Shown here: piece after piece, positions 1 to 64,000 of the stretch
How positions within the stretch are numbered: the stretch's first letter is position 1
Layout of the letters: every line of letters begins with the position of its first letter
Assembly: GCA_041747555.1 (NCBI GenBank)
Contig: JBGTEY010000008.1
Location: 3,557-67,556 of the forward strand
Source: Patescibacteria group bacterium
GTDB taxonomy: Bacteria > Patescibacteriota > Microgenomatia > UBA1400 > PJMF01
Direction: 5' to 3'
Length of the DNA: 64,000 nt
Program-made: the position numbers and the translations under genes
The notes under the pieces: generated by a model
Databases searched by the model: none
What the model was told of the DNA's origin: nothing
What the model saw: the letters and a program-made list of their open reading frames with translations, nothing else

Positions 1-139
1 GTTTTTTTGCACCGTGTGTATTCATGTATCTAGTTTGATGTAGCCTAGATCTTTTATTATAGGATGTCTACGGGCTATAGTCAAGTAACAATAGTATACC
101 GAAGTATTTTGAGATGAAAAGGAATCACTGGTTATTGGA

Positions 140-1138
140 TTATATTTTGAGCAAGAAATCAGTAATTTTCTGCTTAAGAATGGTATCTCTTATCCAAGAC
201 TCGTAGTATGGATCTTTTTTAGCCTGCTCACGGATGTTTGGCTCGCTTGATTTGGTTAGGTATGCCTCATAATCATCATCTGAAACGCTCAGTTTTTCCT
301 CATTTGCCACTGCACCGAGGATTACATTGAGCTGTAATCGAGCGACGACCTCTGCGGCGATCTGCTCACTGAGTTGTTGTGGGGTTAGGTTTCTGCGTTG
401 TAAGAAGTCCTGGAGGGTTAAATTTACCCCTTGGAGTTGTCTCTGGAGTGACTGAAGTTCACCCTCTACTTCTCTTCTGACCAGTAGTTCTGGAATTGAA
501 GGTCTGAGAGTTAGAACGAGTGTTTTGTAGATTTCACCCAAAGTGAAGGACTCTTTTTGCTTTTCTTGGTCTTTTTCACTCTTTATTTCTGCATTTTTGT
601 CAGATTTTTGTTCTTTTTGGAGCTTTTCCCAGTCATTTTTGGCAGTTTTGATGGCTTTTTTGACTAAATCTTTGTATTTTTCGAGTTTTACTGTGGGAGC
701 CTCAGCGATTTCTGCAATTAATTTCCATTCCTGATCTTTTTCAATTGAAATTGGTCGGATATCTGGATGAGTGAGGGGCTGCTTCTTGAGCTTTGTCATT
801 GTTTCGCGATAAATATCTGGCAAAACGATCTCAAGTGCCTGCTGAATAATTTCTGCTGATCCAATTTCTTTTTCGGCAACGTGGGCTGGGACCTTACCTT
901 TTCTAAAACCAGAAACTTTCATTTTGGGAGCTAGTTTTTTGAGCGCCTGGGCGTATGCGTTTTGTGCGGTTTTTTTATCAACAATGAGCTCAACTTTGGT
1001 GTTTTCTGCAATTGCATCGCTAACAGTTTCAGCGGTTTTGCTGTGGGTGTGTTGGTGATCGTGCCCATGGTCATGGTCATGGTCGTGATCGTGATCATGG
1101 TTGTGACTGGTAGATGATTTTGAGGTGGTATTTGCCAT
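140..1138 (-). CDS. tig: Trigger factor. N-terminal ribosome-binding domain and C-terminal arm are present; the PPIase/FKBP domain appears absent (332 aa). The N-terminus carries a His/Asp-rich extension.
   Basis: GFRKGKVP signature motif sits in a trigger-factor N-domain context. The C-terminal region aligns with the trigger-factor C-domain. Total length is about 100 aa shorter than canonical TF. Confidence 0.65.
   Translation of the reverse strand: MANTTSKSSTSHNHDHDHDHDHDHGHDHQHTHSKTAETVSDAIAENTKVELIVDKKTAQNAYAQALKKLAPKMKVSGFRKGKVPAHVAEKEIGSAEIIQQALEIVLPDIYRETMTKLKKQPLTHPDIRPISIEKDQEWKLIAEIAEAPTVKLEKYKDLVKKAIKTAKNDWEKLQKEQKSDKNAEIKSEKDQEKQKESFTLGEIYKTLVLTLRPSIPELLVRREVEGELQSLQRQLQGVNLTLQDFLQRRNLTPQQLSEQIAAEVVARLQLNVILGAVANEEKLSVSDDDYEAYLTKSSEPNIREQAKKDPYYESWIRDTILKQKITDFLLKI
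1046..1108 (-). repeat. In-frame His-Asp dipeptide repeat (HNHDHDHDHDHDHGHDHQHTH) at the tig N-terminus, encoded by a gtcatg/gtgatc tandem DNA repeat
   Basis: Direct reading of the ORF translation and the underlying repetitive DNA. Confidence 0.7.
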
Positions 1139-1241
1139 AGGTTGAGTATTATACCGTACCCTGTCCAGTCTGTGAGCTGGTATACTACTATCTTGGAGAT
1201 ATTTTCCCGTTCGCGCGGGACCTACTTATATAAAGGACAGT

Positions 1242-2081
1242 ATGTCAGAAGACCAACAATCAACACTCCTACACGTCATTTGCGATTATGTCGCGGGAGG
1301 CATGGAATTTGGTGAAATTACCAATCGCTTGCAGTTTCATCTAAATAATCCACATGGTGTGCGAATTCACCCTACCTCTGTCCCCCCACTTGATACGATG
1401 GGAATTGGGTTTGTAACCGCACAGTATGCAAATGCACCGTGTGAAGGCAGAATGTTCATTTATGGAAATGCCGCACCTCGCAGAGGCAGTGTCAAAGCAC
1501 AAAAAAATAACTTGGACGAAGGTATTTACTACGCACGACTTAAAAATGGCGTTGAAATCGTAAATGTCATGTCTCGATTTGCATTTGGGTTTGTAAAAAA
1601 TGACATTGAGGAATTCAGAGGTATTGACTGCCCTGCTGCAGGATCGCAATTTAGGTCAAGAGACTTTTTCCCTGAGCGTGTTGCAAAATTAATTAATGGC
1701 GACAGATCCATTTTGACCGAGGAATTTGATGTCGCAGATATTCCTGATGTACCAAGCAACTTAGTTGCGTGGACAGACGGTTTTGGGAATATTAAAACCA
1801 CCATGAGAAAGTCAGATCTTGAAAAAGCCGGGCTCAAAACCGGCCAGATGGTGCAAGTGATTTTAAATGGCGTGAGTATGCTTGGGGTGATCGCAACCGG
1901 CGGTTTCACCGTTGATCGAGGTGTACTTGCTGTTAATGTGGGATCTTCTGGGTATGATAATCCTTTCGTCGAGTTATTCTTGCGCGTCCATCACATGAGA
2001 GAAAAAACTGCTTCAGTGCGCTTTGATTTCCCAGAAGGTGGCACACCGTTTGAGCTCAGACCCATTGGCGACGTCAAATAA
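1242..2081 (+). CDS. SAM hydroxide adenosyltransferase-like (DUF62 / fluorinase-chlorinase superfamily) protein with a divergent N-terminus
   Basis: C-terminal DxFGN-like motif (WTDGFGNIKT). FRSRDFFPERVAKLING and LAVNVGSSG match conserved DUF62 blocks. The N-terminal D-x-YVG region is poorly conserved. Confidence 0.4.
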   Translation: MSEDQQSTLLHVICDYVAGGMEFGEITNRLQFHLNNPHGVRIHPTSVPPLDTMGIGFVTAQYANAPCEGRMFIYGNAAPRRGSVKAQKNNLDEGIYYARLKNGVEIVNVMSRFAFGFVKNDIEEFRGIDCPAAGSQFRSRDFFPERVAKLINGDRSILTEEFDVADIPDVPSNLVAWTDGFGNIKTTMRKSDLEKAGLKTGQMVQVILNGVSMLGVIATGGFTVDRGVLAVNVGSSGYDNPFVELFLRVHHMREKTASVRFDFPEGGTPFELRPIGDVK

Positions 2082-2115
2082 GTTGCTAGAGTACGGTATA
2101 CTAAAGCTTGAAATC

Positions 2116-2189
2116 GGCGCGGTACCAGAGTGGTCTAATGGCTAGGTCTGCAAAACCTCAGTTCACGGGTTCGAATCCCGTCCGCGCCT
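2116..2189 (+). tRNA. tRNA-Cys (GCA)
   Basis: Acceptor stem GGCGCGG/CCGCGCC. T-arm ACGGG-TTCGAAT-CCCGT. Anticodon loop CTGCAAA. No CCA is encoded. Confidence 0.8.
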
Positions 2190-2202
2190 CAGAGCTTGTT
2201 CA

Positions 2203-3381
2203 ATGGTAAAATATCCCCTCATGCCAACGCAAAAAACCTACTTCATCCACACCTTCGGCTGCCAGTCCAACAAAAGTGACTCAGAGCGGATTGCTGGTGA
2301 CTATCAAGCGCGAGGCTATCAGGAAGCTCCCACGTGGCAAGATTGTGACGAGCTCGTGGTCAACACCTGTGCCATTCGCCAACGCGCAGAGGATCGTGCG
2401 CGTGGATTTTTAAATAACGTCAAAATTTACTTCGAATCGAACGCAAAAAAACGCCCCAAAATCATCCTAACCGGCTGCATGGTCCACCACGGCAACGAAA
2501 AACTCTACGAAATGATGCCGATTCTTGACGAGATTTTGCCAATTAATGAGGTGGGATTTAATCAGGCTGCCGTTCGAAAAGATACCAAGCACGCGTGGAT
2601 ACCTATTTCTACAGGCTGCAATTCTTACTGCACGTATTGCATCGTCCCCTACTCTCGAGGTCGAGAGCAATCGCGAACTCTTGAATCAATAGTAGAAGAA
2701 GTTGACCGCCTAGTTTCTGAAGGCTACAGCGAAATTACCCTGCTTGGAATGAATGTTAACTCCTGGGGCCTCGAAAAAGTCGGCATTGGTTTTCGAAAAT
2801 TAATGATGCAAAATGGCGATTTTACCAGAGAAGATTTGCCTGATAATCAGACACAATACCTCAAGCCAAAAGAGACGCCCCCGTTTGTAAAATTGCTCAG
2901 AGCCGTGTCCTCACCTGATGAAATAAAAACAGTCCGATTTATGACGAGTAACCCATGGGACTTTCATGACGAATTGATAGAGGAAATTGCGACCAACAAA
3001 AAAATTGATCGCTTTGTCCATTTGCCCGTGCAATCAGGAAGCAATACCGTGCTCTACCGCATGAATCGTGGATATACCCGTGAAATGTACATCGATGTAG
3101 TGAATAAACTGCGTGCTGCAGATCCAGAAATTGTAATCGGCACCGATATCATTGTTGGATTCCCCGGTGAAACAGATGAAGAATTTGAGGAAACGGTTAC
3201 TCTCGCACAAGAAATGGACTGGAAAGCAGGTTTCGTCGCAATGTATTCTCCCAGACCAGGAACCGCCAGCTGGAGAATTTACGAGGATGACATTCCACAC
3301 ACCGTAAAAAAGAAACGCTGGGAAATTCTTGACGAGATAATCAATAAGCAAAATCTTGGCAACCGACCAGTGATTGTGTAA
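2203..3381 (+). CDS. miaB: tRNA methylthiotransferase, MiaB-family radical-SAM enzyme
   Basis: N-terminal FxTFGCQxN block (UPF0004) and radical-SAM CxxxCxxC (CNSYCTYC). Translationally coupled to miaA with a 1-nt overlap. Confidence 0.7.
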   Translation: MVKYPLMPTQKTYFIHTFGCQSNKSDSERIAGDYQARGYQEAPTWQDCDELVVNTCAIRQRAEDRARGFLNNVKIYFESNAKKRPKIILTGCMVHHGNEKLYEMMPILDEILPINEVGFNQAAVRKDTKHAWIPISTGCNSYCTYCIVPYSRGREQSRTLESIVEEVDRLVSEGYSEITLLGMNVNSWGLEKVGIGFRKLMMQNGDFTREDLPDNQTQYLKPKETPPFVKLLRAVSSPDEIKTVRFMTSNPWDFHDELIEEIATNKKIDRFVHLPVQSGSNTVLYRMNRGYTREMYIDVVNKLRAADPEIVIGTDIIVGFPGETDEEFEETVTLAQEMDWKAGFVAMYSPRPGTASWRIYEDDIPHTVKKKRWEILDEIINKQNLGNRPVIV

Positions 3382-4418
3382 TGCCTGATTCCTCAAAAAA
3401 CCCACTTATTTCAATTGTTGGTACCACGGCCACCGGGAAAACAAACTTAGCACTTGAGTTGGCGAGTGCAATTCTTAGTACATCTGCTCATGCAGCTATA
3501 CCACTATTCTCTGGAGTTTCTTTAATTTCAGCTGACTCACGACAAGTGTATCGCGAGCTTGAAATACTGTCCGGAGCTGACATTCCGGCAAATTTTACAC
3601 ATCAAAAAGCCACGAGTTATGATGCATTCTCATCGTTTATTAGCCGAGATGGCAAAATTGAGCTCCATGGCACGGGCATAATTTCTGTCTCAGACGAGTG
3701 GTCAGCAGGCTTATTTCAGTCTTGGGTGTTGCCAATTTTATTGAATGCATTCGAGAATCAAAAATTACCCATCGTTATCGGTGGCACTGGTCTGTACCAT
3801 CGAATGCTCACCGAAGAAGACACTCAATTGACCGTTCCACCAGATGAAACGCTGAGAAGTTGGGCGCAGGACCAATCGGTTGAAGAACTACAAAAGCGTC
3901 TTTCAGGCATTACCGCCAGCCGACTCGAATCTATGAATGAATCAGATCGCAAAAACCCGCGTCGCTTAATTCGAGCAATTGAAATTGCTGGCGCTGGGTT
4001 GGAAAATTCAGCATCACCAGATTTTAAACGCAACTTTTCACAAAAAATTTCTGAAGCAGAGCACGCGTGGTATGGTGTCACCGCCTCACAGGGTGTACTC
4101 CGCGAACGAATTTCTAAACGAGTTGAGCAGCGACTTGAGGCTGGGGTGCTAAGTGAGGTTGAAGCACTGATGAAAAACAACAACCTTGAGGATAGTCAAG
4201 CAAGTACTACTTTAGGTTTACGCGAGTGCGTGGCGTACATCTCTGGAGAAATTTCTTCAGAGCAGCTTAGACAAGATTGGATCACCAAAGAACTTCAATA
4301 CGCCAAAAGACAAAAAACGTGGTGGAAGCAGCACGATAAGATAACTTGGTTTGATACCACTGATGGTAGCTGGTTAGCAAATGCGGTCAAGCATATTCAT
4401 TCTGAACTAAGTCTCTAG
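3381..4418 (+). CDS. miaA: tRNA dimethylallyltransferase
   Basis: P-loop GTTATGKT and the DSRQVYRELEI block typical of MiaA. Sits adjacent to miaB. Confidence 0.7.
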   Translation: MPDSSKNPLISIVGTTATGKTNLALELASAILSTSAHAAIPLFSGVSLISADSRQVYRELEILSGADIPANFTHQKATSYDAFSSFISRDGKIELHGTGIISVSDEWSAGLFQSWVLPILLNAFENQKLPIVIGGTGLYHRMLTEEDTQLTVPPDETLRSWAQDQSVEELQKRLSGITASRLESMNESDRKNPRRLIRAIEIAGAGLENSASPDFKRNFSQKISEAEHAWYGVTASQGVLRERISKRVEQRLEAGVLSEVEALMKNNNLEDSQASTTLGLRECVAYISGEISSEQLRQDWITKELQYAKRQKTWWKQHDKITWFDTTDGSWLANAVKHIHSELSL

Positions 4419-4454
4419 CTGACTAACGTCTCAATTCCCTGTATACTTTCCCCT

Positions 4455-5471
4455 ATGCTTCAATTCTTATTCGGTTCAAACACCAAAACTGTGCATATCT
4501 CACTCCAATCGGTTTTTAATGCGATTGTCTTGATCTTGGGTCTGTATGGACTCTATTTGATTCGGTCGATTTTAGTGTTGGTTTTTCTTGGGTTTATTTT
4601 GATGGTCGCCATTAATCCGCTTGTGAAACTACTGCAACGCTGGACGAAAGTTCCCCGAGCTATTGCAATCGCCATTACCTACGTGACCCTCCTTTCTTTA
4701 CTCACGCTCGCAATCGCCGTAGTCATCCCACCACTTGCCACAGAAATTACTGCTTTAGTGAGGAGTATTCCAATTCCGGTGCTCCAAGAACAAATTGCTG
4801 ATTTGAAATTTACCGTTCAGGAATGGAATACAGTTATTGAACGAGTCGGCACTTCACTGCCGTTACTCTATAATGTGATTAGCACCACATTTAGCGGTGT
4901 ATTCGGCTTTGTCACCTTGCTTGTTATAACCTTTTATATGCTCTTAGAGCGACCAATTTTATACAAGAAAATTGGCTGGTTCACAAAAAATAAAAAACAC
5001 TTCACAGAAGCTAAAGATATTTTGAACATGCTCGAAGTCCAGCTGGGTGGTTGGGTACGAGGACAGATTATTTTGATGCTTGTGGTTGGAGTTGTGACGT
5101 ATATTGGGTTGTCTCTGCTTTCAATTCCGTACGCTGTCCCACTGGCGATTCTAGCTGCGCTACTTGAGATATTACCTAATTTGGGTCCAACTTTGGCCGC
5201 AGTGCCCTCAATTTTTATTGCGTATATCACCTTTGGCCCAGCAATGGCGGGCATTATTCTGTTGCTCTATATCATTATTCAGCAAGTTGAAAGTACCTTT
5301 TTGGCACCAAGAATTATGCAGGTAAATGCAAATGTTGATCCCTTGGCGTCAATCTTGCTCATTCTGGTAGGACATCAAATTGCGGGGATACCGGGAGCGC
5401 TTTTAGCAATTCCGTTTTACATTGTTTTGCGTCTTTTATACTCTCTGTATCGTCACAAGATATTAGATTGA
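4455..5471 (+). CDS. AI-2E family transporter (UPF0118/PerM-like) membrane protein
   Basis: Polytopic membrane protein with the conserved C-terminal QQ-E----P----G-HPL-like block. Confidence 0.5.
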   Translation: MLQFLFGSNTKTVHISLQSVFNAIVLILGLYGLYLIRSILVLVFLGFILMVAINPLVKLLQRWTKVPRAIAIAITYVTLLSLLTLAIAVVIPPLATEITALVRSIPIPVLQEQIADLKFTVQEWNTVIERVGTSLPLLYNVISTTFSGVFGFVTLLVITFYMLLERPILYKKIGWFTKNKKHFTEAKDILNMLEVQLGGWVRGQIILMLVVGVVTYIGLSLLSIPYAVPLAILAALLEILPNLGPTLAAVPSIFIAYITFGPAMAGIILLLYIIIQQVESTFLAPRIMQVNANVDPLASILLILVGHQIAGIPGALLAIPFYIVLRLLYSLYRHKILD

Positions 5472-5512
5472 TAAATCAATTTAATTTTAATTTTTTCTAT
5501 AAAAATGTACCT

Positions 5513-5526
5513 AAACGGTGTATAAT
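5513..5526 (+). promoter_or_regulatory. Extended -10 promoter (TGtATAAT) for RNase P RNA
   Basis: ggTGTATAAT ends about 12 nt before the RNA 5' stem. Confidence 0.4.
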
Positions 5527-5538
5527 AGAATAATGCTT

Positions 5539-5872
5539 CACGGTGCAGGTACTGGCTGTGATTTATCACAGAGGAAAGTCCGGACAGCAGAATAGAGGGT
5601 GTCCTTCAATTTGAGAAGGAGTGCCGCTTCGGCGGTACCAGTTAGAGCAACAGTGACGATGATTCTTTTGAATCGTGAAACGCCTATGACCAATGAGTAA
5701 TCATTGCGAGGTCGGCTCTGTCTTTTGGCAGAATCGAGGCAATCCTCCCCGCTGCAACTGACGATCTTCACCGAAATGGATCTATTCCCTATCGCTGCTA
5801 TACGCAGCACGGTGATCATGTTCAGGCAAAGATACATCAGTACCTCAAACAGAATCCGGCTTATGCACCGTG
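5539..5872 (+). ncRNA. rnpB: RNase P RNA (bacterial type A-like, compact)
   Basis: GAGGAAAGUCCGG signature near the 5' end and ACAGAAUCCGGCUUA near the 3' end. P1 stem formed by cacggtgca...tgcaccgtg. Confidence 0.75.
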
Positions 5873-5920
5873 TCGCATATTTAAAGTACGGTACTCAAAT
5901 TCGCGACCCCAGACACACAA

Positions 5921-5934
5921 AAAAATACTGTATA
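5921..5934 (+). promoter_or_regulatory. Extended -10 promoter (TGTATAAT) for the downstream membrane-protein gene
   Basis: tacTGTATAATggg lies about 30 nt upstream of the ATG at 5968. Confidence 0.3.
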
Positions 5935-5967
5935 ATGGGAAAAAAGTAGCTACGAAAGTATTCCCGT

Positions 5968-6666
5968 ATGCAACAACTTTCATTCTATGAAACGTTTTCA
6001 CTGATCATCACCCAGGCACTGGCTGATACCGTTGTGTATTTGCCAAGAATTATTGCCGCACTTGTTATTTTTATCATTGGAGCAGCTCTTGCACGGGCAT
6101 TTCGGACTCTTGTTAAGAGTATGCTGGACTCATTAAGTCTCTCATCTGCTGTTGAAAAAACACCTATAGAGCACTTCCTGAGAAATGCAGACATTACCCA
6201 TAAATTTGAAGAAATTGTTGCCAGTATTATGTACTGGGTTGTGATGTTGGTGGTAATTCATACAACTGTCACTATTTTAGGACTCTCTTCTCTCTCGCTA
6301 CTTTTGCAAGGAGTTATTGGATTCCTGCCAAGAGTCGTATCATCAATAATAATTCTCTTCTTCGGAGTACTCTTTGCGGGCATGGTTGAAACACTTGTAA
6401 AAGGAGCAATTAAAAGTCTGGACGGTCGTAGTTCACGCTTGTTAGGAAAAATTGCGAGCTATTTAGTAGTTGTCATGGCGAGCATGGCTGCAGTTTCAGA
6501 ACTAGGCATTGCTGAGGAGTTTATTCTTGTCATGTTTGTTGGATTTATCGCCACACTCACCATTGCGGGTGGCCTAGCATTTGGCCTGGGAAGTAAAGGC
6601 CTCGTCGCTACGGTGCTAGAAAAGTGGTACAAAGACGTTCAGAAGCAAGTTAAAGAGAAGAAATAA
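5968..6666 (+). CDS. Integral membrane protein with repeated TM-helix modules, possibly mechanosensitive-channel related
   Basis: Hydrophobic helices only; no catalytic motif recognised. Confidence 0.3.
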   Translation: MQQLSFYETFSLIITQALADTVVYLPRIIAALVIFIIGAALARAFRTLVKSMLDSLSLSSAVEKTPIEHFLRNADITHKFEEIVASIMYWVVMLVVIHTTVTILGLSSLSLLLQGVIGFLPRVVSSIIILFFGVLFAGMVETLVKGAIKSLDGRSSRLLGKIASYLVVVMASMAAVSELGIAEEFILVMFVGFIATLTIAGGLAFGLGSKGLVATVLEKWYKDVQKQVKEKK

Positions 6667-6677
6667 CATAGAGCCTT

Positions 6678-7481
6678 ATGACCGACCTACTGATGGCTGC
6701 CGCCTTGGGATTTATTCAAGGTGTCACAGAATTTTTGCCCGTTTCTAGTTCTGGTCATTTAGTACTACTTCAAGATATTTTTAATATAGAGCGAAATTCT
6801 CTTCTTTTTGAAACCGCACTACACGCTGCAACGCTCGTGGCAGTTATTATTTTTTTTAGAAAACGATTGCTAAAAAGTTCTTTTCATGACTTGATAGTGT
6901 TGGGTGTTGGAACGATTCCTGCAGTGATTGTGGGACTTGGCGCATCTTCACTCATTAAAGGAGCATTTTCATCTTCGCTCCTTGTTGGAGTCACATTGCT
7001 CATCACAGCTGGCATAAATGTACTGACAGATCGTTTATTAGAAAGACAAAAAACACTCGCTGTTGAAACTACAGTTAAAAGTAAAACAGAAATAAATGGT
7101 ATTGCAAATACATCATTCACAACTGCATTTATAGTTGGGATGTATCAAGCGGTTGCTATTATTCCCGGCATCTCACGCTCGGGAAGTACAATCTTAGGTG
7201 GACTCACCAGAGGGTTTACCAGAATGCAGGCATTTGAATTTTCATTTTTGTTGTCAGTGCCCGCAATCTTGGGGGCAATGACGCTTCAGGTAGTAGAGCT
7301 GATGGACGGTTCGGTAGAAACAATTGCAACTCAAGAGCTTGCGGCCGGTATGATTACGGCTTTCATTAGTGGTTTACTCAGTTTAAAGCTGCTACAAATC
7401 ATGATTGTGAAAGCTCGTTTTGAGTGGTTTGCGTGGTACTGCGGGGCTTTGGGAATCATTACCATCCTGGTGAATTTGTGA
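6678..7481 (+). CDS. uppP: Undecaprenyl-diphosphatase
   Basis: EFLPVSSSGHL signature of UppP/BacA. Confidence 0.8.
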   Translation: MTDLLMAAALGFIQGVTEFLPVSSSGHLVLLQDIFNIERNSLLFETALHAATLVAVIIFFRKRLLKSSFHDLIVLGVGTIPAVIVGLGASSLIKGAFSSSLLVGVTLLITAGINVLTDRLLERQKTLAVETTVKSKTEINGIANTSFTTAFIVGMYQAVAIIPGISRSGSTILGGLTRGFTRMQAFEFSFLLSVPAILGAMTLQVVELMDGSVETIATQELAAGMITAFISGLLSLKLLQIMIVKARFEWFAWYCGALGIITILVNL

Positions 7482-7490
7482 GGATTTTTC

Positions 7491-8990
7491 TTAATTTGTT
7501 TTGGATCGAAACTGGAGTGCTTCCGCGACGTGTTGGTGCTTAATTGTATCTGAGCTGGACAGATCTGCGATTGTTCTCGCTACTTTTATGGTTCTAAAAT
7601 AGTTTCTGGCCGAGAGATTGAGGCGATGGGCAGCTTGGGTGAGGAACTGCTGCGTTTTTTTATCAATGACGCATGACTGGTGTAACTGCTGGGAAGAAAT
7701 TGTGGCATTGGTCACTGTTGATGCCTTATAGCGCGCACTTTGTCGTGCTCTTGCCTGCATGACGCGCCCCTGAATTTGAATTGACGATTCTGCTGGTTCA
7801 GTACTTGAGAGCAACGACACGTTGACCGATGGTAATTCAACATGAAGATCAAATCTATCTAGGAGTGGTCCAGATAATTTTCTTTGATACCGATGAATTG
7901 TAGTTGGGCTGCAGACACAAACTTTTTTGATGGAGCCACTGTATCCGCAAGGACAGGGATTTGCTGCAGCAATGATGCTGCAGACTGCAGGAAAGATTAC
8001 CGTCTCTTGAGCACGGACAATTGATATTTGACCATCTTCTAGCGGTTGCCTCAGTGACTCAAGACAATCTCGAGAAAATTCTGGCAGTTCATCTAAAAAT
8101 AACACGCCTCTATGAGCAAGGGACAGCTCTCCTGGCTTGATTGGGGAGTGACCACCAAGTAGGCCACTTCTCGATGTAGCATGATGGGGCGAGCGATAAG
8201 GTCGTTGGTTGATGTATCCTGATTGGGTAAGGCCACACAATGAATGGAGCGCAGTCACCTCAATGGATTCTTGTTTGGTAAGCGGGGGTAAAATACTTGG
8301 CAAAGCTTTTGCGAGCATGCTCTTTCCTGCTCCGGGAGGTCCGGTCATCAAGACGTTGTGTCCGCCGGCTGCTGCAATCTCCAATGCTCTTTTTGCTAAT
8401 TCTTGACCCCGAATGTTGGAAAAGGAATCAGTGCCAGCACTATTTTGAGGTGGCGGCACAAATGAAACATCCGTTGAAAGTGGTTTATTTTCATACAAGT
8501 AGTCGATAAGTTCTGAAATATGTCGAACGGGATGTATGACGTAGTCGCTCAAGAGAGATAATTCTCCAAGATTACCATGCGGCAAAACAATCGTCTTAAT
8601 GGAGTCATTCGAAAGCCCCGTTATCATTGCTAACGCACCTCGAACGGGCTTAATGCTGCCATCAAGTGAGAGCTCTCCAAGAAACAAAGTATTACTTATT
8701 TTGGCTGTACTTCGACGTAGTGAGATTAATAATGCTGCACAAATTGCCAGCTCATAGTGACTCCCTACCTTGGGAATATCAGCCGGTGCAAGATTAATTA
8801 CAATTCTTGATGATGGAATGCGAATGCCACAGCTTACCAATGCCGACCGAATGCGCTCTCTGGACTCAACAATGGTTTTTCCCGCCAATCCGATCAAAAT
8901 TAGTTGAGGTGTGCCACGAACTTTACTCACTTCGACGCGAACAAGTTGAGAAAAGAGGCCACTGAGTGCTGCGGTATACGTTACATTCAC
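7491..8990 (-). CDS. comM: YifB/ComM-family Mg-chelatase-like AAA+ ATPase
   Basis: N-terminal Lon-like domain, Walker A GPPGAGKS, and the C-terminal ANPCPCGY block typical of YifB. Confidence 0.75.
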   Translation of the reverse strand: MNVTYTAALSGLFSQLVRVEVSKVRGTPQLILIGLAGKTIVESRERIRSALVSCGIRIPSSRIVINLAPADIPKVGSHYELAICAALLISLRRSTAKISNTLFLGELSLDGSIKPVRGALAMITGLSNDSIKTIVLPHGNLGELSLLSDYVIHPVRHISELIDYLYENKPLSTDVSFVPPPQNSAGTDSFSNIRGQELAKRALEIAAAGGHNVLMTGPPGAGKSMLAKALPSILPPLTKQESIEVTALHSLCGLTQSGYINQRPYRSPHHATSRSGLLGGHSPIKPGELSLAHRGVLFLDELPEFSRDCLESLRQPLEDGQISIVRAQETVIFPAVCSIIAAANPCPCGYSGSIKKVCVCSPTTIHRYQRKLSGPLLDRFDLHVELPSVNVSLLSSTEPAESSIQIQGRVMQARARQSARYKASTVTNATISSQQLHQSCVIDKKTQQFLTQAAHRLNLSARNYFRTIKVARTIADLSSSDTIKHQHVAEALQFRSKTN

Positions 8991-9049
8991 AATACAGAGT
9001 ATGACGCCGCAACCTTACATGAAGGCTACAAGTGTTTTTCTGTCGGGAC

Positions 9050-10108
9050 CTATTGGACTGCATTTAGGGCGGCAATCTGCTCAATTAAGCGATTGCAATA
9101 TCCCCATTCGTTATCGTACCAACTGATGACTTTAAGCATATTTCCGCTGACTACGTTGGTTAGTGAGAGGTCTACGATTGATGACTCGGGCCTACCCACA
9201 ATATCTGATGAAACGACAGGATCATTGGTCACGGCAAGTATGCCCTTCCAGCGATCAAGCGTGCTCGCATTTTTGAAAATTTCATTTACTTCTTCAATTG
9301 TCGTATCTCTGCTCGTCAAGAAAACCATATCAGAAAGTGAGCCAACGGGCGTTGGTACACGCACGGCCAATCCGTCGAACTTACCCTTCAATTGAGGGAT
9401 AATTTCTGTAGTAGCTTTAGCTGCGCCGGTGCTTGTTGGAATGATATTTTCAGCTGCAGAGCGTGATCGTCTCAGATCCTTGTGTGAATTATCTTGGGTG
9501 TTTTGATCGTCAGTGTACGAATGAATTGTTGTGAGCATCGCTTTCTCAACGCCAATGTGTTGATCAATGAGTTGGACAACTGGAGCCACGCAGTTTGTGG
9601 TACAAGATGCATTTGAAAATACCTTGATATTTCGGTCAAATTCATTTACTCCGATCACAGAAGTGCTAATATTTCCATCACCCCCTGGAGCCGAAATTAA
9701 CACGGCATGCGCACCAGCCACAAAGTGCTGTGACGCCTTTTCTTCACTGGTAAAAACACCCGTAGATTCAATAACTGTATGCACTTCGTGCGCTCCCCAT
9801 GGAATTTTGGTTGGATCGCGTTGAGCGGTGACGGTAATGGTGTGGGAGCCGATGGAAATGGTTCCCAAGACTGGATCTTCGTCGGTTACGTCCTTTTTTG
9901 ATTGATGACGTTCGGTCGTAATTTCTTCTAAAAAGACACCATAATTCGAGTCGTATTTGAGCAGGTGAACCCATTGCTCAATGTCCATTGATCCCGAAGT
10001 ATTTATGACTGCCAATTCTGATTGGTCCTTAAACCTCGTCCACCAAACCCGGAACGAAGTCCGTCCAATTCTTCCAAATCCATTTATTCCAAAGCGTGGG
10101 CTGGCCAT
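9050..10108 (-). CDS. gap: Glyceraldehyde-3-phosphate dehydrogenase
   Basis: NGFGRIGR NAD-binding motif and ASCTTNC active site. Confidence 0.85.
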   Translation of the reverse strand: MASPRFGINGFGRIGRTSFRVWWTRFKDQSELAVINTSGSMDIEQWVHLLKYDSNYGVFLEEITTERHQSKKDVTDEDPVLGTISIGSHTITVTAQRDPTKIPWGAHEVHTVIESTGVFTSEEKASQHFVAGAHAVLISAPGGDGNISTSVIGVNEFDRNIKVFSNASCTTNCVAPVVQLIDQHIGVEKAMLTTIHSYTDDQNTQDNSHKDLRRSRSAAENIIPTSTGAAKATTEIIPQLKGKFDGLAVRVPTPVGSLSDMVFLTSRDTTIEEVNEIFKNASTLDRWKGILAVTNDPVVSSDIVGRPESSIVDLSLTNVVSGNMLKVISWYDNEWGYCNRLIEQIAALNAVQ

Positions 10109-10126
10109 AGATCTCCTTTTTATATA

Positions 10127-10864
10127 TTATGCAAATTCTGTTTTTACATCGTTGCTGACATAGGTGCCAATTTCTTCACCAGAAACAGCTTGGACTAAAC
10201 TGTCTCCTTTAAATAACTCAAACACCATGATCGGCATTTCGTTATCCATCGACATCGCGAGTGCTGCAGTGTCCATAACTTCAACACCTTTCATCTCGAT
10301 TGCGTCTTTGAAGGTGAGCGTTTTAAAGCGTTTGGCATCGTTGTGTTTGGTTGGGTCTTTGTCAAAAATTCCATCGACTTTGGTGGCTTTCATTAACACA
10401 TCACAGCCCAATTCTAGGGCATGGAGTGACGCTCCAGTATCGGTGGTAACGTATGGAACACCTGTTCCTGCACTGAGGATTACCACTCGACCTTTTTCCA
10501 TGTGTCTAATGGCTCTGCGGCGAATAAAACTCTCTGCTACGGCAGGCATTTGAAGCGCGGACTGCATTCTGGTTGGGACACCAACTTTTTCTAACGCATC
10601 TTGTAGTGCAAGCCCATTCATGACTGTAGCAAGCATTCCCATGTAATCACCTGTTGCTCGATCAATACCGTGTTTGGCACCTGCAATTCCGCGGAAAATA
10701 TTTCCGCCACCAATCACGACTGCAACCTCGATGTGTTTGGCATACACTTGCTTAATTTTTTTGGCTACGGTTAGGGCTGCTTCTGGATCGATACCATATT
10801 CCCTGTTTCCAAGGAGTGATTCTCCTCCTACCTTGAGCATAATTCTGCTAAATTGTCTGTTCAT
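10127..10864 (-). CDS. pyrH: UMP kinase
   Basis: LKVGGE...VVIGGGNIFRG blocks. Confidence 0.85.
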   Translation of the reverse strand: MNRQFSRIMLKVGGESLLGNREYGIDPEAALTVAKKIKQVYAKHIEVAVVIGGGNIFRGIAGAKHGIDRATGDYMGMLATVMNGLALQDALEKVGVPTRMQSALQMPAVAESFIRRRAIRHMEKGRVVILSAGTGVPYVTTDTGASLHALELGCDVLMKATKVDGIFDKDPTKHNDAKRFKTLTFKDAIEMKGVEVMDTAALAMSMDNEMPIMVFELFKGDSLVQAVSGEEIGTYVSNDVKTEFA

Positions 10865-10882
10865 ATCTACCTTTCACTTTTC

Positions 10883-11914
10883 TTAAAATGGTAATTTAGT
10901 TCTCAATCTTAGTAATTTCCATCGCACTTTATCTGCAAACGTAAACAGTGAGTATAGCGGATCGTCGAGTATCAGGTCGTATGTTCCAACAAATTCTACC
11001 AAGTCGCCTCCATATCCTTTCTTGAACCGATGAAAGCCATACCATGGATTGTTTTTATTCGGTTCGGGTCCGAGCGATCCCCAGAGATCAAATGACGTGC
11101 ACCCCGAGTTTTTTCCAAACTGAATCATTTCCCACATCAATAGATTGCTCGCCATCACGTCCCTGTGGAGATTTCTTGAGGCTCCATATGGATAATATAA
11201 CACGTTATTAAAGACAAACACGATCCAAGAGACAAGAACCGTATCATCATACACAGCGTTGAAAATTCGCAACATGCCGCTGTTTCCCAATTCATCCCAC
11301 ATGGTTCTAAAATACTGCGGCCCATGGGCATAAAATCCTTGCCTCGAAGTTGTTTCTTCGAGGATTGAAATGTATTGTTCCATGCCTTCTTTTGAAGTAT
11401 TTTCAAAAATTTGCACGCCTTTTTGCTGTGCTAGTTTTACGTTGTAGCGAGTTTTACTGGACATGTTTGCCAGCAGTTTTTCTTCAGATTGGGTTAAATC
11501 AAGGAGGAAGCTATAGCGTGTAAAAAGTGGGCGTCCCCGTTTTGCATTGCGAGATTCGAGAAAGGAGCGGATATGTTGATGTGCAGTAGGTACTCCAACT
11601 TTTTGAGCAATATTGGGTTCCATTTTTATGAACAGCGCGCCGTGTTTTTTTCCGAGTTCTTTAATTGCCGATAGCTGCTCTTCATCTGGCATGTAACCTT
11701 TTGGAAGATAGCCTGCGGTTTTTGAAATCAAAGGAATTGGGTGAAACGTGACTTGGACACCGTGCGTAATGATCCCCTCATTAAAGAGCCCCACGCGCTC
11801 CACTGCCACCCCAGTTTTTTTGCGAAACTCCCCCCATTCCCACGACTGCAATGGATGGCCCACAACTGCGTTATATGCTTCTTTTTCTTCTGTGCGGACT
11901 TGTCTAAAAATCAT
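10883..11914 (-). CDS. FemAB-family aminoacyl-tRNA-dependent peptidoglycan peptide-bridge transferase homolog
   Basis: TRYNVKLAQQKGVQI (FemAB RYNIRKA motif), YYPYGAS and FKKGYGG C-terminal blocks. Confidence 0.55.
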   Translation of the reverse strand: MIFRQVRTEEKEAYNAVVGHPLQSWEWGEFRKKTGVAVERVGLFNEGIITHGVQVTFHPIPLISKTAGYLPKGYMPDEEQLSAIKELGKKHGALFIKMEPNIAQKVGVPTAHQHIRSFLESRNAKRGRPLFTRYSFLLDLTQSEEKLLANMSSKTRYNVKLAQQKGVQIFENTSKEGMEQYISILEETTSRQGFYAHGPQYFRTMWDELGNSGMLRIFNAVYDDTVLVSWIVFVFNNVLYYPYGASRNLHRDVMASNLLMWEMIQFGKNSGCTSFDLWGSLGPEPNKNNPWYGFHRFKKGYGGDLVEFVGTYDLILDDPLYSLFTFADKVRWKLLRLRTKLPF

Positions 11915-11943
11915 AACTCTCTTCTATACTACACCGTAATTGC

Positions 11944-13893
11944 TTAGTGGTTAATGAGATCTTCCAGAGAACGCTCTCCTGACAAGATCCCTTCCATCAA
12001 GTCATCGTCTACCGGAACGTATCGACGGCCAGAAGGTTGTTTAGGAGTCTTTTTCCCATTCCAACCAACGCTTGATGTAATTGTGGCGTCGCTCCGTACA
12101 TCCAAAAGCTCAGCATCGATGTCACTGAGAAATCGACTTTTTAAGGATTGCACCACGCGACCATACTGAAATCTTGATCGAGCAAAACTCAGATACAGGT
12201 GCTGTTTTGCTCGAGTGATACCCACATAACAGAGTCTTCTCTCCTCCTCAAGCTGATCAGGATCTATGAAGGTCCTTGAGTGAGGGAATAGGCCTTCTTC
12301 CATGCCTACCATGAAGACTATTTCGAACTCAAGTCCTTTGGCAGCGTGAAAACTCATGAGAGATACAACAGCATTTTTATCTTGTTCTGAGGTTTGGGAA
12401 TCCAGAAGATAGTCGTTTTGAATAAGTGCAATATTTTCCAGAAAAGTAACTACGGTATCAAATTGTGCTGCCACATTGATTAACTCTTCTATGTTCGCTA
12501 GTCGTTGCAAATTTTCTTCTGTTTTGCGGTCGTATTTATTGAGGTAATCAGTGACGTCGAGTATCTGTTTAAGGATTGCTGCCGGACTGGCCTGGAGTGT
12601 TGAATCTTGAGAAATCGTACCAAGCCACTTTGAAAACGTGTCAAAACGACGTTTCCCAAGTTTTACAATTCGTTCGTGGCTGACGGTATCATCTCGATTG
12701 AGCGCGTACCTGAGGTATGAGACGACGTCTTTGACTTCTTTGCGCTCGTAAAATTTTGTGCCACCTATGAGTTGGTACGGTATTCCTGCCGCAATAAATG
12801 CCTCTTCAAATTCACGAGATTGAGCATTGGTCCTGTATAAAATTGCCATCGAATCGAGTGAAACATCAGCACTCATTCGTTTGATTGTCATCGCGACTTG
12901 TTCTGCTTCAGTTCGGCTACTTGCGTGCTCAAATAACACAATTCGGTTGCCGGCTGATTGATTCGTCCAGAGCTCGAGAATTGGATGACTGGTGTTGAGT
13001 GAAATAACTTGGGTTGCAGCGTCAAGAATGTTTTGGTTTGATCGGTAGTTTTGATCGAGACGGTACTCAGTGACATGTTCAAAATCGGATTGCAATTGGA
13101 GCATATTTCGGTAGTCTGCTCCACGCCATGCATAGATACTTTGACTAAAATCACCCACCACATATAAATTATTTTGCGGTGCTGCAAATAGCTTGCTTAA
13201 CTCATACTGCACCTTATTTGTGTCCTGATATTCGTCTATCAGTACGTGGGTTAATCTTGTTTGATACATATCTCTCACTTGAGGCACGGTTGAAAGTAAT
13301 CTGTAGGTCATAAGTAAGAGGTCATCAAAATCAACAGCTTGCGCGTTTTGGAGTGCTTTTTGATACTTTGCATATACTTTGGCAACAAGTTGCTGATACT
13401 GGCCTCGTGCCAGGTTAGCATACTTGTTAGGTCCGATTAATTCATTTTTTGCGTTTGAAATCGTGCCTGCAACTGCTGCAGGGTTATGCTGATTTTTATC
13501 GAGATTGAGTTCGTCATAGACTTGCTTGAAGAGTTGCTTCTGGTCACTTGAGTCGTATATGGTGAACGAGTTATTGAGTCCAATGTGATGTCCATGTGCT
13601 CTCAAAATTCTTGCGCAAATGCTATGAAATGTGCCTGAAAGCGGCAAATGTTGACCAGTTTTCTGAAAAATTCTTTCCCTAATTTCACCCGCTGCTTTAT
13701 TGGTGAAAGTAACCACGAGTGCTTGATGCGGTAAGACCTTTTTTTCTTCGATAAGTCGGGCTACGCGAGTTGTGAGGACGCTGGTTTTGCCAGAGCCCGC
13801 TCCCGCCAAGACCATTGCCGGTCCTTCATCATGAAGCACTGCTTGCTGTTGGTTAGGGTTGAGTGAGGAAAATTGAGTAGACACGAAAAACAT
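11944..13893 (-). CDS. pcrA: ATP-dependent DNA helicase of the UvrD/PcrA family
   Basis: AGAGSGKT Walker A and the ordered SF1 helicase motifs. Confidence 0.8.
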   Translation of the reverse strand: MFFVSTQFSSLNPNQQQAVLHDEGPAMVLAGAGSGKTSVLTTRVARLIEEKKVLPHQALVVTFTNKAAGEIRERIFQKTGQHLPLSGTFHSICARILRAHGHHIGLNNSFTIYDSSDQKQLFKQVYDELNLDKNQHNPAAVAGTISNAKNELIGPNKYANLARGQYQQLVAKVYAKYQKALQNAQAVDFDDLLLMTYRLLSTVPQVRDMYQTRLTHVLIDEYQDTNKVQYELSKLFAAPQNNLYVVGDFSQSIYAWRGADYRNMLQLQSDFEHVTEYRLDQNYRSNQNILDAATQVISLNTSHPILELWTNQSAGNRIVLFEHASSRTEAEQVAMTIKRMSADVSLDSMAILYRTNAQSREFEEAFIAAGIPYQLIGGTKFYERKEVKDVVSYLRYALNRDDTVSHERIVKLGKRRFDTFSKWLGTISQDSTLQASPAAILKQILDVTDYLNKYDRKTEENLQRLANIEELINVAAQFDTVVTFLENIALIQNDYLLDSQTSEQDKNAVVSLMSFHAAKGLEFEIVFMVGMEEGLFPHSRTFIDPDQLEEERRLCYVGITRAKQHLYLSFARSRFQYGRVVQSLKSRFLSDIDAELLDVRSDATITSSVGWNGKKTPKQPSGRRYVPVDDDLMEGILSGERSLEDLINH

Positions 13894-13932
13894 CCTAACA
13901 TATCTACCCCGAAGTGGTACACTGATGAATAT

Positions 13933-14601
13933 ATGAAGTATGTCATCGCAAACCTGAAATCAAATAAAAATACAGCTGAGGTCGCAGACTGGATTCAATC
14001 ATACACCGGGAAAAAATCCGACGCGGTCACCGCAATACTTGCACCATCACTCGTGCATTTAACACAGGTATCTGATGCTGGAGATGACCGATTTGCTCTA
14101 GCAGCTCAAGATGTGAGTCAGTTTCCAATGGGTTCATATACTGGCGCAGTGAACGCTCGCCAGCTCAAAGAAATTGGTGTGCAGTATGCTATTGTCGGTC
14201 ACTCAGAGCGAAGACGCTACTTTGGAGAGACACATGCGCAAATTGCAAATAAGATCGCGCAACTACTTGATGAAGGTATCACTCCAGTGCTCTGCCTCGA
14301 TACGGAATACATAGTCGAACAAGCTGCGGTGATGGATCCAGAGCATCAGAAAAAAATAATCGTGGCGTATGAACCTCTTTCTGCGATTGGATCTGGCAAA
14401 AATCAAGACGTAGGAACTGTCACCGAAGTTGTCAAGGAGATCCACCAAGTTTATGACGATCAAGTGCCCGTCCTCTATGGAGGAAGCGTGACTGAGGACA
14501 ATGTGCGTGAGTACAGCCTCGTTTGTGATGGTGTCTTAGTTGGAGGTGCAAGCCTCGATCCAAAGCATTTTTCCCGAATTGTCGCAGCAATTACTGCGTA
14601 A
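13933..14601 (+). CDS. tpiA: Triosephosphate isomerase (start moved to MKYVIANLK)
   Basis: N-terminal IAxNxKxN block, VGHSERR, and AYEPLSAIGSG signature. Confidence 0.8.
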   Translation: MKYVIANLKSNKNTAEVADWIQSYTGKKSDAVTAILAPSLVHLTQVSDAGDDRFALAAQDVSQFPMGSYTGAVNARQLKEIGVQYAIVGHSERRRYFGETHAQIANKIAQLLDEGITPVLCLDTEYIVEQAAVMDPEHQKKIIVAYEPLSAIGSGKNQDVGTVTEVVKEIHQVYDDQVPVLYGGSVTEDNVREYSLVCDGVLVGGASLDPKHFSRIVAAITA

Positions 14602-16384
14602 GATTTTCTTGGTTTTGTGGAATTTTAAATACGACATAATCAGTACTTTCGATTGCTATCTCAAAAATTTCTCTCATCATGGCTTCATCCGCCAGCCACA
14701 CATGTCTTGAGTTATTGCTAACTGTTATGTAGTCCAAACTATACTTTTCCCAGAGATCTGGTTGATTTGGATTTTTGTACAGTGAACCTGCGTCACGTTC
14801 TACTTCTTCGTAGTCATACCCGTGAGTCCAGAGCCATCCACGGAACGTCAAGAGAGATTGACGACCAGTTAGTGTGTATAGCCAGTGATTGTGATGATCG
14901 CCGGTTAACCAAACAGAATCAGGTGAGGTGTTATTTTTTGCCCAATCAACAAGCATCATGTCATTTGCAGAATACATACCAACGCCATGGAGCTCAAACC
15001 GAATTACCCTCCAGGCATCTATTGCACCTGCAGCAGTCAATACAAAAAAGATACAACTTGCCACGAGCATTCCAACATACTTATTTTTATAATTCCAAAG
15101 ATATACAACGGCGTACCCAGCTAACCCAGAAATACCCAGCGATGCCCAAGTCAGTATCTTGGTATTGTCCCAAATGAACGGCTGAAACAGTATTAAGTTA
15201 ACTAGGAGCAGCATCACAAAAAATGGTAAGAAGATGGTGATTGTTCCCGTTCTCTCTGCAGAATTTTTCGCATCACGGAGTTTGATAATTAATCCCAACA
15301 GCGCCACGAGTGGCGTGATAGTCCAGTTGTTAAGCCAAAATTGTATAAATGAAATATCTTCTGCTTTGGAATACCATCCTGGAAACCACTGGAAAAAATT
15401 ATGACTCACGTTTTGGTTGAGAAAAGTAAGGTAAATTGGTAGCGCAATCAGGCCAGAAACGGTCCCAATTATCACCGCTGGAGTGAGTGTTTCTTTCCAT
15501 GACATGCCGAGTTGTTTTTTTTGAATAATTGAACCAATCGTCCAAATCGGCATTACAATTCCAAGAGCCAGGAATGAATGACTATGTAAAATTGGCATCA
15601 GGCCTATGAGTACGCCGGCGACTATAGCGGGTGTTAAAAGATGTTTTGGTATTGATTTATCTCGAGTAATCCACTTTTTCAAGCGCGTAAACCATCCTGC
15701 TTTTCTGTCAGAAAAATACACTCTGTGAACAAGGATTAAACTGAGAAGCGCAATCGGAAAACCATGCGTAAACGCTCGTTGTGGAATCACCATGCTGTAT
15801 ATTACCGATATCCACTCAATGACGTAGCCTTTAGATAAGTGCGTGTACTCACGCGGTGGCGTGATCATTGTTTCGAATGGTGTTTCAGAACCAATGATAT
15901 CTGAAAAGTATTCAACAAATCCAATTCCCCCATTCCATAGAAAAATGAGCGACGCGATGATGGCAATGCTCTCTTTTTTAAAGAGCGTTTTATAAAATGC
16001 AAACAACGCAACCACAAATAGTATGCACGCAATAAAAGACGGCACGATGAACGCAGAGAAAAATGGCACCCCTAAGCGAATGAGAGTAGCTGAAATCATG
16101 TTTGCTACGAAAGGATAGCTGAATGGTGCTCCAATCAAAAAAGGGCTCGAAGAGAGGAAGAGATCGCGATACGCCATCGCCGATCCCATGGTGAAGTGCG
16201 CAGCCCAGTCTCCCCAAATGCTCATGTGATATACCGTCACTGAAGTATCAGGTGCAATTTTGATAGCATTCATCCAAAAGTACAAAAAGTACAAAAACCA
16301 CCCCAAAAAAAACACAAGCGACCATGGATGGGCGCGTGCTAGTGAAATTATTTGTGAAACAAAGGACTTTTTTCTTTTCAGCAC
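14591..16384 (-). CDS. Large polytopic membrane protein (about 14 TM helices) with a C-terminal soluble domain; possibly a GT-C-type glycosyltransferase
   Basis: Hydrophobicity pattern only. Confidence 0.3.
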   Translation of the reverse strand: MLKRKKSFVSQIISLARAHPWSLVFFLGWFLYFLYFWMNAIKIAPDTSVTVYHMSIWGDWAAHFTMGSAMAYRDLFLSSSPFLIGAPFSYPFVANMISATLIRLGVPFFSAFIVPSFIACILFVVALFAFYKTLFKKESIAIIASLIFLWNGGIGFVEYFSDIIGSETPFETMITPPREYTHLSKGYVIEWISVIYSMVIPQRAFTHGFPIALLSLILVHRVYFSDRKAGWFTRLKKWITRDKSIPKHLLTPAIVAGVLIGLMPILHSHSFLALGIVMPIWTIGSIIQKKQLGMSWKETLTPAVIIGTVSGLIALPIYLTFLNQNVSHNFFQWFPGWYSKAEDISFIQFWLNNWTITPLVALLGLIIKLRDAKNSAERTGTITIFLPFFVMLLLVNLILFQPFIWDNTKILTWASLGISGLAGYAVVYLWNYKNKYVGMLVASCIFFVLTAAGAIDAWRVIRFELHGVGMYSANDMMLVDWAKNNTSPDSVWLTGDHHNHWLYTLTGRQSLLTFRGWLWTHGYDYEEVERDAGSLYKNPNQPDLWEKYSLDYITVSNNSRHVWLADEAMMREIFEIAIESTDYVVFKIPQNQENLTQ

Positions 16385-16447
16385 CGTCTTATCATGAAAA
16401 CTTTTTCACTGAATGTCAATTGGGGGTTGCTTAAAAAATGTGGAAAT

Positions 16448-17365
16448 TTAGGACGCAGGTTCGGCAAATTGACCACTCACCCACCCCTGTTTTTCATCAA
16501 AAGTAATTTCATGCCAACCGTTGATTACATTCCCTGTGCTTGGATAGACCTCACCCACGGTAACATATCCTACCTCTGGGCTATTAGAGTTTGCATCGCT
16601 TCGAACGCGCAGTACTTCCTTGCCTTCGACAAAAAAGTTGGTCGTTAAAATCCGCACATTTCCAGCATTTTCGGACGGTGACGCGCTGTCTGTTGCAATT
16701 GATCCGCTCGCTGGTGGTGGTTCAGAAACCTGCGCAGAGTTTGATGCTGCGATTGGCAGTGACTCTCGATCAGGCGGCGCGGTTGGTTCTGGCTCATCAG
16801 ACATCTTCGCTAGCTTTACATTAATCAACATTCGTTGACCAGGTAGTACAAAGATTGTATTTTTTTGTGGAACATACGAGGGAAGCATGACTGTGTACTC
16901 AATATTTCCTGGTGCAACATTCTTAAACAGTACCGGTGTGTAATCTTTTCGCTCACCCTCAAGTTCTACGATTGCAGTGTCTGGGATTGAGACAAAAGAT
17001 ACTTCTGAAGTGTGCTTAGTTTCTATTGGCTCAAATTCATATATGACTCCTCCACTGGTTTCAGGTCGTCTTCCTGGTCGCCAAACCATGACTGTCAGCG
17101 CACCTGAACGAACAGTAATTGAAGTTTCATATTCAACGTATGTTTCATCATCGGGAACAATTTTAATGGTGTATTGACCTGGTTTCAGTGTTTTTTCTAT
17201 GAGTGGAGTTTTGTCGAGCAGTTGACCATTGAGGAACACCGAGCTTTTGATGTTGTTGGTACTAACTTGCAACCCTGCTGGAGCAGTTTTCTTAAAGGGA
17301 TTAAAAAATACAAAGCCAATTGCCAAAACCATAATCAGTAGTAATCCAAAAATCAATCGCTTCAT
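16448..17365 (-). CDS. Membrane-anchored PEGA-domain protein with a C-terminal bacterial SH3-like domain
   Basis: N-terminal TM helix, PEGA-like blocks (NGQLLDKTPL...PGQYTIKI), and an SH3b-like C-terminus (GWHEITFDEKQGWVSG). Confidence 0.4.
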   Translation of the reverse strand: MKRLIFGLLLIMVLAIGFVFFNPFKKTAPAGLQVSTNNIKSSVFLNGQLLDKTPLIEKTLKPGQYTIKIVPDDETYVEYETSITVRSGALTVMVWRPGRRPETSGGVIYEFEPIETKHTSEVSFVSIPDTAIVELEGERKDYTPVLFKNVAPGNIEYTVMLPSYVPQKNTIFVLPGQRMLINVKLAKMSDEPEPTAPPDRESLPIAASNSAQVSEPPPASGSIATDSASPSENAGNVRILTTNFFVEGKEVLRVRSDANSNSPEVGYVTVGEVYPSTGNVINGWHEITFDEKQGWVSGQFAEPAS

Positions 17366-17404
17366 GTAATCAGTGTATCACGACCCCTGGTAGTATCCGT
17401 GGGC

Positions 17405-20008
17405 TTACTTGACCTGAGGCTTACGAACCAGAGCCTTTTCTAAGACTTCGGCGACGGTTGCCATCGGGATAAAGGTTATATTTTTCTTAACAGACTCTGG
17501 AATTTCTACAAGATCGCGCTCATTATCCTGTGGAATCAATACAATTTTGCTCCCTGCTCGTTGCGCAGCAATACTCTTTTCTTTAAGCCCGCCAATGCGT
17601 AATACTCGTCCACGGAGCGTCACTTCTCCTGTCATCGCAACATCTCGCCTCACTGCAATACCTGTAAATGCAGAAACAATAGCTGTCGTCATGGTGACAC
17701 CAGCAGACGGACCATCCTTGGGAACTGCTCCCTCAGGAACGTGAATGTGGACATCAGATTTTCGTAACGCTTCTTCGTCAATTCCGAGCGAAGCAGCGTT
17801 TGCTTTGACATATGTCAGGGCAGCCTCAGCAGATTCTTTCATCACATCACCAAGCTTACCAGTTAATTTTACCTTGCCTGCTCCTGGAGTGAGTGCAGCT
17901 TCTATAAAGAGTACGTCCCCACCAACAGATGTCCAAGCAAGACCTGTAGCTTGGCCAACGACGTCTTCCTCATCGGTGAGCGTCACGTCATATTGTTCTG
18001 GTCCTAAGTATTTTTTCAATACTTTTGGGGTAATTCTGATTTTGGTGTTTTTCTTATCCTTACTGAGTTTGACTGCAATGTTCCGCGCTGCTTTCCTCAG
18101 GACCTTGTTGAGTGTTCTTTCAAGCTCTCGGACTCCTGCTTCCCTGGTATACACTTGAATTGTTCTGCGGATCGCTTTAGCAGAGTAGCTGAAGTCTTTG
18201 TCGGTTAAACCATTCACTTCAGTTACTTTTTGGAGTAAATGATCTTGGGCGATATGGAATTTTTCATCTTCTGTATACCCAGCGTAGCGAATAATTTCGA
18301 GGCGATCGCGAAGTGCGGGCGGAATAGTATCGAGCGTGTTGGCGGTAGTTATGAACATGACTTTCGAGAGATCGAAAGGAATATCAAGATAGTGATCTTC
18401 AAACGAAAAGTTTTGTTCTGGATCGAGAGCCTCGAGTAGTGCCGCTGAGGGATCACCGCGGAAATCATTTCCAACTTTATCAATTTCGTCGAGCATAAAC
18501 ACGGGATTCATGCTCCCCGCCTGCTTTATACCGCTGATAATTCTACCTGGCATAGCGCCGACATAGGTGCGTCTGTGCCCTCTTATTTCTGCTTCATCGC
18601 GGATGCCACCGAGGGACATTTTGACAAATTTTCTACCGAGAGCCTCTGCAATAGACCGACCGATACTTGTTTTACCCACACCAGGTGGTCCTACGAAACA
18701 GAGGATGGTTGGCAAATTAGTTTGCGATGCTTTTTTATTGTCAGTTTTTTCTTCAGCTCTCTTTTGCTTAAGCTGAAGTACAGACATGTATTCAAGAATT
18801 CGGTCTTTTACTTCTTCTAAACCATAGTGATTCTTGGCAAGGATTTTTGACGCTTTTTCGATGTCGACATTACCCTTACTAAATGTGCCCCATGGTAATT
18901 CTAAAATAGCATCGAGCCAGCTTCTGAGATATCCTGCTTCTGGATTATTAACAGACATTTGTTTAAGCCGTCGGACTTCTTTGGCAATTTTCTCTTTAAC
19001 TTCTTTTGGAATTTTTGCTTTTTTGAGTTTCTGCTCGTAATCACTCAGTACTTCTTCATCGTCATCTATATCGCCAAGTTCTTTTTGAATTGTTCTGAGG
19101 CGCTCGCGGAGAATATTCTCCCGCATGTGTTTGTCAAACTTTTCTTGTGTTTTGCTGACAACGTCTTTTTCGATTTCCAAAACCTTCATCTCGTGCGCTA
19201 AATGCTCGATGACTTGTTTGAGTCGTTTTTTGACATTTGTGGTCTCTAAAATGTTTTGTTTGGCTTTGGTTTTGATTGCGAGGGTGCTTGCAACCTGATC
19301 AACTAGTTCACCATTGGTGACGCCACCCATGAGCTTCATGAAGTTTAAAAATTCAACCGGTTTGCCCATGTGAACTGCTTTGCGGAATTCTTTTTGAAGG
19401 TGTGCAACCATTGCCTTCATTTCATCATCGTTGGGATCTGGCTCATCAAGTCTAGTAACGGTTGCGACCATTTTGGGAAATGTTGTGGTAAATTGCTCTA
19501 CACGAACACGTCCAATTCCTCGGACAAGCGCGTTAACACTGTCTTCTGTTTTGAGTGTTTTTTCGATAATTGCGAGCGTGCCAATTTGGTACAGATCTGA
19601 GGGGTTTGGTGTGTTAACTTTTGGATCACGTTGGGTGAGGAGCACCACCATTTTTTTATTGGTGTTGGCTTCCTTGATCGCATTGAGTGAAATTTTTCTG
19701 CCGAATGTTAGCACTGACTCAGTACTAGGAAAAAGTACGCCCTCGCGAATTGGAACGACAGGCAGTGTCAACGGACCTTTCTTGCGAGGTCTCTTAACTA
19801 TGCTGATGTTGCCCGATTTCTTGATGGTGAGCGCAGTTTCATCTGAAGAGTCTGTAGTAGTCGTTTCTTCGACTGCTTCAGTTTTTTTAGGCTGATTTAC
19901 ACTCGTATCATTCTTTGAAATTTCACTCATGGCAGTTTTGAGCGTGTCCGTTGTAGTCGACGTTTTCTTCTTGGTTTGCTTGGGTTTTGTGTCGCTATTG
20001 TCTGTCAT
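17405..20008 (-). CDS. lon: ATP-dependent Lon protease, with a low-complexity K/T-rich N-terminal extension
   Basis: GPPGVGKTS Walker A and the catalytic DGPSAGVTMTTAIVSA S16 motif. Confidence 0.85.
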   Translation of the reverse strand: MTDNSDTKPKQTKKKTSTTTDTLKTAMSEISKNDTSVNQPKKTEAVEETTTTDSSDETALTIKKSGNISIVKRPRKKGPLTLPVVPIREGVLFPSTESVLTFGRKISLNAIKEANTNKKMVVLLTQRDPKVNTPNPSDLYQIGTLAIIEKTLKTEDSVNALVRGIGRVRVEQFTTTFPKMVATVTRLDEPDPNDDEMKAMVAHLQKEFRKAVHMGKPVEFLNFMKLMGGVTNGELVDQVASTLAIKTKAKQNILETTNVKKRLKQVIEHLAHEMKVLEIEKDVVSKTQEKFDKHMRENILRERLRTIQKELGDIDDDEEVLSDYEQKLKKAKIPKEVKEKIAKEVRRLKQMSVNNPEAGYLRSWLDAILELPWGTFSKGNVDIEKASKILAKNHYGLEEVKDRILEYMSVLQLKQKRAEEKTDNKKASQTNLPTILCFVGPPGVGKTSIGRSIAEALGRKFVKMSLGGIRDEAEIRGHRRTYVGAMPGRIISGIKQAGSMNPVFMLDEIDKVGNDFRGDPSAALLEALDPEQNFSFEDHYLDIPFDLSKVMFITTANTLDTIPPALRDRLEIIRYAGYTEDEKFHIAQDHLLQKVTEVNGLTDKDFSYSAKAIRRTIQVYTREAGVRELERTLNKVLRKAARNIAVKLSKDKKNTKIRITPKVLKKYLGPEQYDVTLTDEEDVVGQATGLAWTSVGGDVLFIEAALTPGAGKVKLTGKLGDVMKESAEAALTYVKANAASLGIDEEALRKSDVHIHVPEGAVPKDGPSAGVTMTTAIVSAFTGIAVRRDVAMTGEVTLRGRVLRIGGLKEKSIAAQRAGSKIVLIPQDNERDLVEIPESVKKNITFIPMATVAEVLEKALVRKPQVK

Positions 20009-20020
20009 ATGATCTATGAA

Positions 20021-20047
20021 TTAGCATTCTATTTGTTTGACTGCTAA
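20021..20047 (-). promoter_or_regulatory. CIRCE-like inverted repeat, a putative HrcA operator, ending 12 nt upstream of the lon ATG
   Basis: TTAGCAGTC-N9-GAATGCTAA in minus-strand sense, 8/9 + 8/9 matches to the canonical TTAGCACTC-N9-GAGTGCTAA. Confidence 0.45.
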
Positions 20048-20085
20048 AAATCAAGGGGAAAATGAGAAATTGAGAAGTCGTGCTG

Positions 20086-20159
20086 TGGGTGATCATGGAT
20101 TCGAACCATGGACCTCAGTCTTATCAGGACTGCGCTCTAACCAACTGAGCTAATCACCC
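20086..20159 (-). tRNA. tRNA-Ile (GAT)
   Basis: The reverse complement gives GGGTGAT...CTGATAA anticodon loop...GGTTCGAATCC...ATCACCC. Confidence 0.8.
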
Positions 20160-20222
20160 ATAAAATCAATCTGTTAAGAGGCGTTATTGTACCACGACCT
20201 TGTGTGTATCGCGATCCTAGAT

Positions 20223-22784
20223 CTAGATTGTAAGGACGAAGGAATTGTTTTTATAATCGGCAATGACCAAGCCTCCATCTGATACCTGACCAGAGATGAT
20301 CTTGGTCGCGAGTTCATCGAGTATGCTGTTTTGGAGTAGCCGTTTGAGCGGTCGTGCTCCGAATACTTCATCATATCCGGTTCGAGAAAAATACTCGACC
20401 GCGTCATCCGTCACCTTGAGTGAAATCTTTTTCTGGGCGAGCCTTTTTTCAATTTCTTTTATCTGTAATTTCACAATTTCTTTGATTTCCTCCTGGGTGA
20501 GTGGCTGGAAAATAATAATGTCATCGAGCCGATTGATGAATTCTGGTTTAAATGCTTGTTTGAGATGTTCTTGTACGGCTGCGAGTTGGGCGTCAGGATT
20601 ATCTGCATGCGCTGCAATCTCTGAACTCCCCAGATTAGAGGTCAAAATAATGATGGTGTTTTTAAAATCAACGGTGCGACCCTTACTATCAGTAAGTCGT
20701 CCGTCATCAAGAATTTGCAGAAGCACATTAAAAACATCAGAGTGCGCTTTCTCAATTTCATCAAAGAGGAGCACTGAATAGGGGTGTCGTCGAACTGCCT
20801 CGGTGAGTTGCCCGCCTTCTTCATATCCCACATATCCTGGGGGCGATCCAATCAGTCTGGCCACCGCATGTTTTTCCATATATTCGCTCATGTCGATTCT
20901 GATCATCATTTGCTCGTCGTTAAATAAGAAGTCGGCTAATGATTTTGCGAGCTCTGTTTTACCAACACCCGTTGGTCCAAGAAACAGAAATGACCCAATC
21001 GGCTTGCCCTCTTCTTGAATTCCCGCTCGAGAGCGACGAACAGCGTTGGCTACAGCCATGACTGCTTCCTTTTGACCAATTACTCTTTGACCAAGAATTT
21101 CTTCTAGCTTTGTTAATTTTTCACCCTCCTCTGTCAGGAGTTTTTCTACGGGAATGCTCGTCCAGCGGGCGACTATGCTGGCAATGTCGCTTTCAGTGAC
21201 TTCTTCTTTGAGGATCTGTTGGTCTTTTTGAAGGGTATTGAGTTCTTTTTGTGCCTCTTCGACTCCTTTTTGAAGTTGAGGAATCTTGCCATAATTAATT
21301 TCTGCTACGCGCTGTAAATCAAGATTTCGCTCTGCTTGCGTGGCTTCTTCTCTGAGGGCATCGAGTTCTTTGCTTGATTCTTTGATCTTGTCGATGATTT
21401 TCTTTTCGTTTTGCCAGTGAATTTCTAATTGACGGTACTCTTCATTGAGCTCAGATAATAGTTTTTCAATAACTTCTAGGCGATCCTTGGAGCTAGTATC
21501 CTTTTCTTTCTTGAGTGCTTGTTTTTCAATTTCAAGCTGGCGGATTTTTCGCTCTAACTCATCGAGCTCTGCTGGTTTGCTATCAATTGCAATTCGGATT
21601 GCTGATGCTGCTTCATCCATCAAATCAATAGCTTTATCTGGTAAGAAACGATCTGCAATGTATCGATCTGAGAGCTCAACGGCGGCCACGATGGCGTTGT
21701 CGCGGATGCGGACCCCGTGGTGAGCTTCATATTTTTCTTTGATACCGCGCAAAATTGAGATGGCGTCGTCAATGGATGGCTCCTCTACCATCACTGGCTG
21801 GAAGCGTCGTTCGAGGGCAGCGTCTTTCTCTACATATTTTCGATATTCTTTAAGTGTGGTGGCGCCAACTGTTCGGAGTGATCCGCGGGCGAGCGCGGGT
21901 TTTAGCAAGTTGCCGGCGTCAGTTGAGCCTTCTTGTGCACCAGCACCCACAATTGTGTGAAGTTCATCTATAAAGAGGATAATTTCACCTTCAGCGGATT
22001 CTATTTCTTTAATAACTGCTTTGAGGCGGTCTTCAAATTCCCCCCTATATTTTGCGCCAGCGATGAGGGCGCCGAGGTCGAGGCTTAAAATACGCTTGTG
22101 TTTGAGAGCGTCTGGAATGTCGCCGTCAATGATTTTTTTTGCCAAGCCTTCGACGATTGCAGTTTTTCCAGTGCCTGGCTCTCCGACGAGTACCGGATTG
22201 TTTTTAGTTCTGCGGGACAGTATCTGGGTGATTCTTCTGATTTCAGCGTCACGACCGATGACGGGGTCGATTTTTCCGTCTCGCGCGAGTTGGGTGAAAT
22301 CGATGGTGTATTTTTCGAGCGATTGATATTTGCCTTCTGGGTCTCGATCGGTGACTTTTTGTGTACCGCGGACGTCTTTGAGAACGTCGCTCACCTGTTT
22401 TTTGGTTACATCGAATGATTTTTTGATTTCTGATTGGTCTAGCAGCGCTAATAAGAGGTGCTCGGTGCTGACATACTCGTCTCTGAGCTTGCCCGCTTCG
22501 CTTTCTGCGTTTGTGAAAACGGCATTGAGTTCACGTGAAAGCTGTGGCTGGACGCTTTCAGACAATGTGGGTTGTTTGGTGAGTATGTCTTTTATTGATT
22601 GGGCAACTTTTGTCGGGTCTGTGTCTAGTTTTTGTAAAATTGAAGGCACGATTCCACCAGGCTGATTGACCAGCACAAGCGCCAAGTGCTCTGGTTGAAT
22701 TTGAGCGTGTGAAAGTTTGTTTGCTAACTCGAGTGCACCCTGGAGGGCTTCTGCGGATTTGGTGGTTAGTTTTTGGAGATTCAT
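20223..22784 (-). CDS. clpB: Chaperone ClpB (start taken at MNLQKLT)
   Basis: Two AAA+ modules ([16 protein letters not shown]), a coiled-coil middle domain, and a Clp N-domain. Confidence 0.85.
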
Positions 22785-22858
22785 GACGTACTTCTCGCAA
22801 TTGGTTCGTACTACAACTGTAATTGTAATAAAGAACACTATTTGTGTGAAGTAGCAAA

Positions 22859-22885
22859 TTAGCAGTTACAATGCATGATTGCTAA
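22859..22885 (-). promoter_or_regulatory. Second CIRCE-like element, 75–100 nt upstream of clpB
   Basis: TTAGCAGTT-N9-GATTGCTAA, nearly identical to the lon element. Confidence 0.35.
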
Positions 22886-23079
22886 TGAGCCTTTCTATCG
22901 ACTATATTGACAGATATAATGTTATAGGATAAAATTATTTTGTACCTCTAGCTCTATCTAACTACGTAAAAATACATGCTATTTGACACGCGGATGAATG
23001 AGCGGGGTACCTGTACCTTAACAAGTGAGTGATAAGAATAATTAAGAAGCAAGTTGCTCCGATTTCTCTATCTCTTTTA

Positions 23080-23131
23080 TTTGTGGTGCGCGATGATTAC
23101 TGAAATTTCAGTATTTATCACGCACCACAAA
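23080..23131 (+). promoter_or_regulatory. Nested perfect palindromes in the leader of the 23166 gene. Outer 11-bp arms are TTTGTGGTGCG / CGCACCACAAA. Inner 16-nt palindrome is TACTGAAATTTCAGTA.
   Basis: Direct sequence reading; the element ends about 34 nt before the ATG. Confidence 0.35.
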
Positions 23132-23165
23132 TGAGTGGTGTAACAATCACAATAGGAGTCCAAAA

Positions 23166-23825
23166 ATGAGAAAGATGTTTTTGCTACTAGTAGCAGCAAT
23201 TCTGGTCATGCTAGCTGCATTGGCCAGAAGCGCAGAAGAACCAGTTCGGGGGCAGACGGAGAGTTCCTTATGCCTCCCCGTAGTTGCCAATCAGCGTGAG
23301 CTCGATTGGAATTACGGGTACGACGGTCGGGAAAAATCCCACAATGCCGTCTTACCTGAAGAGTTTATAGGTTGGTCACTATTCAGCTCCTGCGAAAGTG
23401 GGAAGTTGACCAGTGAGGTAGCATCCTTCGCCTCAAAGGGCTGGGCGAGGTTGCCCTACGGAGCAGGTCCAAACTGTTTCGGAAAGCTTTCCAATCCCGA
23501 TGGAGAGGTGGTATACACCTTAAACCCACAGGGCTGGCTCAAAGCCAGCGGGGAGCTGGTACTGGTCAGTCCAGTACCAAATGTCTGGAATCAAGTCCAG
23601 ACATGGAAAATTGAGGGAGGCGTGACGCCCTTGAACACGCAAGCAGTAGTGGTTTTCTGGGAGAGGAACTTGCACGAAGTAGTATTCCTGCAAAACGGAA
23701 TATTTACCTTCGCGCCTCCACCTGAGGCGAGCAACTGGATGTCAACTTTACTGCGGCTCAACATAGGCGGAGACACCTATCTCTCCGAATATGTAACGCT
23801 TGGGGGAGCCCTCCCCCCGCCCTAA
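23166..23825 (+). CDS. Secreted Cys-containing hypothetical protein with a signal peptide
   Basis: N-terminal hydrophobic signal (MRKMFLLLVAAILVMLAALA), RBS AGGAG 8 nt upstream, and a strong terminator downstream. Confidence 0.45.
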   Translation: MRKMFLLLVAAILVMLAALARSAEEPVRGQTESSLCLPVVANQRELDWNYGYDGREKSHNAVLPEEFIGWSLFSSCESGKLTSEVASFASKGWARLPYGAGPNCFGKLSNPDGEVVYTLNPQGWLKASGELVLVSPVPNVWNQVQTWKIEGGVTPLNTQAVVVFWERNLHEVVFLQNGIFTFAPPPEASNWMSTLLRLNIGGDTYLSEYVTLGGALPPP

Positions 23826-23856
23826 GATATCACTCACTTATAGAATAGGTATAGTA

Positions 23857-23893
23857 GGCCCCCGTTGATGAAAACTTCAACGGGGGCCTTTTT
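23857..23893 (+). terminator. Rho-independent terminator (12-bp GC-rich stem followed by a T-run)
   Basis: ggcccccgttga-tgaaaact-tcaacgggggcc followed by ttttt. Confidence 0.6.
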
Positions 23894-23911
23894 GTGGTCT
23901 TTAATTCCACT

Positions 23912-23940
23912 AAAAAAGCACCAATTTCTTGGTGCTTTTT
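23912..23940 (-). terminator. Bidirectional terminator hairpin (A-run, 8-bp stem, T-run); the likely 16S transcript terminator
   Basis: aaaaaagcaccaa-tttc-ttggtgcttttt. Confidence 0.5.
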
Positions 23941-24096
23941 AGTAATTTCAAAATGACAGGTTTCTGTGTTATCAGAAACACATACGATGGTAAAAACCGA
24001 CCTAGGTATGGTGGCCATAGGGATTTTTTTGTTTGTTTCAAAGCAATTACTCGCTTTGGGAAACGGGAGGTCGTGAGGTCTCCCACCCATCTCCTT

Positions 24097-25585
<1,489 letters not shown>

Positions 25586-25729
25586 AAAATTTATTAGCGT
25601 TATATATTAATTGATTAAAATCAATTGGATTTCACTGTTAACCTGCGAAAGAGATTCGCAGGCGCTATTTGGATAGGTGACCCAAATAGCTAAGAAATTG
25701 AACGGTTTCTACCATCGTATGTATTACTG

Positions 25730-25756
25730 ATGATAAATTCATTCTGTCATTGTCAA
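25730..25756 (-). promoter_or_regulatory. Candidate sigma70-like promoter for 16S (TTGACA-15 nt-TATCAT), with a predicted start site at the base of the leader/trailer processing stem
   Basis: Minus-strand reading ttgaca...tatcat; spacing and the downstream leader stem are consistent. Confidence 0.3.
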
Positions 25757-25882
25757 TATAAACTGTTAAAGAACCACACGCAGATGCTGGCTACTGTGTA
25801 GGCCAGGGGTTCATCTTACTCATGTTTGAAAACCTCCGGTGATGAGTATCTTGCAAGCAAGACTTTATCAGGAGAATGATTA

Positions 25883-27016
25883 TTATAGCAAAGAATTTTT
25901 GTTTGCCAAGGGTGTAGATATGACTCCCCCACCAAGACAAATGGTTGCATTTTCTGATTCACTATATAGAACTGCCGACTGCCCGGTGGCGATACCTTTA
26001 GTTGGGGAACTGAGCGCGACTGTTTTGTCTTGGAGCGTGCAGGGAATGCGTTCACCGGTGTGGCGGATTCGCACAGTTAGCTGCGCATCTGTTTGCGGGT
26101 TATTTTGACTGATCCAATGTATATCTTCTATTTTAAACGACTCCCTCAATGTCTCACTCCCAAACCCAACCACCAGCTGGTTCAATTCAGAATTTTTTTC
26201 TATCACATAAAATGGTGGAATATTGTGCTTATCTATAGTAGTACCATCTTCTGCCGTGATAGCCGTTGTTGCTTCTATAGTGAATCCGTGTCTCTGACCA
26301 ATAGTGTAAAACCACAATCCTGTATGTGATCCAATCACATTTCCAGAAGTATCAACGACATCTCCTGGATTTTCACCGAGTCGGTCTTTGAGAAATCCAT
26401 GCACATTGATATCGCCAATGAAGCAAATTCCAACTGAGTCTTTTTTATCAGCTACATGAATTAACCGAGTCTTTGCTTCGTCTCGCACTTGATCCTTGGT
26501 AAGCTCTGCTAGAGGAAAAATAGTATGCGCAAGTTGCTGGGCATTTAAAACATACAGAAAATACGTCTGGTCTTTGTGTGTATCTACCGGAACGCAGAGC
26601 TGATTATCTACAATTTTTGCATAATGCCCGGTCGCCACAAAATCAAATCCCTGCTCCATCGCCCAGTCATAAAACAATCCAAACTTTATTTCTTTGTTGC
26701 AAAGTACATCTGGGTTTGGCGTTCTGCCTTTTTGATATTCGTCAAAAAAGTTTTCTACTACTTTCTCTTTATATGCATCTTTAAAATCAAGAACTTGAAA
26801 TGGTATATCAAGTGACAGCGCGACTGCCAAGGCATCTTTTCGATCTTGATCTGTTCTGCATCCGGGCGCGCGCCAGCATTCCATAAAGACACCAGTTACA
26901 TCATATCCCTGCTCTTTGAGCAAGTGAGCGCATACAGAAGAGTCAACACCACCAGACATGCCGAGTGCGACTTTCTTCTTTTTTGAGAGTGTGTTTGGTT
27001 TTGTTGGTGATTTCAT
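25883..27016 (-). CDS. mnmA: tRNA-specific 2-thiouridylase
   Basis: PP-loop SGGVDSS and overall MnmA architecture. Confidence 0.85.
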   Translation of the reverse strand: MKSPTKPNTLSKKKKVALGMSGGVDSSVCAHLLKEQGYDVTGVFMECWRAPGCRTDQDRKDALAVALSLDIPFQVLDFKDAYKEKVVENFFDEYQKGRTPNPDVLCNKEIKFGLFYDWAMEQGFDFVATGHYAKIVDNQLCVPVDTHKDQTYFLYVLNAQQLAHTIFPLAELTKDQVRDEAKTRLIHVADKKDSVGICFIGDINVHGFLKDRLGENPGDVVDTSGNVIGSHTGLWFYTIGQRHGFTIEATTAITAEDGTTIDKHNIPPFYVIEKNSELNQLVVGFGSETLRESFKIEDIHWISQNNPQTDAQLTVRIRHTGERIPCTLQDKTVALSSPTKGIATGQSAVLYSESENATICLGGGVISTPLANKNSLL

Positions 27017-27041
27017 TTGATCCTATATTGTACCAAATTAA

Positions 27042-28529
27042 TTGCTGCTGCCCATGTACCAACAGTATCCCCAGCAGTATAATGCACCAAATATCGAACC
27101 GACCATGAAAACGAGCGTCCTTATCAAACCTAATTCATTTCATGCAGAAAAGCATTGGTACCCCAAGGCTCTCAATGCGCAAATTCATCCAGCAGTTTCT
27201 TTTTTTATGCATCTTGGCAATGAGCGAATTGCCACCAGATATGCTCATCTGAATCCAAAAGTAGATAAACAAGCATTACTTGCAATCCTGTCTCACCGCA
27301 CTAAATATTTTAGGTGGGGTGGTACAGATTTGATGAGAACGGTGACTGCAAGTGGTCGTTCGCGCATGGTTGTGATCGAAACAAACTCATGTCCCTCTGG
27401 TCAAAAATCATTTCCGGTACTCAACGACAGTGATGAGCAAGGTGGTTATCGTCGATTAATTGAGTCAACATTTCTTCCTCAAGTTACAGCGCACAAGGCA
27501 AAAGGTGAGTTGGCAGTTTTTTATGACAAAAATGAAATGGAGGCTGAGGGGTATGCGGCCGCCATGGCTGATGTATTTAATGAAAATGTTCACCTCATTG
27601 AATGGCATGACGAACCGGAATCTGGAGTAAGAGTTAAAGCTGAGACTATCGAGGTATATACTTCTGAAAAAACATGGATCCCAATCCGCGCAGGATTTCG
27701 TTACGTTACGCAGCGCCCATGGAATCGAATTCCTGTACAAACAAAAACACTGTTGCTCAATCCCATCATCAGTTGTCTAGCAGGCGGTCGAAATAAACTA
27801 GTCGCTGCCAAAGCCTACAACCTCTTCAACGCCGAGCTTAGTGGAAAAGGCCTAGAAATAGCTACTCCAAAAACAATTTGGGACGTCAACAAGAATGAAG
27901 TTAGACTCTGGGTAAAGCAGTTTGGAGGCAAAGCGGTAGTCAAAATACCTTATGGGAATGCAGGCCAAGGTGTCTACCCCATTACTTCAGAACAAGAACT
28001 CGATGATTTTATGAGTCTAGATTTTTCGTACGATAAATTTATCGTACAAAGTCTCATTGGAAACTACAACTGGAGTTCATCTACCGAAACAGACAAATTT
28101 TATCAAACAGGAACCATCCCCAGTGCCAAAGGTAATACCTTTGTCTTTGACCTCAGAATGATGGTGGTAAATGGTAAGGAAGGCTTCTCACCAATGGCCA
28201 CATATGCCAGAAAAGCCCTCATCCCCATGACCGACACGATCGCTACTGGGCTCGATTCAAGAGAAATGCTGATCACTAATTTGTCAGGAAAACTACCAGA
28301 TGGCACATGGACTACCGATACTTCAAGATTACTCCTCATGGATAGAAAAGATTTCAATCGATTAGGTATCAGTCTTGACGATTTAATCTCTGGATACATT
28401 CAGTCGGTGTTGGCGGTGACCGCAATTGACAACATGGCGCAACAGCTTATTTCTACCAAAAAAAAGTTCAAACGAAAATTATTTGCTTCACTCAACGACG
28501 ATGACCAGCTACTTCAGGAAATACTCTGA
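27042..28529 (+). CDS. Divergent ATP-grasp-like protein with a roughly 270-aa N-terminal domain of unknown function (start may be at MKTSV, 27105)
   Basis: K...VVKIPYGNAGQGV glycine-rich loop, the IVQSLI (vvQeyI-like) block, and a downstream DLR...R block; 1-nt coupling to the next ATP-grasp gene. Confidence 0.35.
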   Translation: MLLPMYQQYPQQYNAPNIEPTMKTSVLIKPNSFHAEKHWYPKALNAQIHPAVSFFMHLGNERIATRYAHLNPKVDKQALLAILSHRTKYFRWGGTDLMRTVTASGRSRMVVIETNSCPSGQKSFPVLNDSDEQGGYRRLIESTFLPQVTAHKAKGELAVFYDKNEMEAEGYAAAMADVFNENVHLIEWHDEPESGVRVKAETIEVYTSEKTWIPIRAGFRYVTQRPWNRIPVQTKTLLLNPIISCLAGGRNKLVAAKAYNLFNAELSGKGLEIATPKTIWDVNKNEVRLWVKQFGGKAVVKIPYGNAGQGVYPITSEQELDDFMSLDFSYDKFIVQSLIGNYNWSSSTETDKFYQTGTIPSAKGNTFVFDLRMMVVNGKEGFSPMATYARKALIPMTDTIATGLDSREMLITNLSGKLPDGTWTTDTSRLLLMDRKDFNRLGISLDDLISGYIQSVLAVTAIDNMAQQLISTKKKFKRKLFASLNDDDQLLQEIL

Positions 28530-29428
28530 TGAAAAAAATGTCCCTGTGGTTTTGTCCTATACGCAATCCACAACCATATGAGCATGACCGCATTCTTGAG
28601 GAATTGAGTCAACTCGAAATTGATTTTAAAGAAGTGCAGCTGAACGATGTAAAACTCCAACTTACATCGAATCGTTCTGAACTCTATTTAGATGATCAGA
28701 AATTGGAATTTCCTGATGTTGCTTGGGTGAGAGTTGGACCACTGTATACCAATGCGTATGAGCGAGCAGTGGCGACAGCACTTGAGTCAAATGTGCATCT
28801 CTGTATTAATCCTCGAGTAGGCAGGATGATTTCTGATCAAAAATTTTGGACGTTGCAGGTGCTTTCCAGACATAACATTCCTATTCCAAAGACAATTATC
28901 ACTCCACTCCCGTTTAGTGCGCCTAATATTGAACAAGAATTGAAGTATCCAATGGTGCTCAAACCAGACCAAGGCGCTCGAGGACTCGGCGTGATGCTTA
29001 TAGAAAACAGAAAACAGCTCCAATCAGTTGGTGGTTTGCTTGAATATTTCAAAACAGACGAGGCAATTGTTTTGCAGGAATATATTGCTTTTAATCCGGG
29101 GAGCGATATTCGGGTATGGGTATTGGGAGACAAAGTTTTGGGCGCTATGAGAAGAACTTCATCTGGCGATACCTTTACCAGTAATTTTTCTGCTGGGGGT
29201 AACGTTGAGAAGGTTGAAGTAACGGAATTTATGACAGACATTGCCCTTCGCGCAACAAGTGCTCTTGGATTAACAATTGCAGGAGTTGATCTTCTTGAAA
29301 CTCAGGATGGATATGTAGTGTGTGAGGTGAATGCAAACCCTGGCTTCAAGGGCTTTGAACGAGCAACGGATGTCAATGTTCCACGAGAAGTGTTGACATA
29401 CTTGTTAAACAAATTCCAAGAAAAATAG
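28529..29428 (+). CDS. RimK-family alpha-L-glutamate ligase (ATP-grasp)
   Basis: VVLQEYI, DIRVWVLGDKVLGAMRR, and the AGVDLLE...GYVVCEVNANPGFKG blocks. Confidence 0.6.
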   Translation: MKKMSLWFCPIRNPQPYEHDRILEELSQLEIDFKEVQLNDVKLQLTSNRSELYLDDQKLEFPDVAWVRVGPLYTNAYERAVATALESNVHLCINPRVGRMISDQKFWTLQVLSRHNIPIPKTIITPLPFSAPNIEQELKYPMVLKPDQGARGLGVMLIENRKQLQSVGGLLEYFKTDEAIVLQEYIAFNPGSDIRVWVLGDKVLGAMRRTSSGDTFTSNFSAGGNVEKVEVTEFMTDIALRATSALGLTIAGVDLLETQDGYVVCEVNANPGFKGFERATDVNVPREVLTYLLNKFQEK

Positions 29429-29438
29429 TGGAAGTGAA

Positions 29439-30413
29439 TTACTCGATCTCAATTTGATCAAAACTATTCTCTTTGCCAACATCGATTATCATTTTGGCGT
29501 ATTTCGCGGGATCGGTTATGAAAAAACTAGGGAGTTGCGGTTCAAAGTTTGGATTTAGTGTTTGAGCTGCTGAAACATCCTCGAGAGCCATCTTGCCGTA
29601 GTATAGTTGCGTGCAATCAAAATTATGCTGATTGAGCCATTTCCAGACATGAACCATGCCTTCGAAATAGACTTGGTCTTTGGTATATCCTCCAGGGAGA
29701 CTGGTATCTTCCTGCCCTCTTTTTTGTCGAACGGCCACCCGCCACCTCTGGTCTGGATCATAAATATATTTGGTAAGCACTTTCCATAAATCAACGAATG
29801 AGCTAGTTTGGGCGGTGTGAACCCCGACGTATCGGATGGCTGGAATATATGCAGATTTGTATGTTCTTGGTAGTAATGCGTGCAGTGACGCAAGACCTTC
29901 TTCAGTTGTCAAATACGACCCAAAACCATACTGCTTTTTTTTCTGAAACCATGGTTGTTGTTCGTAATTTACTCGACGAAGAGCATGGGTACCAATCTCG
30001 TGATACAGCATCCCACGCAAACCTTCTTTTCGAAAAGAAACAGGGAGGCGAAGTTTAATTGTACTGGTATTAATTGTGGTTCTGGCGACAAATGATGATG
30101 ACCAGACCTGTTCATACCGATCTTCTAAATTATGCATTTCAAGAAAGGTCGTGATCATATCTGAAACCTGTTGTTGGGATAATTCTGGTCCCTCGAGCAT
30201 TTCCAGATCCTGTTGATTTCTCCCAAAATAAGTTTTATTCAAAATTACTTGTGCAAGCTGGACCAAGTGTGGTTTGGGTAGGCCATATTGTTGCAATTTT
30301 TTTTGTGAAATATCGGTGTTATATTTAAATTGAGGATTGTAGGACTGATCCTCAAAAAACTTCGCCTTTTCCTCATGAATATTAACTGGTGTGATATCGC
30401 TGAGAAAGCTCAT
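29439..30413 (-). CDS. Protein with an HExxxH metal-binding motif and a nearby QEGLA-like (TEEGLA) motif, resembling the flavohemoglobin-expression-modulating QEGLA-motif family
   Basis: YHEIGTHAL (HExxxH) followed about 35 aa later by TTEEGLASLHALL; 4-nt overlap (ATGA) with the upstream ATP-grasp gene. Confidence 0.5.
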   Translation of the reverse strand: MSFLSDITPVNIHEEKAKFFEDQSYNPQFKYNTDISQKKLQQYGLPKPHLVQLAQVILNKTYFGRNQQDLEMLEGPELSQQQVSDMITTFLEMHNLEDRYEQVWSSSFVARTTINTSTIKLRLPVSFRKEGLRGMLYHEIGTHALRRVNYEQQPWFQKKKQYGFGSYLTTEEGLASLHALLPRTYKSAYIPAIRYVGVHTAQTSSFVDLWKVLTKYIYDPDQRWRVAVRQKRGQEDTSLPGGYTKDQVYFEGMVHVWKWLNQHNFDCTQLYYGKMALEDVSAAQTLNPNFEPQLPSFFITDPAKYAKMIIDVGKENSFDQIEIE

Positions 30414-31696
30414 TCGTCAGTTTCTCCAATAAGAAAACCCTGGACGTCTTTGCGACCGAGCTCAATTTTATATTTGGTTCTATTTAGGCGTTTGGTGACG
30501 ACCATCGCAGTTTTAATCGTCTTTCCCTTAAGTACGAATGTCACCTCAACCACAGGTACTTTGCCTTCAATTGCCTCTTGCTGTCGCCATAAGAGGTCCT
30601 CTAGGTCAAGTAATCCAAGGCTTTCGGCAAATTGTGCACTAATCGCAGATCGGAATCTGCCGGTGTTAACGAGTGCCTCAGTCGTATGCTTAGCATTGTC
30701 ATCGCCAAGTACTTTAACGATTGGCTGCGTTGAAATAATTTGTATCCCCTCCTCAACTTTAATTTTATCGGCAAAACTTTCTGCAAACAGCGCTCGTGCA
30801 ATTTTCACTCCATGCTTGGCATCCCTCACCTCGAGTCCTTCAACTCGCTCTAGGCGTCGTTTTAAGCCGGCTTTGTTTGCTAGTTGGATAGAGAGTCCAG
30901 GATACCCATTGAGCTCGACAATCATTGGTCCTTTTTCTGGATGAATGAATAAATCTGCACCCATGTACTTGTACCCAGCAGCGTCGGCAGCTCTGACTGC
31001 AACCTCAAGAAGTCGTTGCCATTCGGGTATTAAGATGCCGTTTACTTTTTTCTTAATATGAGGAAAATGAGTGATATATCCAGATTTTCCATGAATGCCA
31101 TGCGTGGTAGCTCCGCTTGCCATGTCGATGCCAAGACCGATTGCGCCTTGATCGAGATTTGCTTTTCCACCCGATTCTTCGGTTGGAATTCTTGCCATAG
31201 CCATGACAGGCACAGAATTAAAAACAATCACACGGATGTCTGGTGTGCCTTTATAGGTATACTTGGCAAGTGTGGGATGCACGGGAATCATCTCTTCTAC
31301 CAAGCAGCGATGATTTCTGCCCCAAGTACTATATTCGCCATCGAGCACGTTTTGTACGTGTAGATCTAGATCTTCTTTGGTTATGGCTTCATCAAAGTTA
31401 TTGCGCCAGACAGACTCTTGCGCGATTTTTTTAGTTATTATCCAGATTCCCTTTCCTGCGAGTCCGTTAACCGGCTTGATCACAAATGGCACTGGAATTG
31501 ATTCCCAATGAATTGTTTCAAGCTCTTTTCTTGAGGAAAAAATGTGATACAGCGATGCGGTCGGATTTCCTGCACTTAGCATCAGCTCTTTAGTTTTGAG
31601 TTTTGAAAAGCCGTAGGACTTGGCTTTGGTGGTGTTCATTCTCGTGTAATGATGCCGAGCATTCATTCCGAGAATGTGAGATGGTTTGACTGCCAT
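30410..31696 (-). CDS. Alpha-L-glutamate ligase-like ATP-grasp protein (RimK-related family normally found with QEGLA and 7TM-transglutaminase partners)
   Basis: N-terminal ILGMNARHHYT...KLKTKELM block resembling the IMGMNRRN..YI...KLKTK signature of this family, plus ATP-grasp core blocks (VIKPVNGLAGKGIWII). Confidence 0.55.
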   Translation of the reverse strand: MAVKPSHILGMNARHHYTRMNTTKAKSYGFSKLKTKELMLSAGNPTASLYHIFSSRKELETIHWESIPVPFVIKPVNGLAGKGIWIITKKIAQESVWRNNFDEAITKEDLDLHVQNVLDGEYSTWGRNHRCLVEEMIPVHPTLAKYTYKGTPDIRVIVFNSVPVMAMARIPTEESGGKANLDQGAIGLGIDMASGATTHGIHGKSGYITHFPHIKKKVNGILIPEWQRLLEVAVRAADAAGYKYMGADLFIHPEKGPMIVELNGYPGLSIQLANKAGLKRRLERVEGLEVRDAKHGVKIARALFAESFADKIKVEEGIQIISTQPIVKVLGDDNAKHTTEALVNTGRFRSAISAQFAESLGLLDLEDLLWRQQEAIEGKVPVVEVTFVLKGKTIKTAMVVTKRLNRTKYKIELGRKDVQGFLIGETDE

Positions 31697-31705
31697 GGTG
31701 AGCCT

Positions 31706-32698
31706 TTATTCTTCTTCTTCGATCAATGATTTGAATCGCAGCCGCTCACTAACTCGAAGGCCGACAAACTTGCCAATTACAATATTGAGCAAACCTACGC
31801 TGACAATTAGTAGCTCGGGCTCGGTGAGAGCGAGTTGTTGGAGCGCTTCCCACTTGAGAATATATCCGGCAACTACCGCGAGCGCTATCGTTTCTATTGT
31901 AAGACTTAAAGCCTCGGTTTGCTTAGAACGTGCTTGAGCATCGATGAAGTTCTCTGCCAAGAGCACGAGAATTAAGATTGGAAAAATGTTGACGCTCATA
32001 AGCGTTACTAAATTGATTACTGGAGCAAGTAAAATTATTCCGAAAATACCGATAGAAACAGTCCAGAGTAAAAGCGCAGTTCTAGGAAGATATGGCAAAC
32101 GCGTTGGCTTGAGAATTTTTTTAGCAAAAAGAGCTGTGGCAGCAATTGCTAGAAATATGATAATTCCCTCAAGTACCCCCGTGGAAACGAGCGCCACTGA
32201 CAGCACAGCAGGAATATAAATACCGAATCCTCTCAGCCCTAAAACATGTCTTGAAGCCGCGATCAAAGAAGCAACTAGTGGAAAAAGCAGGACCAACACA
32301 ATAATATTGGGCTGAACACCTTCTGAAACTGCATATCGGATACTATGCTGGACAAAATTAAACCAATTTAATTCACTCGGGGGGTTGTCGTCAAGAAATG
32401 CCGCTAATCGGCTTTTTTTAACGCCGCTTGATTCGGTAATATCTTGATCTTTTTTCTCTTGAATTCGTTGCTCAACTTCTGCTGATGGTGATGCGAGTCT
32501 AGTCGAGTCTGTGGCAACACCTTCATCGGTGGCAACTTGATCTGAATCATCGAGTTGAGTGTCTATTTGTACCGTTTCAAGTGAGTTCTGTGCCAACACT
32601 ACAGATGGCGACAGCCCAGAGACCAACACCAATGAAAGAATAATAGTAAGTACCAATGACTTCATTCTGTCTATTATACAGGATTGGCTTGCTGTCAC
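31706..32698 (-). CDS. 7-TM membrane protein with a signal peptide and an extracellular N-terminal segment of about 110 aa; candidate 7TM partner of the ATP-grasp/QEGLA cassette
   Basis: Signal peptide MKSLVLTIILSLVLVSG followed by multiple hydrophobic helices. Confidence 0.4.
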   Translation of the reverse strand: MTASQSCIIDRMKSLVLTIILSLVLVSGLSPSVVLAQNSLETVQIDTQLDDSDQVATDEGVATDSTRLASPSAEVEQRIQEKKDQDITESSGVKKSRLAAFLDDNPPSELNWFNFVQHSIRYAVSEGVQPNIIVLVLLFPLVASLIAASRHVLGLRGFGIYIPAVLSVALVSTGVLEGIIIFLAIAATALFAKKILKPTRLPYLPRTALLLWTVSIGIFGIILLAPVINLVTLMSVNIFPILILVLLAENFIDAQARSKQTEALSLTIETIALAVVAGYILKWEALQQLALTEPELLIVSVGLLNIVIGKFVGLRVSERLRFKSLIEEEE

Positions 32699-32702
32699 CT
32701 AG

Positions 32703-33056
32703 TTACAGTAGTTTTTTGAGTAACGAATCTGACATTTGGATGCCGGCAGACAGGACCACCAGGGTCCAGAAATAGGACAGATCTATACCTAGGATTGTCA
32801 TCGGTAAAATGCTGAAACCTGGTACCACATACGTAAGAAGCCAGAGTAATCCCGCATTAATAACAAGTGAGAATAGTCCCAAGGTTACTATATTTATGGG
32901 AATAAAAAGAACGTTAAGTACCGGTCGCACCAGATGAAATAACAGCGCCAGCAGTATTGCCGAAACGATCAGGGTAAAAACACTCGAAATAGTCACTGGC
33001 GGAAGTGCCCAAGCGAAAAAACCAAGAATAATGAGCGCTCTGAGTATGGCTTTCAT
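32703..33056 (-). CDS. Small 4-TM membrane protein of the PF04020 (phage holin family 4 / YvlD-like) type
   Basis: VRPVLNVLFIPINIVTLGLFSLVINAGLLWLLTYVVPGF closely resembles the PF04020 consensus (VRPLL..LTLPLTILTLGLF.LVINALML.LAAWLVPGF). Confidence 0.45.
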   Translation of the reverse strand: MKAILRALIILGFFAWALPPVTISSVFTLIVSAILLALLFHLVRPVLNVLFIPINIVTLGLFSLVINAGLLWLLTYVVPGFSILPMTILGIDLSYFWTLVVLSAGIQMSDSLLKKLL

Positions 33057-33065
33057 AGTGTGAAA

Positions 33066-34475
33066 CTACTGTAGCATGCGCCGAAGGCGCATACGAGTAT
33101 GTTGTCGTTTGGCAAACCGGTGTGACTCGTCTCTTACTTGTTGGATGAGCTTTAGTGCAGGATGGTCTGGTGCCAGAGCTGGAATTGAGTAGGTAAGGCC
33201 TTTTGGAATCGTGCCATTGATGATGTGTGAGATATCTATATTTGGTATGATAAGCCGATCTGGATTTTTGGCAATTCCGATAACGGGGCATGGCCACCTC
33301 CAGACAGAAAGTGCAGCACGCACCTGCCCTTTTCCTCCATCCACTACCACTAAGTTAGGAGTCTCCCACTCTGGGTGATTTTGACGTCTAAGCAGTGCTT
33401 CTTTCATCATCTGATAATCATTTGGGGTATCAAGTGAGCGAATATTGTAGAGCCGGTACTCGTCAGTATCCGGAACTCCATCAATAAAAGTGACTTGTGA
33501 AACTGCGGGGTTCGTGCCTTGAGTATTACTGACGTCATAGCCTTCAATTCGCGTCACAGGATAGGATTTGGGAACCGAGAAGTATGAGCTAATGATTTTT
33601 TGTAAATACTTTACCTGATCTTCATTTTTTTGCCTTGTTAGCATTGGCGTGATGAGCGTTGGATGGAGCTTTCTGGTCTGGAGGGTGAGATCTTTAATCA
33701 TAGAAATTTGATCTCGAAGTGTGGCCGCTCGCTCAAATCGTTCAGTTGTTATCGCATCTGTCATTTGTTCTCCTAGGCTTGCGACCACTTCCTTTTTCTT
33801 GCCGCGCAGAAACGCAACCAATTGAGTAATTTGCGCTTGGTACTCTTCTTGAGAAATTTTACCAACACACACGCCAGGACACTGATCAATGTGATAGAAA
33901 AAACAAGGTCGATTATTTTTTTCGCTAAATCCTTTGTTGCACCAAGTGAAGATTGGTCTAACTAACCTTAGGACTTCACGCACTTTATACCCACTCGGAA
34001 ATGGTCCGAGGAGTGTGCCTTTTTGTTGACTTTTTTGCCATGTTTTTTTTCTGATTTTAAGAACTTTGGGAAAAGTTTCATTTGTGATGAGTATATAGAG
34101 CGGGCTTTTATCGTCTTTAAGCGCAACATTAAATCTTGGTTGATAGGTGCGGATCAGCTCTGCTTCAACGAGCAGGGCTTGCAACTCACTGTCTAGTTCT
34201 TTCCACTGAATCTTGGTCGCTATCGTGACGAGCTGAAGAATTCTATGATTGAGTTGTTTTGTCTGGGTGTATGATTTTATCCGATTCTTGAGGTTCTTTG
34301 CTTTTCCGACGTAGAGCACGGAGTCGTTGCTGTCTGAAAACCAGTACACTCCCGGTTGTGAGGAGAGCGATGACACCGCCGATTCCCAAGCCAATAAAGA
34401 CTTTTTTTTGGGAGATAGGGTCGATGAAGTCTGGTCTTGTTTTAACGATGAATTCTTGGCTGTGGATTTCTGCAT
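33066..34475 (-). CDS. uvrC: Excinuclease ABC subunit C, short form of about 470 aa (GIY-YIG and UvrBC-interacting regions present)
   Basis: SQPGVYWFSD...LYVGKAKNLKNRIKSY GIY-YIG block aligned to the UvrC N-terminus. Confidence 0.7.
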   Translation of the reverse strand: MQKSTAKNSSLKQDQTSSTLSPKKKSLLAWESAVSSLSSQPGVYWFSDSNDSVLYVGKAKNLKNRIKSYTQTKQLNHRILQLVTIATKIQWKELDSELQALLVEAELIRTYQPRFNVALKDDKSPLYILITNETFPKVLKIRKKTWQKSQQKGTLLGPFPSGYKVREVLRLVRPIFTWCNKGFSEKNNRPCFFYHIDQCPGVCVGKISQEEYQAQITQLVAFLRGKKKEVVASLGEQMTDAITTERFERAATLRDQISMIKDLTLQTRKLHPTLITPMLTRQKNEDQVKYLQKIISSYFSVPKSYPVTRIEGYDVSNTQGTNPAVSQVTFIDGVPDTDEYRLYNIRSLDTPNDYQMMKEALLRRQNHPEWETPNLVVVDGGKGQVRAALSVWRWPCPVIGIAKNPDRLIIPNIDISHIINGTIPKGLTYSIPALAPDHPALKLIQQVRDESHRFAKRQHTRMRLRRMLQ

Positions 34476-36195
34476 GTGCGTTTCTGTCAGTGAGTGTTAT
34501 CAGCGCAGGCTTGTCTGTGAATATGTCCCAGCTCTCTGCGGTGATGGGCACAGTAATTGTTCTAGTTTGGTACGGTAAAATGTAATCAAGATCAGCTCCA
34601 GTTGAGGGAATAGTCTCATCACTCGAGGTAACTTGGATACCGATATCATACCATGCCTGACCACTGTGGTTGGTAATTACTGCCTGATATTGGCCAGGAA
34701 TGGGCAGTCCAACTATTTTTTGTGGTAGGAGATCTAGATCAAACTTGGCTTGCTTGGTGGGAAAACTGCTAGAAAATGTAACCTCTACATCTTTTGTCTC
34801 TTCACTCAGTGTTTTATAAGCGCCTGCTGGATGAGGCGCAGTGCTTGATTGGCCATTGATGATAAATACAATGTGATTGAGATCAAATTGAGAAAAATAA
34901 TTGATTCCTCCGGTGGTGTGTCCCCAAGTTGGATCAACCGGAATCCATCGCTGTCTGCTTTCATCATAATATTCTGGCCAAGAATGAAGTATATCTCCCT
35001 CGAAACTTACCGGTCTGAAAGTATCATTTTGGGTGTACGCGTACCCCACCGCGCGTCTGGCAGGTATGCCTGCCGCTCTCGATAAGGTCACAAACACATC
35101 TGTAAATTCCTGGCAAACTGCATCCTCTGGTTGGGCAAGTGCAGTTAGGGCACCCAACCTTGTTGAGCCCACCTCAATATTTGAGTGGGCGTACGTGAGT
35201 GTTGCTGTTGTGAAATCATAAATTGATTTCGGGTCGGTATAGGTTGTGGCTAATTCTTTGATGGTCGGGTGATTGGTTTCCCAATATTCCTGACTATTAG
35301 TTAATCTGGAGGAAGGAGGAACATGCGGCACATCATTGAGCGGATCAAGCGTTATGTGAGCATCTGCTGCCAACTGCACGATAGTGGTTGAGTGCGGTGG
35401 AATGGTGTATGTTGCGATCCAGTTTCCATCTGGGTCAACTTTAAGCTCATTTGAGTATGGGTCAAGTGAATGATAGTGCATTTTTTGGTATGCAGTATCT
35501 GGAGGGAGCGCGATCTGTGCGATAGCAGGTGTGCCACCTGAGTTTTCTAGATGGTAGCGAAGTGTCATGTTAAAAATTTGACTCGCGCCAAACAAAGCAG
35601 ACACCGATTCGCCCTGCAAATCATCAAAAATAGTGGTAATTGTCTCCCCTTGCGAGACTTCATCAGTGGGAGTGGGTGTCACTCGCACAGGGCCGCCAAA
35701 TTGCTTGGGGGTGATGATTCTCGTCGAGTGTTTTTTAATAGTGCGCTGGTCTGCGAGCTTTGGGATGTGGACCTCAAGTACGATGCCACCGATAGTTGCG
35801 AGGTCATGATTCACGTATTCAACGGTAAATTTTCTTGATTTTCCTTGCCCAACGAGTTCATCAGGGAAGGTGATTCCAATGCTGGTTCCCGTATCACTGC
35901 TGACTACATTTGCCTCAATTGGCTGGCCATTATACGTAACGATTACATTTTGCAGCGTAGGATAGCTCGATTTCATTCCGTACTGCTTGAGGAACAGTGT
36001 GGGTGATTTATTTGTGATGGTAAACTCGTGACTGACACGCGTAATTCCAAGTTTATCAACTTCATAGTTTGAATTAAGGATAGTCTCAAAGTGATCAGTT
36101 TCTTGTTCTTGTGCAAAAATTGGTCGTTGCTGCACCAAAAGTACTGCAAAGAAAATCGTAAGTAAAAAGGCAAAAAGGCGACGCATACAACCCAT
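34243..36195 (-). CDS. Secreted transglutaminase-like (papain-fold Cys-His-Asp) protein with a C-terminal TM anchor
   Basis: N-terminal signal peptide. Transglutaminase core DAVCQEFTDVFVTLSRAAGIPARRAVGY with downstream LHSWPEYY (His) and VDPTWG (Asp). C-terminal TM helix with a basic tail. The 3' end overlaps the uvrC 5' end by about 230 nt. Confidence 0.55.
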   Translation of the reverse strand: MGCMRRLFAFLLTIFFAVLLVQQRPIFAQEQETDHFETILNSNYEVDKLGITRVSHEFTITNKSPTLFLKQYGMKSSYPTLQNVIVTYNGQPIEANVVSSDTGTSIGITFPDELVGQGKSRKFTVEYVNHDLATIGGIVLEVHIPKLADQRTIKKHSTRIITPKQFGGPVRVTPTPTDEVSQGETITTIFDDLQGESVSALFGASQIFNMTLRYHLENSGGTPAIAQIALPPDTAYQKMHYHSLDPYSNELKVDPDGNWIATYTIPPHSTTIVQLAADAHITLDPLNDVPHVPPSSRLTNSQEYWETNHPTIKELATTYTDPKSIYDFTTATLTYAHSNIEVGSTRLGALTALAQPEDAVCQEFTDVFVTLSRAAGIPARRAVGYAYTQNDTFRPVSFEGDILHSWPEYYDESRQRWIPVDPTWGHTTGGINYFSQFDLNHIVFIINGQSSTAPHPAGAYKTLSEETKDVEVTFSSSFPTKQAKFDLDLLPQKIVGLPIPGQYQAVITNHSGQAWYDIGIQVTSSDETIPSTGADLDYILPYQTRTITVPITAESWDIFTDKPALITLTDRNAHAEIHSQEFIVKTRPDFIDPISQKKVFIGLGIGGVIALLTTGSVLVFRQQRLRALRRKSKEPQESDKIIHPDKTTQS

Positions 36196-36207
36196 TGTAC
36201 ATGGGAT

Positions 36208-39195
36208 TTAGGCTGAAAGTTTTAGCTCTTCGAGCAAGTATTTGCCGGTATCTGAATCGGCGTGATTCGCAACGGTAGTTGGTGTGCCTACTGCAACAAT
36301 TTGCCCACCGTTTGCTCCGCCTTCTGGGCCGAGGTCAATAATCCAGTCTGCATTTTTGATGACATCTAGATTATGCTCAATGACAATGACCGTGTTGTTT
36401 TGTTTTACCAGTTGATCGAGCACATTCAGTAACTTGCGGACGTCTTCAAAGTGGAGGCCGGTTGTTGGCTCATCCAATAAGTACACGACGTGCTCTGCTG
36501 TTCTCGTCGAAAGTTCGCGAGCTAGTTTAACGCGTTGTGCCTCTCCTCCACTGAGTGTAGGCGCGGGTTGCCCGAGTTCTAGATACCCCAGACCAACATC
36601 AATTAATGTCTCTAATTTTTTTCTAATCGTGCTGTGACGGCTGAAAAATTCAAACGCATCATCGATCGTCATTTTGAGGACATCGGATATATTCTTTTCT
36701 TTATATAACACCTCGAGTGTTTCTTGATTGTACCGCTTGCCCTCGCAGACATCGCAGGTAACGTATACGTCAGGTAAAAACTGCATTTCAATCTTGAGCT
36801 GCCCATCTCCTTGGCACGATTCGCAGCGACCGCCTTTGACATTAAAGCTAAATCTGCCTGGTGTGTAGCCCCTAATCTGAGCATCCTTGGTATTGGCAAA
36901 TACTTTTCTGACGTAATCGAAAACCTTTGTGTAGGTAGCTGGGTTTGAGCGTGGTGTTTTGCCGATTGGACTCTGGTCTATGAGACTGACGCGTCGGACT
37001 TCGTCGGGAACCATGATGCGTTCGATTGGTCCAATGACGTCATCGACTTTTTTGCCGAGGTGTTTAGTGAGGTGTTGGAAAAGTGTGTCATGCAAGAGCG
37101 TTGATTTTCCTGATCCAGAAATTCCCGTAATAGCCGTTAATTTTTGAAGTGGGAACTTGACGTCAACATGTTGCAAATTATGGTGGTGTGCCCCAAAAAT
37201 CTGGATTGAGCCTGGACTACGTGCATCGTCGTCACTGATCTGAGATCGTTCTTTGGATGTTGCCATGCCATCGCGAACCACGTCCTTTTTTCGTGAAAGA
37301 TATTTTCCAGTGAGCGATTTTTTTGATTTGATAATGTCTTCAAGACTGCCGGCGACCACAATTTCTCCTCCATGCTTCCCTGCTCTTGGTCCAAAATCAA
37401 TGATGTAATCTGCGGCCTCGATGACATCTCGATCGTGTTCAACAACAACCACAGTATTACCTTTTTGTTGCAGATCTCTGAGCGTCTGGATAAGCCGTTG
37501 GTTATCTCGTTGGTGAAGACCAATTGTTGGTTCATCTAAGATGTACAAAACACCTGTTAAGCCCGTGCCAATTTGTGAGGCAAGACGAATTCTTTGTGCT
37601 TCTCCACCCGCCAATGTGGATGCTTCACGATTAAGTGTCAGATATGCCAACCCAACTGAAATTAAAAATTGTAAACGAGAAATTATTTCTTTGAGAATTG
37701 CTTCGGCGATTGTTGCTTCTTTTGGGCTCAACGCGTTTTGATCTTTAATATCTGTGATCCATTGCAGCGCTGCATGAATAGGTCGAGCAGTTACTTGAGC
37801 GATGTTTTCTCCCTTAATATGCACGCTCAAAGCTTCTTCATTCAGCCGCTGGCCATCGCATGACGGACAGACTTGTTTTTGCATGAATTGTTCAATTTCT
37901 TTTCTGATGTAATCTGAGTCTGTTTCTAGATATCTTCGTTCTAGATTATTGACAAATCCTTCAAAGGTTTCGTGAATGACTGTAGTTTTTCCAAATCTAT
38001 TTTCTCCCTCGACTTGGTAGACGGTTTTACTTCCCCAGAGTAAGGTTTTTTGGAGCTCTTCTGACATTTCCGCATACGGAGTTTTGCGAAAATCGACTCC
38101 ATTTTCCTCTACAACTTTCATTACCAATCGAGACCACCAAGTGTCATTCCCCATCATTCGTGCGAAAGGGATGATTGCACCCTCACTGAGCGATAGCTCT
38201 GGAGCGATGATTTTCTGGGTGTCAATTTTAAGGAGGGTGCCGATGCCGTTGCATGCCTCGCAGGCACCTTGTGGTGAGTTAAATGAGAATAATCTTGGCT
38301 CAAGCTCTGGCATGGAGATGCCGCAATCGCTGCAGGCGCGTTTTTCGCTGTAGAGTTTATCAGTGTAGTTTTTTGGATTGTCGGGGAAGTTGAGGGAGTC
38401 GTCCTCTATAAATGACGCAATTGCGAGACCATCAGCAAGTTGCAGTGCAGTCTCAACCGATTGGGCGAGTCGACTTCTGAGTTGTTTGGCGAGCGTTTTG
38501 TCTCTTCGTTCTTGTTTGGAAACGACAATTCGGTCGACAACAGCACTAATGGTGTGTTTATTTGTCTTGAGCAAACTAATGTCTTCATCAAGATCGAAGG
38601 TTTCTGTGTCAATTCTCGCGCGCTGATAGCCTTTTTTCTGCAAATTTTCAAGGAGGCCCAAAAATTCACCTTTTTTATCCCGAACCACAGGTGACAGCAT
38701 CATTAGTCTCACTGGCGCGCTTGTGACACGAGCGTCAATTTCTTCAATAATTTGGTCAACAATTTGGTCAACTGACTGCGTGGCAACTTCTTTTCCGCAG
38801 TTTGGACAGTGTGGGTGACCCACCCTAGCGTATAGCAAGCGGAGATAGTCATAAATTTCGGTAATGGTGCCCACAGTTGAGCGTGGATTGTGGGAAGTAG
38901 TTTTTTGATCGATTGAAATTGCTGGAGAGAGGCCTTCGATGTGGTCCACATCTGGTTTTTGCATGATCCCGAGGAATTGTCTTGCGTAGGAGCTGAGACT
39001 TTCGACATATCTTCTCTGCCCTTCTGCATACAAGGTATCAAAGGCAAGTGAGCTTTTGCCACTACCAGAGAGACCGGTGAATACGATCAATTGATTCTTG
39101 GGAAATGATAGCGAGACATTTTTTAAATTATGTTCTCTGGCACCACGAATGGTAATCGTGTCGATTGGTGTGGTTGTATTGGATGGTGTACTCAT
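36208..39195 (-). CDS. uvrA: Excinuclease ABC subunit A
   Basis: Two ABC ATPase modules (GLSGSGKSSLAFDT, GISGSGKST) and zinc-finger Cys clusters. Confidence 0.9.
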   Translation of the reverse strand: MSTPSNTTTPIDTITIRGAREHNLKNVSLSFPKNQLIVFTGLSGSGKSSLAFDTLYAEGQRRYVESLSSYARQFLGIMQKPDVDHIEGLSPAISIDQKTTSHNPRSTVGTITEIYDYLRLLYARVGHPHCPNCGKEVATQSVDQIVDQIIEEIDARVTSAPVRLMMLSPVVRDKKGEFLGLLENLQKKGYQRARIDTETFDLDEDISLLKTNKHTISAVVDRIVVSKQERRDKTLAKQLRSRLAQSVETALQLADGLAIASFIEDDSLNFPDNPKNYTDKLYSEKRACSDCGISMPELEPRLFSFNSPQGACEACNGIGTLLKIDTQKIIAPELSLSEGAIIPFARMMGNDTWWSRLVMKVVEENGVDFRKTPYAEMSEELQKTLLWGSKTVYQVEGENRFGKTTVIHETFEGFVNNLERRYLETDSDYIRKEIEQFMQKQVCPSCDGQRLNEEALSVHIKGENIAQVTARPIHAALQWITDIKDQNALSPKEATIAEAILKEIISRLQFLISVGLAYLTLNREASTLAGGEAQRIRLASQIGTGLTGVLYILDEPTIGLHQRDNQRLIQTLRDLQQKGNTVVVVEHDRDVIEAADYIIDFGPRAGKHGGEIVVAGSLEDIIKSKKSLTGKYLSRKKDVVRDGMATSKERSQISDDDARSPGSIQIFGAHHHNLQHVDVKFPLQKLTAITGISGSGKSTLLHDTLFQHLTKHLGKKVDDVIGPIERIMVPDEVRRVSLIDQSPIGKTPRSNPATYTKVFDYVRKVFANTKDAQIRGYTPGRFSFNVKGGRCESCQGDGQLKIEMQFLPDVYVTCDVCEGKRYNQETLEVLYKEKNISDVLKMTIDDAFEFFSRHSTIRKKLETLIDVGLGYLELGQPAPTLSGGEAQRVKLARELSTRTAEHVVYLLDEPTTGLHFEDVRKLLNVLDQLVKQNNTVIVIEHNLDVIKNADWIIDLGPEGGANGGQIVAVGTPTTVANHADSDTGKYLLEELKLSA

Positions 39196-39281
39196 AATGG
39201 CAACCGTCTATTATAGCGAAAAAAACCCGTTCATACAGGGGTACAAAGTATTTCACACTACTTATGAAGAGATCATTGAAA

Positions 39282-41561
39282 TTATTTGAGCGTGGCGATG
39301 GTGTCCCTCAGAATTGCCGCAAGTTCGAAATCCATTTCTTTTACTGCGTCGTTCATTCGTCTTCTGAGTTTTCTGGAGAGGCGATTTTTATCTGCTGGCG
39401 TCAATTCTTGGGGTGAAATTTGTGAAATGTCGATCCGTTCGTTCTTTGTAAGCTGCACGATCATACCTTCTGCGTTTCTTGAGGTGTCGTGACTAAATTG
39501 TTTGTCGTCTTCTTCATCTTTTTCGAGCATTCGGTCTCTAAATGGTTTCTGAATTGAAGCTGGGGTGATGCCGTGCTTGGTGTTGTACTCAATTTGAACT
39601 TGACGTCTTCTGAGTGTCTCGCCGATGGCAGCTTTGATTGATTTGGTAAAGCGATTGGCATACAAAATAACTTGGCCTTCTTGGTGTCTGGCGGCGCGAC
39701 CCATGGTTTGGACGAGCGCGGTTCTGGAGCGCAGGAAGCCTTCTTTGTCTGCATCCAGGATGGCAACGAGGGATACTTCTGGCAAGTCGAGCCCTTCTCT
39801 GAGGAGGTTGATCCCGACCACGACGTCGTAAACGCCTCTTCTCAAATCATCGAGAATATCTGAGCGCTCGAGCGTTTCAATATCAGAGTGAAGGTATGCG
39901 ACTGCTGGATAGACCAGCGAATCGGTTGAAATATTTGGAACTTGGCCGCGTTGGAGGTGGCGGTAGAATTTTTCATCAATTGGTCCTATTTCCATGTCGT
40001 CTACGGGCAAGTTTTCTTCTGCCCAGATTGTTTTTTCTGATTGGTCTGAGTCTGCTTCTGCTTGTTTTTTTGCAAAATAGCTTTTAACCAGTGAGTCGAT
40101 TTTTTGGTGGTCGTTGAGGTAGTCGGTCAGGGCTTCTGCCATTTTTTTGGTGAGGGTGGTGACGAGGGTTCTTTGGCCAATTTGTTTTCTGATGATGATT
40201 TCTACGACCAAGTCTTCTATTTGCCCGTCAATTTGTCTGAGTTCCACGGTTGGGTCAACGAGTCCTGTGGGGCGAATGAGTTGTTCGACCACGTGGTCTT
40301 TAGAAAGCGAAACCTCAAGCTCTTCTGGTGTTGCGGAGACATACACCATTTGTTTGGTCTTACCCATAAATTCATCGAATTTGAGTGGTCTGTTGTCAAG
40401 CGCCGACGGAAGTCTAAATCCATACTCAATAAGTGTTTCTTTCCTTGATCTATCGCCAAAATACATTCCGCGTATTTGGGGTAGTGTTATGTGACTTTCA
40501 TCAACAATTGTCAGAAATCCATTGTTGCTGATTGAGTTGGAATTTTCTATAAAATAGTCCAGTAACGAGAATGGTGGTTCGCCTGATTTTCGGGAATCAA
40601 AGTACACAGAATAATTCTCAATACCATTGGCGTATCCAAATTCTCGCATCATCTCGGTGTCGTAGTGGACTTTTTGTTCCAGTCGATAGGCTTCAATAAC
40701 TTTCCCCTGCTCTCTGAGTTCGTGGAGACGTTTTTGGAGGTCGATTTCTATTTGGTCGAGGGCTGCAGTTTGTGATTTTGGATCCATCACATAATGCTTG
40801 GCTGGATAAATGATAAATCGTTTTCCTTCCTTATTCTCGCTAAATGCGCCGGTGTTTGAAGGCGTGACGGTGCTGCCGGTCACGGGATCGATCCAAACAA
40901 TGGTGGTGATTTTGTCGCTGAGTGTATCGATGCGCAGTGCGCGGTCCTCATACGCTGGCCAGAGCTGAATCATGTCGCCACGGATGCGGTAGGTGCCGCG
41001 ACGGAGCTCGGTGTCGGTTCGGTCGTACTGGAGATTTGAAAGTTGTAGAAATAAACTTTCACGCTTGATGACCATGCCTTCAACGAGTTTGAGGAGGTAT
41101 TTTCCGTACTCAACTGGTGAGCCTAGGTTATAGATGCAGGAGACAGATGCGACGACAATGGTATCGGGACGGGTCAGGAGGTTGGTGGTGGTTGCCAGAC
41201 GTAGTTTGTCTATTTCGTCGTTGATGGTGGCTTCTTTTTCGATATAGGTGTCGCTACTGGGGATGTAGGCTTCTGGTTGGTAGTAGTCGTAGTAGGAGAC
41301 AAAGTAGCTGACTGCATTGTCTGGAAAAAAGTCGCGGAATTCTTGGTAGAGCTGCGCGGCAAGGGTTTTGTTGTGGGCAATGACGAGGGTTGGTTTTTGG
41401 GTTTGCTCAATGACGTTGGCCATGGTGTAGGTTTTGCCTGAGCCCGTTACACCGAGGAGGGTTTGGTGTTGGAAGTCGGTTTTGATGCCCTCGACGATTT
41501 TTTTGATGGCGTCGGGTTGGTCGCCTGAAGGTTGGTAGTTTGAGTGGAGTTTGAAGTTCAT
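39282..41561 (-). CDS. uvrB: Excinuclease ABC subunit B (start taken at MNFKLHS)
   Basis: FKLHSNYQPSGDQPDAI N-terminus, helicase motifs, and the C-terminal UVR domain. Confidence 0.9.
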   Translation of the reverse strand: MNFKLHSNYQPSGDQPDAIKKIVEGIKTDFQHQTLLGVTGSGKTYTMANVIEQTQKPTLVIAHNKTLAAQLYQEFRDFFPDNAVSYFVSYYDYYQPEAYIPSSDTYIEKEATINDEIDKLRLATTTNLLTRPDTIVVASVSCIYNLGSPVEYGKYLLKLVEGMVIKRESLFLQLSNLQYDRTDTELRRGTYRIRGDMIQLWPAYEDRALRIDTLSDKITTIVWIDPVTGSTVTPSNTGAFSENKEGKRFIIYPAKHYVMDPKSQTAALDQIEIDLQKRLHELREQGKVIEAYRLEQKVHYDTEMMREFGYANGIENYSVYFDSRKSGEPPFSLLDYFIENSNSISNNGFLTIVDESHITLPQIRGMYFGDRSRKETLIEYGFRLPSALDNRPLKFDEFMGKTKQMVYVSATPEELEVSLSKDHVVEQLIRPTGLVDPTVELRQIDGQIEDLVVEIIIRKQIGQRTLVTTLTKKMAEALTDYLNDHQKIDSLVKSYFAKKQAEADSDQSEKTIWAEENLPVDDMEIGPIDEKFYRHLQRGQVPNISTDSLVYPAVAYLHSDIETLERSDILDDLRRGVYDVVVGINLLREGLDLPEVSLVAILDADKEGFLRSRTALVQTMGRAARHQEGQVILYANRFTKSIKAAIGETLRRRQVQIEYNTKHGITPASIQKPFRDRMLEKDEEDDKQFSHDTSRNAEGMIVQLTKNERIDISQISPQELTPADKNRLSRKLRRRMNDAVKEMDFELAAILRDTIATLK

Positions 41562-41588
41562 TCGGGTTGTATTGTAGCAGATATCGAT

Positions 41589-41598
41589 GTGGCATAAT
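41589..41598 (+). promoter_or_regulatory. Extended -10 element (TGgCATAAT) placed for a leaderless transcript of the HIT gene (ATG at 41605)
   Basis: TGG-CATAAT ends 6 nt before the ATG. Confidence 0.3.
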
Positions 41599-41604
41599 GA
41601 CGAT

Positions 41605-42078
41605 ATGATCAATCCAAACCAAGAACTATACCACTGCCCAATCTGCCTTGGAAATCAAGGAATTGAAAATGAACATACCATGCTCTTGCAGCAAGATCTA
41701 GTACACCGCAATGATCTTGTTAGTATCTGGATGAACTCGTTTTGGATTGAGGGAAACGAAGGTCATCTGATTATCGTTCCGAATGAGCATTTCGAAAATT
41801 TGTACACGCTACCGGCCAACATTGGCACAGCTATTTTTGAAGCCTCCAAACAAGTTGCGCTAGCGCTTAAGACCGCTTACAAGTGTGACGGTATTACGTT
41901 GCGGCAAAATAACGAGCCTGCGGGAGATCAGCATGCGATGCATTATCACTTGCATGTGTTTCCGCGGTATAATGGTGATAGTCTTAATGAGAATATATTG
42001 AAACAGAAGCGGGTGGCGTCTGTAGCTGATAGGCTGGCAAAGGTTAATAAACTCAAGCCATATATCAACTCAAGCTAA
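41605..42078 (+). CDS. HIT-family nucleotide hydrolase
   Basis: HYHLHVFPR histidine-triad motif. Confidence 0.65.
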   Translation: MINPNQELYHCPICLGNQGIENEHTMLLQQDLVHRNDLVSIWMNSFWIEGNEGHLIIVPNEHFENLYTLPANIGTAIFEASKQVALALKTAYKCDGITLRQNNEPAGDQHAMHYHLHVFPRYNGDSLNENILKQKRVASVADRLAKVNKLKPYINSS

Positions 42079-42141
42079 AAGATCAGGTTCACCCAAATAA
42101 CTCCCAAGATAACCCTCAATGCCAGAAAGATAGTAGAAGCG

Positions 42142-42672
42142 TCATTGTAGTTTCAGCTGAAATACTAGCTCTTCAGTAGTTAGTGAATCAGTTTCTTTGA
42201 AGTTAAACTTTTCCGCTATTTTTCTTGTAGCCAGGTTATCTGGATGGCTGGTCAAAATGATTTTTCTACATCCAAGATTTTTTAAGTTATTAATGATGGA
42301 GTTTAGCACTTGGGTCGCTATTCCTTTTCCCCATGCCTCAGTCACTCCCATTACAATGCTAACCTCGCAGCTTGAGATATCATCTTCTTGCGAACTGGTG
42401 CCAAGGTGTCCTATAAATCCAAAAATAGGGTGGTTAATTCGGTAATATTGCTTGAGTGGATTCGATGTAGAGTGAAGCATAAATCCTTGAACAGGTGGAA
42501 CTCTAAGAAATTGAGTGACCTCAGGGTTTTTAAACCAACTTTCATAATATGGCGTTTCATTGCCGTCGAAAATGGTCAATGTAATTCCAGTTGCTCCTAC
42601 TACCAACTTTTTATCCAGTAATTTGTTGATCGGAACTGAGCTCAGTTTGAGATATTCAATTTTTCTATCCAT
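42142..42672 (-). CDS. GNAT-family N-acetyltransferase
   Basis: Acetyl-CoA-binding block (GKGIATQVLNSIINNLKNLG). Confidence 0.55.
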   Translation of the reverse strand: MDRKIEYLKLSSVPINKLLDKKLVVGATGITLTIFDGNETPYYESWFKNPEVTQFLRVPPVQGFMLHSTSNPLKQYYRINHPIFGFIGHLGTSSQEDDISSCEVSIVMGVTEAWGKGIATQVLNSIINNLKNLGCRKIILTSHPDNLATRKIAEKFNFKETDSLTTEELVFQLKLQ

Positions 42673-43999
42673 ATCTCACCTCCCCCACCAAATACAACGA
42701 CCCCGTAACCAAAGCCCCAACCCCCATCTCACTCGCCAACTCTTCCGCACGCTCCAACGCAACAGAACTATCAACCTCCAAAAACACCGGCACAGCCAAC
42801 ACCTCCTCCGCCACCTTCACCAACTCCTCCGCCAGAAAATGCAAATTAAGCCCCATGTCAGTTGCCTGACTAAACTGCGTCACCACCATTGCCGCCACAA
42901 TCGGCTCCAATAGTTCCAGCATTTCATCAGCATTTTTATTTTTCTTCAATCCAAAAACTACCACTGCCTGCCGTCCAGGATACGCAGCCTGCCAGGCAGA
43001 TACCAAAGCCTTAATCTTGTCAGGATTATGCGCGCCATCAAGCACCAAGAGTGGATTATCCCGAATGATCTCAAACCTGCCAGCGAACGCTGTGGTGCTC
43101 AGGGCTTTTTTAATAATTTCTGGCGAAAGCTCAATTTCATGCGCCTTAGCAAATTCCAAGCAAGCTGTGATCGCCAAACTCGCATTTGCAACTTGGTACA
43201 GCCCTGGTGTTTTGACAATAATTTCTGATATTCGATCGTCACCATTTACATAGTCAAATTGAGAACTGTGTGCGTCCGCTGACACTTTTTCTGCCCTAAA
43301 ATCCTGCCCAGAAACCAGTAGCGGCACCTGCTGATCTGCGCAGTGCGTCTGCAATAAATCGAGTAAATCAGGCTGGTCCACCCCAGTCACAGCGACCGCA
43401 TTTCCTGGTTTAATCACCTGCATTTTGTCTTGGAGAATCTTAGTTTTGGTATCACCCAGAATTTGGGTGTGATCCAGCCCCACATTAGTAACAACACAAA
43501 CTGTTGCCTCAAGCACATTGGTCCCATCAAACTTACCACCGAGACCTGCCTCAATCACCGCTGCATCAACACCCTCGCTCGCAAACCACACAAAACACGC
43601 AGCAACAAGCACTTCAAAATAGCTTGGCTTGCCGTACTGGTACTCTGCCATACCATCAATTGTGGGGAGCAGTTCATTGATCACTTGTACAAATTGGTCC
43701 TCAGAAATCAGTTGACCATCAATCACAAACCGCTCCCTCATGGTCTGCAAGTGCGGTGAGGTATGCAGGCCTACTTTCAACCCTGCCTGTTGCAAGATTT
43801 TCGCAGACAGATATGCGGTCGAACCTTTGCCTGCAGTTCCGACGATGTGAATTGTTTTGTATTTGAGCTGTGGATTGCCGAGCCTGCGAAGAAACTCGCG
43901 CATCCGCTCGAGGCCCAAATGACCAGGAAATACTTCCGTTTGGCCGGTGGGGATTTTACTATGGAGGTAGCTTTCAGCTTCTGCAAAAGAATTGATCAT
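42665..43999 (-). CDS. folC: Folylpolyglutamate synthase / dihydrofolate synthase (Mur-ligase family)
   Basis: IHIVGTAGKGST P-loop, HTSPHL, and the Mur ligase middle and C-terminal domains. Confidence 0.7.
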   Translation of the reverse strand: MINSFAEAESYLHSKIPTGQTEVFPGHLGLERMREFLRRLGNPQLKYKTIHIVGTAGKGSTAYLSAKILQQAGLKVGLHTSPHLQTMRERFVIDGQLISEDQFVQVINELLPTIDGMAEYQYGKPSYFEVLVAACFVWFASEGVDAAVIEAGLGGKFDGTNVLEATVCVVTNVGLDHTQILGDTKTKILQDKMQVIKPGNAVAVTGVDQPDLLDLLQTHCADQQVPLLVSGQDFRAEKVSADAHSSQFDYVNGDDRISEIIVKTPGLYQVANASLAITACLEFAKAHEIELSPEIIKKALSTTAFAGRFEIIRDNPLLVLDGAHNPDKIKALVSAWQAAYPGRQAVVVFGLKKNKNADEMLELLEPIVAAMVVTQFSQATDMGLNLHFLAEELVKVAEEVLAVPVFLEVDSSVALERAEELASEMGVGALVTGSLYLVGEVRYG

Positions 44000-44048
44000 T
44001 AGCAGCTATTCTAGCAGGTATTTTTTTATTTTTTACAAAGTTGGATTT

Positions 44049-45047
44049 TTACAGTTCAAATGTCAAATCAAACACCGGCTCAGCCTTCGCCCCAAACTTG
44101 AACTTATACTCCTCATCACCGCGCAAGAAATCATAGCGAGTCATGTTGTGTTCTATCGCGTGTTGAATGGTATAGGCTGTCAAAATTGCCCCTGTCCCGA
44201 GCGAAGTATAGGCGTCACTCAAGTACCCCGAGTTGTATAAATAATATTGCTTGTTGTACTCAAAAATAAGCATCGTAGACACGGCCTTCCCCTCTATCTT
44301 GAGGAAAAATAACCTCAGCCAGTTTTTTTCTGCAGCTTTTTGTAAAAATGACTTGAAGAATGCGATGTGTTCTTCATCCCAAAATCGAGCTTTATCATCA
44401 GACGATGCCGCATGCAACTCGATAAAGGTCTGGGTGGCCTGTTCTACTTCTTGAGGCTTGGTCACCACCTCAAAATCAAATGCAACTTCTCGCTCCATTT
44501 TTCTAAATTTTCGCTTGATTTCATGGCGCTGTTTGCGATCAAGACTGTCGAGATATACTTCCCAACTGTCTGGCAAGTCGATGACGGGACAAACTTCTTG
44601 TTGGGTTTCTGTAATTGCATAGTGGAGATGTTTTTGAAGCAGTTGGCGAGTGGGTGAGGTGTGAGGAATACTGCAAAGTTCGGCGCGTTCCCAGAGGATT
44701 CTCGTATCGGTAAATATGTTTCCAATCGTTGCGAAAAACTCCTCTTGGTGTTCTGGATCATAAATAAAATCAAGATAATCTGCCACATTTTTACACCCTA
44801 CAAATCCTAATTGTGGCAAGTCTTCATCGTTCGTATATAAGTACAACGGTGCAATTCCAATCAGCTCTTCATTTTTCATGACCCTGATAATCTGTAGTGA
44901 TCCCTGACCGATTGTATTCCACCAGGCTTCCATAAATGTGGGAGTCATGAACAGATGCGAAACAGCAGCCTTCTCGAGTAATTCTTCCCATTGTCTACTG
45001 TATTGCTCAAATACACTTTTTTCTGTTGTTATATATGCCTGTGCCAT
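44049..45047 (-). CDS. CelD/BioF2/FemAB-like GNAT (Acetyltransf_6 type) protein
   Basis: C-terminal YDFLRGDEEYKFKFGA block typical of this family. Confidence 0.45.
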   Translation of the reverse strand: MAQAYITTEKSVFEQYSRQWEELLEKAAVSHLFMTPTFMEAWWNTIGQGSLQIIRVMKNEELIGIAPLYLYTNDEDLPQLGFVGCKNVADYLDFIYDPEHQEEFFATIGNIFTDTRILWERAELCSIPHTSPTRQLLQKHLHYAITETQQEVCPVIDLPDSWEVYLDSLDRKQRHEIKRKFRKMEREVAFDFEVVTKPQEVEQATQTFIELHAASSDDKARFWDEEHIAFFKSFLQKAAEKNWLRLFFLKIEGKAVSTMLIFEYNKQYYLYNSGYLSDAYTSLGTGAILTAYTIQHAIEHNMTRYDFLRGDEEYKFKFGAKAEPVFDLTFEL

Positions 45048-45098
45048 GGTGAGCCGTAGTATAGCAGTTGTTGTATACTGTGCTTATAAATCACTAGT

Positions 45099-45719
45099 AT
45101 GACAAAATCTACATCTACAGAAACTGCATCTCAAAAAAATAAAAAATCTCAAGGTACTCCGCGCAAAATTTCAAGCATCTCAACTAAAACCGGCGATGCT
45201 GGTAAAACCGGACTTGGTTCCGGTGACCGAGTACTCAAATCCAGCCCTTCAATTGAAGTCGTCGGCACACTTGATGAGCTCAATTCTTGGCTGGGAGTTG
45301 TCGCCGCAGCACTTGGAGTTGAACACAAAACATATCAAAATCAAATCTATGACATCCAGTCAGTGCTCTTTCACCTCGGCGCAGAGCTGATCGGATCACC
45401 ACTCACTGAATTGTCTAAAATATCTCTCACTTCACTAGAAAAACGCGCAACCTCAATTCAAGACGCGCTCAAACCTGGTTGGCACACGACATTTTTATTA
45501 CCTGGTGGAACGCTAGTAGCGTCATACGTCGATGTTTCTCGAACAGTCTGCAGACGTGCAGAGCGCAGAATTGTAGATCTGCACCAATCACAACCAGTCA
45601 GGCCGATTGTGTTGCAGTATCTCAATCGATTATCAGATTACTTATATCTCTTGCGATGTCACCTCAATCACGCTGCAGAATACAGTGAAAAACCATTTGA
45701 TAGAACTACTCCGCAGTAA
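45099..45719 (+). CDS. PduO-type ATP:cob(I)alamin adenosyltransferase-family protein
   Basis: TKTGDAGKTGL...RVLKSSPSIEVVGTLDELNSWLG N-terminal signature. Confidence 0.65.
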   Translation: MTKSTSTETASQKNKKSQGTPRKISSISTKTGDAGKTGLGSGDRVLKSSPSIEVVGTLDELNSWLGVVAAALGVEHKTYQNQIYDIQSVLFHLGAELIGSPLTELSKISLTSLEKRATSIQDALKPGWHTTFLLPGGTLVASYVDVSRTVCRRAERRIVDLHQSQPVRPIVLQYLNRLSDYLYLLRCHLNHAAEYSEKPFDRTTPQ

Positions 45720-45747
45720 GAAAGTTGGGCTGAGGCTAGCTTGGAGT

Positions 45748-46368
45748 CTAATACTTAAATTTTCGGATCAATCCAACGACTCTTCCCTGAATTTGAACGT
45801 TCGTTGCATAAATTGGGCTCATGGATGAGTTTGCTGGCTCGAGACGAATGCGGGTCATTTCTTTGTAGTACCGTTTGAGTGTGGCGAAGCCATTTTCTAA
45901 TAATGCCACGACGATGTCGCCGTTTTTGACGTCATGTGTTTCTTCTATAACCACAAAGTCACCGTCATCAATGTGATCTTCAATCATTGATTGTCCTTTG
46001 ACTTGAAGTACATATGCTCGTTTTTTCCCAGTTACCAGATGTGGTGAGACTTTAAACGTCGCATCCTGATCTGGATGTGGTTCGATTGGTGAACCAGCTG
46101 CAATGTATCCAAGGAGCGGCAAATCAATACTCTCAGACATATTGAGAAACGTTCGATCGACAAGCTCAATACCGCGAACCGCGCCCTCGTGTTTTTTAAT
46201 TACTTTTTTGCGTTGTAATGCCTGGAGGTGTTCGTGGACTGTTGCTAGTGAAGATACACCAATTGCTTGAGCCATTTCTTTGAGCGTCGGGGAAAATCCG
46301 TTTTTTTGGATATACTGGGCAATAAAGTCGACTAATTGCCGTTGACGTTTATAAAGTGTGACTGCCAT
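45748..46368 (-). CDS. lexA: LexA repressor (start taken at MAVTLYK, RBS AAAGGA 8 nt upstream)
   Basis: N-terminal winged HTH and the C-terminal S24 peptidase (Ala-Gly cleavage region with Ser/Lys dyad blocks GQSMIEDHI...DIVVAL). Confidence 0.7.
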   Translation of the reverse strand: MAVTLYKRQRQLVDFIAQYIQKNGFSPTLKEMAQAIGVSSLATVHEHLQALQRKKVIKKHEGAVRGIELVDRTFLNMSESIDLPLLGYIAAGSPIEPHPDQDATFKVSPHLVTGKKRAYVLQVKGQSMIEDHIDDGDFVVIEETHDVKNGDIVVALLENGFATLKRYYKEMTRIRLEPANSSMSPIYATNVQIQGRVVGLIRKFKY

Positions 46369-46392
46369 ATATAATCCTTTGTGTGTTATTTC

Positions 46393-46415
46393 CTTCGGGC
46401 GTAAGCTTCCCGAAG
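46393..46415 (-). promoter_or_regulatory. Inverted repeat CTTCGGG-N9-CCCGAAG, with internal AAGCTT, directly upstream of lexA; candidate operator
   Basis: Direct sequence reading; no known SOS-box consensus matched. Confidence 0.2.
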
Positions 46416-46521
46416 CTATCAACAGAATAGCCGAAGAACCCCCAAACAATCAATCGGATCTTAATGGATAAATAACTATAAAACTATATCAAATTGATTA
46501 TCAGCCGAATAGAAACCGAAA

Positions 46522-48219
46522 CTACACCAAAGCGCGACCAGTCATTGAGTCAGGTTTTGAAATGCCCATTATGCTAAGGAGCGTGGGCGCTATGTCAGCC
46601 AGGATACCTGTGGGTAGCATGGTTGGTTTATTGGCGAACTGTCTACCGATAATCAAGAGTGGGACTGGGTAAATTGAGTGTTCAGTATCAACTTCACCGG
46701 TTTGATTGTTGATGAGCTCTTCTGCATTTCCATGATCTGCAGTAATGAGGACCGTACCGCCCCTAGCATACGCAGCATTTACTATTTTTCCTACGTGTTC
46801 GTCGAGAATTTCACAGGCCTCAATGGTAGCGTCGAGATTGCCGGTATGACCGACCATGTCACCATTACAAAGATTCGAAATTATGACGTCATACATGTCT
46901 TTATTTATTCGATCGACCATCTCTGCAGCTATCTCTGGGGTGCTCATGGCTGGAGCTTGATCATATGATTTTACCCCTTTGGAAGGAAAAATAACGCGAT
47001 CTTCTCCTGGATATAACACTTCTTGTTGTCCGTTGAGATAGTAGGTAACAAACTTTTCTTTTTCAGTTTCGGTAGTTCTGAGTTGTCTGAGGCCATGCAT
47101 GGAGAGCACTTTACAGAGTGGATTTTTGATATTTTGCGGAGGAAATGCGACATCAGTTGGCAAATTTTCCTCATATCTGGTCATGGTGACGAAGTAGACG
47201 TTATTTACTTTTTTTTGTCGAATAAAAGTTTCTGATCCAATGGGTGTTTTTTGAATATTTGTATTTTCATACTTTTCTGCGTAAGGGTCGAATGCCTCGT
47301 CCTGTACGCCCTCTTCAAAATTTGGTAACACAAATGCTCTTGTTAATTCACGCGGTCGATCGATACGGTAGTTGAAGAAAATTACTGCGTCATTGTCATT
47401 GATAGTGACAGGATTTCCGTCTTGCCCAAGGATGCTGACGGGCTCTATAAACTCGTCAGTAATGTCGGCATCATATTGCTCTCTGAGTGCCTGAACTGGA
47501 TCGGTGCTGGTCTTCTCGCTACCAACGGTGAGGCAGTTGTAGGCACGTTCGATGCGATCCCACCGTTTGTCACGATCCATCGCGTAGTAGCGACCCATGA
47601 GCGACGCGATTTGACCGACACCAATATCTTTGCATCGATCTAAAATATGCTGGACGTATGAAATTCCCGACGTTGGCGGTGAGTCACGACCATCGGTAAA
47701 ACCATGAATTAAAACATCTGTCATGCCGTTCATTTTGCAAAAATGCAGTAGTGCATAGAGATGTTCGATATTTGAGTGCACTCCCCCTGCCCCAATTAAA
47801 CCCATAAGATGGATTCGAGAATTATTTCTGCGAACGTGTGCAATTGCATTTAAAAACGCCTGTGTATTCGCAAAAGTTCCATCGGCTATAGACATGTTAA
47901 TTCGGGGTAAATCTTGGTAGACGATGTGTCCGGCACCAATGTTGAGATGGCCAGTTTCGGTGTTGCCGTCTTCACCGCGTGGTAGACCAACTGCTTCGCC
48001 ACTCGCCGTAATTTGGGTATGGGGAAATGACATCCAGAAGCGATCCATGTTTGGAGTTTTGGCTCGCATGATCGCATTACCTGCGTTGTTTGGACCAATA
48101 CCCCACCCATCAAGAATGAGGAGTACGACGGGACTTGGCCCACGATACGGTTGACGAGCATGAGTTTCATTGAAAGGAAGACTCGTCACTTTGGGTTGTA
48201 TTGATTGATCGTCAGACAT
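46522..48219 (-). CDS. gpmI: 2,3-bisphosphoglycerate-independent phosphoglycerate mutase
   Basis: VVLLILDGWG N-terminus and metalloenzyme blocks. Confidence 0.85.
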   Translation of the reverse strand: MSDDQSIQPKVTSLPFNETHARQPYRGPSPVVLLILDGWGIGPNNAGNAIMRAKTPNMDRFWMSFPHTQITASGEAVGLPRGEDGNTETGHLNIGAGHIVYQDLPRINMSIADGTFANTQAFLNAIAHVRRNNSRIHLMGLIGAGGVHSNIEHLYALLHFCKMNGMTDVLIHGFTDGRDSPPTSGISYVQHILDRCKDIGVGQIASLMGRYYAMDRDKRWDRIERAYNCLTVGSEKTSTDPVQALREQYDADITDEFIEPVSILGQDGNPVTINDNDAVIFFNYRIDRPRELTRAFVLPNFEEGVQDEAFDPYAEKYENTNIQKTPIGSETFIRQKKVNNVYFVTMTRYEENLPTDVAFPPQNIKNPLCKVLSMHGLRQLRTTETEKEKFVTYYLNGQQEVLYPGEDRVIFPSKGVKSYDQAPAMSTPEIAAEMVDRINKDMYDVIISNLCNGDMVGHTGNLDATIEACEILDEHVGKIVNAAYARGGTVLITADHGNAEELINNQTGEVDTEHSIYPVPLLIIGRQFANKPTMLPTGILADIAPTLLSIMGISKPDSMTGRALV

Positions 48220-48224
48220 AGAGA

Positions 48225-49499
48225 TTATTCTACAGCAGGAGCGGCCTTCTGCTGAATTTCTTCGTGAATTTGCAGGAGCCTGTTGTATTTTGCAACACGT
48301 TCTCCCCTGTTAGGTGGACCGAATTTGGTGTAGTCACAGCCAGTGCCTACTGCCAAATCTGCAATGAAATCGTCATTGGTTTCTCCGCTGCGGTGCGACA
48401 TAATTGTTTGCCACCCTGCTTCTTTTGCTAGTCGAATGACTTCTATAGTTTCACTAATACTACCGGTTTGATTTGGTTTAACCAGGACGGTATTGCACGT
48501 TTTATCAGCGATTGCTTGCTGCGTTTTTTCTTTGTTGGTTACTAAAAAACTATCTCCAACCACTCGAGATGTATCACCAATTTCTGCGGTGAGTTTTTTC
48601 CATGAATCGGTGTCATCTTCCTGAAATGGATCCTCTATATAAAAGACATGATAGAGCGTTCGAAGTTTTTTGTAGTATTCGATGAGCTCTTGTGAACTGT
48701 AGGGTTCGGATCGGTCCTTAAGGTTATATTTTCCATTTGAAAATAATTCTGAAGCCGATGCATCCACCCCAAAAAATAAATCCTGAGCGAAAATATACCG
48801 AGTACTTTTAATAGCCTCGAGCATAATTTCAAATACATCGGTATTGCTATAAAGGTTTGGCGTAAATCCGCCCACCAAGCCAGTAGCGTGTATCGCACCT
48901 TTTGAAACCAGCACCTCTTCTAATTTTTGAAAGAGAGAAACACCCATATTAAGTGACGAGATAAAATCAATGTGGCTGGCAGGAATTATTTCAAACTCTT
49001 GTAGATCCAGATTATCAGCCCCATGCTCTCCGCCGTTGACGAGGGTAAATATATTGCTTGGAATACGGTATTGATCAGTGAGTGCGTATTTTTGTTGAAC
49101 ATAGTAATACACAGGGACATTTAGACTCAGCGCGGCGGCCTTCATAATAGCCTGCGATACTGCCAAAATTGCATTTGCACCGAGCTTTGATTTATTCGGA
49201 GTTCCATCTAAGGTAACCATGTGTTGGTCAAGTTCTGTTTGATTGGTTGGATCTTTGCCGATCATTTCTGGTGCAATGACAGAATTGATGTTGTTGACTG
49301 CTTGTTGCACCCCTTTGCCAATCATTCGATTTGGGTCACCATCTCTGAGTTCTACAGCCTCGTACTTACCAACTGAAGTTCCTGCCGGCACACTTGTCAG
49401 GACAATCGCCCCTGTGTCGAGCCAACACGTACATTCAATTGTAGGCAAACCTCGTGAATCAAGAATTTCTCTGGCATACAGACCCGCTATTGTCGCCAT
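48225..49499 (-). CDS. eno: Enolase
   Basis: REILDSRG N-terminus and the SHRSGETED-like catalytic block. Confidence 0.9.
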   Translation of the reverse strand: MATIAGLYAREILDSRGLPTIECTCWLDTGAIVLTSVPAGTSVGKYEAVELRDGDPNRMIGKGVQQAVNNINSVIAPEMIGKDPTNQTELDQHMVTLDGTPNKSKLGANAILAVSQAIMKAAALSLNVPVYYYVQQKYALTDQYRIPSNIFTLVNGGEHGADNLDLQEFEIIPASHIDFISSLNMGVSLFQKLEEVLVSKGAIHATGLVGGFTPNLYSNTDVFEIMLEAIKSTRYIFAQDLFFGVDASASELFSNGKYNLKDRSEPYSSQELIEYYKKLRTLYHVFYIEDPFQEDDTDSWKKLTAEIGDTSRVVGDSFLVTNKEKTQQAIADKTCNTVLVKPNQTGSISETIEVIRLAKEAGWQTIMSHRSGETNDDFIADLAVGTGCDYTKFGPPNRGERVAKYNRLLQIHEEIQQKAAPAVE

Positions 49500-51310
49500 G
49501 GAGCTCCTTCTACGTCAATAATACATGCTTTTGCAGCTTGCACAACTTGGGGCTGGACTATCATTCCAGTAGCGCCAAGGCTCAGTGCTTTACGCGCGAT
49601 GTGGTCATGAAATGGTCCTGAAAATAACAGCGATAACTGTTGGGAGCGCGCCAACACCGAAAGTTGCGACGCGGTCCGAAGAACACCTTGAATGTGTTCT
49701 ATTGCTCCGGTTGCCTGAGAGCTATCGAGAGGATACTCACTTAGAAGTCCTTGATTTTCTGGATCAATTCCCGTGCTGAGTGCATGGTGGGTGTACATAT
49801 CAAAGATGACCCCCGCAAACTGTTGGAGCGGAAACGATGATAAAAATGAAACACTGGACGGGGTGGAAATCAGTGCGTACCGTGAGCATCTTGGATGATT
49901 GTAGATGTCGTGTGACTTTAATACCTCCAGGAATAATTTTATTTCGGCGGCGGTTCGAGCGAAGGGAATAACTAAACCGATGTGCACGGTAGGATTTTTC
50001 AGTGCTGTCGCGATAGCATTGAGTTCAACGGTAAGCAGCTTTCGTTGCTGTAAGTATCGAGACACACCCCGTAATCCCAGCGACGGATTTACTTCGTCAG
50101 GTTCATAGTGATTTGCATTTCTGAGCGTTTTTAGGGTGGAACTTGAGATGGTGTGCAAGCTGTAGAGTATTTGGCCATCCTTGGCAATTGATTGAGCTGT
50201 TGTCTCGATGTATCGCGCAATCTGGTGGCTGAGTAGACTGTCCTGCTCTGCTCCATGACTCAGTGGGTGCGATCCCTCTTCTAGAATAATTGCATTTCCA
50301 GAGATGTATGCTCCATGCAGACCAGTTTTGCCATGAATTTCACTTCTTGAGGGATGGGAAATGAAGAGTTTGGTAATACTCGCAGCGGAGTGTGTTTTGG
50401 GGTATTCGAACTCGAATTGCTCTATGCCGGTGCAAATAAATTGCCCTCGCTCAAGGCTCCAGTAGATTTTTTTATGATCCAAAAATTGTCGTTTGGCATG
50501 AGAGATGAGTTTTGCTATTTTTGTGACCTGATTGGCGGTCAGTTGCTCGGCAGGTTTGTCGAGATCTTTATTTTTATACTCATCGATTTTCCTGATTAAC
50601 ATACGCTTCTGATTGCGATGTTCCTGCGAAACTATATGGCCGGTTCGGATATCAACGATCCATGTTGCGTGCGTTACCGGTGTGCGTGATTCAATCACTC
50701 CTTGAGTGCCGAGAATTTTTACGCTCGTTTTATTGCCAGTGTCAGGGTTCATAGTGTAGGCGAATCCTGAAAATTCAGATTGGGGTTGATACTGCACGAC
50801 AATTCCGGTGTGCATAAGGAGTTCTGGTGCTGTCGCATGAGGGTGGCGCGTAAAATATTGAAAACATGACTCAGCCCAGGTTTCTAAAATACTTTCTATG
50901 AGGTTGGCATCTCCTTGGCAATTTTCTAGAACGCCATTCGGCTTCTGTATCATTACGCTTGGGTACACCGTAACGAAACCGCCAAGTAAATAGTCATGGT
51001 ACTGACTGTGGAGCTGATGTCGAAGAGCCTGAGGGAGTTGGAGCCGCTTAAAAATGTGCATCAGCCTCTCTTCAGCCGCTTTTTTAGAGCTACTATCAGC
51101 GATCGATGTTTCTTTGAGATACTTAGAAATCGTTAACTGAAGGTTGTTTGCTTTTGCGATGTCAAGAAGAGCAGCGGTTGTCACCAAGACTAAGGGTGCG
51201 ACGGGAATATCGCGGTCAAATAAAAGGTATAGACTCTTGAGGTATGATCCGACTTCGGTTGAGGGAAGTGAATCAAGCGCAGGTAATTGGCAGAGGGCAG
51301 TTCTGTTCAT
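49487..51310 (-). CDS. Divergent PEP-utilizing-enzyme-like protein (pyruvate, water or phosphate dikinase relative?)
   Basis: Weak N-terminal PEP/pyruvate-binding-like block and a C-terminal TIM-barrel-like block. No clear phospho-His swivel domain. 13-nt overlap with eno. Confidence 0.25.
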   Translation of the reverse strand: MNRTALCQLPALDSLPSTEVGSYLKSLYLLFDRDIPVAPLVLVTTAALLDIAKANNLQLTISKYLKETSIADSSSKKAAEERLMHIFKRLQLPQALRHQLHSQYHDYLLGGFVTVYPSVMIQKPNGVLENCQGDANLIESILETWAESCFQYFTRHPHATAPELLMHTGIVVQYQPQSEFSGFAYTMNPDTGNKTSVKILGTQGVIESRTPVTHATWIVDIRTGHIVSQEHRNQKRMLIRKIDEYKNKDLDKPAEQLTANQVTKIAKLISHAKRQFLDHKKIYWSLERGQFICTGIEQFEFEYPKTHSAASITKLFISHPSRSEIHGKTGLHGAYISGNAIILEEGSHPLSHGAEQDSLLSHQIARYIETTAQSIAKDGQILYSLHTISSSTLKTLRNANHYEPDEVNPSLGLRGVSRYLQQRKLLTVELNAIATALKNPTVHIGLVIPFARTAAEIKLFLEVLKSHDIYNHPRCSRYALISTPSSVSFLSSFPLQQFAGVIFDMYTHHALSTGIDPENQGLLSEYPLDSSQATGAIEHIQGVLRTASQLSVLARSQQLSLLFSGPFHDHIARKALSLGATGMIVQPQVVQAAKACIIDVEGAPWRQ

Positions 51311-51358
51311 CTCTGTACATCATAGCGCAAAGTTCGGTCAAGTGTAAGAGATGCTCAT

Positions 51359-52435
51359 TTAAGTGGTTTGGAGTGTTGATTTAAACCACTCGACTTGTGG
51401 TGTTTCTCCTGGGCTGACGTTATTAAGCATTGCAAGGTAGTAGGAAACATAAGTCGAAAAGGTGAGTAGCTCGAATACTTGCCCAAGCTTTGATTTGGAG
51501 CTAAGCGAAAGTGCACGAGTCTTAATGTTGTGTTTTTCGAAGAGTGTTTCAGTGAGTTGGAGTCGTTCTTGATTCTCTTCTCCATAGAGATTGGAGTGAA
51601 TAGACACAGCAACTGCTGAGAATTCGGCATTTTTAGGGTGCTGCAAGCCTTCGAGTAGATGGTGATTGAGTTCTGGAATGGTAAAGTAGGTACTCAGTTG
51701 CTTTGAGTTCTCATTGATTTGATTACTAAAAACATGCGCGGCTCCTTCTGTATGTTCAGATGCGATAACGATTGGAAACTGCTCAAGGAGTTCATAGGCG
51801 AGGAGCTTAGCAGAATTTTGTTCTTGGTTTACGGCGACGCTGTATTTCAGTTGTGCAGCTGCAATTGCGGTCAGCACATCGCGATACATTTCATCGGTCA
51901 CTTCTAGAAGGCCTAATTTTGCAAAAAGCGCAATTTGACCAAAAATTGAATAGCCGACGCCCATGCGAGGTACGTTGCAAGGGTTATGTGTTGGAGTAAA
52001 TTGAAGAAATGGTGCATTCTGAGCAGACAGCATAGTTGCTATCTCACCGCCCGTAGTTATGCCCGAGAGCATCGCGCCCTTGCTGATGGCATCTTTGGCT
52101 GCAGAGATTGTCTCTGCGGTAGTACCTGAGTAGCTTGAGGCAATGACGAGTGTTTGGTTGTCTACATACTGTGGGAGCGTGTAATCTGGTGCGGTGAGAA
52201 CAGGTACCGTAAGTTGATCTGCAAAAAGGGTTTGAATGACGTGGGTTCCGAGTATTGAACCACCCATACCGGCCACTATGACCTTAGAGACATCCTGTTT
52301 TTCGATCTTTTCAAGCGATCCAGCGGTGCTCCAAACGTCTTGCACTTGATCTCCAAATTGTTCAATTGACGCAAGTGCGCCACGGGTGTCAATTTCTAAA
52401 AGAGCATCTCTGTTGTCGAGTAATGGAGTTTCCAT
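51359..52435 (-). CDS. SIS-domain bifunctional phosphoglucose/phosphomannose isomerase (archaeal-type PGI/PMI)
   Basis: VIVAGMGGSILG SIS motif; length of about 360 aa. Confidence 0.5.
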   Translation of the reverse strand: METPLLDNRDALLEIDTRGALASIEQFGDQVQDVWSTAGSLEKIEKQDVSKVIVAGMGGSILGTHVIQTLFADQLTVPVLTAPDYTLPQYVDNQTLVIASSYSGTTAETISAAKDAISKGAMLSGITTGGEIATMLSAQNAPFLQFTPTHNPCNVPRMGVGYSIFGQIALFAKLGLLEVTDEMYRDVLTAIAAAQLKYSVAVNQEQNSAKLLAYELLEQFPIVIASEHTEGAAHVFSNQINENSKQLSTYFTIPELNHHLLEGLQHPKNAEFSAVAVSIHSNLYGEENQERLQLTETLFEKHNIKTRALSLSSKSKLGQVFELLTFSTYVSYYLAMLNNVSPGETPQVEWFKSTLQTT

Positions 52436-52450
52436 GGCTGCGTTCCTTAT

Positions 52451-53701
52451 TTATGCTGAGTGATCGATATTTTTAGAGATTGTATGGTTGGGGGGAACGA
52501 CTACCTTTTGACCAATCAGAACAGCTGGCATGGTGTTGACACGAATGCCGATATTTGCTGCAGATCCAGTGATTAATCCAAGTTTGCGGCGTTGCGTTTC
52601 AACCATTCTCTCTTTGATCATCGTTCTGGTGGAGATACCATCAAGTCGCTTATTTGCAGTGATGAGGCCTGCGCCGACAGTCGTACGGGATCCAAGAATT
52701 GAATCTGCCACATATCCTTGATGTATCGTAACCGATTCAAACAAAATAGATCGTACAACTTCTGTGTATGCACCAACGATTGCTCCCTGCTCGAGATTGC
52801 TTGATCGGACTAAACAGTATTGGCCAACGAGGCATTTTTCACCAATAAAGGTGGGGCCTTTCACAACCGCAAAATCCTCAATTCGAGCTCCCGCTGCAAT
52901 GTGCACTGGGCCAGCTGACTCATCAATGACGGCTGTATCTGCAATTTTTGCCGTTGGGTCTTGAAATGACTTGAGAGATTCAAACAATTTTTTCTGAAAA
53001 TCAAAGAGGTGCCAAGCATATTTGAGGGTTACTATTTCTTCTTCTTGAAGAATGTAGGTGATATAAGCAGACTTTGCGTAAGCGGAGTATGCCGTTTCTA
53101 GCGAATACTGCTCAGGTGGAGTGTTTTTTAAGGTTTCTAAAAATCCTTGGTCAAATAAATAAATGCTATTGATCCTAATATCTGAAGGTTCGGTGCCGGT
53201 TTTTGGTTTTTCGACTACTTCTATTACCCGGTCGCCCTCGTGCTTAAGTATACCAAAAAGAGATGGTGTATCGGTCTTTAATCCGATTAAGACACAATCT
53301 GCTTTGCGTTCTTTTTTGGCCTCATACAGCTTGTCAGCAATTTCCCCAGCCTGTAGATAATAGGGAGAAGCTACGATGAAGTCCCCATCGACGTGTTTTG
53401 CAGCAGCGAGTACGGCATCGCCCTGCCCTTTTGGAGATGTTTGGGTCACGAACGTGATTGATGCATCAAGTTTGTGTGCCTGTACCACACCGCTTAACCC
53501 TTTTCCATCAGCGTCCTTTTCAGAAACCACAATTACAATTTCGGTATACCCATGTGCAATAACATCATCGAGCGCGCGAATGATCAGCGACTGTCCCATG
53601 AGCGTTAAATTACCTTTGTGAGTATCGGTATTCAGAGGAAAAAAACGTGAGTTTTTCCCCGCAGCAATAAAGACGATAGTGGGTTTTTTCATGTGATTCA
53701 T
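52451..53701 (-). CDS. Sugar-1-phosphate nucleotidyltransferase with a C-terminal left-handed beta-helix domain (GlmU / mannose-1-P guanylyltransferase-like)
   Basis: N-terminal IVFIAAGKNSRFFPL NTP-transferase block and C-terminal hexapeptide repeats. Confidence 0.5.
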   Translation of the reverse strand: MNHMKKPTIVFIAAGKNSRFFPLNTDTHKGNLTLMGQSLIIRALDDVIAHGYTEIVIVVSEKDADGKGLSGVVQAHKLDASITFVTQTSPKGQGDAVLAAAKHVDGDFIVASPYYLQAGEIADKLYEAKKERKADCVLIGLKTDTPSLFGILKHEGDRVIEVVEKPKTGTEPSDIRINSIYLFDQGFLETLKNTPPEQYSLETAYSAYAKSAYITYILQEEEIVTLKYAWHLFDFQKKLFESLKSFQDPTAKIADTAVIDESAGPVHIAAGARIEDFAVVKGPTFIGEKCLVGQYCLVRSSNLEQGAIVGAYTEVVRSILFESVTIHQGYVADSILGSRTTVGAGLITANKRLDGISTRTMIKERMVETQRRKLGLITGSAANIGIRVNTMPAVLIGQKVVVPPNHTISKNIDHSA

Positions 53702-53718
53702 TCTATCACGCGTTCAGA

Positions 53719-55137
53719 TTAATCAAGCGCGTGGGTGTTTACTCCATGACTCCAGTCAATTTCTGGGTGAGCGCTCAAGATTTCTTTGAGGGTTCGTTTC
53801 ATGCCATCATATTGCTCTTGTGTCTTGCCCTCGAACTTAACAGTGATATAAGGACCATTTTGGGACGCTCGAATAATTGCCATTTCTTCTGCTGTATCCA
53901 TTCTAATACCGTCAATGTCGACGTATTTGGCGTCTGGCCAGCGTTGTACAAATTCTGCCCTAATTTTGGTATCAATGAATTCAAATTTAATATCATCTGC
54001 AAGTCCAAACTTAATTTCTGGACTACTCACATAGATCGCTAATTCATCTGCTGCTTCTGCGAGTGTTTGATCTTTTCGCTCTAAATACTGTAAAAGTCGC
54101 ATGCTGGCATATGCACCATCATCATGGCCATAGAAATTATCCATGAAGAAAATGTGTCCAGACAACTCTCCACCAAACGGTGCGCGGACTTCTTTAATCT
54201 TGGCTTTAATAAATGAGTGCCCCGTCATCCACATCACTGGTTCTCCACCTGCAGCCTCGACGGCTTCGGTCACTTGTCGAGAACAAAGGGTGTTGTACAC
54301 AATTTTGCTGCCTGGCATCATGTCGAGAACGTCTTTTGCAAAAATCGCAACAATTGAGTCCATCCAGAGCGTACGTCCGTTGTTATCGACCACAGCCATG
54401 CGGTCGCCATCGGTGTCGTATGCAAAACCGATATCAGCTCCATGCTCTTTAACGCCTTCCGCGAGGCGATCAAGAACCTCAACTTCTGTAGGATCTGGGA
54501 CACCGAGTGGGAAATTACCATCTGGGGTGGTATTTTGCTCAATTACCTCGCACCCCGCGTCACGAAAAATCTGTGGGTAAAAGACGCCCGAAGCGGTATT
54601 ACACCCTTCTACAACAACTTTCCATTTTTTCTTGAGTGAAAAATGCTTGAGAATATCTGCTTTGTATTGTGGAAATATATCTTCGGTCCTATTTGTGCCT
54701 GAGCCCTCACTGAATTCACGTTTTTCACAGAGTTCTCTCAAGTAGTGAATTTCCTCCGTGATCATGGTGTCTGAATAGCCGACGCCCAACTTAAGGCCGT
54801 TATACTCTGCTGGATTGTGGGAGGCAGTAACCATTGCACTGCCTTTAGTCTTGAATTCATAGCTTGAGAAATAGCTGATTTGGCTCATTGCCATGCCAAT
54901 ATCGATTGTGTCGATGCCGCCGTCATTCAGCCCTGCGATAAATGCAGTCGAATATTCTTCACTCGTGAGTCGATTGTCTCGAGCAACGGTCGCTTCTTTT
55001 ATTCTTCTCTGAGAAAGGAATGTCGCATACCCACGACCAAGGGTGTAGTACACATCTCCCGATAAATCTTCATCAGCGACACCACGCAGGTCATATCCTC
55101 GAAAAATCTTTGCATTAATGGGAACTATTTTGTACAT
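53719..55137 (-). CDS. Phosphoglucomutase/phosphomannomutase (alpha-D-phosphohexomutase)
   Basis: VTASHNPAEYNGLK active-site serine loop. Confidence 0.8.
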   Translation of the reverse strand: MYKIVPINAKIFRGYDLRGVADEDLSGDVYYTLGRGYATFLSQRRIKEATVARDNRLTSEEYSTAFIAGLNDGGIDTIDIGMAMSQISYFSSYEFKTKGSAMVTASHNPAEYNGLKLGVGYSDTMITEEIHYLRELCEKREFSEGSGTNRTEDIFPQYKADILKHFSLKKKWKVVVEGCNTASGVFYPQIFRDAGCEVIEQNTTPDGNFPLGVPDPTEVEVLDRLAEGVKEHGADIGFAYDTDGDRMAVVDNNGRTLWMDSIVAIFAKDVLDMMPGSKIVYNTLCSRQVTEAVEAAGGEPVMWMTGHSFIKAKIKEVRAPFGGELSGHIFFMDNFYGHDDGAYASMRLLQYLERKDQTLAEAADELAIYVSSPEIKFGLADDIKFEFIDTKIRAEFVQRWPDAKYVDIDGIRMDTAEEMAIIRASQNGPYITVKFEGKTQEQYDGMKRTLKEILSAHPEIDWSHGVNTHALD

Positions 55138-55186
55138 GTCTACCTCCGTATTACTTCATAAGTATGATAAAGTATGATCCTTTACT

Positions 55187-55861
55187 CTACCCCGTGATGG
55201 TCAAAAGGTCAAGCTGTTGAGATAGTGTACCAGCTAGACGTGAAGTTTTCATAGCGCGATCGATGTCGCGGAGTCGTTGATGTATGCGCAAAAGTTGCTC
55301 CAAACTGAATTTTTTTGCCTGAAAGACAAGTTTCTGGACCATAAACGGTGCGCCTGGCGCAGTTCCGGTTTCTTTTACCTGAATCAAGAGCCTGATCTGT
55401 CTGGCGAGCATCACAAAACAGAGATACTCATCTTCTTGCTCGAGTGCATCCATGAGGATAGTGTGTTTTTTATTCTGATCGCCGCTGCCCAGCGTTTCGA
55501 GCCAAGCGAACATTTTCTTGCTAATGGCAAAGCTTTCCACTTTAGCATTTCCAAACTTTTTGAGCATTGGTTTAGTGAGTGCGCGCTTTTCCCAGAGAAT
55601 TATGTCATCTTCATATTTTGAAATTGCCGTAATAAGTGCATTTTTTTGTTTTGAAGTCTGGAGTGAGTGAAGTCCTTCAATAATAATCACTCTTTGTGAG
55701 CCAAAGAGATTTTGGGTGCCAAGTAGTTCATCGAGACTACCGAGTGTAAGCTTTTTAGCATCCTCGCGCTCAATATCAAATCCTCGATCGCGAAAGGCAT
55801 CAATGTGCGCTTGCAATGCCTTTCTTGAGGAAAATAGGTTCTCTCCGTGAATGATGATCAT
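55187..55861 (-). CDS. holA: DNA polymerase III delta subunit-like protein (short)
   Basis: N-terminal pattern of IIHGEN...SLDELLGTQNLFGSQRVIII conserved blocks. Confidence 0.35.
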   Translation of the reverse strand: MIIIHGENLFSSRKALQAHIDAFRDRGFDIEREDAKKLTLGSLDELLGTQNLFGSQRVIIIEGLHSLQTSKQKNALITAISKYEDDIILWEKRALTKPMLKKFGNAKVESFAISKKMFAWLETLGSGDQNKKHTILMDALEQEDEYLCFVMLARQIRLLIQVKETGTAPGAPFMVQKLVFQAKKFSLEQLLRIHQRLRDIDRAMKTSRLAGTLSQQLDLLTITG

Positions 55862-55939
55862 GGTGTGCTGTTGGATGTCTATGCTGAGTATACTGTGTTG
55901 ATAAAAAATGGTACAGATGAGTCGTAAAATCTTTTTATC

Positions 55940-56623
55940 CTATCCCACGGTGTACCCATGTCGTTGAATCCAGGCGCGATGCGCTTTGTAGTCAGGGCAG
56001 AACCGTCTCACAACTTCCCAGAACGCAGCGGAGTGGTTCATGTGTTTTCGGTGCGCCAATTCGTGCACAATCACATAGTCGATCATTTTTGGCGGAAAAT
56101 GAACCAACTGCCAATTAAAATTTAGATTCCCTGCACTGCTGCAACTCCCCCATCTGGTTTTTTGTTTACGGATGGTTACTTTTTTGTAGGTAATGCCCAT
56201 CGTTTGCGCCAAAAGTTTGGTGCGCTCCAAGATGTAGTGTTGAGCGGTGTTTTTTAGATATCTATTGAGTGCGGTCTGAAAAGCCTGTTGCTGCTCCTCA
56301 GGTTTTTTTTGTGGGTCTGTAGGATTGTACGCAACCTCATTTTGTAATACGCCAACACCTACGGGTAATTGAGCAGAATATTTAATCACTTTTTTGTATA
56401 CTTTCCCAAAAATTGTAACCTGCTCTGGGGTGTGGAGTCGCGGTTTTAGCGCTAGTTTAGCTTGTTGTTTTGAAATCCAGGGTGTATTTGTGGTGATAAA
56501 TTTTTCTATTAGATGTGTGGGCGTTCTTGGAGGAGTAGTGACGATTATCGCACCGTCCCCCTCAATTCTGAGTCGCATGTGTTTGGAGCGTTGATTGGTG
56601 CGGTGGGTGTACGAAACAGTCAT
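55940..56623 (-). CDS. YgjP/DUF45-family metal-dependent hydrolase
   Basis: HELAHRKHMNHSAAFW zinc-binding block near the C-terminus. Confidence 0.55.
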   Translation of the reverse strand: MTVSYTHRTNQRSKHMRLRIEGDGAIIVTTPPRTPTHLIEKFITTNTPWISKQQAKLALKPRLHTPEQVTIFGKVYKKVIKYSAQLPVGVGVLQNEVAYNPTDPQKKPEEQQQAFQTALNRYLKNTAQHYILERTKLLAQTMGITYKKVTIRKQKTRWGSCSSAGNLNFNWQLVHFPPKMIDYVIVHELAHRKHMNHSAAFWEVVRRFCPDYKAHRAWIQRHGYTVG

Positions 56624-56663
56624 GAGTGTGTGAAAAAGGTTTGTTGATTATATCAGCCAACTT

Positions 56664-57119
56664 TTAGAAGAATGTCTCAACGATGCCAGCCAAATTGATG
56701 GTACCGATTACTTCGCGCAAGTAGGTAGTGGCGACGATAAGTACTGTCGCGAGCACTAATTCAATAGTTGGTGCAACTTCATTGCGAACTTTGTGTAGCC
56801 GCATAGCCATCAGTACATTGATAAAGGTTGTAATCATGAGCACAATTGCAATGGCAGTTAATTGGGTAACGGTTTCACCATCGATTAAGTGCTCTTTTAG
56901 TAAATGGTCAAGTTCAGGATACTCGATGAACAGAAAATACAGTGCCTCAATAAAACCATACAAACCATGCGCTCCAAGGAAAATCACGACTGCTTTATTC
57001 CAGTATTTTTTAAAGACATGAAACGTATCGACAATTTCTTCTTGCATCTCTTCGAGTGGTGTCTCTTGTTCTAACTCAGAGCCTGGATTGTCGCTGAGTG
57101 GGTTTTCTGCATGAATCAT
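56664..57119 (-). CDS. Hypothetical membrane protein. The start was moved to MIHAENPL because the longer ORF runs into tRNA-Leu.
   Basis: ORF with hydrophobic helices. Confidence 0.3.
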   Translation of the reverse strand: MIHAENPLSDNPGSELEQETPLEEMQEEIVDTFHVFKKYWNKAVVIFLGAHGLYGFIEALYFLFIEYPELDHLLKEHLIDGETVTQLTAIAIVLMITTFINVLMAMRLHKVRNEVAPTIELVLATVLIVATTYLREVIGTINLAGIVETFF

Positions 57120-57188
57120 ATGGGTATAGTACTGTCTATCGAGGACAGATACAAGATTGTGCGGTACAATAGGCCTGGTAGCTTCGGT

Positions 57189-57270
57189 GCCGAAGTGGCG
57201 GAATTGGTAGACGCGCACGACTTAGAATCGTGTGGATTACTCCTTGGAGGTTCGAGTCCTCTCTTCGGCA
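57189..57270 (+). tRNA. tRNA-Leu (TAG), class II with a long variable arm
   Basis: GCCGAAGTGGCGGAATTGGTAGACGCG 5' half as in bacterial tRNA-Leu; anticodon loop CTTAGAA; T-arm GGAGGTTCGAGTCCTCT. Confidence 0.8.
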
Positions 57271-57374
57271 CAACATTTGAGCCTCCATCATTGACGCAAT
57301 TCCTCAGTTTTTTGATAAAAACCTATTGAGCTTCTTCATTGATAATTTTTTTAAATGCTATAGTTTGCTATAAA

Positions 57375-57402
57375 CGACCCCAAAAACGCAAAAACCCCAG
57401 GC
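57375..57402 (-). terminator. Rho-independent terminator for the 57504..58184 gene
   Basis: In minus-strand sense, CCCCAGG-TTAG-CCTGGGG followed by TTTTTGCGTTTTT. Confidence 0.5.
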
Positions 57403-57503
57403 TAACCTGGGGTACTTACGACTCAGATCGAACATCCGGTGAGGACGGACCATCTGAGGTAATAGTAATAATAGCAAATATTATAAGATAATACAAGGGG
57501 GAA

Positions 57504-58184
57504 TTATTGGACGCTTTCTTGAGTAAACTCCAGAAGGTCTGCATTTGCCTTTTGTGTTCGCCCAAGGACTCGATCATCGTAGCGCATTTCTGTCATCCAT
57601 TGATTAACGCTTGCTGACCAGCTGCCGTTGCTACTTGGGGTGTATTTTCGCTCGATTAGTTCTGGGGTGGTTCTCCCCTCATCAATATAATTGGCTTTGA
57701 GTTCGCGTGCGGCTCGCTCAAAACCTTCTTCGTAGGTATTAAAGTGTAGCGTTCCTCTTGAATGAACGCCAAATCCTAGACAATTATTAGATCCAGGTGG
57801 AATTGCTTTGCATAAGTTGCTCTCTTGCATAGCTATCGCAGGTAAAAGTCTAAAATCCACATCGTATCGATCAGAAATTTCTACAATTACTGATCCATAG
57901 TGGTCATAGGGTTTGAGCGGGGAGTTATATCTCTCGAGGAAATTGGCCACAATTTGAGCGCGAGCATCGCCTGTTTCCATGACGCTATCAATTTGAAGCG
58001 GGCGCTCTTCTGAGGTGCCAGTATTTGGTTCATATGCAGAAGAAATGAGTACGCTGTGCTCATAGGTAGGCTTGGGAAGGATCTCGTCGGCATGATTTTG
58101 ATAAAACTGCACCGAGGCAATACTTGTCAGTGAAATGCCCACAGCAAGCATGATCCAAGCAAAGGTGAGGAACAAGGTTTTCAT
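57504..58184 (-). CDS. Secreted peptidoglycan hydrolase-like protein (glucosaminidase/lysozyme-like fold?)
   Basis: Signal peptide; the LLPAIAMQESNL...NNCLGFGV block resembles a glucosaminidase/FlgJ-type catalytic region. Confidence 0.35.
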   Translation of the reverse strand: MKTLFLTFAWIMLAVGISLTSIASVQFYQNHADEILPKPTYEHSVLISSAYEPNTGTSEERPLQIDSVMETGDARAQIVANFLERYNSPLKPYDHYGSVIVEISDRYDVDFRLLPAIAMQESNLCKAIPPGSNNCLGFGVHSRGTLHFNTYEEGFERAARELKANYIDEGRTTPELIERKYTPSSNGSWSASVNQWMTEMRYDDRVLGRTQKANADLLEFTQESVQ

Positions 58185-58279
58185 AGCGCTTCAAACAGTA
58201 TAGCAAATTTAAAAAATTGGGGTGGGGTATTTTTGGTGTAATTCGACAGGGCTACTTGACTATGCTATGCTATAGAAAG

Positions 58280-59287
58280 ATGTCTCATTGGTTCAAAAAC
58301 ATACTATCATCATTACTTGTAGCAACGACGGTGTTGTTGCTCAATGGATCAACTGTGTCTGCTGTTGAATCCAGCAAAGTTGGAATTCATATTCTTCACC
58401 CGCTTCAAATTCCGCAAGCTAAGGAATTGGTAGAAAATTCCGCAGATGAGTGGCAGTATGTGACGATCCCAGTGACTTTGGCAGATATTGATCGTCCTGA
58501 TGTTTGGGAGGAGTTTTTTAGTGATGCTGGTGAACATAAAATTATTCCGATAGTTCGATTGGCTACAGAATTTGAAGACGGTAATTGGCAAAAGCCGACC
58601 CGCCATGATGTGGTCGTTCTCCTTGATTTTTTACAACAATTTGAGTGGCCAACCGATCAAAAACACATTATTATCTATAACGAAGTCAACCATATGACCG
58701 AGTGGGGTGGTGAGATTGCGCCTGAAGAATATGCAGCAATACTCGAATTCGCTGCCGATTGGGCGCATACCGAACAAGTTGGCTTTGTAGTTTTGCCCGC
58801 AGCTATGGATTTGGCCGCGCCAAATGGTCCCAAAACTGCAGAGGCTTTCACCTACTGGAATCAAGTTTTGGCATCTCGCCCTGAAATTCTTGATAAAATT
58901 GATGCTTGGAATTCCCACGCTTACCCTAATCCAGGATTCACCTCCTCACCTAGAATTTCTGGAAAAAATAGAATAGATGGTTTTCTCTACGAGCTGGCAT
59001 ATCTTAAGAAGTACACAGATCGTGAATTCCCGATCTACATCACCGAAACCGGCTGGCGTGATACCACGCTGACCTCTGCTCGCTTGCATGAATATTATCA
59101 ATATGCCGACGATCATGTCTGGAATGATGAGCGGATCGTGGCAGTGACCCCGTTTGTACTGCAAGGTGCGCCCGGACCGTTTGCGGAATTTAGTTTTTTG
59201 GATGAGACAAGTAAGCCGACTGTACAAGGATTGGCACTACGTGCATTGGTCGATAGTGCTCAACAAACTGCCCTTATTGTTGAATAA
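58280..59287 (+). CDS. Secreted glycoside hydrolase, clan GH-A-like (TIM barrel). Start taken at MSHWF.
   Basis: IYNEVNH (NEx acid/base) and YITETGW (nucleophile) motifs after a signal peptide. Confidence 0.4.
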   Translation: MSHWFKNILSSLLVATTVLLLNGSTVSAVESSKVGIHILHPLQIPQAKELVENSADEWQYVTIPVTLADIDRPDVWEEFFSDAGEHKIIPIVRLATEFEDGNWQKPTRHDVVVLLDFLQQFEWPTDQKHIIIYNEVNHMTEWGGEIAPEEYAAILEFAADWAHTEQVGFVVLPAAMDLAAPNGPKTAEAFTYWNQVLASRPEILDKIDAWNSHAYPNPGFTSSPRISGKNRIDGFLYELAYLKKYTDREFPIYITETGWRDTTLTSARLHEYYQYADDHVWNDERIVAVTPFVLQGAPGPFAEFSFLDETSKPTVQGLALRALVDSAQQTALIVE

Positions 59288-59317
59288 TATGTAACCTATT
59301 CTTAGGATTTCTAAAGT

Positions 59318-59343
59318 ATAGTGCAGCAATCTGCACAATTTTT
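59318..59343 (+). terminator. Small hairpin plus T-run after the GH gene
   Basis: GTGCAG-caat-CTGCAC followed by aattttt. Confidence 0.3.
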
Positions 59344-60114
59344 ATGTCAAAAAAATCACGCCTCACCATCACATTAGACGAGCGACTCTTAAAAGAAGTC
59401 GACCTTCTGGTTGATGGGAATAAAATTAGAAGTCGTTCTCATGCGATTGAAACTTTGGTCAGACACGGCCTGACCCCTCGAGTAACTGAGGCAGTTCTCT
59501 TGGCTGGTGGAGATCGTGAGCAGACCTATGCACTCAATCGCGATAGTGGTCGACCGCTTTTGGCTGGCACGATTGAAGACTTGAGAGCTGCGGGAATTAC
59601 CACAGTTTTTATTTGTGGAGGGAGAAATAATCAGGCAATTCAAGATGTGTTTGGTGATGGTGCGGATTTTGGGATTTCTCTTAAATATATTGAAGAAGAA
59701 AAAAATATGGGCACCGCAGGTGCCCTTACACTCGTGGAACCTGAAATGAGCGGCAAGTCAATTGTGGTTATTCATGATGACGTGATTTCTGAGATCGATT
59801 TTTCTGATGTTATTGAATTTCATATCGCAGAAAATACCCAAGCCACAATGGCGGTGAAACCAGAGTTTGACGAAGAACGCTACGGCCAGGTTATGCTCCA
59901 TGGCAACAAAATTACTGAGTTTAACGCCCGCGGAAGCAAGGGAATCAGCATCGTGAATCTGGGAATGTATGTGCTGACGCAAGAGGTGCTGCAAGGTATT
60001 CCGAGAAATTCATATTCTAAATTAGAGACCGATGTCTTTCCTGGACTTGCTGCTAATGGTGAGTTAAGTGGATTTGTGTATCAAGGGAGTTGGCGAAATG
60101 TGTCGCGTGGGTGA
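59344..60114 (+). CDS. Ribbon-helix-helix (CopG-like) domain fused to a sugar-phosphate nucleotidyltransferase domain
   Basis: N-terminal LTITLDERLLKEVDLL...SRSHAIETLV (RHH-like), then LLAGGDRE...GTAGAL nucleotidyltransferase blocks. Confidence 0.4.
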   Translation: MSKKSRLTITLDERLLKEVDLLVDGNKIRSRSHAIETLVRHGLTPRVTEAVLLAGGDREQTYALNRDSGRPLLAGTIEDLRAAGITTVFICGGRNNQAIQDVFGDGADFGISLKYIEEEKNMGTAGALTLVEPEMSGKSIVVIHDDVISEIDFSDVIEFHIAENTQATMAVKPEFDEERYGQVMLHGNKITEFNARGSKGISIVNLGMYVLTQEVLQGIPRNSYSKLETDVFPGLAANGELSGFVYQGSWRNVSRG

Positions 60115-60387
60115 TTAGATTTCCGCAATCTCAATTTTGAGCTCAATTAATTCATTTTTTTGATCTTTCGTTAATTTTTTAATACTAAATTCGGCTTTTT
60201 GTGCCTCTGATCTTGAAGGATATTCTCTGCTAAAAACCAGCGCGACTGGTCTTCTTGGTCTAGTATATTTTGCTCCCAAACTGGACGTGTTGTGCTCCTC
60301 GACTCTGCGTTCAATATCGGTAGTAATGCCGGTGTATAGTGTGCCGTCGTTGCATTTGAGGATGTAGGTGTGGTAGGTTTTTGGCAT
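60115..60387 (-). CDS. GIY-YIG nuclease-family small protein (UPF0213-like)
   Basis: YHTYILKCNDGTLYTGITTDIERRVEEHN. Confidence 0.65.
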   Translation of the reverse strand: MPKTYHTYILKCNDGTLYTGITTDIERRVEEHNTSSLGAKYTRPRRPVALVFSREYPSRSEAQKAEFSIKKLTKDQKNELIELKIEIAEI

Positions 60388-60456
60388 TTTTCTAAAACTG
60401 CTTTTGTACGGGTATCATAGTCACACCGCGCTCACAAAACCACTACAACTGGTACA

Positions 60457-61599
60457 ATGCAGAAACACATGATGGAACAATTGCGCACGCGAATCCAACA
60501 AGCTGTTCAAGTACTTTTTTCACTCACTCCCCGACAAAAAGCAGTGTTACTTAGCGCTGTGCTCATCGGCACTGTGCTCAGTACCTATCTGGTGCTCATG
60601 CAGCAAGAAACTCCTCAAGTTGAGGCTGGGGAAGTGCTTGGTGTGCAACCAGAAGACCTGATGCTCACGGACCTTCCAGCGGACCCGATTCTAGAAGAAA
60701 CCAAGGTCATTACCATTCTCCTTCTTGGTTACGGAGGCGCAGGTCATCAAGGAGGAATGTTGTCTGATGCAATTCAGCTGGCGAGCATTGATTTTGAGAA
60801 GAAACAGATCAGTTTAGTATCTATTCCTCGTGATTTATCTGTCAAATTGCCCGGAGTCGGAGAGCGAAAAATTAACGAGGCATTTTCATTGGGTGACGGT
60901 GATGATGTGATTGAGAGCGGTGCGAATGTGGCAAAGCAGATGGCGCAAGCGGTTACGGGCATGCCCGTGCATTACTATGCAGCGATAGATTTTGTGGGAT
61001 TGAAACGCCTAATTGGTGAAGAATTTGGCGGCATTACCGTGCAAGTAGAAGAAACACTTGACGACCCTTGGTACCCCATTTCAGGTCGAGAACAAGATCC
61101 GTGTGAGTACTCACCTGATGAAATTGCTGAACTTACTAATACTCTCTCTGGATTTGAACTTGAAAGAAAATTTGAGTGCCGCTACGAGCATATTTACTTC
61201 CCGGTCGGTGAAGTTGAAATGAACGGTGGCGATGCGTTGGCATTTGTGCGATCGCGACATGGATCTGCAGGGGGTGATTTTTCTCGGAGTCGAAGGCAGT
61301 GGTCGTTGTTGTTGGCGATTCGTGATGAGTTGTTTTCTTTGGATGCGCTTAAATCTATCGAGCCAACCTATGAATTTGTGACAAAACATGTTTCTACCGA
61401 TGTTGACCTCAAATTTCTTACCAAAATTGCCCCTGCCCTTGCCAATTCTGAAGAATTTGAGGTAAAACGTGTTGGAATTAGTACGGATAATATTTTGATA
61501 TCAAGCAGAAATAGTCGCGGGCAGTTTGTTTTGTATCCCAAATCTGGAGCATCTGATTGGCAGAGTGTGCAGGATTATGTGGCGCGGGAGGTGGAGTGA
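60457..61599 (+). CDS. LytR-CpsA-Psr (LCP) family cell-envelope phosphotransferase
   Basis: N-terminal TM helix and the ILLLGYG...LSDAIQLASID...LVSIPRDL LCP core. Confidence 0.6.
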   Translation: MQKHMMEQLRTRIQQAVQVLFSLTPRQKAVLLSAVLIGTVLSTYLVLMQQETPQVEAGEVLGVQPEDLMLTDLPADPILEETKVITILLLGYGGAGHQGGMLSDAIQLASIDFEKKQISLVSIPRDLSVKLPGVGERKINEAFSLGDGDDVIESGANVAKQMAQAVTGMPVHYYAAIDFVGLKRLIGEEFGGITVQVEETLDDPWYPISGREQDPCEYSPDEIAELTNTLSGFELERKFECRYEHIYFPVGEVEMNGGDALAFVRSRHGSAGGDFSRSRRQWSLLLAIRDELFSLDALKSIEPTYEFVTKHVSTDVDLKFLTKIAPALANSEEFEVKRVGISTDNILISSRNSRGQFVLYPKSGASDWQSVQDYVAREVE

Positions 61600-62060
61600 T
61601 GTCTGAAGCTACATCCCCAAAATCAAACCGTCAACACTTCCTCGTCGCCGTTCATGCATTTTTTATGAAAAATAATACAGTGTTGCTGCTCAAAAGAGCC
61701 AATAGCGGGTACATGGATGGGTTTTGGAGCGTGCCTGCGGGGCATGTTGATGGTGGTGAGACAATTTGGGAGGCGATGCAACGGGAAATACTAGAGGAAA
61801 TTGGAATTGCTGTTTCTAAGGCGCCTACTCCCGCACATGTGATGCATCGAATTATTGCCAGTGAAGAATCTGAGCGGATTGATTATTTTTTCAAAATTAC
61901 TGATTGGAGTGGCGAGCCTGAAAATTGTGAGGATGAGAAGTGTGATGGGTTGGAGTGGTATTCTTCGAGTGATTTGCCTGAGAAGATGGTGCCGTATGTG
62001 AAGTTTGGGTTGGAGAAGGTTTTGGATGGGGTGATTTTTAGTGAGTTTCTGGAGGGGTGA
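61599..62060 (+). CDS. NUDIX hydrolase (start overlaps the LCP stop, TGATG)
   Basis: Nudix box GHVDGGETIWEAMQREILEEIGI. Confidence 0.7.
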   Translation: MSEATSPKSNRQHFLVAVHAFFMKNNTVLLLKRANSGYMDGFWSVPAGHVDGGETIWEAMQREILEEIGIAVSKAPTPAHVMHRIIASEESERIDYFFKITDWSGEPENCEDEKCDGLEWYSSSDLPEKMVPYVKFGLEKVLDGVIFSEFLEG

Positions 62061-62070
62061 AAATGTAATT

Positions 62071-62376
62071 ATGCAGCAAAAAATAACAATCAAAAACAAC
62101 CGCAATCTCCTCCTCTCTGCTCTTGTCGATCGACCACAAAAAAAAGGCGTTTTTCCCACAATCATGTTTTTGCATGGCTTCAAAGGATATAAAGAAGAAG
62201 CGTCCTATGTAGATCTAGCGGAGCGTTTATTGGAGCATGATATTGCTAGTGTTCGTTTTGATGCTTCTGGGTTTGGGGATAGCGAAGGGACTTTGGAGGA
62301 TGATTATCGATTTTCAAATTATATTGATGACACAGATCCGCATGAGCGATTGTCAACTACCTGGATAAAAAATTAA
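62071..62376 (+). pseudogene. N-terminal fragment of an alpha/beta-hydrolase that stops before the nucleophile elbow
   Basis: TIMFLHGFKGY...SGFGDSEG N-terminal α/β-hydrolase blocks, then termination with no GxSxG. Confidence 0.35.
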
Positions 62377-62381
62377 AAAAC

Positions 62382-62648
62382 ATGAAAAAAAACATATCGA
62401 ACTACGTTCCATTTGAGCATGAGAATCTTGATTATAAGAAAAAAATTTTAGAAGTTGCGCGCGATCAAGACAATTCTTTGCAGGGTGTTTTAACTTCCAC
62501 ATTGATATTTATTAATGCAATTGATTATATTGCTTCTCACCTATTGGAAAACCTAAAAATAATAAATCATCTAATCACTCATAGAGAAATGGGAGGAGTT
62601 GTTTTTGTCGCTCATCCAAAACAAAAAAAGGTTCGCCTCTTGGAGTAA
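62382..62648 (+). CDS. Small hypothetical protein in an AT-rich islet
   Basis: ORF only; AT-rich codon usage. Confidence 0.25.
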   Translation: MKKNISNYVPFEHENLDYKKKILEVARDQDNSLQGVLTSTLIFINAIDYIASHLLENLKIINHLITHREMGGVVFVAHPKQKKVRLLE

Positions 62649-62989
62649 TGATTAAAGATCTGAGAAATTACGATTTTCCTGATAAAAAAGATTTTATGAC
62701 AGAGTTGGATGAATTCAACAAATTGAGGATAACGTACATTCATAGACTTTTGTCTACCAATCCAGATGCAATTGTGAGTAAAATTGATAAAGACTTAGCC
62801 AATCTTAAAAACCTGGCTGAGAGTTTACTAATAAGATATGACAATCTTGTGAAAGGCGTCACAAGCTCATGGTTTGTATATTTAGAAAAAGTAAGAAATG
62901 AAACCGCGAGTGATATTCCAATTGAAGAATTAGAGAAAGAGTCGCCCATAGGTTCAAAAAAAGGAAAAAGCGATGCTTCCAGTAAGTAG
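62648..62989 (+). CDS. Small hypothetical protein, translationally coupled (TAATG) to the preceding ORF
   Basis: ORF only. Confidence 0.25.
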   Translation: MIKDLRNYDFPDKKDFMTELDEFNKLRITYIHRLLSTNPDAIVSKIDKDLANLKNLAESLLIRYDNLVKGVTSSWFVYLEKVRNETASDIPIEELEKESPIGSKKGKSDASSK

Positions 62990-63041
62990 AAAAGTTTTTT
63001 CAAATTCGAAAAATAAGCAAAGAATTTGGTTCATAACTTTG

Positions 63042-63115
63042 TGAGCCAGGTGGGACTCGAACCCACGACACTCTGCTTAAGAGGCAGATGCTCTAACCGA
63101 CTGAGCTACTGGCCC
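63042..63115 (-). tRNA. tRNA-Lys (CTT)
   Basis: The reverse complement gives GGGCCAG...TCTGC-CTCTTAA-GCAGA...GGGTTCGAGTCCCAC-CTGGCTC. Confidence 0.8.
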
Positions 63116-63169
63116 GACTTTCGTCGAGAGGTAATTATACCAAAAGAAGCCTGTATTTAGTGATACACT

Positions 63170-63820
63170 TTGGATATGACGTCTGAACAAGAAGCGGAGC
63201 TTCACAGGCGAGAAGCTATTAAACACGAAATTGCTCAGCTGTTCCCGGTTTCATTTGAGAAAATTCTCCTGTCATATCAAGGACTGGCACTGACGGAGAC
63301 CCTGACTGAGGACGACTTTTTTGCTGAAATGGCGGAGTTGATCGACGTCGTCTATGCGGGTGAGGAGTTTAGCGATGCGGTAAATATGGCACTGTATGCT
63401 CTCATGGAGGATACACTGCTCTTGGTCGACCAGGACCTTTCAAAAAGAAAAATCGACAGCATCACCATTGGTACCCTTCTTAATAAAATGCTCAATGCTG
63501 ATACTGAGCAACTCCTTAGGTTTGTGAATGAGCTCATTACCCTTCTCCAGAAGGGTCTGTCAAATGTTGTTGAGGCGGATGAATTTGTTTCCAGTCTCAG
63601 CGTAGAGGATGTTCTTGAGATGCCCGAGAAGTGGCGAGACATGCTGCATCAAAAACTATATCTTAAGGTGCGTTTTTTCATGCTTGGGCAAATGCTCAAT
63701 CTTGCTCCAGTTGCAGAAAAACATCTAAACACCATGGTTACGCAGTATAAAAAAGGCAATGAGTTGAGCGATACGGAGTTTTTGAAGGTTTGGTTGGATG
63801 AGACGTTGAGCGGAGAGTAA
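63170..63820 (+). CDS. Acidic hypothetical protein
   Basis: ORF only. Confidence 0.35.
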   Translation: MDMTSEQEAELHRREAIKHEIAQLFPVSFEKILLSYQGLALTETLTEDDFFAEMAELIDVVYAGEEFSDAVNMALYALMEDTLLLVDQDLSKRKIDSITIGTLLNKMLNADTEQLLRFVNELITLLQKGLSNVVEADEFVSSLSVEDVLEMPEKWRDMLHQKLYLKVRFFMLGQMLNLAPVAEKHLNTMVTQYKKGNELSDTEFLKVWLDETLSGE

Positions 63821-63827
63821 AAACCTG

Positions 63828-63901
63828 TGCGCCAGGAGGGATTCGAACCCCCGACCCTTTGTTCCGAAGACAAATGCTCTAATCCGCTGAGCTACTGGCG
63901 C
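63828..63901 (-). tRNA. tRNA-Arg (TCG)
   Basis: The reverse complement gives GCGCCAG...TTTGT-CTTCGGA-ACAAA...GGGTTCGAATCCCTC-CTGGCGC. Confidence 0.75.
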
Positions 63902-64000
63902 GATAAGTTGGTATTATAGCACTATGCACCAAGAAGATGAATTGAGTCCAGAAGAATTTAGAGCGTTTAAATCATCTCAAGATCGTGGAACACCACTCAC

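Follow-up and report, generated by a model that had tools for sequence, protein, structure and literature searches.

Conserved CIRCE-type operators upstream of lon and clpB point to a probable HrcA-type regulon in Patescibacteria

Introduction

Two imperfect inverted repeats in the window (by which we mean the whole 64-kb stretch of DNA that was analysed) each precede a gene of protein quality control, the one lon and the other clpB. The host is an uncultured ultra-small bacterium of the Patescibacteria/CPR. An earlier note on this DNA took the repeats for variants of CIRCE, the operator of the heat-shock repressor HrcA. The question is therefore whether the repeats are operators of this class, how they are placed relative to the promoters of the two genes, and which protein would act on them.

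Results

The locus and its two repeats

The features of the locus are collected in Table 1. The gene identities and the order of clpB, tRNA-Ile and lon agree with what had been proposed. The Lon protein carries a low-complexity N-terminal extension of about 80 aa, and a product identical to the 853-aa ClpB is present in the protein collection. The position of tRNA-Ile between clpB and lon is common to the related loci L002, L003, L006, L007 and L008. The extended -10-like motif upstream of this tRNA gene is possibly the tRNA's own constitutive promoter, and in L002 and L007 the stop codon of clpB is followed by a similar TACAAT. The 16S rRNA gene is context and stands outside the operator system; its neighbourhood with clpB is also found in L005, L006, L007 and L008. 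A 219-aa divergent ORF (23166-23825) was considered as a local regulator and rejected, as it has no family match and a signal-peptide-like N-terminus.

Table 1. Positions of the genes, putative operators and predicted promoters in the window
Feature	Position	Strand	Description
lon	17405..20008	-	Endopeptidase La, 867 aa; NCBIfam TIGR00763, 896 bits, residues 83-860; Pfam domains
CIRCE-type operator of lon (site 1)	20021..20047	.	- strand reading TTAGCAGTC-AAACAAATA-GAATGCTAA; + strand reading TTAGCATTCTATTTGTTTGACTGCTAA; 2 mismatches to consensus
Predicted lon core promoter	20026..20054	-	-35 TTGATT 20054-20049, 17-nt spacer, -10 TAGAAT 20031-20026; consensus scan
tRNA-Ile(GAT)	20085..20159	-	Between clpB and lon; ARAGORN and Rfam
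Extended -10-like TGgTACAAT	20186..20194	-	Upstream of tRNA-Ile; read from sequence
clpB	20223..22784	-	ATP-dependent disaggregase, 853 aa; NCBIfam TIGR03346, 1285 bits, above curated cut-off
Predicted clpB core promoter	22822..22850	-	-35 TTCACA 22850-22845, 17-nt spacer, -10 TACAAT 22827-22822; consensus scan
CIRCE-type operator of clpB (site 2)	22859..22885	.	- strand reading TTAGCAATC-ATGCATTGT-AACTGCTAA; + strand reading TTAGCAGTTACAATGCATGATTGCTAA; 3 mismatches to consensus
16S rRNA gene	24099..25587	-	Upstream of clpB, same strand; Rfam RF00177, 1445 bits

Both repeats were found again where they had been described, with a spacer of 9 nt and with perfect core hexamers TTAGCA and TGCTAA. 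The lon site ends 12 nt before the lon ATG and the clpB site lies 75-101 nt upstream of the clpB ATG (22784), which also corresponds to the earlier description. Scored over the 18 arm positions of the canonical consensus TTAGCACTC-N9-GAGTGCTAA, the lon site matches at 16, so that the earlier count of 8/9 + 8/9 holds for this site, whereas the clpB site matches at only 15 (7/9 + 8/9). The arms are complementary at 8/9 positions in the lon site and at 7/9 in the clpB site. The claim that the two sites are identical at 16/18 positions stands when the minus strand of site 1 is compared with the plus strand of site 2; in gene orientation the identity is 15/18.

TTAGCA-N15-TGCTAA occurs exactly twice in the window, at these two sites, and they remain its only matches when one mismatch is allowed (shuffle expectation 0.15). 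They are also its sole matches to the pattern given in the earlier note and to canonical CIRCE with up to three mismatches, the expectation being 0.00 in both cases (100 shuffles; none expected and two observed).

Conservation upstream of clpB

Of 15 Patescibacteria clpB loci, 14 have a CIRCE element upstream of the gene. It is the perfect canonical sequence in L011, L065 and L075 and differs from it by one mismatch in L010 and L014, while in the window's own subgroup L002, L006 and L007 have 3, 4 and 4 mismatches and L004 exceeds the four-mismatch limit of the scan. The site of L009 has symmetric arm changes (TTATCA/TGATAA). Upstream of clpB in the Saccharibacteria locus L045 no site was found. 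The window together with the Patescibacteria loci fetched by ClpB similarity (302 kb) contains 19 sites within four mismatches of canonical CIRCE, and 17 of them lie directly upstream of clpB or lon and one inside clpB; a core-only site 343 nt upstream of clpB in L005 is outside this count. The element is absent from 65 of the 66 clpB loci from outside the Patescibacteria, and the only site in their 1.23 Mb is likewise located upstream of clpB.

In an alignment of the clpB upstream regions of five species the sole invariant blocks are ATTAGCA, TGCTAA, CTTcACA and TACAAT, and the surroundings have diverged. The distance from the operator to the predicted promoter is fixed across these species, the operator lying 7-8 nt upstream of the -35 box. 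Within the window's subgroup the three inner bases of both arms vary freely, and only the outer hexamers are fixed.

Conservation upstream of lon and spacing of the arms

The operator precedes lon in all 21 lon loci, which comprise 6 close relatives and 15 more distant Patescibacteria. The only invariants in 14 aligned lon upstream regions are TTG, then 4 nt further on (T)TAGCA, and then TAGA.TGCTAA. Eight further lon loci were picked by protein similarity alone (the named members among the relatives are Patescibacteria, Levybacteria or Microgenomates); all eight have the operator embedded in the promoter, and these are the only cores in their 179 kb.

Each of the 19 cores present in 392 kb of Patescibacteria DNA has its hexamers spaced by 15, and spacings of 11-14 or 16-20 do not occur there. 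The textbook geometry of CIRCE has an invariant 9-nt spacer. A 10-nt spacer was found in 8 related lon operators and corresponds to about one in eight Levybacteria-like lon promoters, the promoter-embedded design with the 9-nt spacer being defined by the pattern TTGNNNNTTAGCA-N10-TAGANTGCTAA. A metagenome scan with TTAGCA-N11-TAGA, which represents the 10-nt spacer, gave nine matches, and seven of them are lon-linked operators. Counting clpB and lon, more than 30 loci keep the site at the orthologous position. Therefore, the conservation in relatives indicates that the signal is real.

Architecture of the predicted promoters

The promoters at lon and clpB are assigned by consensus matches only. 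The lon operator begins one base past the predicted -35 box and fills the spacer and the -10 box of the predicted lon promoter. The last two bases of the operator's spacer and the four that open the right arm make up the -10 box TAGAAT, which accounts for the G-to-A "variant": the deviating bases at lon do not reflect drift but let the right arm serve as the -10 box as well. In several relatives the lon start codon follows within 4-9 nt after the operator, which suggests that the lon mRNA may be leaderless there. Between the clpB operator, which covers roughly -44 to -70, and the predicted, conserved -35 box downstream of it there are 8 nt.

Search for the repressor and its usual partners

No hrcA, groES, groEL, dnaK, grpE or dnaJ was found in the window with Pfam and NCBIfam (about 55 ORFs, of which the 10 without a family were scanned again with permissive settings). 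A tblastn search with E. coli and B. subtilis seeds detected neither hrcA nor the chaperone genes in the fetched Patescibacteria loci, and its matches were confined to Actinobacteria-like, Firmicutes-like or other non-Patescibacteria loci. There were also no chaperone or hrcA neighbours within the 10-kb flanks of 8 Patescibacteria lon genes (contigs of up to 1.08 Mb). The B. subtilis HrcA protein as query matched Bacillaceae only, and a profile of the HrcA N-terminal domain gave only fragments from Actinobacteria and Firmicutes. A search of representative proteins returned 12,164 HrcA-like proteins, and the best 150 of these 12,164 are the most Clostridia-like ones. The AlphaFold model of HrcA has a pLDDT of 51.

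Discussion

Our comparative data strongly support the notion that the repeats upstream of lon and clpB are operators of the CIRCE class, as the earlier note had suggested: perfect CIRCE and the same element recur at clpB and lon across the Patescibacteria and are nearly confined to them among the clpB loci compared. The best reading of these operators, which we consider probable, is that lon and clpB would be under HrcA-type repression. From the sequences we infer where the promoters lie, which protein binds the operators, that it represses the two genes and that heat induces them. Most likely, both operators would be bound by an HrcA-type repressor that is a dimer and whose gene lies elsewhere in the genome. 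Since the lon operator lies inside the predicted core promoter, a bound repressor would there exclude RNA polymerase, and at clpB, bound upstream of the -35 box, it would hinder the docking of polymerase less directly. On an accumulation of unfolded proteins the repressor would become inactive, and lon and clpB would both be switched on. In the studied systems HrcA is inactivated as GroEL is titrated away from it. Counted against the HrcA reading are the negative searches for hrcA in the window and in the fetched Patescibacteria loci, the assignment of every promoter by consensus match, the three mismatches and 7/9 arm complementarity of the clpB operator, its position upstream of the predicted -35 box, which is unusual for a simple repressor, the 10-nt spacers in some related lon operators and the Saccharibacteria locus without a clpB site.

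Among the closest known systems are those of Mollicutes. HrcA and CIRCE control clpB, lon, dnaK and dnaJ in Mycoplasma gallisepticum, Spiroplasma melliferum and M. pneumoniae (PMC4245973, PMC5138195, PMC7737663). The term "lineage-specific", which the earlier note had used for the regulon, was thus an overstatement, both because the element is phylum-wide here and because CIRCE at clpB and lon is documented in that other group (PMC4245973, PMC5138195, PMC7737663). Mollicutes (M. gallisepticum, M. pneumoniae, M. genitalium and S. melliferum) share with the Patescibacteria the operator class, the targets clpB and lon, and small genomes with few transcription factors. The CIRCE elements of M. gallisepticum are moreover located upstream of promoters (PMC4245973), as is the element at clpB in Patescibacteria. 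Unlike in the Patescibacteria, which are another phylum and known here from sequence alone, HrcA binding and heat induction in Mollicutes are experimental. Also different from Mollicutes is the fusion of the Patescibacteria lon operator to the predicted core promoter, with the right arm supplying the -10 box.

Bacillus subtilis (hrcA-grpE-dnaK-dnaJ and groESL) has the same canonical repeat at sigma-A-type heat-shock promoters, and a similar occlusion by the repressor, relieved under protein-folding stress, is presumed for the Patescibacteria. The known targets in Patescibacteria are, in contrast, lon and clpB, and the operator has another position relative to the promoter. The known CIRCE targets in B. 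subtilis are the dnaK and groE operons only, and no clpB is known from this species. There CIRCE lies downstream of the transcription start and ahead of the start codon, and the lon and clp genes are under CtsR or other control. CtsR, HspR/HAIR and sigma-32 of other bacteria regulate the same genes for the same physiological purpose, but CtsR and HspR use different cis elements, and neither a CtsR box nor a HAIR element was found in the upstream regions of lon and clpB in the window. We reject both as controllers here: the CtsR pattern GGTCAAA-NAN-GGTCAAA has two weak matches in the window (2.7 expected), neither of them near lon or clpB, and the HAIR pattern CTTGAGT-N7-ACTCAAG has six (3.4 expected), one of which sits inside clpB.

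One would argue that the repeats are operators of a different Patescibacteria DNA-binding protein which recognises TTAGCA-N15-TGCTAA, with HrcA absent or uninvolved. This would agree with the lack of hrcA in about 0.5 Mb of reachable sequence, with the free variation of the inner arm bases of the subgroup's clpB sites, which belong to canonical CIRCE, beside fixed outer hexamers, and with the 10-nt-spacer variants and the symmetric arm changes of L009. However, the clpB promoters of three Patescibacteria carry canonical CIRCE at 18/18 positions and intermediates link these to the sites of the window. Additionally, both genes belong to the classic targets of HrcA in Mollicutes (PMC4245973), and hrcA went unseen because only about 0.5 Mb of scattered loci, and never a whole genome, could be read. 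Thus we regard a different protein as improbable.

It could also be that only the lon operator is functional and that the clpB repeat of the subgroup, degenerate and outside the core promoter, is a decaying or repurposed relic. The mismatches (three in the window; 3, 4 and 4 in L002, L006 and L007; more than four in L004) and the location 7-8 nt upstream of the -35 box are in line with such decay, and in S. melliferum CIRCE copies are reported to have been lost gradually (PMC5138195). Nevertheless, five species with otherwise diverged intergenic flanks all keep the outer hexamers, the 15-nt spacing of the core and the distance to the -35 box unchanged, which argues for selection and not decay. 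CIRCE elements upstream of promoters are also reported in M. gallisepticum (PMC4245973), and we give little credence to a relic at clpB.

The repeats could alternatively act as RNA, namely as a hairpin that terminates transcription after clpB or the tRNA, takes part in processing or affects mRNA stability. Both of them can be folded into imperfect hairpins. In B. subtilis, CIRCE in the 5' UTR also affects mRNA stability, which speaks in favour of this possibility. The hairpins are nevertheless weak (-6.9 and -10.0 kcal/mol; z-scores -1.8 and -1.2), no T-run follows either repeat and the terminator scan was empty there, and the arm changes in relatives are non-compensatory. Besides, neither repeat would be in the transcript of its own gene, because the clpB site precedes the promoter predicted for clpB and the lon site for the most part precedes the start predicted for lon. 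An RNA function is therefore very improbable. Chance inverted repeats in AT-rich intergenic DNA, in favour of which stands the short length of the repeats and nothing else, are already refuted by the comparative data, with two sites observed against none expected, orthologous positions kept in more than 30 loci and a spacing of exclusively 15.

Returning to HrcA-type repression, the data would also fit a bolder proposal, which we find rather unlikely and offer only tentatively: a minimal heat-shock circuit throughout the Patescibacteria, in which lon, the main protease, and clpB, the disaggregase, would be under direct HrcA control. At lon, whose mRNA would often be leaderless, the operator would be merged with the core promoter, and the regulator would tolerate, or would have evolved for, a 10-nt spacer, TTATCA/TGATAA arms and binding upstream of the clpB -35 box. 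In the extreme version of this proposal the binding protein would not be HrcA at all.

That CIRCE controls clpB and lon was already well documented for Mollicutes, and the signal described here is of a well-known kind. The understanding of the HrcA system itself is unchanged by these operators. Our literature search found no report which links HrcA or CIRCE to the CPR/Patescibacteria. To our knowledge, almost nothing is known about transcriptional regulation in this group, most members of which are uncultured. A conserved and recognisable operator at lon and clpB makes this one of the few regulons of the phylum that can be confidently predicted, and the sites supply a predicted promoter anatomy for Patescibacteria with -35 and -10 boxes and leaderless starts. 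After Mollicutes, this would be the second independent case of a reduced genome in which a protease and a disaggregase are placed under the chaperone repressor.

Results

The two inverted repeats that an earlier note had described beside lon and clpB were confirmed in the sequence at exactly the coordinates proposed, site 1 ending 12 nt upstream of the lon ATG and site 2 at 75-101 nt upstream of the clpB ATG, with both genes and the tRNA between them on the same strand. Site 2 agrees with the consensus of CIRCE, the heat-shock operator bound by the repressor HrcA (TTAGCACTC-N9-GAGTGCTAA), at 15 of 18 positions, one fewer than had been counted. Throughout the 64 kb these sites are the sole matches to the pattern of the earlier note, to canonical CIRCE with up to three mismatches and to the core TTAGCA-N15-TGCTAA alone at no more than one mismatch, for which dinucleotide-preserving shuffles gave expectations of 0.00, 0.00 and 0.15, respectively. 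The window also holds genes for 16S rRNA, trigger factor, LexA, UvrABC and glycolysis, and none for hrcA, groES, groEL, dnaK, grpE or dnaJ.

Features of the window around the two operators and at the LexA homologue
Feature	Position	Strand	Remarks
lon	17405-20008	-	TIGR00763, 896 bits
Lon N-terminal extension	19769-20008		first ~80 codons
Site 1, lon operator	20021-20047	-	TTAGCAGTC-AAACAAATA-GAATGCTAA as read on the - strand
tRNA-Ile(GAT)	20085-20159	-	
clpB	20223-22784	-	TIGR03346, 1285 bits; ATG at 22784
Site 2, clpB operator	22859-22885	-	TTAGCAATC-ATGCATTGT-AACTGCTAA as read on the - strand
Divergent promoter	22907-22935	+	TTGACA, 17 nt, TAAAAT
219-aa ORF	23166-23825		
16S rRNA gene	24099-25587	-	
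LexA homologue	45748-46449	-	S24 peptidase and LexA DNA-binding domain

The order clpB - tRNA-Ile(GAT) - operator - lon is conserved in five comparison loci from other genomes or metagenomes (L002, L003, L006, L007 and L008), and the same operator module is borne by more distant lon loci, whose Lon proteins are 43-54% identical to that of the window and have named relatives in Patescibacteria, Levybacteria and Microgenomates. All eight loci picked solely by protein identity carry the lon operator, the only core within their 179 kb. A metagenome pattern scan, which required a 10-nt spacer (11 N between TTAGCA and TAGA), added seven further lon loci with the operator: of its 9 matches, 7 immediately precede lon and are again promoter-embedded. 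Operators of this kind (TTAGCA-N16-TGCTAA) occur in L086-L089, L092-L094 and L221, the last of which belongs to the eight lon loci chosen regardless of spacing, and the module is otherwise identical. By Lon sequence these loci are interspersed among relatives with the 9-nt spacer, which suggests that the extra base is either tolerated or has arisen repeatedly. Such spacers conflict with the CIRCE spacer length that textbooks give as invariant.

In 14 aligned lon upstream regions only TTG, TAGCA four bases on and TAGA.TGCTAA are invariant, and we infer that these blocks represent a -35 box, one base, the left arm and then a -10 box. The predicted -35 box is TTGATT in the window and TTGACA in most loci; the -10 box, TAGAAT or TAGAGT, consists of the last two spacer bases and the first four of the right arm, at a promoter spacing of 17 nt. 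Since these bases are shared, the departure of the arm GAATGCTAA from canonical GAGTGCTAA would replace TAGAGT by TAGAAT, the better -10 box. Once bound at the lon operator, a repressor would then cover the entire core promoter. The ATG follows TGCTAA by 3-4 nt in L002, L007, L008 and L219, thus only 8-9 nt past the predicted -10 box, which implies a putatively leaderless lon mRNA in these loci. In the window it lies 12 nt past the operator and 17 nt past the -10 box, and a Shine-Dalgarno sequence is lacking between operator and ATG. These promoter and transcription-start assignments are predictions from sequence. The encoded Lon begins with a low-complexity extension of 45-80 aa, rich in K/T/S/D/E, which precedes the conserved start (LPVVPIREGVLFP) of the substrate-binding domain; L002, L003, L006, L007 and L008 share it, and it is absent from Levybacteria-like Lon.

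Relatives at clpB were gathered by a ClpB scan with one genome per GTDB species. The nearest, at 66-72% identity, are MAGs with titles such as Patescibacteria group bacterium or Candidatus Pacebacteria, together with a few titled 'Pseudomonadales', evidently mis-assigned, which share the gene order of the others; ClpB of Buchananbacteria, Uhrbacteria and Saccharibacteria is more distant (53-59%). The core was found in Patescibacteria loci only (0/66 other loci of the scan). At up to four mismatches, 302 kb of Patescibacteria DNA contain 19 CIRCE sites, of which 17 immediately precede clpB or lon and one falls within clpB, while 1.23 Mb from other phyla contain a single one, likewise upstream of a clpB gene. 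The clpB site is perfect in L011, L065 and L075 and one mismatch from canonical in L010 and L014; among the Patescibacteria clpB loci examined, the Saccharibacteria locus L045 alone lacks an operator. The hexamers are 15 nt apart in 19/19 cases in 392 kb of Patescibacteria DNA, where spacings of 11-14 and 16-20 were never seen. In L009 (9959-9985; MAG titled Peribacteraceae) a symmetric variant, TTATCACTC-N9-GAGTGATAA, stands directly upstream of clpB with a -10 box TACAAT inside its spacer; both arms are altered and the palindrome is preserved, which hints at co-evolution with the regulator.

Upstream of clpB, the blocks ATTAGCA, TGCTAA, CTTcACA and TACAAT are invariant amid diverged sequence in the window and in the four nearest relatives for which data were available. 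Therefore 7-8 nt separate the end of the operator (about -44 to -70) from a conserved pair downstream of it, the predicted -35 box TTCACA and, after 17 nt, the -10 box TACAAT. That five species keep this distance fixed and the outer hexamers perfect argues for selection on the site. Within each arm the three inner bases differ between species, and for this reason the clpB operator may be weaker than that of lon. Elsewhere the clpB operator lies directly 3' of the -10 box (L008, L011, L014), overlaps it (L065, L075, L009) or overlaps the -35 box (L010). A position upstream of the -35 box is unusual for a repressor; CIRCEs of M. gallisepticum were likewise described upstream of chaperone promoters (PMC4245973). 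The near-consensus (11/12) divergent promoter, 22 nt beyond the clpB operator, points at an ORF with a signal-peptide-like N-terminus and no family match, and the operator could in principle influence it as well.

Discussion

The presence of the element at clpB across Patescibacteria, in some loci as perfect CIRCE, and the conservation at lon bear out the identification made in the earlier note, and by sequence criteria the case for CIRCE operators is strong. HrcA-type repression of lon and clpB is, in our judgement, quite probable. A binding protein other than HrcA is the serious residual rival: hrcA was not found in the Patescibacteria loci examined, although these are 20-kb genome segments only (eight neighbourhoods included) and do not imply its absence, and no Patescibacteria protein is among the best HrcA matches listed, which Firmicutes dominate. 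Three Patescibacteria promoters carry perfect canonical CIRCE, and HrcA is therefore by far the likeliest partner. An RNA-level role of the repeats is unlikely, as both repeats form weak hairpins (-6.9 and -10.0 kcal/mol, with z-scores of -1.8 and -1.2), neither is followed by a T-run or terminator call, and the arms do not change in a compensatory way from species to species. Chance inverted repeats are excluded by the shuffle statistics and the conservation in relatives. Control by CtsR or through a HAIR element was also considered and rejected, neither element occurring upstream of lon or clpB.

On the strand that carries clpB, the 16S gene precedes clpB and tRNA-Ile(GAT) comes after it, an order (16S - ORF(s) - clpB - tRNA-Ile - lon) also seen in L005, L006, L007 and L008. 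Most bacteria carry this tRNA inside the 16S-23S spacer; the window contains no 23S gene at all. The arrangement resembles a disrupted rRNA operon in which clpB separates the 16S gene from its spacer tRNA. In L006 (1-1653) 16S model positions 753-1533 are stretched over 1653 nt, implying an insertion of ~870 nt, and in L007 the 16S gene is closely followed by a match to group II intron D1-D4 (1005-1088). The LexA homologue adjoins uvrA, uvrB and uvrC, and an SOS regulon is a candidate for another regulon that could be predicted in this reduced genome.

Perfect canonical CIRCE also has at least 120 matches in IMG/VR viral contigs (L095-L214). Among the matches listed, about 30 adjoin groES/groEL and most adjoin nothing recognised by the search seeds; many are no more than about 110 nt from the locus start, notably in sample 3300045988, and may mark provirus boundaries cut beside host chaperone operons. 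Some contigs have tandem copies (three at 49-nt intervals in L151).

The earlier note regarded lon and clpB as unusual CIRCE targets, which holds against Bacillus-type systems but not generally: the HrcA regulon of Mollicutes, as described for M. gallisepticum (PMC4245973), S. melliferum (PMC5138195) and, for lon, M. pneumoniae (PMC7737663), comprises clpB, lon, dnaK and dnaJ. To call the regulon lineage-specific was an overstatement. The literature searched yielded no paper linking HrcA or CIRCE to CPR/Patescibacteria. We predict a second reduced-genome lineage in which a protease and a disaggregase would be placed under the chaperone repressor, in this case with a tidy fusion of promoter and operator predicted at lon.

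Follow-up and report, generated by a model that had tools for sequence, protein, structure and literature searches.

A predicted circularly permuted ATP-grasp ligase and a RimK-family ligase encoded by overlapping genes beside a 7TM/RloC-like/MATCAP-like cassette in Patescibacteria

ATP-grasp enzymes convert a carboxylate into an acyl-phosphate before joining it to an amine, and in ordinary members of the fold the Mg-binding D...ExN element is located C-terminally. RimK lengthens S6 at its terminal -EE, and MATCAP takes off the residue that follows the acidic tail of tubulin. Rlo-type systems in Pseudomonas bear on osmotic tolerance, antibiotic resistance and biofilm, and the CP_ATPgrasp_2 family occurs together with alpha-E, transglutaminase and Anbu-type genes. 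Here we describe a locus of a patescibacterium with a tiny genome, placed in the Microgenomates (CPR) by the names on its close homologues, contained in a 64-kb stretch of DNA that was analysed as a whole (the window), in which genes encoding two ligases, U495 and RimK299, lie beside a cassette encoding a 7TM protein, an RloC-like ligase and a MATCAP/QEGLA-type metallocarboxypeptidase homologue (Table 1).

Table 1 Features of the ligase pair and the neighbouring cassette (positions in the window)
Feature	Position	Strand	Description
mnmA	25883..27016	-	Synteny anchor; NF001138 392 bits
U495 ORF	27042..28529	+	From the ORF list; alternative starts inside
U495 gene	27054..28529	+	Predicted permuted ATP-grasp ligase of a family without a name
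U495 N-terminal Mg-binding hairpin (predicted)	27327..27386	+	D92 ... E109-x-N111, 'GGTDLMRTVTASGRSRMVVIETNSCP'
U495 ATP-binding and catalytic core	27795..28280	+	K248, K297, Q332, D366-x-R368, R386, N409
U495 Gly-rich loop Y300-V307	27951-27974	+	YGNAGQGV, within the core; coordinates checked
TGATG stop/start overlap U495-RimK299	28527..28531	+	Coordinates checked
RimK299 ORF	28529..29428	+	From the ORF list
RimK299	28529..29428	+	299 aa, RimK-family alpha-L-glutamate-type ATP-grasp ligase
Gap between the convergent stops of RimK299 and the MATCAP-like gene	29429..29438	.	10 nt
MATCAP/QEGLA-type metallocarboxypeptidase homologue	29439..30413	-	Last cassette gene; HEIGTH at 138, EEGLA at 171
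RloC-like ATPgrasp_ST ligase	30410..31696	-	Residues 1-305 plus a ~120-aa C-terminal domain; ends ...GETDE
RloB-like 7TM_transglut protein	31706..32665	-	Short form without the transglutaminase-like domain; PF14402 84.5 bits
7TM C-terminus ...RFKSLIEEEE	Glu codons 31709-31720	-	Candidate acceptor tail

The cassette carries its RloB-like and RloC-like genes in the same order as Pseudomonas RloABC (PMC12239564). However, the inactive transglutaminase domain is absent from its 7TM protein, which matches NF052267 over the 7TM part alone (71 bits against a cutoff of 900), a separate secreted RloA is missing, a MATCAP-like peptidase is added, and the U495/RimK299 pair has no counterpart in RloABC. 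The RloC-like ligase matched PF14397 with 190 bits and TIGR02291 with 250 bits against a cutoff of 314, so that, with no separate RloA, the cassette falls outside RloABC proper. The oligo-Glu tail of the window 7TM protein is missing in two gammaproteobacterial RloB-like proteins, which do not end in Glu and whose loci lack a MATCAP gene. As in tubulin tyrosination and glutamylation, putative ATP-grasp writers and a MATCAP-family eraser (PF08014) adjoin an acidic-tailed protein, but the window contains no TTL-family ligase, and the setting is bacterial and membrane-associated, with a putative substrate. A literature search returned no publication on bacterial MATCAP cassettes.

The MATCAP-like gene belongs to its family by PF08014 (83.9 bits, cutoff 27) and by the HExxxH and (Q/E)EGLA motifs, and did not reach the narrower TIGR02421 equivalog (94 bits, cutoff 339). 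By sequence inspection, the 7TM protein has a signal peptide and seven TM helices, and its C-terminal tail is predicted to be cytoplasmic. Its homologues end in two to five Glu residues in 118 of 120 cases and in all 33 cassette loci, which makes it an obvious candidate acceptor. The window has 797 ORFs of 25 aa or longer, and among these the only real proteins with two or more acidic C-terminal residues are the 7TM and RloC-like proteins; the C-terminal domain of the latter weakly resembles clan-AA aspartic proteases, with NTG for DTG.

The 7TM, RloC-like and MATCAP-like genes are invariant in 33 further Patescibacteria loci; of the roughly 21 loci that extend far enough, 19 have mnmA next. 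Across Patescibacteria, the interval from the MATCAP gene to mnmA accommodates zero to four extra ATP-grasp ligases belonging to at least four clades, and it is this variable ligase slot that the U495/RimK299 pair occupies. One locus (L111) reproduces the window layout exactly, minus U495, with a RimK 27% identical to RimK299; by sequence, the clade of RimK299 differs from the cassette-side RimK types of other lineages. A relative from the clade of the window (L086) has six ATP-grasp ligases, with U495 and a RimKc-type ligase in one co-directional array and a further RimK gene overlapping the MATCAP gene; the RimKc-type orthologue in L096 comes after the MATCAP gene on the same strand. The adjacency of U495 and the cassette is restricted to one small syntenic clade (the window, L088, L089, L005 and L086) and therefore may reflect a single evolutionary event, U495 being absent from all 33 other cassette loci. 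The proposed link between the pair and the cassette is plausible, as the slot is recurrently filled with ligases, but is weakened by this absence.

An earlier sequence-only reading had described the two genes as a translationally coupled pair that converges on the QEGLA gene and, with the RloC-like gene, puts three ATP-grasp ligases within 5 kb. This layout was confirmed, the third ligase being ATPgrasp_ST/TIGR02291-like. U495 has more than 3,600 homologues and RimK299 has 291, so that neither is a chance ORF and both are, on this comparative evidence, genuine genes. The TGATG overlap, with an AGGA ~10 nt upstream, is consistent with translational coupling; in relatives, the U495/RimK junction is an overlap in L005 and L086 and a 5-nt gap in L088. 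The RimK299 stop codon (29426-29428) faces the end of the MATCAP-like gene at 29439, and the gap between them holds neither a terminator-like hairpin nor space for an ORF. A scan for promoters and terminators gave no signal beyond shuffled expectation. A precursor-peptide ORF, which the same reading had suggested looking for, has no space beside the pair (flanks of 37-88 nt, a 1-nt overlap and the 10-nt gap), and no small ORF with an acidic tail is present. PADLOC gave no match for any of the five proteins, and the locus is therefore not a known defence system.

U495 has three candidate starts, namely TTG 27042 (495 aa), ATG 27054 (the database call, 491 aa) and ATG 27105 (474 aa). The last, giving a 474-aa protein that begins 'MKTSVLIKPNSF...', is probably correct because it agrees with the N-termini of homologues and with low pLDDT at residues 1-14; TTG 27042 is an unlikely start, and with it the 495-aa length given previously. 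The AF2 model of U495 (pLDDT 80.6, pTM 0.86) was compared with the PDB by Foldseek, and all 24 chains at E<=1e-3 were ATP-grasp proteins, comprising glutathione synthetases, 3n6x, the RimK-domain protein 5i47 and synapsin, with ArgX next at E 3e-3. The top matches, aligned over the full length, were eukaryotic glutathione synthetases and 3n6x, so that the best matches of this confident model are ATP-grasp enzymes that form peptide bonds.

These comparisons indicate that U495 is, as modelled and as read from its residues, a complete circularly permuted ATP-grasp protein with the topology of eukaryotic glutathione synthetase. The permutation is read from the predicted Mg-binding hairpin, which sits in the N-terminal region: this segment aligned with residues 251-271 of RimK299 ('AGVDLLETQDGYVVCEVNANP') at E 7e-5 in hhalign as a separate N-terminal piece, the only one to meet the C-terminal RimK motif, while the alignment of the whole permuted protein stayed within the central domain. 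All 36 family members compared, at identities down to 35%, carry its residues D92, E109 and N111 without change. In the core, hhalign placed residues 190-337 on the RimK profile, aligning K248, K297, the YGNAGQGV loop and Q332 (IVQSLI) with K105, K145, the Gly loop and Q183 of RimK, and the catalytic residues of the core, D366, R368, R386 and N409 included, are again invariant (36/36); the residue after Q332 is Ser, where RimK has Glu. A C-terminal D433-F-N435 was considered as the Mg motif and rejected, as it lies in a predicted helix and D433 and N435 are kept in 25/36 and 21/36 members. The KIPYGNAGQGV loop and the IVQSLI block that had been called from the sequence alone are thus genuine ATP-grasp elements by profile-profile alignment, and structure prediction with Foldseek (E 1e-8), together with the invariant catalytic residues, bears out the ATP-grasp assignment. 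The accompanying view of half an ATP-grasp behind an unknown domain of ~270 aa does not hold, since that N-terminal region belongs to the ATP-grasp itself and bears the Mg-binding hairpin.

Eukaryotic glutathione synthetases (2HGS, 1M0W and 8FBZ; E 1e-8 to 1e-7 over 440-480 columns) share with U495 the size of about 475 aa and the same permutation, in which the Mg-binding ExN strand comes early in the chain and the ATP-binding lysines and Gly loop belong to its C-terminal half, as judged by sequential structural alignments and the N-terminal hairpin. By contrast, U495 has no sequence-level match to GSH_synth_ATP or GSH_synthase, TM-scores are only 0.37-0.40, and the gene contexts are unlike. 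The second-best structural match, 3n6x (E 2e-8), is a CP_ATPgrasp_2 protein labelled 'putative glutathionylspermidine synthase' and, like U495, a permuted ATP-grasp protein of bacteria for which the formation of peptide-like bonds is predicted. Yet U495 matched neither CP_ATPgrasp_1 nor CP_ATPgrasp_2 in Pfam, it neighbours GshB-like, AstE-like, polyamine or RimK genes in over 90 loci, and none of the alpha-E, transglutaminase or Anbu genes lies near it. Glutathionylspermidine synthetase and polyamine-amide ligases resemble U495 in ATP-grasp chemistry and, in Bacteroidota, in polyamine gene context, whereas U495 has no GSP_synth match and the window has no polyamine genes.

The U495 family numbers more than 3,600 sequences, which reduce to 749 representatives at 50% identity, and is 35-60% identical across CPR, Bacteroidota, fungi, red algae, nematodes and rotifers, being found in some algae, worms and fungi beside bacteria. 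It has neither a name nor a Pfam or NCBIfam model: Pfam searches at E<=10 with the window protein and 37 aligned members gave no recurrent family and no GSP_synth match, and PDB sequence searches with the family profile or the N-terminal hairpin alone gave no meaningful match. A literature search found no publication on it, the amidoligase survey of Iyer et al. 2009 lying outside what could be compared. A rough NJ tree puts the CPR sequences in a clade of their own beside a sister Bacteroidota/Marinicella group, and they diverge among themselves (61%) to about the depth of the distance to that group; recent transfer from Saprospiraceae, considered as an origin, was rejected given this separate clade. 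U495 represents a large and unusually conserved enzyme family, with a complete active site in a rare permutation of the glutathione-synthetase type, whose operon partners yield concrete hypotheses on its reaction in both Bacteroidota and CPR.

RimK299 is a bona fide member of the RimK family by its profile matches, as had been proposed, with 221.1 bits to TIGR00768 (cutoff 143.4), E 3e-44 to PF08443 and the catalytic residues K105, K145, G149/152/154, Q183-E184, D193-x-R195, N219, D254 and E266-x-N268. PF03133 matched only at E 0.0037. The LysX/ArgX model TIGR02144 gave 166.6 bits against a cutoff of 275.6, and no small ORF with an acidic tail that could be a LysW-like carrier was found near the pair. 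The overall interpretation offered earlier is supported in part: its identification of both proteins as ATP-grasp ligases stands, but its half-ATP-grasp reading does not, nor does its appeal to FolC (42665..43999). That putative folC gene, on the minus strand ~13 kb away, matches only Mur_ligase_M and Mur_ligase_C and lends no support.

Taking these observations together, we tentatively favour, at somewhat less than even chances, a two-ligase operon whose products serve as accessory writers for the neighbouring 7TM/RloC-like/MATCAP module. U495 would be an active permuted carboxylate-amine ligase and RimK299 an active RimK-family ligase, each activating a carboxylate as an acyl-phosphate and coupling it to an amine, and the two would act in turn on one growing acidic chain. 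The residues would be added to an acidic C-terminal tail, for which the predicted cytoplasmic -IEEEE end of the 7TM protein is the best candidate and the -GETDE end of the RloC-like ligase the second, and the MATCAP-like peptidase would cut the tail back, a logic reminiscent of RimK on S6 and of TTL and MATCAP on tubulin. From the fold, catalytic residues, synteny and tails we infer the activity, the acceptor, the added residue and the cassette link of this scheme, and the pair runs convergent to the cassette, without co-transcription. The constant company that a bacterial MATCAP homologue and ATP-grasp ligases keep with an -EE(E)(E) membrane protein offers a simple experimental route into Rlo-type biochemistry, and it also touches on how the tubulin-tail enzymes of eukaryotes arose.

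We further speculate, with considerable doubt, that Patescibacteria run a C-terminal tail code, in which the oligo-Glu tail of the 7TM protein is extended or capped by variable ATP-grasp writers and trimmed by MATCAP; the writers may be the RloC-like ligase, the RimK types and, in the clade of the window only, U495. If true, the tubulin tyrosination/glutamylation cycle would have a counterpart, and perhaps a forerunner, in prokaryotes, and U495 would found a permuted class of protein-tail or polyamine-conjugating ligases common to some eukaryotes.

Outside the clade of the window, U495 keeps different company. Among 58 informative genomes, it occurs with an AstE/DoeB-like amidohydrolase in 49 and, in other phyla, is coupled to a GshB-like ligase (NF003573, 140 bits) in 41, and the cassette lies beside it in none; tight joining to a second ATP-grasp ligase recurs, the partner being RimK-type in five CPR contigs. 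In 22 of 93 loci, U495 has polyamine genes no more than 8 kb away, in four different arrangements, and in Bacteroidota U495 is found inside or beside homospermidine/spermidine biosynthesis genes, including single co-directional arrays of U495, ADC, SpeB, SpeY, a small protein, a GshB-like and an AstE-like gene. ADC, SpeB and SpeY constitute the agmatine-dependent homospermidine pathway (PMC13625781). This conserved context, in which the cassette never appears, is of the unrelated kind that the earlier reading had itself listed as refuting, and counts against its proposal of a shared modification pathway as far as U495 is concerned; the AstE/DoeB-like, GshB-like and homospermidine partners suggest that the substrate of U495 may be a metabolite and not a protein.

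The pair might accordingly make a short peptide or peptide-amine conjugate, such as a glutathionylspermidine-like polyamine amide or a GSH-like tripeptide, in a small-molecule pathway apart from the cassette, with their adjacency a historical accident. Besides the partners above, the nearest folds of U495 (glutathione synthetases and a putative glutathionylspermidine synthase) suggest this, and the high conservation from bacteria to eukaryotes fits a universal metabolite substrate. However, the 64-kb window contains no AstE-like, GshB-like, ADC, SpeB or SpeY gene, the GshB-like partner is here swapped for a different RimK-type ligase, and the pair sits in a slot that recurrently takes cassette-associated ligases. 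In addition, the small protein just upstream of the GshB-like ligase in Saprospiraceae arrays has a strongly acidic C-terminal tail, so that a protein tail may be the substrate there as well. We consider such a pathway rather unlikely for the window, though a serious competitor to the writer scheme.

A link to the cassette could also take another form, in which the ligases polymerise or decorate a free acidic peptide of oligo-alpha-glutamate that the 7TM protein handles or exports and peptidases degrade, much as has been loosely suggested for Pseudomonas RloABC. RimK is able to make free poly-alpha-glutamate, and the window cassette carries RloB-like and RloC-like genes; in P. aeruginosa, the defects that arise without the RloA proteases are suppressed when rloB or rloC is lost too, and RloA, whose substrate channel carries positive charge, also cleaves substrates of RimB (PMC12239564). 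Nevertheless, a free peptide leaves unexplained why the 7TM protein has a genetically encoded, invariant -EE(E)(E) terminus, the peptidase of the window is a cytoplasmic carboxypeptidase-type MATCAP homologue instead of a secreted RloA, and NTG replaces DTG in the retropepsin-like domain, which together make this version distinctly improbable, and modification of the 7TM tail by the two ligases continues to be preferred.

Least of all do we expect ordinary S6 modification, with RimK299 glutamylating S6 and U495 as an accessory, which would be very surprising: RimK299 shares the family model and catalytic residues of RimK, its remoter relatives carry S6-Glu ligase annotations, and stepwise addition at an -EE end opposed by a peptidase is common to both schemes, but RimK299 scores 123.6 bits against the cutoff of 331 of the S6-ligase equivalog NF007764, its best sub-hits are LysX and MptN models, it is 30-40% identical to all sequences beyond its own small clade, neither rpsF nor a RimB gene lies near it, and the candidate acceptor is a membrane protein, so that by these profiles it is not an S6-ligase orthologue. 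A true S6-type RimK is present in another locus (L081), where it scores 363 bits and has RimB-like and AstE-like neighbours.

The ATP-grasp pair consists of two real, coupled genes, U495, the longer first gene, and RimK299, encoding its 299-aa partner; the ORF table and the sequence confirmed their positions, the TGATG stop/start overlap (28527-28531, ...CTC TGA TG AAA...) and the convergent gap of 10 bases between the stop codons of RimK299 and the MATCAP-like metallocarboxypeptidase gene, all as described in the sequence-only reading. An AGGA lies ~10 nt 5′ of this overlap. The length of 495 aa given there holds for the ORF opened by TTG 27042, but three codons are candidates for the true start. 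In the public gene call it is ATG 27054, for a protein of 491 aa (the numbering used here) whose residues 1-14 have pLDDT <50 in our model, and the N-termini of relatives ('MKTSSVIFPNSF...' or 'MEKNILVTPNSF...') correspond to ATG 27105 ('MKTSVLIKPNSF...').

Coordinates of features in the window and in Saprospiraceae loci
Feature	Position	Strand	Remark
219-aa protein	23166-23825	+	signal peptide, no family match
16S rRNA gene	24099-25587	-	complete; 1,445 bits
mnmA	25883..27016	-	divergent from U495; ORF table
U495	27042..28529	+	495 aa from TTG; ORF table
RimK299	28529..29428	+	299 aa; ORF table
MATCAP-like gene	29439..30413	-	convergent with the pair; ORF table
RloC-like gene	30410..31696	-	convergent with the pair; ORF table
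RloC-like C-terminal ~125 aa	30410-30790	-	
7TM gene	31706..32698	-	ORF table; gene taken as 31706..32665
7TM terminal IEEEE	31706-31720	-	
'Phage_holin_4_2' protein	32703-33056	-	117 aa, four TM
uvrC ORF	33066..34475		
Transglut_core protein	34243-36195	-	650 aa; 57.6 bits; signal peptide, C-terminal TM anchor
"FolC"	42665-43999	-	
Small acidic-tailed protein, L060	6883-7230		Saprospiraceae array
Small acidic-tailed protein, L075	5545-5865		Saprospiraceae array
Small acidic-tailed protein, L027	13208-13522		Saprospiraceae array
Small acidic-tailed protein, L059	5471-5773		Saprospiraceae array

U495 itself matched no Pfam family, none of 37 aligned homologues matched one even at E ≤10, and NCBIfam gave only a weak RimK-family match (residues 265-339), leaving U495 outside every named family tested by sequence models. 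In profile-profile alignment, residues 190-337 aligned with the RimK profile, with K248, K297, the loop YGNAGQGV and Q332 corresponding to RimK K105, K145, Gly loop and Q183, and downstream of this stretch no alignment of the RimK C-terminal Mg-binding motif was obtained. Instead, N-terminal 'GGTDLMRTVTASGRSRMVVIETNSCP' (residues 89-114) aligned with RimK299 'AGVDLLETQDGYVVCEVNANP' (251-271) at E 7e-5. The ATP-grasp motifs previously noted (the YGNAGQGV loop and the IVQSLI block, which contains Q332) stand, and the "unknown N-terminal domain" carries a match to the RimK Mg-binding motif. Residues D92, E109, N111, K248, K297 and Q332 were invariant throughout the 36 family members compared, the most distant at 35% identity, as were D366, R368, R386, N409 and R425. 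A C-terminal D433-x-N435 was rejected as the Mg motif, being unconserved in these members and located in a predicted helix. A confident AF2 model (37 sequences; pLDDT 80.6, pTM 0.86) placed eukaryotic glutathione synthetases first in Foldseek against the PDB (8FBZ, 1M0W, 2HGS, 5OES; E 1e-8 to 1e-7; 440-480 columns), followed by the permuted bacterial ATP-grasp 3n6x and later by RimK-domain, synapsin and ArgX/LysX chains (~300 columns), which, with the RimK-profile alignment, bears out the proposed ATP-grasp fold; the modest TM-scores (0.37-0.40) place the kinship with glutathione synthetases at the level of fold and topology, not closer. We are confident in predicting that U495 represents a new, circularly permuted ATP-grasp family with intact catalytic residues.

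The RimK-type identity proposed for the partner was upheld, as RimK299 scored above the RimK-family cutoff (TIGR00768, 221 bits versus 143; PF08443, E 3e-44) and kept K145, R195, N219, D254, E266 and N268, all the invariant positions of a 27-sequence RimK alignment. It fell far under the S6-ligase equivalog cutoff (123.6 versus 331) and under that of LysX (166.6 versus 275.6), and its sequence firmly suggests a bona fide RimK ligase that is not of S6 type. Four proteins, one named 'Microgenomates group bacterium', share 48-76% identity with it, and all other relatives ≤40%.

Homologues of U495 number >3,600; nearly all are ~480-aa proteins with 57-60% identity that carry the label 'hypothetical', Saprospiraceae and further Bacteroidota being their main source. 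When 1.84 billion representatives were searched exhaustively, 749 passed E ≤1e-3. Sequences from CPR formed their own clade, sister to a Bacteroidota/Marinicella group, in a rough NJ tree. Homologues annotated as hypothetical (42-54% identity) also occur in assemblies of Podila verticillata (Mortierellaceae), Cyanidium caldarium, Trichinella (a gene model fused to CTF18), Trichuris, Fonticula alba and Rotaria (P0121, P0127, P0145, P0150, P0186, P0399).

We examined 80 U495 loci outside the window's lineage (Saprospiraceae, Lewinellaceae, Saprospira grandis, Tenacibaculum, Flavobacteriales, Marinicella, Enhygromyxa), 58 of them with at least 2.5 kb downstream. An AstE/AspA-family amidohydrolase (best sub-model DoeB, 81-95 bits, below cutoff) was present in 49 of the 58, and in 41 an ATP-grasp ligase lay between it and U495, nearer to bacterial glutathione synthase (NF003573, 140 bits) than to RimK (TIGR00768, 78 bits), both below cutoff; in Marinicella, Tenacibaculum and one Flavobacteriales MAG, the amidohydrolase directly followed U495. 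Polyamine genes occurred within 8 kb in 22 of 93 loci, in four arrangements. One co-directional array (L060, L075, L027, L059) comprises U495, arginine decarboxylase (ADC), an agmatinase-type ureohydrolase, a DHS-like protein (PF01916, 148 bits) and a small acidic-tailed protein, followed by the GshB-like ligase in the first three and then by the AstE-like gene in L060 and L075; L059 is traceable only as far as the small protein. ADC, SpeB and SpeY constitute a recently established agmatine-dependent homospermidine pathway (PMC13625781). In the small protein (100-115 aa, no Pfam match), the N-terminal ~65 aa are conserved, and the highly acidic tail ends DDE, NDE or AKD. It comes after the homospermidine genes and, in the arrays that extend further, before the GshB-like ligase, and is a possible protein substrate. 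None of the AstE-like, GshB-like or polyamine partner genes occurs within the 64-kb window, where U495 keeps other company.

There, the order mnmA / U495, RimK / MATCAP, RloC-like, 7TM, holin-like, uvrC is common to four other contigs, some of which stop short of one or other end; U495 identity is 90% in L088, 71% in L005 and 61% in L086, and a contig end cuts U495 in L089. One of the four is from an NCBI 'Microgenomates group' MAG. The U495 family thus firmly has two distinct conserved contexts. L086 (2773-10110) packs six ATP-grasp genes into ~7.3-8 kb, four of them on one strand (RimKa, U495, RimKb, RimKc) and two on the other, first RimKd, which overlaps the MATCAP gene, and then the RloC-like gene.

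Among 33 Patescibacteria metagenome loci recovered by the RloC-like protein (58-71% identity, all 428 aa), the gene for the RloB-like 7TM protein (7TM_transglut family) lay upstream of it in all 33 and the MATCAP gene downstream in 26, with six of the remaining seven contigs ending before that position. Of ~21 loci that extend far enough, 19 have the tRNA 2-thiouridylase gene mnmA further on in the same orientation (gap 24 nt to 3 kb), and mnmA thus travels with the cassette (window 25883-32665; L094-L125). The U495 HMM matched none of the 33, and extra ATP-grasp genes followed the MATCAP gene in 12 (HMM search), between it and mnmA in L102, L103, L111, L117 and L122, beyond mnmA in L094 and L124, and in the other five with the contig ending first. 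The extra genes themselves belong to at least four clades. L111, with a convergent RimK-type gene before mnmA, has the window layout without U495, and the RimKc type, part of the U495 gene array in L086, comes after the MATCAP gene in L096 and points the same way. The MATCAP-mnmA interval is therefore a recurrent ATP-grasp landing site, of which the window pair is one variant occupant.

A candidate acceptor is the 7TM protein, which ends ...RFKSLIEEEE. Terminal runs of 2-5 Glu occur in 118 of 120 Patescibacteria homologues (Microgenomates, Pacebacteria, Woesebacteria, others), and the run is also present in all 33 metagenome loci and four close relatives; the signal peptide, external segment and seven helices predict, by inspection, a cytoplasmic C-terminus. 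The RloC-like protein usually ends acidic as well (-GETDE, -GEIEE), and among 797 window ORFs of ≥25 aa no other real protein has two or more acidic residues at its end. Two gammaproteobacterial RloB-like proteins, from a Legionella plasmid and Aeromonas, end ...LAKARS and ...TPGKDK without a Glu run, at rloABC-type loci without a MATCAP gene. Published genetic work (PMC12239564) assigns RloB, RloC and the RloA proteases, which cleave poly-Glu, to a single pathway; the window cassette differs from RloABC in architecture and falls below the curated RloB and RloC thresholds. We found no publication on the terminal Glu run of the RloB-like 7TM protein. Nor did the library searched, which did not extend to the 2009 amidoligase survey, yield a paper on MATCAP cassettes of bacteria or on the family of U495.

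Taking these observations together, we tentatively favor a reading in which the pair and the cassette cooperate in the window's clade: the ligases would extend an acidic C-terminal tail, and the MATCAP-like carboxypeptidase would trim it. The main rival, suggested by the Bacteroidota contexts of U495, is that the pair makes a peptide or polyamine conjugate in two steps, independently of the cassette, which we consider somewhat doubtful. In its way of working the pair would resemble other tandem ATP-grasp ligase systems, namely GshB/GspS-type metabolite synthesis, RimK acting on S6, and TTL/TTLL versus MATCAP/CCP. The two leading readings need not conflict, as the Saprospiraceae acidic-tailed protein directly upstream of the GshB-like ligase could make an acidic tail their common theme. 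Less likely than either, free oligo-Glu as the product, with the 7TM protein handling it, seems improbable, and plain S6 modification is very improbable for a ligase not of S6 type.

Several further features accompany these genes. In the RloC-like protein, an ATPgrasp_ST ligase, the C-terminal ~125 aa form an extra domain with weak similarity to aspartic proteases of clan AA (retropepsin type; E 0.0056 in Pfam, and in a relative E 0.009 for TIGR03698). All five close relatives have 'NTG' where DTG/DSG is expected, and the ligase may thus carry, as a fusion, a binding domain of RloA/RimB type that is inactive. The "FolC" of the sequence-only reading matched Mur_ligase_M and Mur_ligase_C domains only. 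Several spurious ORFs were called inside the 16S gene, and no 23S or 5S gene is adjacent to it anywhere in the window, indicating unlinked rRNA genes. In relatives, too, the holin-like gene directly precedes the cassette. The Transglut_core protein lies just beyond uvrC, a position conserved in relatives, possibly providing an active transglutaminase-like protein near a 7TM protein without the 'inactive transglutaminase' domain; its longest ORF overlaps that of uvrC by ~230 nt, so one start is probably miscalled.
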